A DNA stretch of 32,000 nucleotides from contig JAJRZD010000014.1 in the NCBI GenBank assembly GCA_024275415.1, positions 30,001 through 62,000 of the forward strand. Direction: 5' to 3'. The notes beneath the pieces are model-generated. The model saw nothing but the letters and a program-made list of their open reading frames with translations. It had not been told where the DNA came from and made no database searches. Numbering within the stretch: the stretch's first letter is position 1; every line of letters begins with the position of its first letter. The translations under genes and the position numbers were made by a program. This DNA comes from an archaeon. GTDB lineage: Archaea; Asgardarchaeota; Thorarchaeia; Thorarchaeales; Thorarchaeaceae. This document shows, piece after piece, positions 1-32,000 of this stretch.

Positions 1-183
1 ATCCACAACATCGAATGCCGCAACGACCTTGATGTCATTGACATGGAAACCTGCGAAATCGGCGTATCCTAGCCCTACAAGTTCCTCACTGTTGCTCTTT
101 ACGTTCTTGTAGTACTCAAGACCTTGCACGAATGCGCTTGCAACATTGCCAATGCCTACAAGTGCCACTTTAATCCCGTTCAT
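1..183 (-). CDS. ino1: myo-inositol-1-phosphate synthase, N-terminal 61 aa (runs off window start)
   Basis: Manual translation from ATG at 183: MNGIKVALVGIGNVASAFVQGLEYYKNV...DIKVVAAFDVVD. Rossmann GxGxxA motif plus the ASxxVQGxxYY and VVAAFDV motifs typical of prokaryotic MIPS. Not in the ORF track because it is truncated. Confidence 0.85.
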   Translation of the reverse strand, partial: MNGIKVALVGIGNVASAFVQGLEYYKNVKSNSEELVGLGYADFAGFHVNDIKVVAAFDVVD

Positions 184-357
184 CTTGATTGCCTCTCTTG
201 CAATTGGTTCTTCGAGCATCCGTTCCCCTTTAAGTTTTATGACCATAGAATAGTTGAGCTGCCAGCTTTGACATATTAGCACTTTTCCCAACTTCTGGCT
301 CTGTGAAAAGTCACACTCCACGAAGTTCAGGCGTCCTATGTTATGGAGGACTACCTT

Positions 358-772
358 TCCTCTCCCAAAGGTCACTCATCCACACGAGATCCCAAGACTC
401 TTTAGTGTACACCTGTACATGATCCTCCATCTACAAGAACCATCAGACGACTCTCGCATTTCCTCAACACCTTCCGGATGAATGTCCTTGCGTCAAGACC
501 TGACCTACCTCTGGTGACCCGGACTGCAAGGAACTCTCAGGAACCAACGTCTATGGCGGTTCAGAGGTATCTCCATCGACCTCCCATCTTGACCTTGAAC
601 TCGTCGATGGTCACAGCTCGTCGAAGTGCTTTTTGTACAGTGAAGAGGGAGGGATCATGAGGGACAGACCTACAAGGTAGAGGAGGATTCCAAGGGCATG
701 TGTTTCGACATATGTCCTGTCCCGTTTGAAAATACCACTGGCTTTCAGGGATTCTCTCATGAGTGTTAACAT
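358..772 (-). pseudogene. Decayed IS6-family DDE transposase
   Basis: Manual minus-strand translation gives MLTLMRESLKASGIFKRDRT...LLYLVGLS, then a frameshift, then RRAVTIDEFKVKMGGRWRYL*TAIDVGS*EFLAVRVTRGRSGLDARTFIRKVLRKCESRLMVLVDGG, then a frameshift, then YRCTLKSLGISCG*VTFGRG. This resembles the archaeal IS6 pattern (DETKVK..W.YLW.A.D / LVDGGPWY / TFG.RN). TGA stops at 561-563, 537-539 and 376-378. Confidence 0.8.
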
Positions 773-1161
773 ACTTTCCTAGGAGTCAGTGGATTCTTTG
801 CTTCCTTCCTCCAACCTTAAGTTGACACCCCTCCCATGTGAATACGTAGACTTAATTGGGTATGATGCACATAGAGTAATGGACGTAAGGTCAATACACA
901 ATGCAGCTCGAGAAATGTGATCCTGACAATAGTAGGATGACATCTCCTCATGTCGTAGCTGAGTGGAATGTTCATCAAATTTGAAGATTCCATCCTCACA
1001 TGATGTTCAGAGGAAGGCTACGTATGAAGGGAATCTGAGCGTATTATGTTCATCAGAAAATGGGGTGGACCTTGTGTTGCCTACTGGCAAATATTAGGAA
1101 ATGTATTGACCTTCGTCCACTTCTTCTCTGTGGAGATTGCTAGGATGGTTTACGTCCTACG

Positions 1162-2346
1162 TCACTCCTGTGCCTTAATCGATCCTGCCAAAAGATCCAC
1201 TATATCCACGGTTCTGACACTGCTATTGATTAGGTCTGCACCAGAGTTAAGATTGGTCTCACAGAACGGGCAAGCTGTAATGATTATCTCTGCACCAGTT
1301 CCTTCTGCTACCTTGACCCTATCAGCAGCTATCCTCTTTGACAGGTCTGGGTCATAGGAGCGTAAGCCCCCGCCTGCACCACAGCATATTGCTGCACTTC
1401 TGTTAGGGTTCATCTCTACGAGTTCCAGCCCCGGAATGCCGTCTATCACTTTCCTTGGCTCATCATAGATTCCCAACTCTCGCCCGATATGACAGGGGTC
1501 GTGATAGGTCACCTTCTTGGTTTCAATGTTCTTGAGAGGAATTTTCTGTTCCTCGATTAACTGGGCTGCGTATTGAACGATATGAACGATTTCAGGAAGG
1601 TCTAGATCAAACAATTCTGCGAAGTCCTTCTTCAGGGTCTTCATACATCCGGCACATGAAACAATAATCTTCTTCGCCCCAGATTCCTTGATCGCTTTAG
1701 CCGCTCGCTCTGCGTTTGTTCGGGCAACTTCCTGTTTCCCTGTCCTTAGTAGGACTGAACCGCAACATGGTTCATTCTCCATGACAAAGAAATCTTCCCC
1801 GACCGCGTGAAGGATTCGTGCAGTATTCTTCGCTGTTTCCTGCATCCTGAGGCTTGCGGTACATCCTGTAAAGTACAGTGTATCACCTTCAGTCGGGATG
1901 TCAAATTCCATCTCTTTGACCCACTCCCGTTTGACTGATGCCTCTTCTTGGTATGGGTTGTCATTAGTACTGATGCTTGCAGCTAGTCGGTCTCTTGCCT
2001 CGTTAGGAATCTCCTCAAGTATGCCTCTTACTGTTTCAATGACATGTGCAGGATGGAATTCAGCACCGCAGATCTGGGTGCAGTTCCCGCACAGAGTACA
2101 CTGGTACAATGCTTCTGCGTTCTCTGAAGTCCTTTCTAAAACACCATCAAGCAATGCAATGGCAATCTGGATCTTCCCTCTCATGAAGCTTGGCTCGAAC
2201 CCGCTGGTGTTCCGCCAGATGGGACAGATTCCCTCGAATCCTTTTAGGTCATATACTGCTTCCCTGCAAATCCCACATCGACGGCACTGTAATAGCTCTT
2301 CCCTCAAGTCGTCTAGGTCTACTTCATTCAATTCAAATACCTCCAA
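1162..2346 (-). CDS. (Fe-S)-binding protein, GlpC/GlcF/HdrD-like, with two CCG domains
   Basis: CxxCxxC-x13-CP and CTLCGNCTQIC ferredoxin-type motifs; CCG motifs EPCCGS, SCAGC, YHDPCH, ICCGAGGG, ACPFC. The true start may be TTG at 2331, 7 nt after a GGAGGT SD. Confidence 0.85.
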   Translation of the reverse strand: MEVFELNEVDLDDLREELLQCRRCGICREAVYDLKGFEGICPIWRNTSGFEPSFMRGKIQIAIALLDGVLERTSENAEALYQCTLCGNCTQICGAEFHPAHVIETVRGILEEIPNEARDRLAASISTNDNPYQEEASVKREWVKEMEFDIPTEGDTLYFTGCTASLRMQETAKNTARILHAVGEDFFVMENEPCCGSVLLRTGKQEVARTNAERAAKAIKESGAKKIIVSCAGCMKTLKKDFAELFDLDLPEIVHIVQYAAQLIEEQKIPLKNIETKKVTYHDPCHIGRELGIYDEPRKVIDGIPGLELVEMNPNRSAAICCGAGGGLRSYDPDLSKRIAADRVKVAEGTGAEIIITACPFCETNLNSGADLINSSVRTVDIVDLLAGSIKAQE

Positions 2347-3739
2347 GTACGCCTCTGTTCATGATGCCATTTGGGTCGATTGTGTCTTTGATCTTCTTGA
2401 GAAACTCCATGTACTTCTCTGTACCCTCCATCTTGTCTTTCCAGAACGGTGCCAGCTTGAACGGGACTGCCCCTGTCTTGTAGAGGGTGACAGCCAGCTC
2501 GTCATGTGCATCAACAATCTTCTGTTCGTCTTCTTGGTCAGTAGGATCGAAATACAGATGTGGATACATGTTAGCTGAAGCATGATCTGTGAAGAAACCA
2601 GCAGTATGCCCGAGGAAGCCGTATTTGTCCATGACCTTTGTTATCTCCTCTACCGACCGATGGATGTTGACAGGGGTCTGATGATGGTAGAGCGTCCTCC
2701 AGTGCCACCCATGAACATAGCTAGCGCGCACGAATGTCCAAAGTCGTTCATTCCATTCTCCCCTCGGGAGCTCTTTTACTCCGAGCACCCATCCTCCGCA
2801 TTCCTTGCAGAGCTCCTGCGCTTTCTTTGCGTCGCTTTCTAACATATCTTTCCTTACTCTGCCAATCGTCATCGAAACCGTGCGATGCGGCCACTCCATC
2901 GGGGGAATCCCATATTCATCACCAAGCATCTCCATGAACAACTCAAGAACCGGCCCTTCGTAGATTGAGGCAAAAACTGCGTTCACATCCCACTGTCGTA
3001 TCTCGATTAGGAACCTCTCTGCTTGCTCGGGAGTATCGAAACCGTATGTGTTGTAGTCAAAATACTCCATCCTCTTGAACACCTTGAGTGATACACTTGT
3101 AATAACACCCAGTGAGCCTAATGAACCAATGAACAACCCCGTGAGGTCAGGGCCAAACGCATAGCGGAGGAACGGCCCCGGTGCGTTAGGATTGGTTTCA
3201 GAACCAGTCTGGATTATCTCCGAATTTGGCAATACGACCTCTACACCGAGGATAAGGTCTCCAGTGCATCCAAAAAGGCTTGAGCCTGGACCTGCTCCAT
3301 TGACAGCTGTATTCCCTGCAATAGTACATGCCAGTGCCGATTCAGGCGTGATTGGTACCCACAATCCATGCTCACTTAGGAACTTGTCCAACTCACCATA
3401 GGTCACACCAGCACCAACTCTGACACTACGTAGGTCTTTGAAGAGTTTGATATCTTTGAGGCGCATCAGCTCGACCACGAGCCCGTCAGGCTTTGGGATG
3501 ACCTCTCCTTGCAGGCTTGTTCCCCCAGACCGTACGGTAGTGTCAATCTTGTATTCATTTGCAATCTTTAGAATCTCGCTAATCTCTGTCGCATTAGCAG
3601 GTCTTACCACTGCTCCTGGCATCACCGGTTCTTTTGCCATCGATGCCGAAGAAGCATAAGTCAGCAGGACATCCTTTCTTGTCGAGATATATTCCTCGCC
3701 AACGATCGCAGATATTCGTTCGATAATTTCCTTTTTCAC
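2333..3739 (-). CDS. FAD-binding oxidoreductase (GlcD/D-lactate dehydrogenase/VAO superfamily)
   Basis: PCMH-type FAD domain (VVRP...VRSGGTSL, IAGNTAVNGAG, FIGSLGSLGVIT) and C-terminal DPNGIMN.G. Start moved from 3763 to GTG at 3739 because a GGAGG SD precedes it. Confidence 0.85.
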   Translation of the reverse strand: MKKEIIERISAIVGEEYISTRKDVLLTYASSASMAKEPVMPGAVVRPANATEISEILKIANEYKIDTTVRSGGTSLQGEVIPKPDGLVVELMRLKDIKLFKDLRSVRVGAGVTYGELDKFLSEHGLWVPITPESALACTIAGNTAVNGAGPGSSLFGCTGDLILGVEVVLPNSEIIQTGSETNPNAPGPFLRYAFGPDLTGLFIGSLGSLGVITSVSLKVFKRMEYFDYNTYGFDTPEQAERFLIEIRQWDVNAVFASIYEGPVLELFMEMLGDEYGIPPMEWPHRTVSMTIGRVRKDMLESDAKKAQELCKECGGWVLGVKELPRGEWNERLWTFVRASYVHGWHWRTLYHHQTPVNIHRSVEEITKVMDKYGFLGHTAGFFTDHASANMYPHLYFDPTDQEDEQKIVDAHDELAVTLYKTGAVPFKLAPFWKDKMEGTEKYMEFLKKIKDTIDPNGIMNRGVLGGI

Positions 3740-3775
3740 GCTATTTCCTCCTGGATCCTTCAAGAGTTACTGGGA

Positions 3776-4105
3776 TCAGAAGATATGCCGAATTTTCATC
3801 AGGTCGCTTGTTGCACCTTTGATTTTTAGTTTCCGTTTCAGCAAAGCGGCGGCTGCACTCATCTCCTCAAGGAAAAGCTTCCTTATCGTTTTCTCGTCGC
3901 TTTGTATTTTCATATCTGGGTTCTCGATACCCCCCTCATGTACTGTTATTGTGTTATCTTTCACAATGAAGTGATATACTCCACCTTCCTTCAACTGAAG
4001 AAGCGCAGTTCGTTCCCAGTCCTTGATTGCCTCGATGGTCTTTTCTCTTTCAAGTCCAATGGCAATTCGTTCTTTCATCAGTTCGAGTAATGGTTGGTCA
4101 TCCAT
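3776..4105 (-). CDS. SCP2 sterol/lipid-binding domain protein
   Basis: 109 aa; VHEGGIENPDMKI.SD and AAAALLKRKLKIKG.TSDLMKI match the SCP2 fold signature; GGTGA SD 6 nt upstream of ATG. Confidence 0.8.
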   Translation of the reverse strand: MDDQPLLELMKERIAIGLEREKTIEAIKDWERTALLQLKEGGVYHFIVKDNTITVHEGGIENPDMKIQSDEKTIRKLFLEEMSAAAALLKRKLKIKGATSDLMKIRHIF

Positions 4106-4359
4106 GGGGTTTCACCCTATCATTGTAATCACCCTGCTCGTCCATTTAGAGGTTTCTTTTTCTCCCTGCTTGGGATTGAAATCATCATGAACCCGGGGAC
4201 AATCCATCTCCTTGTAATACTCATTTCTTTATCTTAGAGATGAATGCTGTTGACACATGGACAGAGGCAGAACAGTCGACTTACTTCTAACTCCCTATAC
4301 AAACTAACAACTCCCCTTTTCCGATGATACTGTTTTGCCTACTGTTCCTCTTTCTTATC

Positions 4360-4400
4360 AAAAATAGAAAGCGAGGTAGTAGTCTTGAACCACTACCTCG
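4360..4400 (-). terminator. Hairpin plus U-rich tract downstream of rubrerythrin
   Basis: Minus strand CGAGGTAGTGG-TTCAAGA-CTACTACCTCG (11-bp stem with one G-U) followed by CTTTCTATTTTT, 13 nt past the stop codon. Confidence 0.65.
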
Positions 4401-4413
4401 AAAATTGCAGGAA

Positions 4414-4998
4414 TTAGAAGTTCACAAAATGCAGCATGAAGTGAGCCTTTGGATGGTCACAAGCTGGGCATTTCTCAGGGGCCTCGTCACCTTCATGTAC
4501 ATAGCCACAGTTCTGACACACCCATTTGGTCTTCTGTTCGCTTTTGAAGACCTTGCCGCTAGCGACGTTTTCAGCCAGCTTGATGTATCGTTCATGGTGC
4601 CATGTTTCTGCCTTAGCCACCATTCGAAAGACATGTGCGATGTTCTTGAACCCTTCTTCCTCAGCGATATCAGCATATTGTGGGTACATCTCAGAGAACT
4701 CGTACTTCTCACCAGCTGCCGAAGCTCGTAGGTTCTCTTCAGTGTTGCCTAGAGGTCCTGTAGGAAAGTTCCATTTGACTTCCACTTCGGTGGGCGCCCC
4801 AGCCTCCTGAAGGAACTTGAAGAACCTCTTTGCATGTTCCTTCTCGTGACCTGCTGTTTCTTCAAAGATATTTGCGATCTGAACATAACCCTCCTTCTTG
4901 GCTACCTTGGCATAGTACGTATACCTGTTCCTAGCCTGAGACTCGCCTGCAAACGCTGTAAGGAGGTTCTTTTCAGTTCGTGATCCTCTTAAATCCAT
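4414..4998 (-). CDS. rbr: Rubrerythrin
   Basis: TEKNLLTAFAGESQARNRY, diiron ligands EKEH / EKYE / ETWH, and C-terminal rubredoxin-like WVCQNCGY...KCPACDH. Confidence 0.95.
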   Translation of the reverse strand: MDLRGSRTEKNLLTAFAGESQARNRYTYYAKVAKKEGYVQIANIFEETAGHEKEHAKRFFKFLQEAGAPTEVEVKWNFPTGPLGNTEENLRASAAGEKYEFSEMYPQYADIAEEEGFKNIAHVFRMVAKAETWHHERYIKLAENVASGKVFKSEQKTKWVCQNCGYVHEGDEAPEKCPACDHPKAHFMLHFVNF

Positions 4999-5170
4999 CT
5001 TTCACTTCTCCTGTTCATGTCAGAAAGACACGAATCACATTCAGATTCTATTTTAGTTTATTAAACATGCGACATGACACTTTTTTGCGACCAGTTGATT
5101 CATATATTCATTTTATCTACTATCAATGTGAGGGAACATCAACATCACGATTAAAGGAGCATGAGGGTCG

Positions 5171-6241
5171 ATGGTACGAATTGCTCATATCTCGGATTCC
5201 CATTTGGGTTCATCAATGTTCCAGTTGATAGAACGACGGGAGGATGCGCGGGCGTGCCTGAAGAAGGCGGTTGACATGGCACTCCGTCACTCTCCAGACA
5301 TCCTCGTTCACACTGGAGACCTCTTTGATTCTCCTGAGCCACATCCTGACGATATCAATCATGTGCTAAAGATATTCAAGGATATAGAAGACACTAAAGT
5401 CATTGTACTTCACGGGAACCATGACATCCCCTACGGATACAAATATCACCACAGTCCGATTCGCTATCTTGAAACTGTCGAGTTTGTTATGACGACCGGG
5501 GACAATCCCAGTAGTGTTCACCAGTACGATATTGACGGAAAGCAGGTTGATATCCATCTGATATCTTGGACGAGAAAGAAACAATTCCAGAAAATACTAG
5601 GTGACATGGAACCTGAGTCCGACATTGCCGTTCTCTTTGCCCATGATATTCCAGTTGAAATTGATGAGCTACCTATACACTATGATTATATCGGGCACGG
5701 ACACTCGCACAATTTCAAACTGGATGAGGATATGGCGATTGGTTGCCCTGGTTCCACACATATCATCGATTGGAAAAGGGAGCTTGGCAAAAAACGGAAA
5801 CTGATTGTTGCTGATATTGACAAGAATGGAACTGAATTCACCACTGAAACATTGAACGATATCCGAGAATTCAAGTTTCATCCTGGTTTAGATATCACTG
5901 GACTGGATGCTCAGTCAGCCAATATCAAGATGAAGGACTGGCTGAAGAATCTCTCACCAAAGAAAAAAGACCCCCCTATTGTCATCGTGCGAGTGAATGG
6001 TATGATATTCGCAGAAACTGAGAAAGGGATTGAACGTAACTCGTTGATTGAATTTGGCGAGAAGCACCTGAATCCCTTGTTTCTGCACATCGAACCGAAC
6101 TGGAATGTCGTTGGTCCTCCCGAACTGGATTTATCGCGCCCTTTGGATGTGAAACGCTCGTTGGAAGAATACATGGAGTTCAAAAAGGATCCCAAGAAAG
6201 AACTTGTAATAGAGGAGCTTCAGAAGATACTCGGAGAGTAG
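5171..6241 (+). CDS. Mre11/SbcD-like calcineurin-family nuclease
   Basis: Metallophosphoesterase motifs HISDSHLG, TGDLFD, GNHD, FAHD, GHGHSH; a predicted helical C-terminal tail resembling the Rad50-binding region; 4 nt from the ATPase gene. Confidence 0.85.
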   Translation: MVRIAHISDSHLGSSMFQLIERREDARACLKKAVDMALRHSPDILVHTGDLFDSPEPHPDDINHVLKIFKDIEDTKVIVLHGNHDIPYGYKYHHSPIRYLETVEFVMTTGDNPSSVHQYDIDGKQVDIHLISWTRKKQFQKILGDMEPESDIAVLFAHDIPVEIDELPIHYDYIGHGHSHNFKLDEDMAIGCPGSTHIIDWKRELGKKRKLIVADIDKNGTEFTTETLNDIREFKFHPGLDITGLDAQSANIKMKDWLKNLSPKKKDPPIVIVRVNGMIFAETEKGIERNSLIEFGEKHLNPLFLHIEPNWNVVGPPELDLSRPLDVKRSLEEYMEFKKDPKKELVIEELQKILGE

Positions 6242-6245
6242 CAGG

Positions 6246-7538
6246 ATGCTTAGACAGTTACGTATGACAGATTTCAAAGTGTTCAATGAAATCGACTTTC
6301 AGTTCTCGCAGGGCATAACCGCTATAGTAGGACCTAACGGGTCTGGAAAGACCACCATCCTAGAGGCAATCGAGTTTGCACTCTTTCGTCAGGTGACAAG
6401 AAAGGAGAAGACTGTTCGCAATTTTGAGGACTTCATTAGACATGGAAGAAAACGGGCCATTGTCGAGCTTGAGTTCAGGGCTCCAGTAAACAGGCGGTTC
6501 TATCGAGTAACAAGGTCAATTCATCCTGGGAAGACGAATGCTGATCTGTATGATGATGCTGGTTCAGACCCTATTGTGTCAGGTCCTACAAAGGTCGACG
6601 ATGAGATTGTTCGACTGATTGGCATGGATCGTCATGCTTTCTCCACCCTCACATACGTTCGCCAAGGGGAGATTGATCGCCTCTCACGGCTTCCACCTAA
6701 GAAGCGCAGGGCAGACCTCTATAGTATGATGGGTCTTGGCATTTATGATAAGACCGAGGATCGCGTTCAGAAACAGATCCGTGAGTTGAAGAAACGGATG
6801 TCATCTGTAGAGGACACAAAGCAAAGGCTTGAATCTATCAAGTCACATCTGCCAGCGCCAGATGAGATAGCGTCGTCAAGGGAATCGCTTGAACGTATTA
6901 AGGACAAGCTTGGCGAGAGTGATGACATCGTCCAGATATTGGGAGTCATAGAAAAAGTAGAAACATCTCTCCAACGTGTCATTGACCATCTCAATTCGCC
7001 AGAGCTGACCAATGAATACGAGGAGATGAAGGAGGAACGTGAAGCCGCAAGTTACCTTAAAGAGATACTCGGGGTTCTTCCAGAAGTGGCAGAGAGCCAA
7101 CTGAAACCTGAGATTAGATCAGAGGCACGAGAGATCTTTAGAGGTATATTTGGTGACCGATACAGTGACCTTGTCATAGATGAGGACTATAATGTATCCC
7201 TGTATGATCTCAGAGGTCACAGGGTTAGCCTTACTGCTGCATCAGGAGGAGAGGATGTCTGTGTGAATTTCGCCCTTCGTGTCGCAGTGAACACAGCACT
7301 CCAGAAGCAAGCAGCTCATAGAATACCTCCTCCGGGTATCATCATACTTGATGAGCCTGGGGCGGGGTTGGACACTCAAAGAAGAAAATGGCTGCCTATG
7401 GCAATAGCTGGTCTGAAAACAGTTGATCAGGTTCTCGTGGTCACACACATGGAGGAGCTGAGGGAGTCTGCAGACCGGATTGTCCTTTTGACCCCTCAAG
7501 GAAAACAGAGGCAACCCATGGTCGATGTCATCGAGTAA
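6246..7538 (+). CDS. Short Rad50/SbcC-like SMC-family ATPase (430 aa, no zinc hook)
   Basis: Walker A GPNGSGKT (29-36), Q-loop VRQGE (Q140), signature ASGGE (332-336), Walker B IIILDE, D-loop GAGLD, H-switch VVTH; only one Cys (C339). Confidence 0.85.
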   Translation: MLRQLRMTDFKVFNEIDFQFSQGITAIVGPNGSGKTTILEAIEFALFRQVTRKEKTVRNFEDFIRHGRKRAIVELEFRAPVNRRFYRVTRSIHPGKTNADLYDDAGSDPIVSGPTKVDDEIVRLIGMDRHAFSTLTYVRQGEIDRLSRLPPKKRRADLYSMMGLGIYDKTEDRVQKQIRELKKRMSSVEDTKQRLESIKSHLPAPDEIASSRESLERIKDKLGESDDIVQILGVIEKVETSLQRVIDHLNSPELTNEYEEMKEEREAASYLKEILGVLPEVAESQLKPEIRSEAREIFRGIFGDRYSDLVIDEDYNVSLYDLRGHRVSLTAASGGEDVCVNFALRVAVNTALQKQAAHRIPPPGIIILDEPGAGLDTQRRKWLPMAIAGLKTVDQVLVVTHMEELRESADRIVLLTPQGKQRQPMVDVIE

Positions 7539-7631
7539 TCACAGGTCTGTTGTTTGCATTGATGAACATGTCTGTTGACATTTTCACAAGAGAGATCTGA
7601 GAGCCACCGCTCGTGTAGACTTGCTCACTTT

Positions 7632-8822
7632 CTAATCGAAAATCTCCTTTCGAATATCTGACACATCAGTCTTGTCGCGGATCAATCTGCGCAGTTTCAT
7701 CGCGACCTTCTTGTTACCGAGGGCTATTCCCCCCACGACAACGTAGTCCTTCATGACCGCTTTGTAGTATGTGCCAGCTTCGTGGTCTGCCATTACGATC
7801 GATTCGAACTCTGTTGACTGCGGGTTGAAGTTCCCGACCGAAGTCAAATCGATGCCAGCCACTTTTAATGTGTTGCTTGGGGTAGTGCCCTCATAGGTTG
7901 CACTTCCAAGGTCGACGATGTTCCTAGCAGCTATTTTTGCGGTATCCATGGCAACGGGAATGATTCCCCAGCATACACCCTTCCATTCTGTGCAATCACC
8001 TGCCGCAAAGACGGTAGGGCTTGAGGTCTGCATGTGCTCATTGACGAGAATTCCTCGGGCTTTCCCAGTTTCAAGGCCTGCACTGGTGGCTATTTTGGTA
8101 TTGGGTCTGATGCCTGTGGAGATTACAACGAGGTCTCCTTTGACCTTGTCCCCCTTGTCTGAAACAACCCCCGTTGCAACCTCATGTCCTAGGACTTGGC
8201 TGCACGAGAAGCCCAGTAGCACTGTGATTCCCATCCTTTGAAGGTGTTCCATCAAGATTTGACTTGCACCTTGGTCGAGTTGGGCTGGGAGAAGTGTGCC
8301 AATATTTGAGATGACGATTGGCTCTCCTCCGCTCTTTCGGATAGCAGCAGCCAACTCTATTCCCAAGATACCTCCTCCTACGATGATCTCCCTCCCCGAG
8401 CCCTTCACAGCTTCTTTGATTGCGGTCGCATCGTCCAACGACTTCAGGGTATGTACGTTCTTCTTTTCTGTACCATGTATGGGTGGGACAAACGGATGAC
8501 TACCAATTGCCAGTAAGATGTTCTCATAGCCAAAGTATGTGCCTGCATTTGTGAGGACACTTCCTGATGACGGGACAATATCCACAACCGGTTCGGAAAG
8601 GTGTAAAGTGACATCCTGTTTTTCATACCACGCCGCGTTATATTGTACAACATTCTCCTTTGGGATATCCCCACGGATGTAATCGACCAACCGTGGCTTT
8701 GGGTAGTACCCATAGGCTTCTTCAGTGAACACATCAATCTCCATGTCTGCGCCCAGACCACGGATCTCCCGAATCGCAGTGACCGCGGCGATACCATTCC
8801 CGAGAATCGCAATTTTCTTCAT
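7632..8822 (-). CDS. NAD(P)/FAD-dependent oxidoreductase, NADH:rubredoxin oxidoreductase-like
   Basis: From ATG at 8822: MKKIAILGNGIAA (FAD Rossmann), GGGILGIE (NADH Rossmann), VFAAGDC, and C-terminal TLKVAGIDLTSVG...YYKAV domain. The ORF-track extension to 8960 has no family similarity and overlaps the HAD ORF. Confidence 0.85.
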   Translation of the reverse strand: MKKIAILGNGIAAVTAIREIRGLGADMEIDVFTEEAYGYYPKPRLVDYIRGDIPKENVVQYNAAWYEKQDVTLHLSEPVVDIVPSSGSVLTNAGTYFGYENILLAIGSHPFVPPIHGTEKKNVHTLKSLDDATAIKEAVKGSGREIIVGGGILGIELAAAIRKSGGEPIVISNIGTLLPAQLDQGASQILMEHLQRMGITVLLGFSCSQVLGHEVATGVVSDKGDKVKGDLVVISTGIRPNTKIATSAGLETGKARGILVNEHMQTSSPTVFAAGDCTEWKGVCWGIIPVAMDTAKIAARNIVDLGSATYEGTTPSNTLKVAGIDLTSVGNFNPQSTEFESIVMADHEAGTYYKAVMKDYVVVGGIALGNKKVAMKLRRLIRDKTDVSDIRKEIFD

Positions 8823-8920
8823 CCAATCGCCCTTCTTTTCTCTTGTATCATTCCCAAAGGTAAACATTCTTGAAGGTATCGAATTGGTTGACCTATCATA
8901 CTCTGGAGATGTGGATTGGC

Positions 8921-9682
8921 ATGGAAATACGAGCGATTCTCCTTGATCTGCACCATACATTGACCACTACAAAATCATCTGTCATCGATGTGGTACGCCA
9001 AATCATGAATAATCACGGACTGGACACATCACATCTTAGTGATGCCCTGTTCGTCGCTGCCTTAGATAAGGCAGACCAAGTAATGGCGTCCTATCAGGTA
9101 TCGAACAATGTTGGTCCTCACTGGGGAGCGGATCCTGAGGATTGGTTGATGTTCGACAGGATTTTCCTTGAGGAGTTGGGTTTTCATGGTTTCACGGATG
9201 ATGATATTCTCACTATTGAGAATGAGTTCAAAGCTATTACCCGTGACAGTGATTGGGAATACTTTACTGAGGACGCATTGTCAGCGATCAGGACACTTCA
9301 TGCTATGGGTTTCACTCTTGGGATATGTACGAAACGGAACGACAACCCTCAGGGGTTCCTATCACGAAGCAAAGTAGCAGACCTCTTCGAAACAGTTCAG
9401 TGGTCTGGGGTGGCGGGCTATGCCAAGCCAAGTCCCTATACCTTGCTTGAGGCGGTGAAGGAGATTGGAGTGAATCCCCGTCGCTGTCTTTTTGTGGGTA
9501 ATTATGTCGGGGTTGATGTCGAAGCTGCACTCAGATGTGAGATGATTCCTGTGTTGCTCTCATGGGCAAACCCTCGTGAAGCCGACAAAGCCCCGCCAGA
9601 ATGCATTGTATTGGACAAGCCTACTGATCTTGTAGAATGGATTCGTTCACAGTCCCCTCATCTCCGACAGGATTCGGAGTAG
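8921..9682 (+). CDS. HAD-superfamily hydrolase with variant motifs
   Basis: AILLDLHHTL (motif I), GICTK (II), AKPSP (III), FVGNYVGVD (IV). Start placed at ATG 8921, just before motif I. Confidence 0.75.
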   Translation: MEIRAILLDLHHTLTTTKSSVIDVVRQIMNNHGLDTSHLSDALFVAALDKADQVMASYQVSNNVGPHWGADPEDWLMFDRIFLEELGFHGFTDDDILTIENEFKAITRDSDWEYFTEDALSAIRTLHAMGFTLGICTKRNDNPQGFLSRSKVADLFETVQWSGVAGYAKPSPYTLLEAVKEIGVNPRRCLFVGNYVGVDVEAALRCEMIPVLLSWANPREADKAPPECIVLDKPTDLVEWIRSQSPHLRQDSE

Positions 9683-10955
9683 GTTTCTCCTGTTTGGCGA
9701 AAAGTCGATTCCTCAGGTTTCTGAATCGGATACCTATGGATTTCGTGAATGCCATTACCAGCCGTGCCGGGAGTACGGCGAATCCAAGAACGATCCTCAT
9801 CGCCTTGGATTTCATAGTACCTTTCTCTGGGTATCCGATGTAGGCGAGTGTATGTTCCTGTAGAATATCCTGCAAAGCGACTGCAAAGGCCTGTGTCACG
9901 ACATTTGAGAGACCCAGCCCTTTGAAGACATCGTTCTCGCTGAACTCTTTCCTATCGATTACGCTTTTCCATTTGATGTACTTGGCTTTCTCGATGATGT
10001 CATTGAGGGCATAGACAAGTTCTCCTAGATACGGTGCTAGTGTTTGTTCAACAACTGTCGGCTCAGGACTTGAATTGAATTCGTGATATATCTGTTTGGC
10101 GGGCTCAAGTCCTCGTACAGGTGGCTTGAACCAGAGGATGTGCAAAAGCCCTTCAACCTCACGTAGTTTCCCATTCATCCGCCTTTCGAGTTCTGCTGGT
10201 ATCTTGTCTTGCACGACTTCCTTTGCCTTGGAGAAGGCGTTCATATGGAGTTCTTTCCATGTCCTCTCCAGATCGATTACCGCCTTTGCGTATCTATAGA
10301 ACTTGAAGTCAAGAGCGTGTTCGATATCCTCAGTTGTGAGCACGATGATTTCATTGGTACTGTATGTAAGTCCTCCTGACGCCATCTCCCATAGTCGCTG
10401 GTTCATGTCAAGTGGGTGCCTTTTATCCCGCGGGATTTCTAAGCGCATGGCATGGTCGCCAGGCTGAGCTACAATGTAACAGTGGTTCAGGACATCTTCT
10501 ACCGAATCGAACATCGTCAGTTCGGTGGGGAGCAGATCCATTGCACCATGACCGGTCGTTGACCAGCAGATCATTCTCCCAGTTTCGTTATCTCTTTCGA
10601 TGATGACCCTCTCTTTATCTCCCAGATGGTCAAACTGGTCTGTGAGGCCCTTACTGTATGCCATAATCCCATAGAGCACGAACCTCTCCTTGTTTGGCAA
10701 GAGTCCTGGCATTTTGAGGATGAACCCAATCGTATCAAGCGGCTTTCCAGAGGACAACCATGCACCAGTTGCTTGATTCCATTCCCAGCGGTCTCCAAGC
10801 TTGTAAAATATCTCTCTGAGGGTTTCCAGATCCTTCGCCTCTTTTGCCTTTTGCAGTGTCTGAGCTTCCCATTGTTCATACTCCCTCTTCATTTTGAGCA
10901 TGCTTTTGCGCTCGATTTCGAGCCAGCTAGATTCAATCTTGAGACTTACTTTCAT
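9621..10955 (-). CDS. Hypothetical protein, 444 aa (possible NPP1/Vps62-like motif)
   Basis: Long open frame with natural composition; overlaps the HAD 3' end convergently by 62 nt; family uncertain. Confidence 0.7.
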   Translation of the reverse strand: MKVSLKIESSWLEIERKSMLKMKREYEQWEAQTLQKAKEAKDLETLREIFYKLGDRWEWNQATGAWLSSGKPLDTIGFILKMPGLLPNKERFVLYGIMAYSKGLTDQFDHLGDKERVIIERDNETGRMICWSTTGHGAMDLLPTELTMFDSVEDVLNHCYIVAQPGDHAMRLEIPRDKRHPLDMNQRLWEMASGGLTYSTNEIIVLTTEDIEHALDFKFYRYAKAVIDLERTWKELHMNAFSKAKEVVQDKIPAELERRMNGKLREVEGLLHILWFKPPVRGLEPAKQIYHEFNSSPEPTVVEQTLAPYLGELVYALNDIIEKAKYIKWKSVIDRKEFSENDVFKGLGLSNVVTQAFAVALQDILQEHTLAYIGYPEKGTMKSKAMRIVLGFAVLPARLVMAFTKSIGIRFRNLRNRLFAKQEKPTPNPVGDEGTVNESILQDQ

Positions 10956-11049
10956 CAGGGCTTCACACTGGGCTTTTTTCTGTAATCATCGAGGTCTTCA
11001 ATTTCACATCAGCTTAGAACCACATATGCATATCGTTGTTAGTACTACA

Positions 11050-12024
11050 TTAAGAACCGGGAATGACCGATAATATCTCTTCGATAACGTCTCGCAAGTA
11101 CTCCAATCTATCTGGAGTTTCAATGAATGTACTCGTATTTCTGAGATTTACATTCCTATGTATATATGTCAGTTCCATAGTCCGTTCATTGTGGTTCGCT
11201 ATCACCCAGTCCGAAATCTCTCTCTGAAACAACCTGTTTTTGATAGATTCAATTATTCTGGTATCAGCCTCAATAACGAGCCTCTCATTATCTTTGGATG
11301 AAATCCCTATATAATATCGGATACTGACACCGTCCACCTCTGTAGCGACAAAGAAATCATGGATTGCTCTTTTTCCATTTCTGACTTTCCAAACCACACT
11401 TTGGAGTAAGTCCATAGTCATATTGGCGAAGAGAGCCATCCTTGATGTAACAAAATACTCAAGATGTGAAAGGTCATCCTCAAAGTATCTGTACGATGGG
11501 AAGTAATTCTTTCCGTAATAATAGGATAAACTGCTAAGGACACCTAGCACTATTCCGGAACTCAGACTCGTAATTTCACAGTAACCATTGAAGAGGACAA
11601 AAGCTGTACTGAACACAGTCCAGATTATTATAGAGAACCAGACAAGATCCATTATGTCGTCTATTTCTGCATCATCTGCCTTCATGGCCTGATAATGGAA
11701 CCCCTCGAAGATTCTTTGGATATCTGAATTATGGGTTTCTTGAATCTCATCTTCCCATCCTTCACCGAGTAACGCGGGATCCTGAAGATACAATGCTGTC
11801 CTTGCGTTTTCGCCCAGCTGATTAGAATAGCGTGTGTAGAACAGTCCCGTAAGTAACTGAATTGCGGCGAAGAGAATTGCAGCGAGCAGCGGGATCTCGG
11901 TAGTACAAACGATTGCTACTATTATACTATAGACTGCGACTACTGGCACATTAAGAATGATGAACCTCCGGTCATGCCAACTCACTTCCGACGAGTCTAT
12001 TATGACCTGCTCATGGGTTGACAT
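11050..12024 (-). CDS. Hypothetical membrane protein (about 4 TM segments plus soluble C-terminal domain)
   Basis: Two pairs of hydrophobic stretches (about aa 21-62 and 127-170) separated by an acidic loop; no family recognised. Confidence 0.7.
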   Translation of the reverse strand: MSTHEQVIIDSSEVSWHDRRFIILNVPVVAVYSIIVAIVCTTEIPLLAAILFAAIQLLTGLFYTRYSNQLGENARTALYLQDPALLGEGWEDEIQETHNSDIQRIFEGFHYQAMKADDAEIDDIMDLVWFSIIIWTVFSTAFVLFNGYCEITSLSSGIVLGVLSSLSYYYGKNYFPSYRYFEDDLSHLEYFVTSRMALFANMTMDLLQSVVWKVRNGKRAIHDFFVATEVDGVSIRYYIGISSKDNERLVIEADTRIIESIKNRLFQREISDWVIANHNERTMELTYIHRNVNLRNTSTFIETPDRLEYLRDVIEEILSVIPGS

Positions 12025-12057
12025 GTCCCTCCCTTCCAGTGGGCACCTTCAACTGTT

Positions 12058-12615
12058 CTAATCGATGAAGAACACATCACCTTGATTCTCATATGCAAAT
12101 ACGCGAACATGCATATTATTCTCTAAGACATGACATGCATCTTTCACTTTGACTATTGCTATGTTCATCCTGTGATATGCAGCTGCAGCGAACTCGCTAA
12201 CAGAATCACCAAATTCGGATATCACGGCCGAAACATTGCTCATCAGAATGTCGAGGTCGCCAGGATTATCGATGAAATGCTGTTCCATGTCGTGATGTAA
12301 TACGGCAATCTCATCAGATGCCCATTCCCGTTCGAGATCCTTCTTCTCGCAGATCAATACTACTCTTCCACTAAACTCGCCACTCTCTCCCACAGACTCT
12401 CCTCTCAGAATAGGAAATGTCGGAGCACTCTGGGTATTTGAATCACCTGGTGACATTTGATGCACCTCATCTTCATATGCTTTTGTGAATACCTGCCTAT
12501 AATGTTTCGGGCACTCCCTATATTGCTTTTTTTCATATAGGTACAGTATGAACTCGCCCGATATATCCCACCTAATCAATCCAAACATTGTCACTACCTG
12601 CTTTTGGATATACAT
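12058..12615 (-). CDS. PEP-utilising enzyme mobile (swivel) domain protein, degenerate
   Basis: LRGESVGESGEFSGRVVLI...DEIAVL...SAVISEFGDSVSEFAAAAYHRMNIAIVKVKDACHVLENNMHVRV follows the swivel-domain pattern. The start may be at a downstream Met (MFGLIRW). Confidence 0.6.
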   Translation of the reverse strand: MYIQKQVVTMFGLIRWDISGEFILYLYEKKQYRECPKHYRQVFTKAYEDEVHQMSPGDSNTQSAPTFPILRGESVGESGEFSGRVVLICEKKDLEREWASDEIAVLHHDMEQHFIDNPGDLDILMSNVSAVISEFGDSVSEFAAAAYHRMNIAIVKVKDACHVLENNMHVRVFAYENQGDVFFID

Positions 12616-12664
12616 GTACGAAATCTAATATTGGAATTCATCTCTTGGTGTCGTGGTGATGTCC

Positions 12665-13192
12665 ATGGTCATCTTTGAATTCGAAGGTAGGATACCGTGT
12701 ATCGGAGAGAACTCGTATATCAGTCACGATGCAACAGTGATTGGCAAGGTCACGATTGGAACAAACTGCTACGTTGCTCCAGGTGCTGTCATCAAGGGGG
12801 ATTACGGAGAAATTAGAATCGGTGATGGATGCAGTGTTCAAGATAACGTGGTAATCCATGCAAGACCTGATGAGTCCACGACCATTGGCAACAACGTGAC
12901 TCTTGGTCATGGTTGCATCGTACACAATGCGACAATCGAGGATGATGCCGTGATCGGTATGGGCGCGATAGTGTCCGATTATGTCACTATTAGGAGGTGG
13001 GCTGTTGTGGGGGAGGGCGCAGTCGTAAAGGCGCGTTTTGAGGTGCCTGAAGAAAAGATAGTGGTAGGCGTACCTGCAAAGATCATCGGTGATGTTCAAG
13101 AACACCACAAGGAGGAACTCCTCCGCTTCAAGAGGATATATCGTGGTCTTGCAAGAAGGTATCCTACAGGTTTGAGAAAAATATCCGACTAG
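12665..13192 (+). CDS. Gamma-carbonic-anhydrase-family hexapeptide-repeat protein (YrdA/CaiE/PaaY-like)
   Basis: Hexapeptide repeats; IKGDYGEIRIG..CSVQDNVVIH and TLGHGCIVH (three Zn-ligand His). Start at ATG 12665 after a GGTGA SD. Confidence 0.9.
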   Translation: MVIFEFEGRIPCIGENSYISHDATVIGKVTIGTNCYVAPGAVIKGDYGEIRIGDGCSVQDNVVIHARPDESTTIGNNVTLGHGCIVHNATIEDDAVIGMGAIVSDYVTIRRWAVVGEGAVVKARFEVPEEKIVVGVPAKIIGDVQEHHKEELLRFKRIYRGLARRYPTGLRKISD

Positions 13193-13198
13193 GTTTGG

Positions 13199-13220
13199 GA
13201 AGGGACTTTCGTCCCTTCTT
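13199..13220. terminator. Hairpin between convergent genes (possible bidirectional terminator)
   Basis: GAAGGGAC-TTTC-GTCCCTTC, a perfect 8-bp stem (GAAA tetraloop on the minus strand), between stops at 13192 and 13223. Confidence 0.6.
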
Positions 13221-13222
13221 GT

Positions 13223-13978
13223 TCATACGAGTGAGATGAGTCTGTCTCTGTTGAATCTGGTTATGGCTAATGTCCATGAAATCGCAAAGAGAATGATTGC
13301 GATGACCAATGTCAGAACATTGGCAAACCAAATCATACCAACATCAACGATACCTGAATCATCCATTCCAGCTAAAGGCAATATCATTGGTATGATGAAA
13401 GTCATGACGACTGCACCAGTTGTCTGGTAAGCCTCGTATACCCTTGTGACCCTTCCACTGATTAGGATCATAACTGCGACAATTGCGAAAATCGTTAAGG
13501 GAACCGCTGTTGATAGAAGGAATAGTCCAGGAAGGTCTGGTACCAGAATCAGCGGGTACCCAAGGATTGCTAGGAATAGGTTGGTGACCACCTCTGCTAT
13601 AACAACACTGCTGACAAGGATTATCAGACTTGGGAGCGCTGAGCCTAAGACCTTTCCCCATAGCAGTTCTCTATCCGTAAGCGGTGTGCACAATAGGGGT
13701 TCCAATGTGTTCTGTTCTCTTTCACCAACTAGAGCATTTGCAGCAAGCATCGTTGTAGGAATGACGGCGAAGATTGCCAGCATCGAACTCATATACGGCA
13801 ATATGAGCTGGATGACCTCGTTGAATACAGTTGGTGTAGTGACCAGTGCCATGCCAACTACTGTGAGGATAACCAATGCAGGACCAAAAACTGCTGCGAG
13901 CACTATCCCATATTTTACGAATTTGACAGTGAGAGCATTCCTGATATCCCACATTGCAACTACCATAGACTTGTTCAT
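13223..13978 (-). CDS. ABC-2 type transporter permease
   Basis: About 6 TM segments; ALVGEREQNTLEPLLCTPLTDRELLWGK signature; start overlaps the ATPase stop codon. Confidence 0.9.
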   Translation of the reverse strand: MNKSMVVAMWDIRNALTVKFVKYGIVLAAVFGPALVILTVVGMALVTTPTVFNEVIQLILPYMSSMLAIFAVIPTTMLAANALVGEREQNTLEPLLCTPLTDRELLWGKVLGSALPSLIILVSSVVIAEVVTNLFLAILGYPLILVPDLPGLFLLSTAVPLTIFAIVAVMILISGRVTRVYEAYQTTGAVVMTFIIPMILPLAGMDDSGIVDVGMIWFANVLTLVIAIILFAISWTLAITRFNRDRLISLV

Positions 13979-14928
13979 TACTGGGCACCTCCCTTGATGA
14001 CCTTGAGGTATAGGTCCTCCAGTGTTGCTTCTTCTTCACTGAACTCAACAACATTCACGCCAGCATCTATCATCGCCTTGAGGAGTTTCACATTATTCTG
14101 TACTGGATTCTCTATCTCGACTACAATACTGTCTATTTCGGTTTTGCTTGACTTGACAAACTCTTGGGATTTTGCAATCCTCTCCGCCGCATTGACATCT
14201 CCGTGCACAAGGATTCTGTAACGCTGTTGTGAGTAGAGAGTCGACCGTAATTCCTCCATCTTGCCATGTAAGAGAACCTTTCCTTCATCAATGATAGCAA
14301 TCTGATCACACATCCTTTGTACCTCCGGTAGATTGTGCGAGTTGATGAATACAGTCTGATTGTACTCGCTTGCCAGATTCAATATCAGCTCTCGTACCCT
14401 CTTTGCTGCAATCGGATCCAACGCGCTTGTAGGTTCATCCAGTAGAAGAATGGATGGGTTATGCAATAGTGCTCTACAAAGTGCTAATCTTTGCCGGTTG
14501 CCAGTACTGAGCTCTCCTGCCTTGTCATCCTTCCGTTGCCACAGTTCCATGAATTCAAGCAGGGTTCGAACCCGTTCTTCTATCTCCTCTTCAGGCACGC
14601 CATATAATTTTGCAAAATAGACAAGATTGTCGTATGTAGACCTCGATGGATAATGGGTGTGATTCGATTCCTCGGGTAGCACGCCCGTTTTCTCACGCAC
14701 GGCCACAGGTTCTCTCAACACATCATGTCCCGCCAACTCTGCTGTTCCTTTGGTTGGTTTTAGCAGAGTGGAAAGGAGTCTAGTTGTTGTACTCTTGCCT
14801 GCCCCGTTAGGTCCTAACAATCCAAAAATAGTACCTTCGGGAATCTCCAGTGTCATATCATTAACAGCGACAAGTTCGCCAAAGTTCTTGGTTAGGTGAA
14901 TTATTCTTACAGCTCCCAATTTGACCAC
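13978..14928 (-). CDS. ABC transporter ATP-binding protein (ABC-2/DrrA-like exporter)
   Basis: GPNGAGKST, LSTGNRQ signature, ILLLDEP, INSH. The start may be TTG at 14919. Confidence 0.92.
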   Translation of the reverse strand: MVKLGAVRIIHLTKNFGELVAVNDMTLEIPEGTIFGLLGPNGAGKSTTTRLLSTLLKPTKGTAELAGHDVLREPVAVREKTGVLPEESNHTHYPSRSTYDNLVYFAKLYGVPEEEIEERVRTLLEFMELWQRKDDKAGELSTGNRQRLALCRALLHNPSILLLDEPTSALDPIAAKRVRELILNLASEYNQTVFINSHNLPEVQRMCDQIAIIDEGKVLLHGKMEELRSTLYSQQRYRILVHGDVNAAERIAKSQEFVKSSKTEIDSIVVEIENPVQNNVKLLKAMIDAGVNVVEFSEEEATLEDLYLKVIKGGAQ

Positions 14929-15024
14929 CTTCTTTCGAAACTGGACTTTTCAGGACTAAACTAGTCCAACCTTGCTGGTATTGCGTACGCAAAAAAGGCA
15001 ATCGGCTACTGCATAATCTTTGGT

Positions 15025-15276
15025 CTAAGTTGAGATCATCTTCTCAACCACTGCCGTGGTCGTTTCTTCGATTCCTTCGATTTTATGGATTCGATTCACG
15101 GTGATGTCATACAATGCTTCAAGATTTCTGACCTCTAGAAGTATCACCACATCATATTCACCTGTCGTCACCGCGATTCTGACCGCCTCATCAATCTCTC
15201 TTAACCTCTCTAAGACCTGATCAGTGAATCCCAGCTTGATTCTCATCAGTACATATGCCAATACGTCATCTGTCAT
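15025..15276 (-). CDS. Stand-alone Lrp/AsnC ligand-binding (RAM) domain protein
   Basis: 83 aa; LAYVLMRI...V...TTGEYDVVILLEV.NLEAL...I.KIEGIEETTT; no HTH; GAGGT SD. Confidence 0.85.
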   Translation of the reverse strand: MTDDVLAYVLMRIKLGFTDQVLERLREIDEAVRIAVTTGEYDVVILLEVRNLEALYDITVNRIHKIEGIEETTTAVVEKMIST

Positions 15277-15292
15277 TGTTCATACCTCATTA

Positions 15293-16555
15293 TCACCGAT
15301 AATCTTTCAGAACTATCATCGTTTCGACACTTGCGACCTCAGGAATCCTCTGAATCTTCTTTAAGATTCTCTCCCTTGTTTTCCCTAGGCTCCTGCTCTT
15401 TATGGAAAGGATATAATCATATGTTCCCGCAACGGCTGCTGCTGATTCGACGCCTTTGATGTCGAACAGTTCCGGCAGAATATCTCCAGTCAGCTGTTTG
15501 ACCCTTACCGTGACCAATGACCTGACCTCGGAAGCTTGCAGTGCAATCACTCCGATCATGACCAATGAGATGCCCATTATCTTCAGGATCCACAGGAATG
15601 CATCCGACTCGATCATGCCAAAGGCCCCAGGAATTAACAAATTTCCAATAAGCATCATAGGAATCCCCAGTACAACAGAGATTGACGAGAGGGAGTTCAC
15701 AATGGACATAGACCCTCGCCCCAATGCTCTGACGTAGAATATCAACGAAAGGAAGATGGTAATCGATGACCCAATGATTAGACCCGAGAACGGGCCTATG
15801 TAGAGGGACATCATCTCAAACGCATTTGGCGGAAGCAAGGGTAGCATCATGACACTCATAATGAGATTGAGCACCAGCAGGCTCCACACTCGCATATTCA
15901 ACGAGTCCACCCTCAAACCAGGCTCTATCTCATATCTCTTGGTCTTCCTCTGATAATATGTACTGAACGCCGATGAGATGTTCATAGGGACTAGCACGAT
16001 GAGAAGGGTTACAACATCAAATCCGCCTGGCTCAACGCCAACTAGCAAGACACCTATTAGTATCGAGATGATGCATTGCAATTCGATGATAGTTGGTGTA
16101 TCCTTCTCAGCCCACAGATCGCCCATCAAAAGGTAAATTATCAACAGTTGCCCGTAGGGCAGAACTGAAGACGCGTCCGTGTTGCTGATGATGAAATAGT
16201 AGAAGAAAGTAGCAATCCCTGCAAAGAGTCCTGATGCTAGAAGATACATCATCGGCTTTCGTGGAAGCATCCTAAGCCTTCCAAAGTCCGGATCCAATCT
16301 TTGACCGATTGGATATCTCCTCTGACCCTTGGTTCCTATTCGAATGCTCAAAATAACAACTGCTAAGACCGTGACCATGAAACTGATCCATTGCGCGAGG
16401 AAACCATAGATCAATGGTTCGCTCAGCACTGTATTCAATGCCACAACATCGAACCCGACAGAAACAGTCCTGAACACACCAGATCCTAGGGCAAGGATGT
16501 AAAAGACCGTGGACGCTGAGCGCTTCGCTACAGGTCTCTCGCTCTTACTACTCAT
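15293..16555 (-). CDS. EamA/DMT-family transporter fused to a C-terminal Lrp/AsnC ligand-binding domain
   Basis: About 10 hydrophobic segments in two repeats (FYVRALGRGSMSIVNSLSSISVV resembles EamA), then SLVTVRVK...VAGTYDYILSIKSRSL...IQRIPEVASVET (about 15293-15529). Confidence 0.8.
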   Translation of the reverse strand: MSSKSERPVAKRSASTVFYILALGSGVFRTVSVGFDVVALNTVLSEPLIYGFLAQWISFMVTVLAVVILSIRIGTKGQRRYPIGQRLDPDFGRLRMLPRKPMMYLLASGLFAGIATFFYYFIISNTDASSVLPYGQLLIIYLLMGDLWAEKDTPTIIELQCIISILIGVLLVGVEPGGFDVVTLLIVLVPMNISSAFSTYYQRKTKRYEIEPGLRVDSLNMRVWSLLVLNLIMSVMMLPLLPPNAFEMMSLYIGPFSGLIIGSSITIFLSLIFYVRALGRGSMSIVNSLSSISVVLGIPMMLIGNLLIPGAFGMIESDAFLWILKIMGISLVMIGVIALQASEVRSLVTVRVKQLTGDILPELFDIKGVESAAAVAGTYDYILSIKSRSLGKTRERILKKIQRIPEVASVETMIVLKDYR

Positions 16556-16621
16556 TCTGCTCCCCTGTCCGAGTTACATTGAGAGGGAATACCGTCCCCC
16601 TCGATACAAGTTCGGAAACTC

Positions 16622-17611
16622 TCATTCTTCCGAAGTCGATTGTTCTTCGTCAGAAGTGTTTTCTTCACTCTCATTCTTTTTTGCTGCTGCTCTGCGTGCT
16701 TCTTTTTCTTCATCTGTTATCGCACGCCGTGCAAGAATGAACTCGTCGAATGTCATCCGCTTCCCAGCTTTCAGCTTACCGACTGCGACATCTGCACGTT
16801 CTTGCTCGTGCTCTCGTCGTTTGATTAGCCTGTCAGAACGCTCGGAAGTCCTATGTTCTGACACATGCTTTCGGATTTTGCCTTGAATTTCGTCAATCTG
16901 ACTTCGAAGTGTTTTGAGGTTTGCTTCTCCGTCCTTTACTTTTTTCAGCCACTCAACGAAGTTCTGATGGGCAGTATCGGCATTTTTCTTATATTCTTCA
17001 AGCTGAGGCCTTATCCTGACGACTTCTTGGTGGTGAATCTGTGATTGCTCGGACAATTCCAAGACTTTTTTGTGAATTTCGGAAGCTTCCGCTTTCAGTT
17101 TTCTGGCCAACCTTCTGAGTTCCATGATACGGTCTTGTTTCTCTTTTTCTTGTCCTATCTTGACAAGCTTTTCTTCAATCCTCGCAATCTCCTCAACAAT
17201 GCTCATCTCCTCTTCACGGGAAAGCAGCTCTGTCTGTTGCCTCCATTCAAGCTCCTCTACTCTTCGTAGCATCCTGCGTTGATCACTTGATGGACTACCA
17301 ACAACAGTCCCTCGAAGATCACGGATTTCGTCATAGATGCTTTTCAGTTGAGCGTGAAGTGCTGTGCGCCTATCCTTTGCTTCAGAGATTTCTTTATTGA
17401 TGCTATCACGAGCTTCTCTCTCGGCCTTCACCGACTCGATCAGAGCTCGAACCTCTTTGTTATGCTCATCTCTGATTCTTTTGTACTCGCGCATTTGATC
17501 GCGATTTCGTCTCAAATCTTCTAGATCTTGCCTCGCCTGGGTTTTTAGCTCCCTGAGCTTGGTGCGAAGATATTCTACATTTTCTACTGTTGTTTCAGTG
17601 GCCTCTGTCAA
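16622..17611 (-). CDS. Archaeal coiled-coil protein (COG1340-like)
   Basis: 329 aa of charged heptads; LEWRQQTELLSREEE..IVEEI and FEKLKAGKRMTFDE-like (VGKLKAGKRMTFDEF) segments typical of this family; acidic tail; TTG start. Confidence 0.7.
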   Translation of the reverse strand: MTEATETTVENVEYLRTKLRELKTQARQDLEDLRRNRDQMREYKRIRDEHNKEVRALIESVKAEREARDSINKEISEAKDRRTALHAQLKSIYDEIRDLRGTVVGSPSSDQRRMLRRVEELEWRQQTELLSREEEMSIVEEIARIEEKLVKIGQEKEKQDRIMELRRLARKLKAEASEIHKKVLELSEQSQIHHQEVVRIRPQLEEYKKNADTAHQNFVEWLKKVKDGEANLKTLRSQIDEIQGKIRKHVSEHRTSERSDRLIKRREHEQERADVAVGKLKAGKRMTFDEFILARRAITDEEKEARRAAAKKNESEENTSDEEQSTSEE

Positions 17612-17757
17612 CCATACGACCTCAGAATTTCGTTTTACGAGCCCTGGGTTTCAGGACGGATTCCATATGCGGCGTATCAGGGAGAGGTAAATCTCCCGAC
17701 ATTTCTTTCCCTCAGGAGCTGTCTTAAAAACATTCTCATTCAGCAATTTAAAATCGG

Positions 17758-18648
17758 TCAATCGATGAAAGAAGATACGATTTTTTCGGCGATATCAAAC
17801 TCAGTGACCTTTTGTAACCCTGTCCAACCCGGTGTTGCATTTACTTCGATGACCCAGATATTCCCATTGTTATCAGGTATGAGGTCAACTCCTACAATTC
17901 TTCCTTTTACAGACGATGCGGCTCGTATTGCTAGGTCGTCGACATCGATGTTGTTCTTCTTGGGTGTTCCTCCTGCATGGATGTTATGGAGTATCCCTTC
18001 ACCTCCTACTCTCTGCATGGTGGATATTACTTCGCCATCCAGTACTAGAGCCCTGATGTCATACCCTGGGTTATCAACGTATTCTTGAAGCAGATATGCC
18101 CCTTTCCCGAAGATCTGGCTGTGGAATTTCAAATAGTCATAGACATGATCAAGATCGAACTGCCTGTTTATCAGCTGGACGCCTTCGCCTCCAAATCCCG
18201 TGATTGGCTTCAAGACACAGGGGAAGTTTTGACGAATGAATTCTGCAGCATCACCGATGGACTCCGTAATAAGCGTCTTTGGGACTGGTAGACCTGCTGA
18301 AATAAGCTTCCTCATCGTTTCTGCTTTGTTCCTCATCTGAAGTATCGAGTTCAAGGAATTGACAATCTCAATGCCCATCTCTGTCATAGCTGAGAGCAAC
18401 CCGACCCTGTTGAAGAAGGCTCCAATATCATTTGCTCCAAGATCCATGACCAACAGCATATCCAGCTGCGAGAGGTCTTTCCCCTCTATCGAGATTCTAT
18501 GGTAGCTTGTGAACCCCTCTCGTGATACCTTCCATGGAATTACTCTTGTCACATCAACACGATGTTTCGAGAATTCCGCTGCAAGTTTGTCCATCCTATT
18601 GGACCAAGGGTCTGATGAGAAAATTCCCACGTGAGATAGCTTCTTCAT
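17758..18648 (-). CDS. RimK-family ATP-grasp ligase (MptN/CofF/LysX-like; substrate not assignable)
   Basis: VNSLNSILQMRNK, PVPKTLI, VLKPITGFGGEGV, LLQEYV, DIRALV, NIHAGG, VGVDLI, VIEVNATPG. Confidence 0.88.
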   Translation of the reverse strand: MKKLSHVGIFSSDPWSNRMDKLAAEFSKHRVDVTRVIPWKVSREGFTSYHRISIEGKDLSQLDMLLVMDLGANDIGAFFNRVGLLSAMTEMGIEIVNSLNSILQMRNKAETMRKLISAGLPVPKTLITESIGDAAEFIRQNFPCVLKPITGFGGEGVQLINRQFDLDHVYDYLKFHSQIFGKGAYLLQEYVDNPGYDIRALVLDGEVISTMQRVGGEGILHNIHAGGTPKKNNIDVDDLAIRAASSVKGRIVGVDLIPDNNGNIWVIEVNATPGWTGLQKVTEFDIAEKIVSSFID

Positions 18649-18708
18649 CGCACGACTACTCAGGTCAATATATGCTCAGTTGCTTTTATCCATAACGAGT
18701 GCCTTTTA

Positions 18709-19128
18709 TTGACCCGAATCCCTTGCAAGATGTTGACGATGACGCTCTTCACTGACAACGAGGTTGATGAGATACGTGAAACTCTCTCTAATGCGAAAGA
18801 AAACGTAATGATTACCTTTAGACATCGGTTCGGGCCCACTGAGCTAAAGAACGAATGGGAGTCGCTTCTTCTGACATTGGGTATCCGTGCTCACTGTGTA
18901 AGCTGGTGGTCAGGGTCGAGTTCTGTTGGACTGCTTGAATGTGAATCTTCAGAGGGCGTCAGTGTTTACGGACAGTGGGTCCTCGCGGACTCTAACCAAT
19001 TGTTAGGCGTATTTGAGATTGCAAATGAGGAGCTGGTGGACATCCGCAATGGGTATGATGCTCAAAGCGTGACCGACCCTGCTATGAGGGCAATCAGAAT
19101 TGGGGAGAGCGGTGGTGAACTCGAGTAG
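18709..19128 (+). CDS. Hypothetical protein
   Basis: Open frame filling the gap between the RimK-like gene and the glmS stop; start uncertain (TTG 18709 or downstream ATGs); no family recognised. Confidence 0.55.
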   Translation: MTRIPCKMLTMTLFTDNEVDEIRETLSNAKENVMITFRHRFGPTELKNEWESLLLTLGIRAHCVSWWSGSSSVGLLECESSEGVSVYGQWVLADSNQLLGVFEIANEELVDIRNGYDAQSVTDPAMRAIRIGESGGELE

Positions 19129-19133
19129 GAGTT

Positions 19134-20966
19134 TCAATCCACTGTGAGCGTCTTCGAAAGGTTCCTTGGCAGGTCTGGGTTGATTCCCTTGTCAACAGAT
19201 AGGTAATAGCTCAGCAACTGAAGCGGAATCACGTCGACCAGTGGATTCAGGAGGACATTGGACTTTGGCACTTCTAGGTAATCAAACTTACCTTGGACAT
19301 ATGGTTGCAGCTTGTCTTCTTTTTCGCCAACGACGATTGTCCTTCCCCCTCTACATGCGACCTCATTGATATGATTGATTACCATCCATGAATCTTCAGT
19401 GGTTGTCACGAATATCACAGGATAGTCCTCAGTCACAATGCTGAGGGGTCCGTGTTTAAACTCAGAGCTGTACATTCCTTCGCAATGGTTGTAACAGATT
19501 TCCTTTATCTTCAGAGCTCCCTCACGTGCCACTCCATCTGTAAAACCGTATCCCAAGCAGTACAAATCGGGAGCGTCCATTAAGGTTGTTGCTAGATTCT
19601 TGGCAAGAATACCCGTCTTGTCAATCGTCTGTTGTGCAAGATATGGCAATTGCTCTTTCAACATCTTGATGACTGATTTCGCCTCGCTGGGATCAAGATT
19701 TCCATTGCGTTCTCCCAGTTTTGTTGCAAGGTATGCAAATATAATCGTCTGAGAGAAATACGTCTTGGTTGCAGGCACACTGACTTCGTAACCACATGCC
19801 ATTGGGATGAACGAGTTGGCATTGAACATCAGGGTGCTGCCTATCACGTTCAGGATGCCCAGCGTCTTTCCACGACCCGTTTCTTGCACATGATTGAGCA
19901 CATTGAGAATGTCCTTCGTTTCTCCGCTCTGGGATACTAATATGCACAGACTTTCCTCGGTGAGGGTGTTGGCATACATTGACCCGAACTGTCCGCCTAA
20001 TGTGGGAATCAAAGGAACTCCAGCCAGCTTGTTGAAGTAATACGTCCCCACAATTCCTGCATTATAGGATGAACCGCATGCCACCAGATAGTGCTTTTCT
20101 GCGTCTTCAAGGAGCCTGAGCCAGTCCTCTGATTTCGCGTCTTGCAAGACTCCTAAGACATCTCTGGCAACCTGTGGCTGCTCACTTATCTCCTTCAACA
20201 TGAAATGAGGATAGCCGCCTTTTTCTGCTGCATGAGCATCAACATTCGAAACTTCTGGCTTTCTATCAAGAAGCTTTCCGTCTTCTACCCTGTACACCTT
20301 TATACTGTCGGGAGTGAGTACGATCATCTCTCCGTCTTGGAGATATATCACCCGATTTGTGAGAGGAAGGATTGACGGGAGATCACTGGACACGATCGTA
20401 TCTGTATCAGCGACACCCGCAACGAGCGAGGAACCCATCTTTACTGCGTATATCTCAGGTTCGTCTGCCCTTCCCACTGCATAGGCAAATGCACCTTTCA
20501 GGTCACGCGTTGACTTTCGCACCGCCTCGAACATGTTTCCTGTTTCTTCATAATATTTGTCAACAGCATGTACACATAGCTCGCCATCGTTTTCAGACCG
20601 CACGATGTGACCGGTTTCAATGAGATGTTCTCTGTATTCGTAATAGTTGTGGAGATTGCCGTTGTGTGCACCGAAGAAAACCTCCGTACAACCAAAGTGG
20701 GGCTGGGCATTTATCCGAGTCGGAGCCCCATATGTTGCCCATCGCAGCTGTGCAATCCCCCGATCTCCTTTCATCTTCGATAGACCGAGCTGCTGGTCAA
20801 CCATGTCAATTGTCCCGACATCCTTCCTTAGATCCACAGTTCCATTATGGACGGCTGCAACGCCCACTGAGTCATATCCACGGTATGTCAGCTTGCTGCT
20901 GCATTCGACAAGGATCTTTCCAATGTCCGTTCGAACCCTACTAACTATGCCCGTAATCCCGCACAA
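19134..20966 (-). CDS. glmS: Glutamine-fructose-6-phosphate transaminase (isomerizing)
   Basis: TTG start after a GAGGT SD gives MCGI; YRGYDSVG, RWAT, HNG, SQSGET, EGALKIKEI, FKHGP, PRNLSKTLTVD. Confidence 0.93.
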   Translation of the reverse strand: MCGITGIVSRVRTDIGKILVECSSKLTYRGYDSVGVAAVHNGTVDLRKDVGTIDMVDQQLGLSKMKGDRGIAQLRWATYGAPTRINAQPHFGCTEVFFGAHNGNLHNYYEYREHLIETGHIVRSENDGELCVHAVDKYYEETGNMFEAVRKSTRDLKGAFAYAVGRADEPEIYAVKMGSSLVAGVADTDTIVSSDLPSILPLTNRVIYLQDGEMIVLTPDSIKVYRVEDGKLLDRKPEVSNVDAHAAEKGGYPHFMLKEISEQPQVARDVLGVLQDAKSEDWLRLLEDAEKHYLVACGSSYNAGIVGTYYFNKLAGVPLIPTLGGQFGSMYANTLTEESLCILVSQSGETKDILNVLNHVQETGRGKTLGILNVIGSTLMFNANSFIPMACGYEVSVPATKTYFSQTIIFAYLATKLGERNGNLDPSEAKSVIKMLKEQLPYLAQQTIDKTGILAKNLATTLMDAPDLYCLGYGFTDGVAREGALKIKEICYNHCEGMYSSEFKHGPLSIVTEDYPVIFVTTTEDSWMVINHINEVACRGGRTIVVGEKEDKLQPYVQGKFDYLEVPKSNVLLNPLVDVIPLQLLSYYLSVDKGINPDLPRNLSKTLTVD

Positions 20967-21123
20967 TGTCGTACCTCATTCCCATCTGTTACTACCATCA
21001 TCTGAATTTGATACTGTAATAAGAATTCTGCATGGTTCGTCCATTTCGCTTGCAATATCCCGCTATCCAAAGCTCTTTTATCGCCCAATTGTATCTCTCT
21101 TTCGCTATCAGGAGGATCTCAAC

Positions 21124-21813
21124 ATGGGCCGCCAGAAACGACTTGCACTTCTTCTGCATCCGTTCCGACGAGAACTCTATCAGGTCCTATGTGAGAATCC
21201 TGGAACATACCTGTTGGAGCTAGTTGATATTCTTGAGAGCCCCCTAGGGACGTTGACATGGCACCTCAGGATCCTTGAACGTGAGGTACTGGTGAAATCT
21301 CTTAAATTCGCAGGTAAGCGGATTTTCTATCCCAAGATGCTCCGCTCAGAAGAAGCCGAGATGGCCTACGTGACCATGAGGAGCGAAACAGCACAGAAGA
21401 TTTTTGCATTCATCGTGAATAATTCTGGATGCTATCAAGAGCAGATGGCTGAGAACCTTGGTGTGCATCATGATACGGTCAGGTGGCACATCTCAAGAAT
21501 GGAAGAGGTAGGTCTTGTTCGTGTCGAACGTGTTGGTCGAAAGAAGAAACATTATCTTGCAGAGCTCGGGCAGCACCTTCTTCAAGGCTCACTTAATACA
21601 ATCTCTGAGGCATATATCATGTTCATAATGGAAAAACTGGAGGAGGGCTGTCTTAATCCAGTGATACGTGAAAGAACTCCCGAGCAGATTCTTATCCGGA
21701 TAGATTGTCCAGATAAAGGAAAGGACTGCTATATCAGAGTGAACCTCAGAGAGTGGCAATTTGACTTTCTGGATGAGGACGATACGTTGGAAATTGATGA
21801 TAAAGACGACTAA
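21124..21813 (+). CDS. Double winged-HTH transcriptional regulator (ArsR-like/COG3398 type)
   Basis: From ATG 21124 after a GGAGG SD: HPFRRELYQVLCENPG...TLTWHLRILER and a second HTH, QKIFAFIVNNSG...TVRWHISRMEEVGLV. Confidence 0.8.
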   Translation: MGRQKRLALLLHPFRRELYQVLCENPGTYLLELVDILESPLGTLTWHLRILEREVLVKSLKFAGKRIFYPKMLRSEEAEMAYVTMRSETAQKIFAFIVNNSGCYQEQMAENLGVHHDTVRWHISRMEEVGLVRVERVGRKKKHYLAELGQHLLQGSLNTISEAYIMFIMEKLEEGCLNPVIRERTPEQILIRIDCPDKGKDCYIRVNLREWQFDFLDEDDTLEIDDKDD

Positions 21814-22535
21814 ATTCCAGCTTGGATTATCTCATTAATCCGTTTGCAGACGCTTTTGGAGTCTTCGTCTTTCACTATCACAACAAGCAACCGTTTCTCG
21901 TCAAGCTTTTGAATTATCATATCTATGTCTTCAGAACCAATGATGATACTGTCCGTTAGTTCTGAATATGTAAGCCCATTGGCAAATATTGATCCAATCA
22001 ACGCTGCAATTTCGATGTCATTCTTCAACCCTATAGAACTGATGGGCATTCCTTCGATGGTGAGCACCATTCCTTGATCCACTGTTGGGATTGCCTCGAC
22101 CACTCTGCCAAGAATTGTCCCTGACCCGAAGTCCTCAGCTGACCGCATAAGGATCTCGATTCGGGTCCCAATCGATTGGAGTTCCGTTATGATGGAGTAT
22201 ATCTCATCATCTTGCGAATCCGAGAAGACACAAACCAATTGGTATTGGTGCTGAAGCACTATGAGGACTGTTTCACTTCCCGCGTAATGAATCAGATGAG
22301 ATGGCTTAGGGCGTGAGATATTGCTCATTGTAGTGATGCTAGACCATACAAGCGCTGCAGAAACTGTGGACAGCACGGTTGGCTCTATCGTTTCCTCTCG
22401 TAAGACAGATGCGACCACTACCCCTTCTCTAGTGCTCAGAACGACACCTATCAATGCAGGATGTAGGTTCAAGGCGTTTTCCAAGAGATCAGCCACTTCT
22501 GCCAAGATGCTATCGCTCATCATCGTAACCTGCAT
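21810..22535 (-). CDS. Tandem Roadblock/LC7 domain protein
   Basis: Two repeats: LIGVVLSTREGVVVAS...LSTVSAAL and VDQGMVLTIEGMPISS...IAALIGSI, each followed by beta-rich LLVV segments. Confidence 0.75.
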   Translation of the reverse strand: MQVTMMSDSILAEVADLLENALNLHPALIGVVLSTREGVVVASVLREETIEPTVLSTVSAALVWSSITTMSNISRPKPSHLIHYAGSETVLIVLQHQYQLVCVFSDSQDDEIYSIITELQSIGTRIEILMRSAEDFGSGTILGRVVEAIPTVDQGMVLTIEGMPISSIGLKNDIEIAALIGSIFANGLTYSELTDSIIIGSEDIDMIIQKLDEKRLLVVIVKDEDSKSVCKRINEIIQAGI

Positions 22536-22623
22536 TATCCTTTTCCTCTCTAATATATTGCCCGTATTTATACATCACTCTACCGTTCCTGATTGAACGG
22601 AAACCGATACCAAAGCCAACAAG

Positions 22624-22630
22624 TTTAAAT
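22624..22630 (+). promoter_or_regulatory. Candidate TATA box for the BMP-family gene
   Basis: TTTAAAT preceded by purine-rich CAACAAG, about 45 nt upstream of the GTG start, which has a GGAGG SD. Confidence 0.4.
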
Positions 22631-22674
22631 CCGAGCCGTTGTGAGGAGGGGCCAATGACCATGGAGGAAGTAAA

Positions 22675-23790
22675 GTGAGCTCAAGGTCTAACTATGTGAT
22701 ATCTTTCGTTATTGTGGCCATTATCTTTGGCGGTGTGGGCGCAGCAATCTATGTTGCTGCTCCGTATGAGCCATCTCGAATCGCAGTGGTTATGATGGCC
22801 CCTGGTTTTGGCGATATGAGCAAAGCCGATACCATATATGCCGGAATGAAGATGGTTCTTGGAGATATAGCCGTACAGTACATAACTCCAGATCCTTTGC
22901 CCACTACCGTTTCAGAGGCGCAAGCTGATTTGGAAGGATACGCCTCTACTGAGAACTTTTATGATTTGATTGTCGCTGTGGGCGAAGATCTTGTATCTGC
23001 TCTGAGAACTGTGGCATCAAACTTCCCCGAACAAAAATTCGCAATGATTGGTGGGAATGTGAATCTTGATAATGTTGCATCAGCCACATTCGAGAGCCAA
23101 GAAGGTGCTTTTCTCGCAGGTGTGGTAGCCGCCTTCATGGCAAATGAACAACGTGATACGATTAACTCGCCCAATAATGCTCAGATTGGGATTCTTGGAG
23201 CAATGGACGATTCAGAAATCAACGTTCTGATCAATGGATTCATCCAAGGTGTGACAGCAGCAAATGAAACCTATAATCTGAATGTGACTCTTGCCGAACC
23301 TGAATACGTTGGCAGTTGGAATGACTCTGCTAGGGCTCAGATTCAGATTTCTTCGATGTTTATTACGCAGAAAATCTCCGTGATTTTTGCTCCTGTTCGA
23401 GCCAGCTATCCGGGTGTCCGACAAGGAATGATTGATGCAGAATCTCTCTTCACAGCACAGGAAGCAGGACGAATGCCCCTTGTGATTGCTGCAGAAGGCA
23501 ACCTTGATTGGTATGGAACTGCGAATCCTGACACCCCTGTCGATCCGAGCTGGATTACTACTAGCGCCCTCGATCGTACTGACTGGGCATTCTATGAGAT
23601 TGTCAATCTTACATTGTGGGATATGTTTCCAGGTGGTAATCTCTTCGAGTATGACATTGCAAACGGCGGGTCAAACATCACCACTTTCGAATACAGCTCA
23701 ACCTACATTCCTGACGAACTCATACTGGCTCTGGATTACTTCCGTGAACAAATTGGCAATGGAAACATTGTTGTGACTCGTGATCTCTAA
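22675..23790 (+). CDS. BMP-family (PnrA/TmpC-like) substrate-binding protein with N-terminal membrane anchor
   Basis: N-terminal TM (VISFVIVAIIFGGVGAAIYV); PGFGDMS, FPEQKFAMI, FESQEGAFLAGVVAA, IGILG, F.QGV, VGSWND motifs; several N-x-S/T sequons. Confidence 0.85.
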   Translation: MSSRSNYVISFVIVAIIFGGVGAAIYVAAPYEPSRIAVVMMAPGFGDMSKADTIYAGMKMVLGDIAVQYITPDPLPTTVSEAQADLEGYASTENFYDLIVAVGEDLVSALRTVASNFPEQKFAMIGGNVNLDNVASATFESQEGAFLAGVVAAFMANEQRDTINSPNNAQIGILGAMDDSEINVLINGFIQGVTAANETYNLNVTLAEPEYVGSWNDSARAQIQISSMFITQKISVIFAPVRASYPGVRQGMIDAESLFTAQEAGRMPLVIAAEGNLDWYGTANPDTPVDPSWITTSALDRTDWAFYEIVNLTLWDMFPGGNLFEYDIANGGSNITTFEYSSTYIPDELILALDYFREQIGNGNIVVTRDL

Positions 23791-23861
23791 CTTTCTCCGT
23801 GGGTATCCGAGTATTGAGGGGGCAGACACCCCCCTCCTCTAACTTTTTGGACGCTGTTAAT

Positions 23862-24476
23862 ATGGACGTATCACGAATAGTTGAACTATGTATGCAATCT
23901 GAAGTTTTGAAGCAGTTGGAACGAACAGGTTGGAGCATTGCCGGGGTTACAACCGGTCGGAAGGAGTCCATAGCAGAACATAGTTGGGGAGTTTCATTCA
24001 TCTCTTGGATGCTTAGCATGGAACAACTGCAGCAGGATGTATCATTTGATTTGTCTGTGGCCCTGGCCATGTCAATCTTACATGATCTCCCTGAATCCAT
24101 CATGTCTGATATTCCCCATTCTGCTGTTTCTCTAGGTGTTTCTGAACTGCAAGCAGGAAAGTCCAAGGCAGAACTAGCTGCAATGGATTTGATATTCACC
24201 CATTTTGAGTTCCTAGGAATTGAGGCAAAGTCTCTCCTCAATCGGTTACAGAAAGCAGAGTGTCAGGAAAGCCGTGTGGTTCTATCCGCTGACATTCTCG
24301 ATATGCTTATGCATGCATCACGACTGGAAATGAACGGAGTGAGTCCTATATTTCTTGAGCCTTTTTTCAAGATTGGTGTGAGAAGGATAACCGGATATGG
24401 CATTCCCTCGGCAGCCGAGATAGCATCATTTCTTAATGCTGAGCATGACAGGCGAAAAGATGGCATTATACTTTGA
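23862..24476 (+). CDS. HD-domain hydrolase, YfbR-like 5'-deoxynucleotidase family
   Basis: LERTGW, ESIAEHSWGV, ILHDLPES..SDIP, SADILDM. Start moved to ATG 23862. Confidence 0.85.
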   Translation: MDVSRIVELCMQSEVLKQLERTGWSIAGVTTGRKESIAEHSWGVSFISWMLSMEQLQQDVSFDLSVALAMSILHDLPESIMSDIPHSAVSLGVSELQAGKSKAELAAMDLIFTHFEFLGIEAKSLLNRLQKAECQESRVVLSADILDMLMHASRLEMNGVSPIFLEPFFKIGVRRITGYGIPSAAEIASFLNAEHDRRKDGIIL

Positions 24477-25080
24477 AGTGCTTTCTTGTTTCTGCTGCAA
24501 GTGTCCTTGCGACCCTAATGGGTTCTGGTACCCTTCCACTACAGGTGAACAAATTCACCAAGTCTTTAGCAGACCGAATGTCAATGTTTCTACAAACTAT
24601 GAACGCCTCATACCCTGAATCCAGCTTGAACTTCTCACGGTCGCCTATCCGCTTAATCATGTCCATCCTGCTTTTCCAATTGTCCGGAAAATACTCCTTC
24701 ACATATTGTTCTAATCCCAATGAAGGCTCATATGAAACGCAAATGACAGGTATCTCAGATTCGTGGGATAGCCGGTGAATGTCTACTGGGTTGAACCAGG
24801 ATATGATACACCCTCCCAACATCCAAGCGTGCAAGTCTTTCCGATTAATTGAACGGTACATCTCGAGCAACTTCTCTGTAGAATCCATCCCTCCTACAAG
24901 TGGATTACAGAATCCAAACCCATCAATCTTGAAATCGCCACGCATTATCACACCTGCAAGATAGCTATACCTGTTACTCTTTTCGAAGCTCTCTGCCACT
25001 CCCAAAACCCTTACCCCCTCTTTCCACTGTCTTCGAATTTGGTTTGTATCATCTTTTGGAAACGTAAAGGAGTCACCCAA
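24466..25080 (-). CDS. DUF99-family (endonuclease V-like) protein
   Basis: GVRVLGVAESF, AGVIMRGD..IDGF, VGGMDSTE, ISWFNPVD, RVPEPIRVA; TTG start. Confidence 0.85.
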   Translation of the reverse strand: MGDSFTFPKDDTNQIRRQWKEGVRVLGVAESFEKSNRYSYLAGVIMRGDFKIDGFGFCNPLVGGMDSTEKLLEMYRSINRKDLHAWMLGGCIISWFNPVDIHRLSHESEIPVICVSYEPSLGLEQYVKEYFPDNWKSRMDMIKRIGDREKFKLDSGYEAFIVCRNIDIRSAKDLVNLFTCSGRVPEPIRVARTLAAETRKHFKV

Positions 25081-25245
25081 ACATCAATACCTCCGAGAAC
25101 TAATGCCACTATCAGTCAATAGTCTTTTCACCATGAATTGCCGATACAATATGAGATGCTTGCTGACAGTGAAGCAACGTAAGTTTATTAATGCGCATCA
25201 CAACACACAATAACAGCAAGTGCGGAATTAGTGAGAGTATGAATT

Positions 25246-25629
25246 ATGTTTGATCCTGGGTTCGAAGAGCTACAGGGGAATATCCGAGAGATTATGGAAG
25301 AAGCTCTCGCGTTATCAACTGGTGTTCGCGCTTGGTTGTTATTATCGAAGGAAGGACTTCCTATCGCTTCTGCGGTTCCCCAAGGGCTGGAGGAAGCGGA
25401 GATTGCAGCCATGTCCGCTTCAATTCTGGGTGTTGCTGACCTGGCCGCTGAACGGTTGGAGCAAGGAACACTAGAGGAAATCCTGATCACTAATGAACAG
25501 GGTCTTATCATCATGAAAGGGGCCGGCGAGAAGGCAATTCTCGTCTTAGCAGCTCGAAAAGACATGAAAACAGGGTTGCTCGTCTATGCCGCAAAGACTG
25601 CTGTCGAGAAAATTGTCCCATTGCTTTGA
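25246..25629 (+). CDS. Roadblock/LC7 domain protein (MglB/LAMTOR-like)
   Basis: LLLSKEGLPIASA..QGLEEAEIAAMSASILGVADLAAERLEQGTLEEILIT.EQG.II...AGEKAILVLAA...GLL. Confidence 0.92.
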   Translation: MFDPGFEELQGNIREIMEEALALSTGVRAWLLLSKEGLPIASAVPQGLEEAEIAAMSASILGVADLAAERLEQGTLEEILITNEQGLIIMKGAGEKAILVLAARKDMKTGLLVYAAKTAVEKIVPLL

Positions 25630-25631
25630 TA

Positions 25632-27632
25632 TTAGAAGTATCCAGTTATCCAGTATATGCTTCTTCGCACCAATAACCAATCATCTTCTGCCCCATAATA
25701 ATTATTCAAGCCAAAATTATCCAGAAAGGAATTCGTTCCTGTGACAATCATCCTTGCCGAAGAGCGCCCTTCTGATGCAGCTAGAACCGGTTTTAATGCT
25801 GTATGAGATGCCCCATTCTTATCTATCCAGCTGAACACCTCATATGCAAGGACTGTTGCATTGCCGCTAACATTCAGCGACGCTCCATAATAATCGAACG
25901 ATTGGACACCTGATGTTATCTCGTGTTCACGGACATTAACAACTTGTACGGCATTTGGAAGTCCTTCGTGCATAACGACAGAGGTTGGAACCCTATCGAA
26001 GTTCAAACTGAAGTTAAAAGCAGAAAACAGACGATTAGCATTGGAAACATCGATGCTCCGGTTATCTCCGCCAGTGATAAGAAGATTGCCGCCTTTCTCC
26101 CAATACGTTCGGTATACCTCAATCTCTTCTTGTGAATATGGGATGGAGCCCGACTGGACTAACTTTCCTTCGCGTTCTACGAATTCCCACCTACTCGGAT
26201 TGAGTACGATTATTGCATCAAACTGCCTAAACCTATTCAAAGTGATTTCAGACCTGTCGCGTAGTTCCTCAACTGCAAACCCAATCTCTGCGAGTTTGGA
26301 GTAAAAGCTTCTAAACTGACCATAGACTGAATCAGTCCATGACGATGAATGTGTAAAATCAAAGCCCACTTTCTTCACATATGGTGTCGCATCAAAGGCG
26401 ATAGAAGTATCAATAGCTCGATACCTATCCGAAATCAGGAATATCCTTCCCCTAAGACTTGTCCATGGAATCATTGAGTTCACCCTGATTTTGGCGTCGA
26501 ATTGCCCACTTTGATTGACTTCGATGTGCGTAGGGGCATCAATCCAAGGGCTTGCAGTCCCAGTGGTTCTTACGACGAATGATGCGTTGGTACTTGAAAA
26601 AACATTGATTCGAATTGTATATGTGGTATTCAAAAACCACCTTTCAAATTCAAAGATGCCTTGGTTTGGAGAAATCCATGCTATGAGAGGCAATCCATCA
26701 ATTTTGTCCGCACTTTTAATGAATCCTTTTGCCAGATCGACATTGACCACACCAGCCCCTACCGCCCATGGTTCACTTCCCAAGAATCTTGCACTTGATA
26801 GCAGAACCGCCTTTATCATCCCAGGGGTCCAGCGCCATCCATTGTCCTGACAGAATCGGATCAATTCTACAACAGCTGATGTTACGATTGGAGTTGATGC
26901 ACTGGTTCCTACAAACATGATTGAGTTCTCATCGTAGTATCCAGTTGCAGAGATGTCGGGTTTCAGTGACCTATCAAATGAAGGTCCGTGCCCGGAATAG
27001 GAATATGCTTTCCCATCACCGTCAATTGCTCCAACTGCAATAACCTCTGGATATACAGCAGGAGACTGTACTGAACTTCCCGCGAGTCCCTCTTTCCCAT
27101 TGTTCCCTGCTGCTGCAACAATAACAACCCCTTGCTGAAATGCCCACCTGACAACTTCTTTCATCCCATCGTTGTTTCGAGGTGAGTTACCGATGGACAG
27201 GTTGATCACATCACTGTCCTGCTCTTCCACCGCCCACCGGATTGCAGCTATTATTGCCTGAGTGGTAGCTTTATCACGCGAGTCCACGACCTTCGCGTTG
27301 ATGATTCCTGCATTAGGCGACTCGTGGATAATGATTTGGGCTACATTGGTTCCATGTAATGAACCAAATGGCTCCGAGTCCGTGGTGGAGTTGTCAGTGG
27401 TCGCATAACCATAGGTTTCATTGATGAAACTTGCCTCTGCTATGATATAAGATGAAAGCCGTTCATCAGGAGTGATTCCAGAATCAATTACCGCCACCCT
27501 GACTGAGATATCCGGAGGACCAAACACCTTGGGCAAGATAAGGAATCCGAAAGTGAATGCTACGAAGATGATTGCGATGACCAAGAGGGCGGTTCCTCTT
27601 TTCGGGTCGTAGTCATCTATCTCATCATCCAT
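25632..27632 (-). CDS. Membrane-anchored S8 subtilase with MBTPS1/Site-1-protease-like C-terminal architecture
   Basis: TM at aa 15-33; triad D50 (VAVIDSG), H93 (HGTNVA), S244 (GTSAS), oxyanion N177 (AAGN); then a beta-rich domain and a GATase-like/DUF4350-type domain (FDFTH...QFRSFYSKLAEIGFAVEEL...GGNLLITG). Confidence 0.85.
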   Translation of the reverse strand: MDDEIDDYDPKRGTALLVIAIIFVAFTFGFLILPKVFGPPDISVRVAVIDSGITPDERLSSYIIAEASFINETYGYATTDNSTTDSEPFGSLHGTNVAQIIIHESPNAGIINAKVVDSRDKATTQAIIAAIRWAVEEQDSDVINLSIGNSPRNNDGMKEVVRWAFQQGVVIVAAAGNNGKEGLAGSSVQSPAVYPEVIAVGAIDGDGKAYSYSGHGPSFDRSLKPDISATGYYDENSIMFVGTSASTPIVTSAVVELIRFCQDNGWRWTPGMIKAVLLSSARFLGSEPWAVGAGVVNVDLAKGFIKSADKIDGLPLIAWISPNQGIFEFERWFLNTTYTIRINVFSSTNASFVVRTTGTASPWIDAPTHIEVNQSGQFDAKIRVNSMIPWTSLRGRIFLISDRYRAIDTSIAFDATPYVKKVGFDFTHSSSWTDSVYGQFRSFYSKLAEIGFAVEELRDRSEITLNRFRQFDAIIVLNPSRWEFVEREGKLVQSGSIPYSQEEIEVYRTYWEKGGNLLITGGDNRSIDVSNANRLFSAFNFSLNFDRVPTSVVMHEGLPNAVQVVNVREHEITSGVQSFDYYGASLNVSGNATVLAYEVFSWIDKNGASHTALKPVLAASEGRSSARMIVTGTNSFLDNFGLNNYYGAEDDWLLVRRSIYWITGYF

Positions 27633-27766
27633 CTCACAGCAATCCTTGTCTTTGTCTGCATGGACTATGGTGTTGTAAATAAAGAATAATGCGAAACAAG
27701 CAACTCCCTCACATGAATGTAAATCCTTATCTTCTCACCGGGCTCAAAACAGGTGGTGGACACAAC

Positions 27767-28570
27767 ATGGTGATGGCAGACCCTGACACCTTTGAGATGC
27801 AAGAGTACGAGGGTATCGGAATCTTTGTCCCAGGTCAGAACTATGAACGAGAACTTGATGGTAGGGGAATGTTCAAAATCCTGCTTCTGACATTGGCTTC
27901 TTTTGGCACTACCCTTGGGCTCGCTTTTTTGCTGTTGATTCCTTTAATGGTCGCCAATCTGATATACTTCGACATGTACGGGGTTGTTTCTTTTGGCCCT
28001 TGGGCATACGTCCTGTTGACAACCACTGAATTTGGTTTCATCATCCCTCCCATCTGGTATGTCCGCAAGAGAGGTTTCTCTCTAAGATCCGTTGGTATTT
28101 TGATGAATCAACCTCTCAAGGAGATTGTGCTCGGCCTCGTCTTTGGTGTGGCCATGATATCTGTCAACATAGCTATAACTTGGGTCATTGCCGAGTACTC
28201 GGGGATTGGACATGACAGCTCAGAATCCCCGTTTATCGCAAGCGATTGGGTCGAGGTCATTGGCTGGATCGTGGTGATGTTCGTAGCGGTAGGATTCAGC
28301 GAAGAATTGCTATTCCGAGGGTTCCTGCAAAAACGTATGGAGATTTATTTTAGGGCCAAGTCCGGACGCTACAAGCTCCTAGCTCTGGTCATCACATCTG
28401 CACTTTTCGCAGCAATGCACTTCGAATTGATTGGGCTACTAACCCGTTTCATACTCGGGCTGTTCTTAGGCTATCTCTGCCAGAAAAGGAAGTATTCTAT
28501 CTTGGGGCCTTCAATCGCACACGGGTTCAACAATTCCATGGTTATCATACTCGTCTTTCTAGGCTTCTAA
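27767..28570 (+). CDS. CPBP (Abi/Rce1-like) intramembrane glutamic endopeptidase
   Basis: SEELLFRG, LFAAMH, AHGFNN motifs; multiple TM segments. Start moved from 27689 to ATG 27767 after GGTGG. Confidence 0.9.
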   Translation: MVMADPDTFEMQEYEGIGIFVPGQNYERELDGRGMFKILLLTLASFGTTLGLAFLLLIPLMVANLIYFDMYGVVSFGPWAYVLLTTTEFGFIIPPIWYVRKRGFSLRSVGILMNQPLKEIVLGLVFGVAMISVNIAITWVIAEYSGIGHDSSESPFIASDWVEVIGWIVVMFVAVGFSEELLFRGFLQKRMEIYFRAKSGRYKLLALVITSALFAAMHFELIGLLTRFILGLFLGYLCQKRKYSILGPSIAHGFNNSMVIILVFLGF

Positions 28571-28579
28571 GAAAACTGG

Positions 28580-28600
28580 AGAGCGGGGTGAACCCGCTCT
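28580..28600. terminator. Hairpin between the convergent CPBP and dodecin genes
   Basis: AGAGCGGG-GTGAA-CCCGCTCT, a perfect 8-bp stem between stops at 28570 and 28616. Confidence 0.55.
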
Positions 28601-28615
28601 ACTACTATGTCCGCA

Positions 28616-28819
28616 CTATGCCTCGTATTTGAAGGCAACCTTGATGTTTGCCCTGAATGCGACGATTTTGTTATCCTCGACCTTTGCCGTGAAATGATCA
28701 ATATCGATTCCGACAATGCCACGGATGCTCTTTGCTGCCACTTCAAGGGCATTCTTGGTTGCCTCTTCCCAGCTGTTTGGACTTTCACCTATTAGTTCGA
28801 TTACCTTTACTACACCCAT
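28616..28819 (-). CDS. Dodecin (flavin-binding)
   Basis: From ATG 28819: VVKVIELIGESPNSWEEATKNALEVAAKSIRGI...FRANIKVAFKYE, 67 aa. Confidence 0.92.
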   Translation of the reverse strand: MGVVKVIELIGESPNSWEEATKNALEVAAKSIRGIVGIDIDHFTAKVEDNKIVAFRANIKVAFKYEA

Positions 28820-28896
28820 CGATTGTATCAACTCCTCGATTTGGTAAAATACCATAAGGTTTCTTTCCTTATTGGTGTTGCCCGCCTATTATTCGG

Positions 28897-30057
28897 TCAC
28901 GCTAGTGTCGTCCGCTTTACGAAAATCATCCATGCAAGAAGGAAGAGAACGAGTGATACCACGCCAAGCGTCATTATCTCTCCTGTGAACTCGACTAAGG
29001 GAATTCCCTTGAAGGCGGTATCCACCATCATAATCCTCCCAAGGTTAAGAGGGTAGACCTCATCGACTACACCCACGTCCATATAGCCAGTCCCAAAGAT
29101 CATCGACCCGAACAACAGGAAAAGAAAGGATTGATTTGCTTGGAGGCGCGTGGTCACAACTGTGGATATCAGGACCCCGAGTGCCGAACCAGATATTGAC
29201 ATCAGCCATAGGATGATATTCAGTGTCAGAAGATCGGTATTGGGCACGATTTGGAATAGACCCATCCACAAAAGCAGCAAGAAGAACCCCTGTACAACGC
29301 CGATGAAGAAATATGCCAGCGTCTTTGCAATGACCGTTTCGAATTTAGTCGCAGGTGTGAGGAGCATCCGATTCAAGGGAATGTCCCCTACAATTGCTTG
29401 TGCTGCTGTGGCTGAAACAGCGATGAACACTGAAAAGACAAGCATGAACACCCCAAAAGATGCGGCGGCCTGATTACCCTGCGGTGCAAACTCTCGGATC
29501 CGCTCAATCGCAATTTCTCCTTTCACCCACCCATGGTCATACCTGAATTCATTGACTGCATCTGAAAATATCCCATAAATTGTTCCCTGAAGCGCGAAAT
29601 CGGTGCTGCTGATATGGATGTCCACGATTGCAGGGATATCCCCTGTTATGTTTCCCTCAAACCCGTAGGGAATAACACAATATGCTTGCACAATATTCTG
29701 ATAGAGTGCCTCAAGAGCATCCTCTTCGTTTTCATATAATAGCACAATTAAGTCTGGGCTTTTTGAGAGATACCATGTGAAGTTCTCGGAAAGATCCTGT
29801 CCTGGAAATGTATCAGTAGGATCGCTATCGACCACACCGACTACTATGGCATCCTCATTCTTACCTGTGGAATCGACAGCTTTACCAATTGTGTTCTGGT
29901 TTATTGCAAAGTACATCGTTCCCATGATCATCAGTGGAAGTGCAAATACGAGGAGAAGTGCGAATTTGTCTTTCTGAATCAGCTTCAGTTCTTTCACGAA
30001 CATCGACCTGATTCTCCAGATTTTGGAGTTCTTCAACTTCTTCCCGCCCGATGACAC
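28897..30057 (-). CDS. ABC-2 family permease with extracytoplasmic domain (YbhR/YbhS-like)
   Basis: KELKLIQKDK, N-terminal TM, large loop (VGVVDSD), NRMLLTPATKFETVIAK, about 5 C-terminal TMs; GTG start after GGTGAGG. Confidence 0.85.
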   Translation of the reverse strand: MSSGGKKLKNSKIWRIRSMFVKELKLIQKDKFALLLVFALPLMIMGTMYFAINQNTIGKAVDSTGKNEDAIVVGVVDSDPTDTFPGQDLSENFTWYLSKSPDLIVLLYENEEDALEALYQNIVQAYCVIPYGFEGNITGDIPAIVDIHISSTDFALQGTIYGIFSDAVNEFRYDHGWVKGEIAIERIREFAPQGNQAAASFGVFMLVFSVFIAVSATAAQAIVGDIPLNRMLLTPATKFETVIAKTLAYFFIGVVQGFFLLLLWMGLFQIVPNTDLLTLNIILWLMSISGSALGVLISTVVTTRLQANQSFLFLLFGSMIFGTGYMDVGVVDEVYPLNLGRIMMVDTAFKGIPLVEFTGEIMTLGVVSLVLFLLAWMIFVKRTTLA

Positions 30058-30130
30058 AGTTCCTCACCTATCTGTCCTTGGTGCAGGGTGAGCAATCCTA
30101 TCCTTTTATCAGTTTCCTGACGCTTATTCT

Positions 30131-31018
30131 CTAAAGATATCCAAGGACTCCTGCACACATGAGAAGATATAGAATCATGGGGCCCTCTTTGCCCCATTGA
30201 TCTGAGATTGATTTCACTTCCTTCGTTTTGAGCCTGTTTCCATCGTTGCAGAGGTTCCCTAGGATGTTCTGTATTCCCAAATCCCCGTACGGGAATACTG
30301 AGAACTCTCCAAGTCCTGCAATTGCAAGAACATCTACAGTCCATTCTCCTATCCCTTTGAATGGGATAAGCTCCTCTCTGGCGTTCTGGTATCCCTTCCC
30401 TCGGAGCTCTTCTAGGTGTAGTTGTCCTATGACCACTGATTTACATACCCCAAGGATATAGGGCGACTTGTATCCAATTCCTAGTTTCCTCAGTCCATCA
30501 TCGCCCAATGATATCAACTCATGTGGAGTGGGGAATGCGTATGTATCAGCTTCAGCCTGTCTAGGAGAGGCAGTCTTATGGATTAACCTCTTTGTGATGA
30601 CATTGGCTGCACGATATGATATCTGCTGTTGGATTATTGTCTTAATGAGCGCCTCAAATACGGTGTCTGCAAGATATGGTCTGATGCCCTTGACTTTTTC
30701 TGCGATGGATGCAATGCTTTCTATCTCTGCAAATTTCATTAGGATGGGTTTCATGTCCATCTTCAGGTTCAAGACTATTTCGATCTTTGCTTTAATCTCC
30801 CTTGACGACAGGGACTCGTTGTCCCATTCAGTGCGTAGTTCTTGCCCGGCTTTCTGTTGGGTGACCTTCACTGGCGTAGATATGTCGTCGAAAGTGTAGA
30901 CCCTCCAGAACGAGGTGGATGAGCTCCTCTCAGGCACTGGTTGGACATCAGGGAATATCCATGAATGCACCGAGGAAATCATATCGTAGTCATCAGGAGA
31001 TTTAATGGTGAGTTCCAA
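30131..31018 (-). CDS. HhH-GPD DNA glycosylase, AlkA/3-methyladenine glycosylase II-like
   Basis: FEALIKTIIQQQIS, FPTPHEL, HhH LIPFKGIGEWTVD, catalytic FPYGDLG; TTG start. Confidence 0.88.
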   Translation of the reverse strand: MELTIKSPDDYDMISSVHSWIFPDVQPVPERSSSTSFWRVYTFDDISTPVKVTQQKAGQELRTEWDNESLSSREIKAKIEIVLNLKMDMKPILMKFAEIESIASIAEKVKGIRPYLADTVFEALIKTIIQQQISYRAANVITKRLIHKTASPRQAEADTYAFPTPHELISLGDDGLRKLGIGYKSPYILGVCKSVVIGQLHLEELRGKGYQNAREELIPFKGIGEWTVDVLAIAGLGEFSVFPYGDLGIQNILGNLCNDGNRLKTKEVKSISDQWGKEGPMILYLLMCAGVLGYL

Positions 31019-31168
31019 GGCATATCACATCCTTTCTGGTATGACGAATCATCACTCATGTCTATTGAACTTGTCCGAAGTTATGATTCATTCCAGATAT
31101 TAGATTGCTTGACAATGCCATTGGATTCTAACTTACTGCCTACTGCAGTTCCAGTCGATTTGAAGAAT

Positions 31169-31203
31169 AAAAAAGGAATACGGCAGACCCGAAGGTCTCC
31201 CGT
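31169..31203 (-). terminator. UUCG hairpin plus U-tract downstream of ssb
   Basis: Minus strand ACGGGAGACC-TTCG-GGTCTGCCGT (one G-G mismatch, C(UUCG)G loop), then ATTCCTTTTTT. Confidence 0.65.
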
Positions 31204-31233
31204 TGTTTTGTGTATTGGAATGCTACAATGGTT

Positions 31234-31767
31234 CTAGTATCTGCGACCACCGCTGCGTCGGTCTCGGCCACCATAACCGCGGCTGCCACCACCGTAACCG
31301 CCACTGCCACCCCTTCTGCCGCCATAACCGCCACCACCGCCGCCATAGCCACCACCACGGCCACCACCGCCGCCACCATAGCGTCTACGGGTGTCTTCGT
31401 GCTCCTCAGCAGACATATCATTCTCCGTGTTGACTTCCTCAATCGGTTCGTCAGCCTCAGAGAGCTTTCCATATCGACCAATGTTCAGCCGAAGGTTGCC
31501 TCTGAACAACCCAGTGTAGCCGTTCTCAAGCTTGTAGGTCGTTCCGACCTCGACCTCATCGATCGTATCATCCCAACACGGGACAGCAACTGTGCCGCTT
31601 GCATCTCCGACAACAAGGTCAAGTACTCGGTGTGTAGTTCCATCATTTCGTGAAGAAACCTCACGCTCTTCGCCCTTCTCAATAACCTTGAATGTGACGG
31701 TGAGATTCTTCTGACGTGGCTTTAGTTCAGCCACTGTAGCCTCAACAGGCTCTTGTTCGTAACTCAT
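31234..31767 (-). CDS. Single-OB-fold ssDNA-binding protein (crenarchaeal SSB/RPA-like) with a Gly-rich tail
   Basis: LKPRQKNLTVTFKVIEKG, VGDASGTV..PCWD, GYTGLFRGNLRLNIGRYG; start placed at ATG 31767. Confidence 0.88.
   Translation of the reverse strand: MSYEQEPVEATVAELKPRQKNLTVTFKVIEKGEEREVSSRNDGTTHRVLDLVVGDASGTVAVPCWDDTIDEVEVGTTYKLENGYTGLFRGNLRLNIGRYGKLSEADEPIEEVNTENDMSAEEHEDTRRRYGGGGGGRGGGYGGGGGGYGGRRGGSGGYGGGSRGYGGRDRRSGGRRY
31237..31392 (-). repeat. Low-complexity coding repeat (GGT/GGC codons) encoding the RGG/YGG tail
   Basis: Plus-strand runs of ccaccgcc / ccataaccgcc encode RRRYGGGGGGRGGGYGGGGGGYGGRRGGSGGYGGGSRGYGGRDRRSGGRRY. Confidence 0.85.
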
Positions 31768-32000
31768 GTGTATCACTCACTTATGCTTCCGCATAATTGA
31801 TTGCAGGTCGTTCAAAACTAGCGTGTTCATGGGAGGTGCGAAACGGTTGATACCAATAACGAAACTCTTTCTGACTTGTCGCATCCTGCTTGATGTTCCT
31901 GCAATCTATATGGCAACCTTGTTCCCTTATGAGCTTATGCATTGGGATGGCGCTGTAGAATAAACCACAGTTCTAGGCATTAAGTATCAGGACTTCGTCT

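Follow-up and report, generated by a model that had tools for sequence, protein, structure and literature searches.

A gene pair of Thorarchaeaceae encodes a complete Mre11-type nuclease and, directly downstream, a Rad50-type ATPase with a short, hookless coiled coil; its motifs are intact, both products adopt the expected folds in structure models, its architecture, restricted distribution and genomic site are consistent across homologues, and it coexists in the same genome with hooked Mre11-Rad50 (MR) operons. Our reading of the whole, to which we assign a probability of roughly 0.6, is that the pair represents a lineage-specific third MR paralogue of Thorarchaeota that works as an apex-closed clamp-nuclease.

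The window analysed here is a stretch of 32,000 nucleotides from Thorarchaeaceae contig JAJRZD010000014.1 (GCA_024275415.1; positions 30,001-62,000, forward strand), and all coordinates refer to this window. The pair, termed here mini Mre11 and mini Rad50, is arranged as follows:

4999..5170, no strand assigned: A+T-rich divergent intergenic region between a rubrerythrin gene (minus strand) and mini mre11 (plus strand), defined from sequence only
5171..6241, plus strand: mini Mre11, 356 aa; nuclease domain, capping domain and two C-terminal helices
6239..6248, plus strand: gene junction; TAG stop at 6239-6241, 4-nt spacer CAGG, ATG at 6246
6246..7538, plus strand: mini Rad50, 430 aa; Rad50-type ABC ATPase whose head lobes flank a short helical insert

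The intergenic region is presumed to hold the promoter, and the 4-nt junction suggests that the two genes are tightly coupled. Both long open reading frames are kept at 50-74% identity across more than 100 clusters, far beyond chance. An earlier note on this DNA had described a complete Mre11/SbcD-type gene 4 nt upstream of a 430-aa ATPase in a window without herA or nurA; the reading frames fall exactly so, and neither herA nor nurA is present in the window or at any homologous locus. The pair thus lacks the linkage to herA and nurA that marks the archaeal end-resection operon. Its flanks are redox and metabolic genes (a rubrerythrin and a rubredoxin-reductase-like oxidoreductase, with a HAD hydrolase also in the neighbourhood), and no defence or mobile-element genes flank it.

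Mini Mre11 keeps the features of an Mre11/SbcD nuclease. It matches Pfam Metallophos (6.7e-13), its closest PDB sequence match is M. jannaschii Mre11 (1.5e-10), and phosphoesterase motifs I-V are all present, with D9, H11, D50, N83, H84, H158, H178 and H180 conserved and the metal-ligand motifs invariant. The AF2 model (pLDDT 92.6) shows the nuclease and capping domain folds, and the best 50 Foldseek matches to it are, without exception, Mre11 or SbcD proteins. Among these, 3AV0_A, which includes the Rad50-binding domain, aligns over the full length, and the model ends in one further feature:

aa 327-337 and 343-353 of mini Mre11, plus strand: two C-terminal helices, from the AF2 model

These helices are a likely candidate for the helix-loop-helix with which Mre11 grips the base of the Rad50 coiled coil.

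The head of mini Rad50 is nearest to Rad50 rather than to SMC, RecN, RecF or transporter ATPases, in that its best NCBIfam, PDB and Foldseek matches are all archaeal Rad50: M. jannaschii Rad50 is found at 6e-38 in the PDB sequence search, and Rad50 head constructs of the same species are the best structural matches to the AF2 model (pLDDT 88.9). Pfam assigns AAA_23 (1.7e-27) and SMC_N (4.5e-23). NCBIfam Rad50 models match at 1e-38 to 1e-45, yet far under their equivalog cut-offs (155 bits against 1000 for NF041034, 147 against 700 for PRK03918). The motifs and the insert that separates the head lobes are placed as follows:

6330..6353 (aa 29-36), plus strand: Walker A, with G29, N31, G32, G34 and K35 invariant
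aa 139, plus strand: Q-loop RQGE, by motif reading
6738..7112 (aa 165-289), plus strand: inter-lobe insert, an antiparallel coiled coil with arms of about 55-58 residues each, from DSSP of the AF2 model
7242..7262, plus strand: signature SGGE (aa 333-336) followed by an invariant, family-specific DVC (C339), from the alignment
aa 367, plus strand: Walker B ILDEP, by motif reading
aa 399, plus strand: H-loop VTH, by motif reading

The full set of ABC elements, Walker B/D-loop included, is present, and all catalytic residues, as well as P203, P279 and C339, are invariant in a 32-sequence alignment of the family. The initial description of an ATPase with every Rad50/SMC ABC motif, no CxxC and a single cysteine (C339) beside the signature holds. 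The model places the inter-lobe helices at residues 165-201, 205-222, 226-249 and 256-302, and therefore about 125 aa lie outside the head, close to the original estimate of about 135. The insert is broken by prolines, as had also been remarked; there are five (203, 205, 252, 279 and 288), with matched breaks in the two arms at L202-P203 and S251-P252 and with S251 near-invariant. As read from DSSP assignments and the contact list only, the modelled coiled coil is about 8 nm long, short of the long antiparallel coils of other Rad50 proteins (about 100 A in phage to 600 A in eukaryotes; PMC7752040).

Short length and the absence of a hook are properties of the whole family, which amounts to about three clusters among 1.84 billion representatives. 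The 122 homologues recovered measure 419-446 aa, and CxxC, the apical zinc-hook motif that is a hallmark of Rad50/SbcC, occurs in none of them, whereas 140 of the 141 next-best Rad50-like representatives carry a central CxxC. The span from Walker A to the signature is 300-309 aa in the 122 members, as compared with 412-880 aa in 138 other Rad50-like representatives, and Pfam Rad50_zn_hook matches the two paralogues encoded elsewhere in the genome (on contigs C9 and C20) but not mini Rad50.

The pair is present in 41 of 76 genomes of one family and in a sister family, and in none of 224 other Asgard genomes. It was not found in the remaining 35 of the 76, and in two high-quality genomes it is cleanly missing at the syntenic site; the pair is dispensable. 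Where present, it is adjacent and occupies a fixed site beside the rubredoxin-reductase-like gene across genera. The nuclease gene immediately precedes the ATPase gene in the sister family and at each of the 19 further loci long enough to include it; only L027, a locus of 2768 bases, stops at the ATPase. Identity tracks taxonomy, falling from 66-74% inside the genus to 51-62% across the family and 38% to the sister family, and identities of the core Mre11 are comparable (61-69% and 50-63%).

A search of the same genome for a full-length rad50-mre11-herA-nurA locus, which the earlier note had proposed as a check, was positive twice. Contig C20 carries the core nurA-herA-mre11-rad50 operon, whose Mre11 occurs in 79 of 81 family genomes, and C9 carries a second, rarer hooked operon, whose Mre11 occurs in 7 of 81 and which was not found in the 6 other genomes of the genus. 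With a core operon and a rarer second one in the same genome, the mini pair is therefore a third paralogue, and the original view of a separate, paralogous nuclease-ATPase whose coils are stubs without a hook is sustained by uniform length, the lack of CxxC and these coexisting hooked operons. The C9 distribution had raised the idea that the mini pair is the sole MR of the lineage, which we rejected given the prevalence of the C20-type Mre11; nor can the C9 operon, being rare and not found in those other genomes, be the canonical MR of the lineage. Recent duplication of the organism's own hooked Rad50 is likewise not supported, as its own paralogues are no closer to mini Rad50 than is M. jannaschii Rad50, and the tree, a "quick" search in which deep nodes do not resolve and long branches lead to the own paralogues, groups the mini family with another set of hookless proteins instead.

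These proteins (P0127, P0128 and P0382) are the nearest relatives of mini Rad50 (E 7e-49 and 3e-46) and form one clade with the mini family (SH-aLRT 97). Like mini Rad50, they lack CxxC and their gene follows immediately after an Mre11-like one, in their case encoding about 380 aa, but unlike it they are 596-679 aa long and contain two strongly hydrophobic mid-coil segments, read as a transmembrane hairpin at the coil apex. The sister clade (P0128/P0382) adjoins an MmeI/Eco57I-type restriction-modification gene, a neighbour that holds for at least one transmembrane-hairpin form, and ParA, recombinase-like and small open reading frames lie nearby. Literature searches turned up no relevant report of membrane-anchored SbcC, nor of archaeal (including thorarchaeotal) Rad50 that is short or lacks a hook. 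These sister forms hint at unexplored diversity of apex modules among Rad50-like proteins.

The apex of mini Rad50 is predicted to self-associate in parallel, through the following region:

6792..7004 (aa 183-253), plus strand: predicted homodimer interface, comprising helices 205-222 and 226-249 and the top of helix 165-201

When the isolated insert was modelled as a homodimer, ipSAE reached 0.73 as compared with 0.01 for the best control, although the model covers the insert fragment alone and helical fragments may pair spuriously; the ipSAE mark used was reached by 20 of 30 proteins solved as pairs and by 1 of 23 solved as single chains. Contacts agreed between runs by at least 98%, the partner pLDDT was at least 82, and residues 198, 218 and 231 each contact their own counterpart (198:198, 218:218, 231:231). 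The interface columns are also more conserved than the rest of the stretch (1.83 vs 2.52 bits, p=0.006), and the apex helices present two hydrophobic faces. The earlier note had suggested that the subunits dimerise via the central insert (aa 205-250), by analogy to RecN; the complex model supports the insert as the site, but with contacts of a parallel, side-by-side bundle, whereas RecN dimers are tip-to-tip and antiparallel.

We infer a 2:2 assembly in which a catalytically intact Mre11 dimer would join two 430-aa Rad50-type ATPases as M2R2, as in all known MR/SbcCD enzymes, and in which the hydrophobic helical hairpin atop the coil would replace the zinc hook by packing in parallel against that of the second subunit, so that a narrow ring or clamp would form immediately over the heads. 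With room for roughly a single DNA duplex, such a ring would be unable to hold distant DNA together. The duplex would be clamped as ATP is bound and hydrolysed, and Mre11 would thereby gain access to cut it, as in the cutting state of SbcCD/MR, a mechanism that follows published work (summarised in PMC7752040). HerA-NurA, encoded in the core operon elsewhere in the genome, would not be needed. Our best guess, by analogy to SbcCD, is that the pair processes blocked or hairpin ends locally; the rubrerythrin and rubredoxin-reductase genes beside it, which are not co-transcribed with the pair, possibly indicate a tie to oxidative damage.

Other explanations have to be weighed against this clamp-nuclease. 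That the short length is an artefact, caused by deletion in the assembly, faulty gene calling or pseudogene decay, is scarcely credible: the homologues come independently from NCBI, JGI, ENA and Logan assemblies, and their uniform shortness rules out an assembly deletion of the coil, the catalytic residues are invariant, both models are confident and the frames are free of stops. Profile searches and the literature likewise yielded no described short-SbcC family of known function that claims mini Rad50, so that neither of the two outcomes named at the outset as fatal to a distinct enzyme came about. The apex could also bind Mre11 or a third protein; in the stronger form of this idea, it docks Mre11 or another factor without self-association and the enzyme is an open, head-only MR without a ring. 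The apex helices are indeed hydrophobic on two faces, the LmuB apex of Lamassu binds LmuC and LmuA (PMC12663957), and the engineered truncated-coil Rad50 head constructs that are the best structural matches are stable without apex contacts. However, the complex model strongly prefers the symmetric homodimer over the controls, and a third conserved gene accompanies the pair at none of the loci examined, and we consider an apex devoted to docking improbable.

An anti-phage or anti-plasmid role, in which a compacted Rad50-like sensor of foreign ends is coupled to an Mre11 effector in a Lamassu-like manner, is unlikely too, if slightly less so. The best PADLOC match of mini Rad50 is mad3 of the MADS system, found over the full length (6.9e-37, aa 2-424 against positions 2-346 of 374), coils were shortened in stages as SbcCD was repurposed into Lamassu (PMC12663957), the sister clade P0128/P0382 has the restriction-modification neighbourhood described above, and presence or absence of the pair varies even inside a genus. 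Against this, mini Mre11 has no meaningful PADLOC match, MAD3 works with a Toprim/OLD-type partner in an eight-gene operon that is absent at the mini locus, no signal of horizontal transfer was seen, and the pair keeps one chromosomal site among redox and metabolic genes. Because synteny is fixed and the divergence rate is like that of the core Mre11, the evidence appears to favour a chromosomal, vertically inherited enzyme over the anti-mobile-element nuclease once proposed.

The long arms and zinc hook are taken to define Rad50/SbcC, and their part in end recognition and cutting is debated. The mini pair keeps the whole of Mre11 and the head while its arm measures only about 8 nm and the hook is lost, and it is therefore a natural experiment on arm-dependent functions. 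Its size would permit a complete structural analysis, and since it coexists with hooked MR in the same cells, a division of labour is testable. It may be, at odds somewhat short of even, that this is a minimal MR with a hydrophobic four-helix apex in place of the hook and a ring one duplex wide, belonging to an unrecognised hookless clade with a membrane-planted branch. If true, long arms, zinc-mediated joining and long-range tethering would be dispensable for a conserved cellular MR function, and the whole clamp-and-cut cycle could be studied in one naturally compact complex, of about 180 kDa as M2R2. DNA repair in Asgard archaea has been little studied, and their MR, HerA and NurA proteins have been described as experimentally uncharacterised (PMC13748450); the pair adds to this repertoire.

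Among known systems, RecN was rejected on score (TIGR00634, 41.5 bits against a cut-off of 407.85) and on context, as mini Rad50 is always paired with Mre11 and is not a stand-alone SOS gene. MAD3 of P. aeruginosa MADS is also a short SMC/Rad50-like ABC ATPase in a 2:2 complex with a nuclease, but its partner MAD4 is Toprim/OLD-like and the eight-gene mad1-8 operon includes a methyltransferase and a kinase (PMC13662399); membership was rejected, given the Mre11-fold partner, the rubrerythrin, oxidoreductase and HAD hydrolase neighbours, and the missing mad operon. Lamassu membership was rejected as well: LmuB of PADLOC matches mini Rad50 partially (1.6e-19), no LmuA or LmuC neighbours exist, and 430 aa compares with 600-800 aa for LmuB. 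Lamassu lost the Mre11 nuclease domain, uses LmuA effectors and resides in defence contexts, whereas the mini pair retains a full Mre11 in a non-defence context.

In the ESM-Atlas, the clusters nearest in features are phage SbcCD-like pairs, which also rank among the nearest in shape, and mini Rad50 matches PHROG 77 at 7.7e-41, but the phage ATPases are 544-590 aa, or 110-160 aa longer. Phage T4 gp46-type ATPases bear a hook, whereas members of the mini family lack one and are encoded on cellular chromosomes. The T4 gp46/gp47 type had provided the shortest Rad50 homologues on record, their coils measuring about 100 A (PMC7752040). E. coli SbcCD (PDB 6S6V/6S85/7YZO), among the top fold matches, is likewise a two-gene nuclease-ATPase that works independently of HerA/NurA; in its cutting state the coils zip together over DNA, the mechanism proposed for the mini pair. 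SbcC, however, has 1048 aa and a zinc hook, and similarity is confined to the heads. For both subunits, the best match in sequence and fold is M. jannaschii Mre11-Rad50 (PDB 3AV0/5DNY/3AUX), and the archaeal complex shares with the mini pair the ABC motifs, the nuclease, capping and C-terminal helical elements, and the order mre11-rad50. Natural archaeal Rad50 has coils of about 300 A and a CxxC zinc hook (PMC7752040) and is usually linked to herA/nurA, none of which applies to the mini pair with its 55-58 residues per arm. In this respect, natural mini Rad50 resembles the truncated-coil head constructs engineered for crystallography.

The two genes lie in the same orientation, exactly as an earlier note, made from the sequence alone, had described them for a miniature, hook-less Mre11-Rad50-like complex, and their junction consists of a TAG stop, four bases (CAGG) and an ATG:

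5171-6241, same orientation as the ATPase ORF: mini Mre11 ORF, 356 aa
6246-7538, same orientation as the nuclease ORF: mini Rad50 ATPase ORF, 430 aa
7242-7283 (ATPase aa 333-346), directly after the signature motif: family-specific invariant block SGGEDVCVNFALRV, which includes the single cysteine, C339

Mini Mre11 belongs to the calcineurin-type phosphoesterases (Pfam Metallophos, 6.7e-13); its top-scoring models are Mre11/SbcD and its top solved structure by match is M. jannaschii Mre11. Mini Rad50 is an SMC/Rad50-type ABC ATPase (Pfam AAA_23, 1.7e-27; SMC_N, 4.5e-23) with the full set of motifs: Walker A, Q-loop, signature (SGGE), Walker B and H-loop. Its matches to five NCBIfam archaeal Rad50 models lie at 1e-38 to 1e-45, always split into N-terminal and C-terminal stretches and with scores far under the curated cut-offs. 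The protein has no CxxC and no cysteine other than C339, just as the note had read it; further invariant blocks are TRKEK (aa 51-55), FGDRY.D (aa 302-308) and, at the C-terminus, PQGK.RQP (aa 417-424).

Both proteins were modelled with confidence by AlphaFold2 (mini Rad50: pLDDT 88.9, pTM 0.76; mini Mre11: pLDDT 92.6, pTM 0.84). The structures closest to mini Rad50 are M. jannaschii Rad50 heads with engineered, truncated coils (5DNY, 3AUY, 3AV0), followed by other Rad50/SbcC heads and SMC heads; all of the top 50 structural matches of mini Mre11 are Mre11/SbcD, and 3AV0 chain A, Rad50-binding helices included, matches it along its entire length. Four helices connect the lobes of the modelled ATPase (165-201, 205-222, 226-249 and 256-302), with breaks at L202-P203 (invariant) and S251-P252 (near-invariant), and this insert reads as a single antiparallel coiled coil with matched kinks and arms of some 55-58 residues (~8 nm). 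Published Rad50 coil lengths are ~100 A in phage homologues, 250 A in bacteria, 300 A in archaea and 600 A in eukaryotes (PMC7752040). In the ESM Atlas, phage SbcC-like proteins (544-570 aa) make up the clusters closest by features, and the shape neighbours are without exception 556-880 aa long.

Among 5.8 billion clustered proteins, a search recovered more than 120 mini Rad50 clusters at 57-74% identity, every one 419-446 aa long; most are named Candidatus Thorarchaeota by their sources, and single records are labelled Hermod-, Hod- or Promethearchaeota. CxxC is present in none of 122 members, and the span from Walker A to signature is 300-309 aa in all of them; across 138 other Rad50-like representatives this span has a median of 674 aa and a range of 412-880 aa. 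When 1.84 billion representatives were scanned exhaustively with HMMER, the mini type amounted to just three full-length clusters at 50% identity (432, 433 and 443 aa), below which scores dropped sharply and longer proteins followed, 140 of the next-ranked 141 carrying a central CxxC. The mini Mre11 family is equally tight (355-365 aa), and neither protein shows variation at any of its catalytic residues. An artefact, such as the assembly deletion of the coil that the earlier note had named as a refutation, is ruled out by the uniform length of these clusters and the invariant catalytic residues: the finding is real, and the note's reading of the pair essentially right.

The proposal that the ATPase dimerises through its central helical insert gained support from complex prediction with two copies of aa 160-295 and the family alignment as input. 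The apex dimer scored 0.73, against 0.01 for the best control. Among proteins of solved structure, 20 of 30 pairs and one of 23 single chains attained that mark. The model supports binding, though it is no proof of it. Contact agreement between runs was at least 98%, with partner pLDDT of at least 82. Predicted contacts span aa 183-253 and include the self-contacts 198:198, 218:218 and 231:231; because these lie at differing heights of the coil, the packing would be parallel, in register and side by side, with both heads on one side. Interface columns are better conserved than the remainder of this stretch (1.83 vs 2.52 bits across 122 sequences; Mann-Whitney p=0.006). Hydrophobic residues occupy two faces of the apex helices, whereas in the lower coil they form one a/d stripe, a pattern that fits a four-helix bundle on top of a two-stranded coil; the lower coil that would stay unpaired (aa 165-182) is ~27 A long.

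The head, the partner and the fold of Mre11-Rad50 are all found in the mini pair, but two defining features, a long coil and a zinc hook, are not, and because of these two it is a variant of Mre11-Rad50 rather than a canonical member. Most likely (probability about 0.6), it is a compact clamp-nuclease of two Mre11 and two Rad50 (M2R2), the short arms of which would join through the hydrophobic apex.

The closest proteins outside the family, P0127 (679 aa) and P0128 (596 aa)/P0382 (607 aa), encoded at L030:2913-5882 and L031:8855-11824, also lack CxxC, and each is directly preceded by an Mre11-like gene of ~380 aa. They have SGGED and N.ALR in common with mini Rad50, but not the cysteine. Two strongly hydrophobic mid-coil segments (19-residue Kyte-Doolittle maxima >3) form a putative transmembrane hairpin at their apex; we found no description of a membrane-anchored Rad50/SbcC in the literature searched. 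The L031 pair adjoins a 924-aa R-M gene of the MmeI/Eco57I type, and ParA, recombinase-like and Hjc-like genes lie in the same region. In a quick maximum-likelihood tree built from 89 sequences, the mini family (SH-aLRT 99) and the hairpin forms (100) grouped in one hookless clade (97), apart from the hooked Rad50-like groups; the deeper nodes of this tree were without resolution, with the genome's own paralogues on long branches.

The window belongs to contig C116 of a 3.5-Mb assembly (93% complete, estimated contamination 4.5%), which carries, besides the mini pair, three relevant loci, two of them the kind of rad50-mre11-herA-nurA locus, here with a hooked Rad50, that the earlier note had proposed searching for:

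C20, L041:6711-13234 (-): core end-resection operon; nurA-like (447 aa), herA (587 aa), mre11-like (436 aa), rad50 (694 aa)
C9, L010:6656-12549: second nurA-herA-mre11-rad50 operon; Rad50 with CPRC hook, cut by the contig end
C43, L042:7445-10136: stand-alone nurA (387 aa) and herA (522 aa), downstream of CTP synthase

The C20 operon, whose rather short Rad50 has a CPTC zinc hook, is the core end-resection operon of the lineage; its Mre11 has diverged so far that a search with mini Mre11 missed it at E<=0.001. The long C9 Rad50 is divided between two contig ends, its C-terminus probably lying on C37 (C37:33113-34060). Neither mre11 nor rad50 was found near the C43 pair. In samples containing many incomplete genomes, where "not found" does not equal "absent", C20-type Mre11 occurs in 79 of 81 genomes from this GTDB family (including all 23 high-quality ones), C43-type NurA in 80 of 81, and C9-type Mre11 in seven of 81 (42-47% identity) and in none of six other genomes of the genus; the C9 operon may be horizontally acquired, or its contig mis-binned. 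With the same caveat, the mini ATPase occurs in 41 of 76 family genomes and in the sister family's single genome (38% identity), and was found in none of 224 genomes from 28 other Asgard families (E<=1e-40).

Among 19 further loci, an Mre11-like gene lies directly 5' of the ATPase in every one that extends far enough to show it, the sole exception (L027, 2768 bases) ending at the ATPase. Two neighbours flank the pair in the window:

4414-4998 (-): rubrerythrin, divergent, upstream of mini mre11 in the window's genus
7632-8960 (-): rubredoxin-NAD+-reductase-like oxidoreductase, kept across genera

Both are parts of an anaerobic peroxide/oxygen detoxification route. In most genera the convergent downstream neighbour is such an oxidoreductase (Pyr_redox_2 and Rubredoxin_C), followed by a HAD hydrolase; the mini genes of the sister family are adjacent but have other neighbours. 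At E<=1e-4 no Pfam family matches any of three consecutive ORFs at 9621-12615 (-; 444, 324 and 185 aa); in several genera the longest of them keeps its synteny with the HAD gene. Two high-quality genomes without the pair (97% and 93% complete) have the oxidoreductase directly convergent with a GH3-family gene, the end of which sits just 5' of mini mre11 in one pair-bearing genome; the polymorphism is therefore a clean presence or absence of two genes at a single site.

A role in defence is the main rival to the clamp-nuclease and, in our view, a less likely one: the top PADLOC match of the ATPase is MAD3 of MADS, but no defence or mobile-element genes were found flanking the pair, and its inheritance appears to be vertical and at a fixed site. 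Identity between copies tracks taxonomy, with divergence resembling that of the core Mre11, which, together with the fixed site, the clean polymorphism and these flanks, points to a chromosomal module that is old, dispensable and passed on vertically, and not to a mobile defence island.

We found no account of a hookless ~430-aa Rad50, in Asgard archaea or elsewhere, in the literature searched, and the MR, HerA and NurA proteins of Asgard archaea are said to lack experimental characterisation (PMC13748450). In Lamassu, SbcCD was compacted through stepwise coil loss on its repurposing for defence, with loss of the Mre11 nuclease domain and LmuB still at 600-800 aa (PMC12663957). MAD3 is likewise a short SMC/Rad50-like ATPase, but its partner is the Toprim-like MAD4, within an eight-gene operon (PMC13662399), neither of which accompanies the mini pair.

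Follow-up and report, generated by a model that had tools for sequence, protein, structure and literature searches.

A Thorarchaeal membrane subtilase, probably of type II, with a build resembling that of eukaryotic site-1 protease

The window analysed here is a stretch of 32,000 nucleotides of an archaeal contig. On its minus strand, at 25632..27632, lies an intact open reading frame of 666 codons plus stop, whose translation (P0001) reads as a membrane-anchored protease in which an S8 subtilase domain is followed by a beta-sandwich and a GIFT domain. Two genes on the plus strand flank it. A Roadblock/LC7 gene (25246..25629; Pfam E 6e-14) meets the protease gene tail to tail, 2 bp apart, and a gene for an Rce1-like CPBP intramembrane protease (27689..28570; Pfam E 3e-18) is divergent from it. 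The true start of this second neighbour is probably 27767; its orthologues are ~267 aa long, and the CPBP motifs EExxxR, FxxxH and HxxxN are legible in its translation. The host is an Asgard archaeon, as an earlier reading made from the sequence alone had supposed, and the nearest relatives of P0001 carry the label Thorarchaeota.

All parts of P0001 are encoded on the minus strand. An acidic tail of 11 residues (27600-27632) stands ahead of an N-terminal transmembrane helix, or signal anchor, at residues 12-34 (27531..27599; model helix 12-31, hydropathy peak 15-33). The catalytic domain follows at residues 44-305 (26718..27503) with no preceding propeptide, and is matched by Pfam Peptidase_S8 (PF00082) over residues 44-283 (E 2.8e-40, 138.9 bits against a cut-off of 21.8). 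By sequence, the closest solved relatives of P0001 are the classical subtilisins. The next segment, residues 306-418 (26379..26717), is a beta-sandwich, all-beta in both structural models that were made. The last is a GIFT, or GATase1-like, alpha-beta domain at residues 419-666 (25635..26378), assigned from structural alignment (VIA), a broad archaeal profile and weak Pfam matches. In this C-terminal part Pfam DUF4350 and IFT52_GIFT match weakly, below their cut-offs, and the C-terminal 362 residues alone gave zero PDB matches by sequence.

The catalytic residues D50, H93 and S244 stand in subtilisin order and, with the oxyanion residue N177, are unchanged across 44/44 aligned family members, as expected of peptidase family S8; from this intact and invariant active site the protease is predicted to be active. 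P0001 contains 10 N-x-S/T sequons, compared with 5.6 +/- 2.1 in shuffled sequences (p about 0.04), and nine of the ten are retained as sequons in at least 30 of the 44 relatives. The ectodomain is thus probably N-glycosylated. Hydropathy analysis revealed a single hydrophobic helix, at residues 15-33, and none at the C-terminus; therefore, the anchor is N-terminal. The S8 domain begins ~10 residues past this helix, which leaves no propeptide, and relatives agree at the N-terminus from residue ~8 onwards. Secreted subtilases usually have a propeptide, and P0001 would have to fold and become active in another way. Mean identity to relatives is 53% in the transmembrane helix and 54% in the catalytic domain, against 38% in the beta-sandwich and 40% in the GIFT domain. 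Conservation of the helix at the level of the catalytic domain suggests a membrane partner. The charges flanking the helix are insufficient alone to fix its orientation. In type I relatives a signal peptide precedes the S8-beta-GIFT module and a C-terminal transmembrane helix and a basic tail follow it, so that the module is extracytoplasmic. The sequence-only reading had described an open reading frame with an intact S8 triad, a beta-rich segment before a GATase-like domain (~306-418 and ~419-666 in the model), at least nine sequons and an N-terminal anchor. Each of these features was recovered, and the protein strings that it quoted are present at residues 434-457, 271-284 and 292-297.

An AlphaFold2 model of P0001 built from the family alignment (pLDDT 90.7, pTM 0.88) comprises a transmembrane helix (12-31), the S8 domain (44-305), a beta-sandwich (about 306-418) and an alpha/beta domain (419-666). 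When the full model was compared with the PDB using Foldseek, human site-1 protease (S1P) was the top match (9csd_A, E 4.8e-39; 8uw8_A, E 2.8e-37), aligned with a TM score of 0.69-0.71 over about 760 columns, and the next-best match (1e-23) covered the S8 domain only. VIA-align placed model residues 42-666 onto S1P chain residues 210-874, covering each of the three domains (557 aligned residues at 21% identity; Z 42.8, rmsd 3.1 A). Taken by itself, the S8 domain is nearer to subtilisin BPN', with which it shares 34% identity at an rmsd of 1.4 A. When residues 305-666 were modelled separately (pLDDT 93.4), Foldseek again retrieved S1P first (3.5e-16, TM 0.63-0.65), followed by IFT52 (1e-11) and OST48/Wbp1. 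In a VIA search against representatives, the GIFT part matched IFT52 (Z 23.6; rmsd 2.8 A over 210 residues), OST48 (Z 20.4) and S1P (Z 20.1), and S1P was the sole solved chain aligned across the beta-sandwich and GIFT domain together (309 residues, chain 478-874). The ESM Atlas gave a similar picture. Eukaryotic MBTPS1 clusters were the best matches by shape, both to the full model (TM 0.75 with 563 residues aligned; 0.64 for plants) and to the C-terminal half (TM 0.74); they also ranked first (0.93) in a language-model feature search. Bacterial S8 clusters scored <=0.49.

According to the published description of S1P (PMC11231238), its Peptidase S8 domain is followed by a P-like beta-sandwich at residues 479-616 and then by a GIFT subdomain at 617-998. 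In the P0001 model the same three domains occur in the same order and pack as one ectodomain core, and by structure alone the predicted beta-sandwich is equivalent to the P-like subdomain. The order of an S8 and a C-terminal domain had been likened to that of S1P in the earlier reading, and the description and the two structural alignments bear this out. The C-terminal domain does align with MBTPS1, S1P being ranked first by Foldseek for this half, and the local S1P parallels proposed in that reading can be compared at region level, where model 42-666 aligns on S1P 210-874.

Sequence comparison gives a more reserved account of the kinship. The Thorarchaeal family profile scored BPN' at 133 bits versus 97 bits for S1P, which was aligned over its S8 part only. 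Pfam MBTPS1_3rd (PF23094) and MBTPS1_4th (PF23090) had no match in P0001 at E<=1. The latter matched weakly in 7/44 relatives (best E 0.0055, below cut-off), and the former exceeded its cut-off in 0/400 Asgard genomes. Two sub-threshold PF23094 matches among these 400 genomes were rejected as chance level, since a B. subtilis control was matched too. A beta+GIFT profile made from Thorarchaeal sequences only detected IFT52 among PDB sequences at E 1.9e-4, with S1P absent even at E 10. With a broad archaeal profile S1P was aligned in one stretch through S8, beta-sandwich and GIFT domain (positions 2-582, chain 207-853, 178 bits), and every other PDB match ended where S8 ends. The broad beta+GIFT profile alone reached IFT52 at E 1.5e-12 and the S1P GIFT domain at E 1.1e-3. 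For the beta-sandwich, neither the PF23094 search nor the broad beta+GIFT profile found a sequence-level signal to S1P. A word-indexed search with P0001 returned Thorarchaeal relatives and generic S8 proteins alone, and phmmer, run exhaustively with the C-terminal half, gave prokaryotic-type proteins alone; eukaryotic S1P appeared in neither.

Fold and profile-level similarity thus place the C-terminal domain among GIFT domains (IFT52 / OST48 / GldG, GATase1-like clan), and GIFT homology at superfamily level is supported by these sequence comparisons. An S1P-specific sequence signal was found in no domain of P0001. The proposal of the sequence-only reading that the protein is a relative of S1P therefore stands in part. 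Fold, domain order and packing agree with it. However, the S8 domain is nearer BPN'/Tk-SP, the GIFT domain is nearer IFT52, MBTPS1_3rd is not matched, and P0001 has neither the signal peptide and A/B prodomains of S1P nor its C-terminal transmembrane anchor and short basic cytosolic tail, ending instead with the GIFT domain. An SREBP/ATF6-like processing role for P0001 is purely conjectural.

Close relatives of P0001 form a sharply bounded group. The word-indexed search identified about 85 clusters (657-677 aa, 37-61% identity), nearly all labelled Thorarchaeota, after which E falls abruptly from 1e-114 to 1e-16 at generic S8 proteins. The beta+GIFT region was matched in 189/400 genomes of the phylum (43/85 genera) and, in the family to which the window belongs, in 77/85 genomes, usually with two matches each; the Thorarchaeal form has two paralogs per genome. 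The genome of P0001 carries its second paralog on contig C8 (39% identity), as well as a 981-aa S8-like/GIFT protein on contig C1 in which the aligned catalytic serine is missing. Searches with phmmer revealed several further builds. Type I forms of ~1040-1250 aa (Njordarchaeia and others) consist of a signal peptide, a Tk-SP-type propeptide, S8, beta and GIFT domains, a C-terminal transmembrane helix and a basic tail, a predicted layout that corresponds to the full S1P topology. The C-terminal half also retrieved short N-anchored S8-GIFT forms in Heimdall and other lineages, and forms fused to a polytopic membrane domain. The D/H/N/S residues are retained in all three kinds. One type I-like protein sits on an archaeal contig without Asgard markers.

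A narrow pattern built from seven sequences, and hence of limited sensitivity, was scanned against 185,579 species genomes and yielded 38 confirmed relatives, all archaeal. An apparently bacterial relative labelled Zixibacteria was rejected as such; its contig carries ESCRT-II and Vps4, and the protein is most likely Asgard. A bacterial S8-GIFT clade was not found by the pattern scan, the ESM Atlas or the contig check of the Zixibacteria-labelled record, so that the nesting among bacterial S8-DUF4350 proteases that the earlier reading had allowed for was not encountered. The S8-beta-GIFT family thus appears to be archaeal and mostly Asgard. In a tree of S8 domains, rooted by assumption on the generic side, built without eukaryotes and with two rows falling among generic S8 proteins, nearly all S8-GIFT proteins stand apart from the nearest generic S8s (support 99/91). 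Type I forms branch first and the Thorarchaeal groups and polytopic forms are nested (97/93); because of this branching order, the N-anchored Thorarchaeal form looks derived.

P0001 is best read as a Thorarchaeal type II membrane protease of S1P-like build, and on balance it is probably a selective processing or shedding enzyme. The short acidic tail would be cytoplasmic and the one conserved helix would cross the membrane, with the N-glycosylated subtilase starting about ten residues beyond it on the extracytoplasmic side. There the catalytic domain would be clasped by the beta-sandwich and GIFT domain, arranged as in eukaryotic site-1 protease. The protein belongs to a superfamily of S8-beta-GIFT proteases that is archaeal and mostly Asgard, and whose early-branching members have the complete layout of S1P (signal peptide, propeptide, C-terminal transmembrane helix, basic tail), the Thorarchaeal form being a compact, propeptide-less, N-anchored derivative. 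Such an enzyme would cut membrane or surface proteins selectively rather than digest in bulk. Judged from architecture only, selective processing or shedding of these proteins is the most likely role, because the catalytic domain lies near the membrane and is framed by accessory domains as in S1P.

It is possible, if doubtful, that the likeness to S1P is convergent or modular, an archaeal Tk-SP-type subtilase (S8 followed by a beta-jelly-roll) having gained its GIFT domain in an event separate from the eukaryotic lineage; P0001 would then be unrelated to S1P by descent. For the S8 domains of the long archaeal forms the best match is Thermococcus Tk-SP, N-propeptide included (E 1e-40 to 1e-45), and the 97 bits of S1P against the Thorarchaeal S8 profile fall inside the generic S8 range of 65-111. 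The GIFT domain is nearer IFT52 than S1P, and the ESM Atlas contains bacterial beta+GIFT modules with other partners, such as M28 peptidases. However, an independent gain has to account for three domains that agree in order and in rigid-body packing over >550 residues, and for a combination of S8, beta and GIFT domains that the searches here found in archaea and eukaryotes only. Archaeal forms of type I have further features in common with S1P, namely the signal peptide, propeptide, C-terminal transmembrane helix and basic tail, and the low score of S1P may simply reflect fast evolution. The opposite view, that eukaryotic S1P descends directly from the Asgard S8-beta-GIFT proteases and that the Thorarchaeal N-anchored form, with its conserved helix and its Rce1-like and Roadblock neighbours, is a derived membrane-signalling variant, is advanced tentatively, as a somewhat unlikely account.

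Another explanation is nutritional. Thorarchaeota are inferred to be degraders of peptides and proteins, and an extracellular, anchored protease whose catalytic domain most resembles subtilisins of broad specificity (34% identity, rmsd 1.4 A) could convert environmental proteins to peptides for uptake, with the beta-sandwich and GIFT domain serving for stability or attachment alone. Digestive proteases, however, usually vary in copy number and usually have propeptides. P0001 lacks a propeptide and has one-to-one orthologues at a fixed locus in nearly every genome of its family (77/85, with stable synteny). Furthermore, its transmembrane helix is conserved, and its accessory domains pack round the catalytic domain like those of a selective convertase. 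A purely nutritional role is thus unlikely, and selective processing remains the preferred reading.

The two neighbouring genes offer a further lead. Roadblock/LC7 occupies the same position in 16/16 loci of the orthologue group, at 57-95% identity, above the conservation of the protease itself. In 13/13 group loci with enough sequence, the Rce1-like CPBP gene lies either next to the protease gene in divergent orientation or no more than ~4 kb away. Both are kept at 37% protease identity, where other neighbours have changed. At the loci examined, the Roadblock and Rce1-like neighbours are missing from the second paralog group, as they are from the Njord, Heimdall and other relatives. The idea that the pair is common to both Thorarchaeal paralog groups was rejected, since P0125 and P0086 belong, though divergent, to the orthologue group of P0001, and the true second group adjoins a P-type ATPase gene. 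Conservation of the neighbours is suggestive only, making them candidates for a functional link with the protease.

Such a link would fit a true site-1 protease, in which P0001 cuts a membrane-bound regulator first, on the extracytoplasmic side, and an intramembrane protease then releases it; the second enzyme could be the Rce1-like CPBP neighbour, which has the EExxxR, FxxxH and HxxxN motifs, or an S2P, and Roadblock/LC7 could act cytoplasmically. The S1P-like ectodomain (Foldseek, VIA), the persistence of both neighbours across the orthologue group and the transmembrane helix, conserved like the catalytic domain and suggesting a membrane partner, agree with this scheme, but it is very unlikely, given that Thorarchaeal synteny is generally stable and adjacency hence weak evidence, that neither neighbour accompanies the protease in the second paralog group or in the Njord, Heimdall and other relatives, that no substrate or regulator gene was identified, and that CPBP proteases are not, to our knowledge, site-2 enzymes.

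SREBP, ATF6 and related factors undergo regulated intramembrane proteolysis, which S1P initiates. No paper containing both 'Asgard' and 'site-1 protease' was found in the open-access literature. The S1P-like build predicted for the Thorarchaeal protease hints at an archaeal root for the eukaryotic enzyme. An S8-beta-GIFT core shaped like that of S1P occurs widely across Asgard archaea, and the searches here found none in bacteria. Some archaeal lineages pair this core with the complete S1P membrane topology. The origin of S1P thereby becomes directly testable through phylogeny and biochemistry, and these proteases join the other eukaryote-like components, membrane and secretory, of Asgard archaea. 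If the ancestry were true, S1P would count as one more eukaryotic signature protein, this one belonging to the secretory and membrane-signalling system, and its full body plan (propeptide, C-terminal anchor, basic tail) would predate eukaryogenesis. What P0001 itself adds is a derived, propeptide-less and N-anchored variant with an unusually conserved transmembrane helix and two conserved neighbours.

Among known systems, S1P (MBTPS1 / SKI-1; PDB 8UW8, 8UWC, 9CSD; PMC11231238) is closest to P0001 in overall build, both being membrane-anchored S8 proteases in which an extracytoplasmic catalytic domain precedes a P-like beta-sandwich and a GIFT domain. N-glycans, which P0001 probably has, are a further likeness. 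The two differ in that S1P has A/B prodomains and a C-terminal anchor, whereas P0001 has no prodomains and is anchored at the N-terminus. The GIFT domain spans about 250 residues in P0001 and about 380 in S1P; identity is 21% over the structural alignment, and the MBTPS1-specific Pfam models are not reached. Furthermore, we know of no SPRING-like partner and no SREBP/ATF6-type substrates in archaea. The nearest catalytic domains by sequence are those of Tk-SP from Thermococcus kodakarensis (PDB 3AFG, 9UES; profile E 1e-63) and the subtilisins BPN' (profile E 7e-38 to 5e-57), E and Carlsberg. Tk-SP likewise has a beta-jelly-roll after S8, and its N-propeptide is common to the long archaeal relatives. 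However, Tk-SP and the classical subtilisins are secreted, depend on a propeptide and possess neither a GIFT domain nor a membrane anchor. The C-terminal domain of P0001, taken alone, is nearest to IFT52 (PDB 5FMS, 5FMR) and OST48/Wbp1, which are non-proteases in which GIFT forms the N-terminal module of ciliary-transport or oligosaccharyltransferase subunits.

The protease gene (reverse strand, 25632-27632) is flanked on its 3' side by a Roadblock/LC7 gene on the forward strand (25246-25629), and the two lie tail-to-tail with a gap of only 2 bp. This pairing was present in all 16 of the orthologous loci examined, across which the Roadblock/LC7 protein is the better conserved partner (57-95% identity, vs 37-60% for the protease). 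On the other side, a gene encoding an Rce1-like CPBP intramembrane protease (27689-28570, forward strand) is divergent from the protease gene, and EExxxR, FxxxH and HxxxN motifs are recognisable in its sequence. Its orthologues are about 267 aa long, so the true start is probably at 27767. In the two most divergent of the orthologous loci, the protease gene is immediately preceded, on its own strand, by a gene for a membrane protein of about 700 aa with a weak PMT_2 (glycosyltransferase) match (L022, 2846-4957; L028, 2874-4973; both forward).

The transmembrane helix of the protease (residues 12-34; 27531-27599, reverse strand) matches the catalytic domain in its degree of conservation, with L17 invariant and R12, G13 and P34 near-invariant, a level that is unusual for a passive anchor.

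A second paralog of about 665 aa is encoded in the same genome (contig C8; locus L004, 1351-3405, forward strand). It shares 39% identity with the protease, retains D/H/N/S intact and is flanked by P-type ATPase and MFS transporter genes. Its group has a conserved neighbour of its own, the P-type ATPase gene, which is also present in another genome (L029). The genome also encodes a 981-aa S8-like protein (contig C1; locus L007, 286-3231, forward strand) that combines a C-terminal region of GIFT type with a C-terminal transmembrane helix and basic tail. Its residue at the aligned catalytic position is not serine; the protein may be a pseudo-protease, and it groups with generic S8 proteins in the catalytic-domain tree (root assumed on the generic side).

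Relatives were also found elsewhere. On a Heimdallarchaeota contig (L024), a gene (258-830, reverse strand) with a TRAP_beta (translocon-associated protein beta) Pfam match lies about 1.7 kb from the S8-GIFT gene. A 735-aa S8-GIFT gene adjoins ESCRT-II and Vps4 genes on a contig labelled Zixibacteria (DATKYH010000059.1), which from its gene content looks like Asgard DNA mislabelled or misbinned as bacterial.

The ESM Atlas holds a 106-member cluster of stand-alone, IFT52-type GIFT proteins of about 310 aa from Promethearchaeota, and, in sequence, the GIFT domains of the archaeal S8-GIFT proteins resemble IFT52 more closely than they do S1P or OST48. Thus, GIFT domains have radiated within Asgard archaea.
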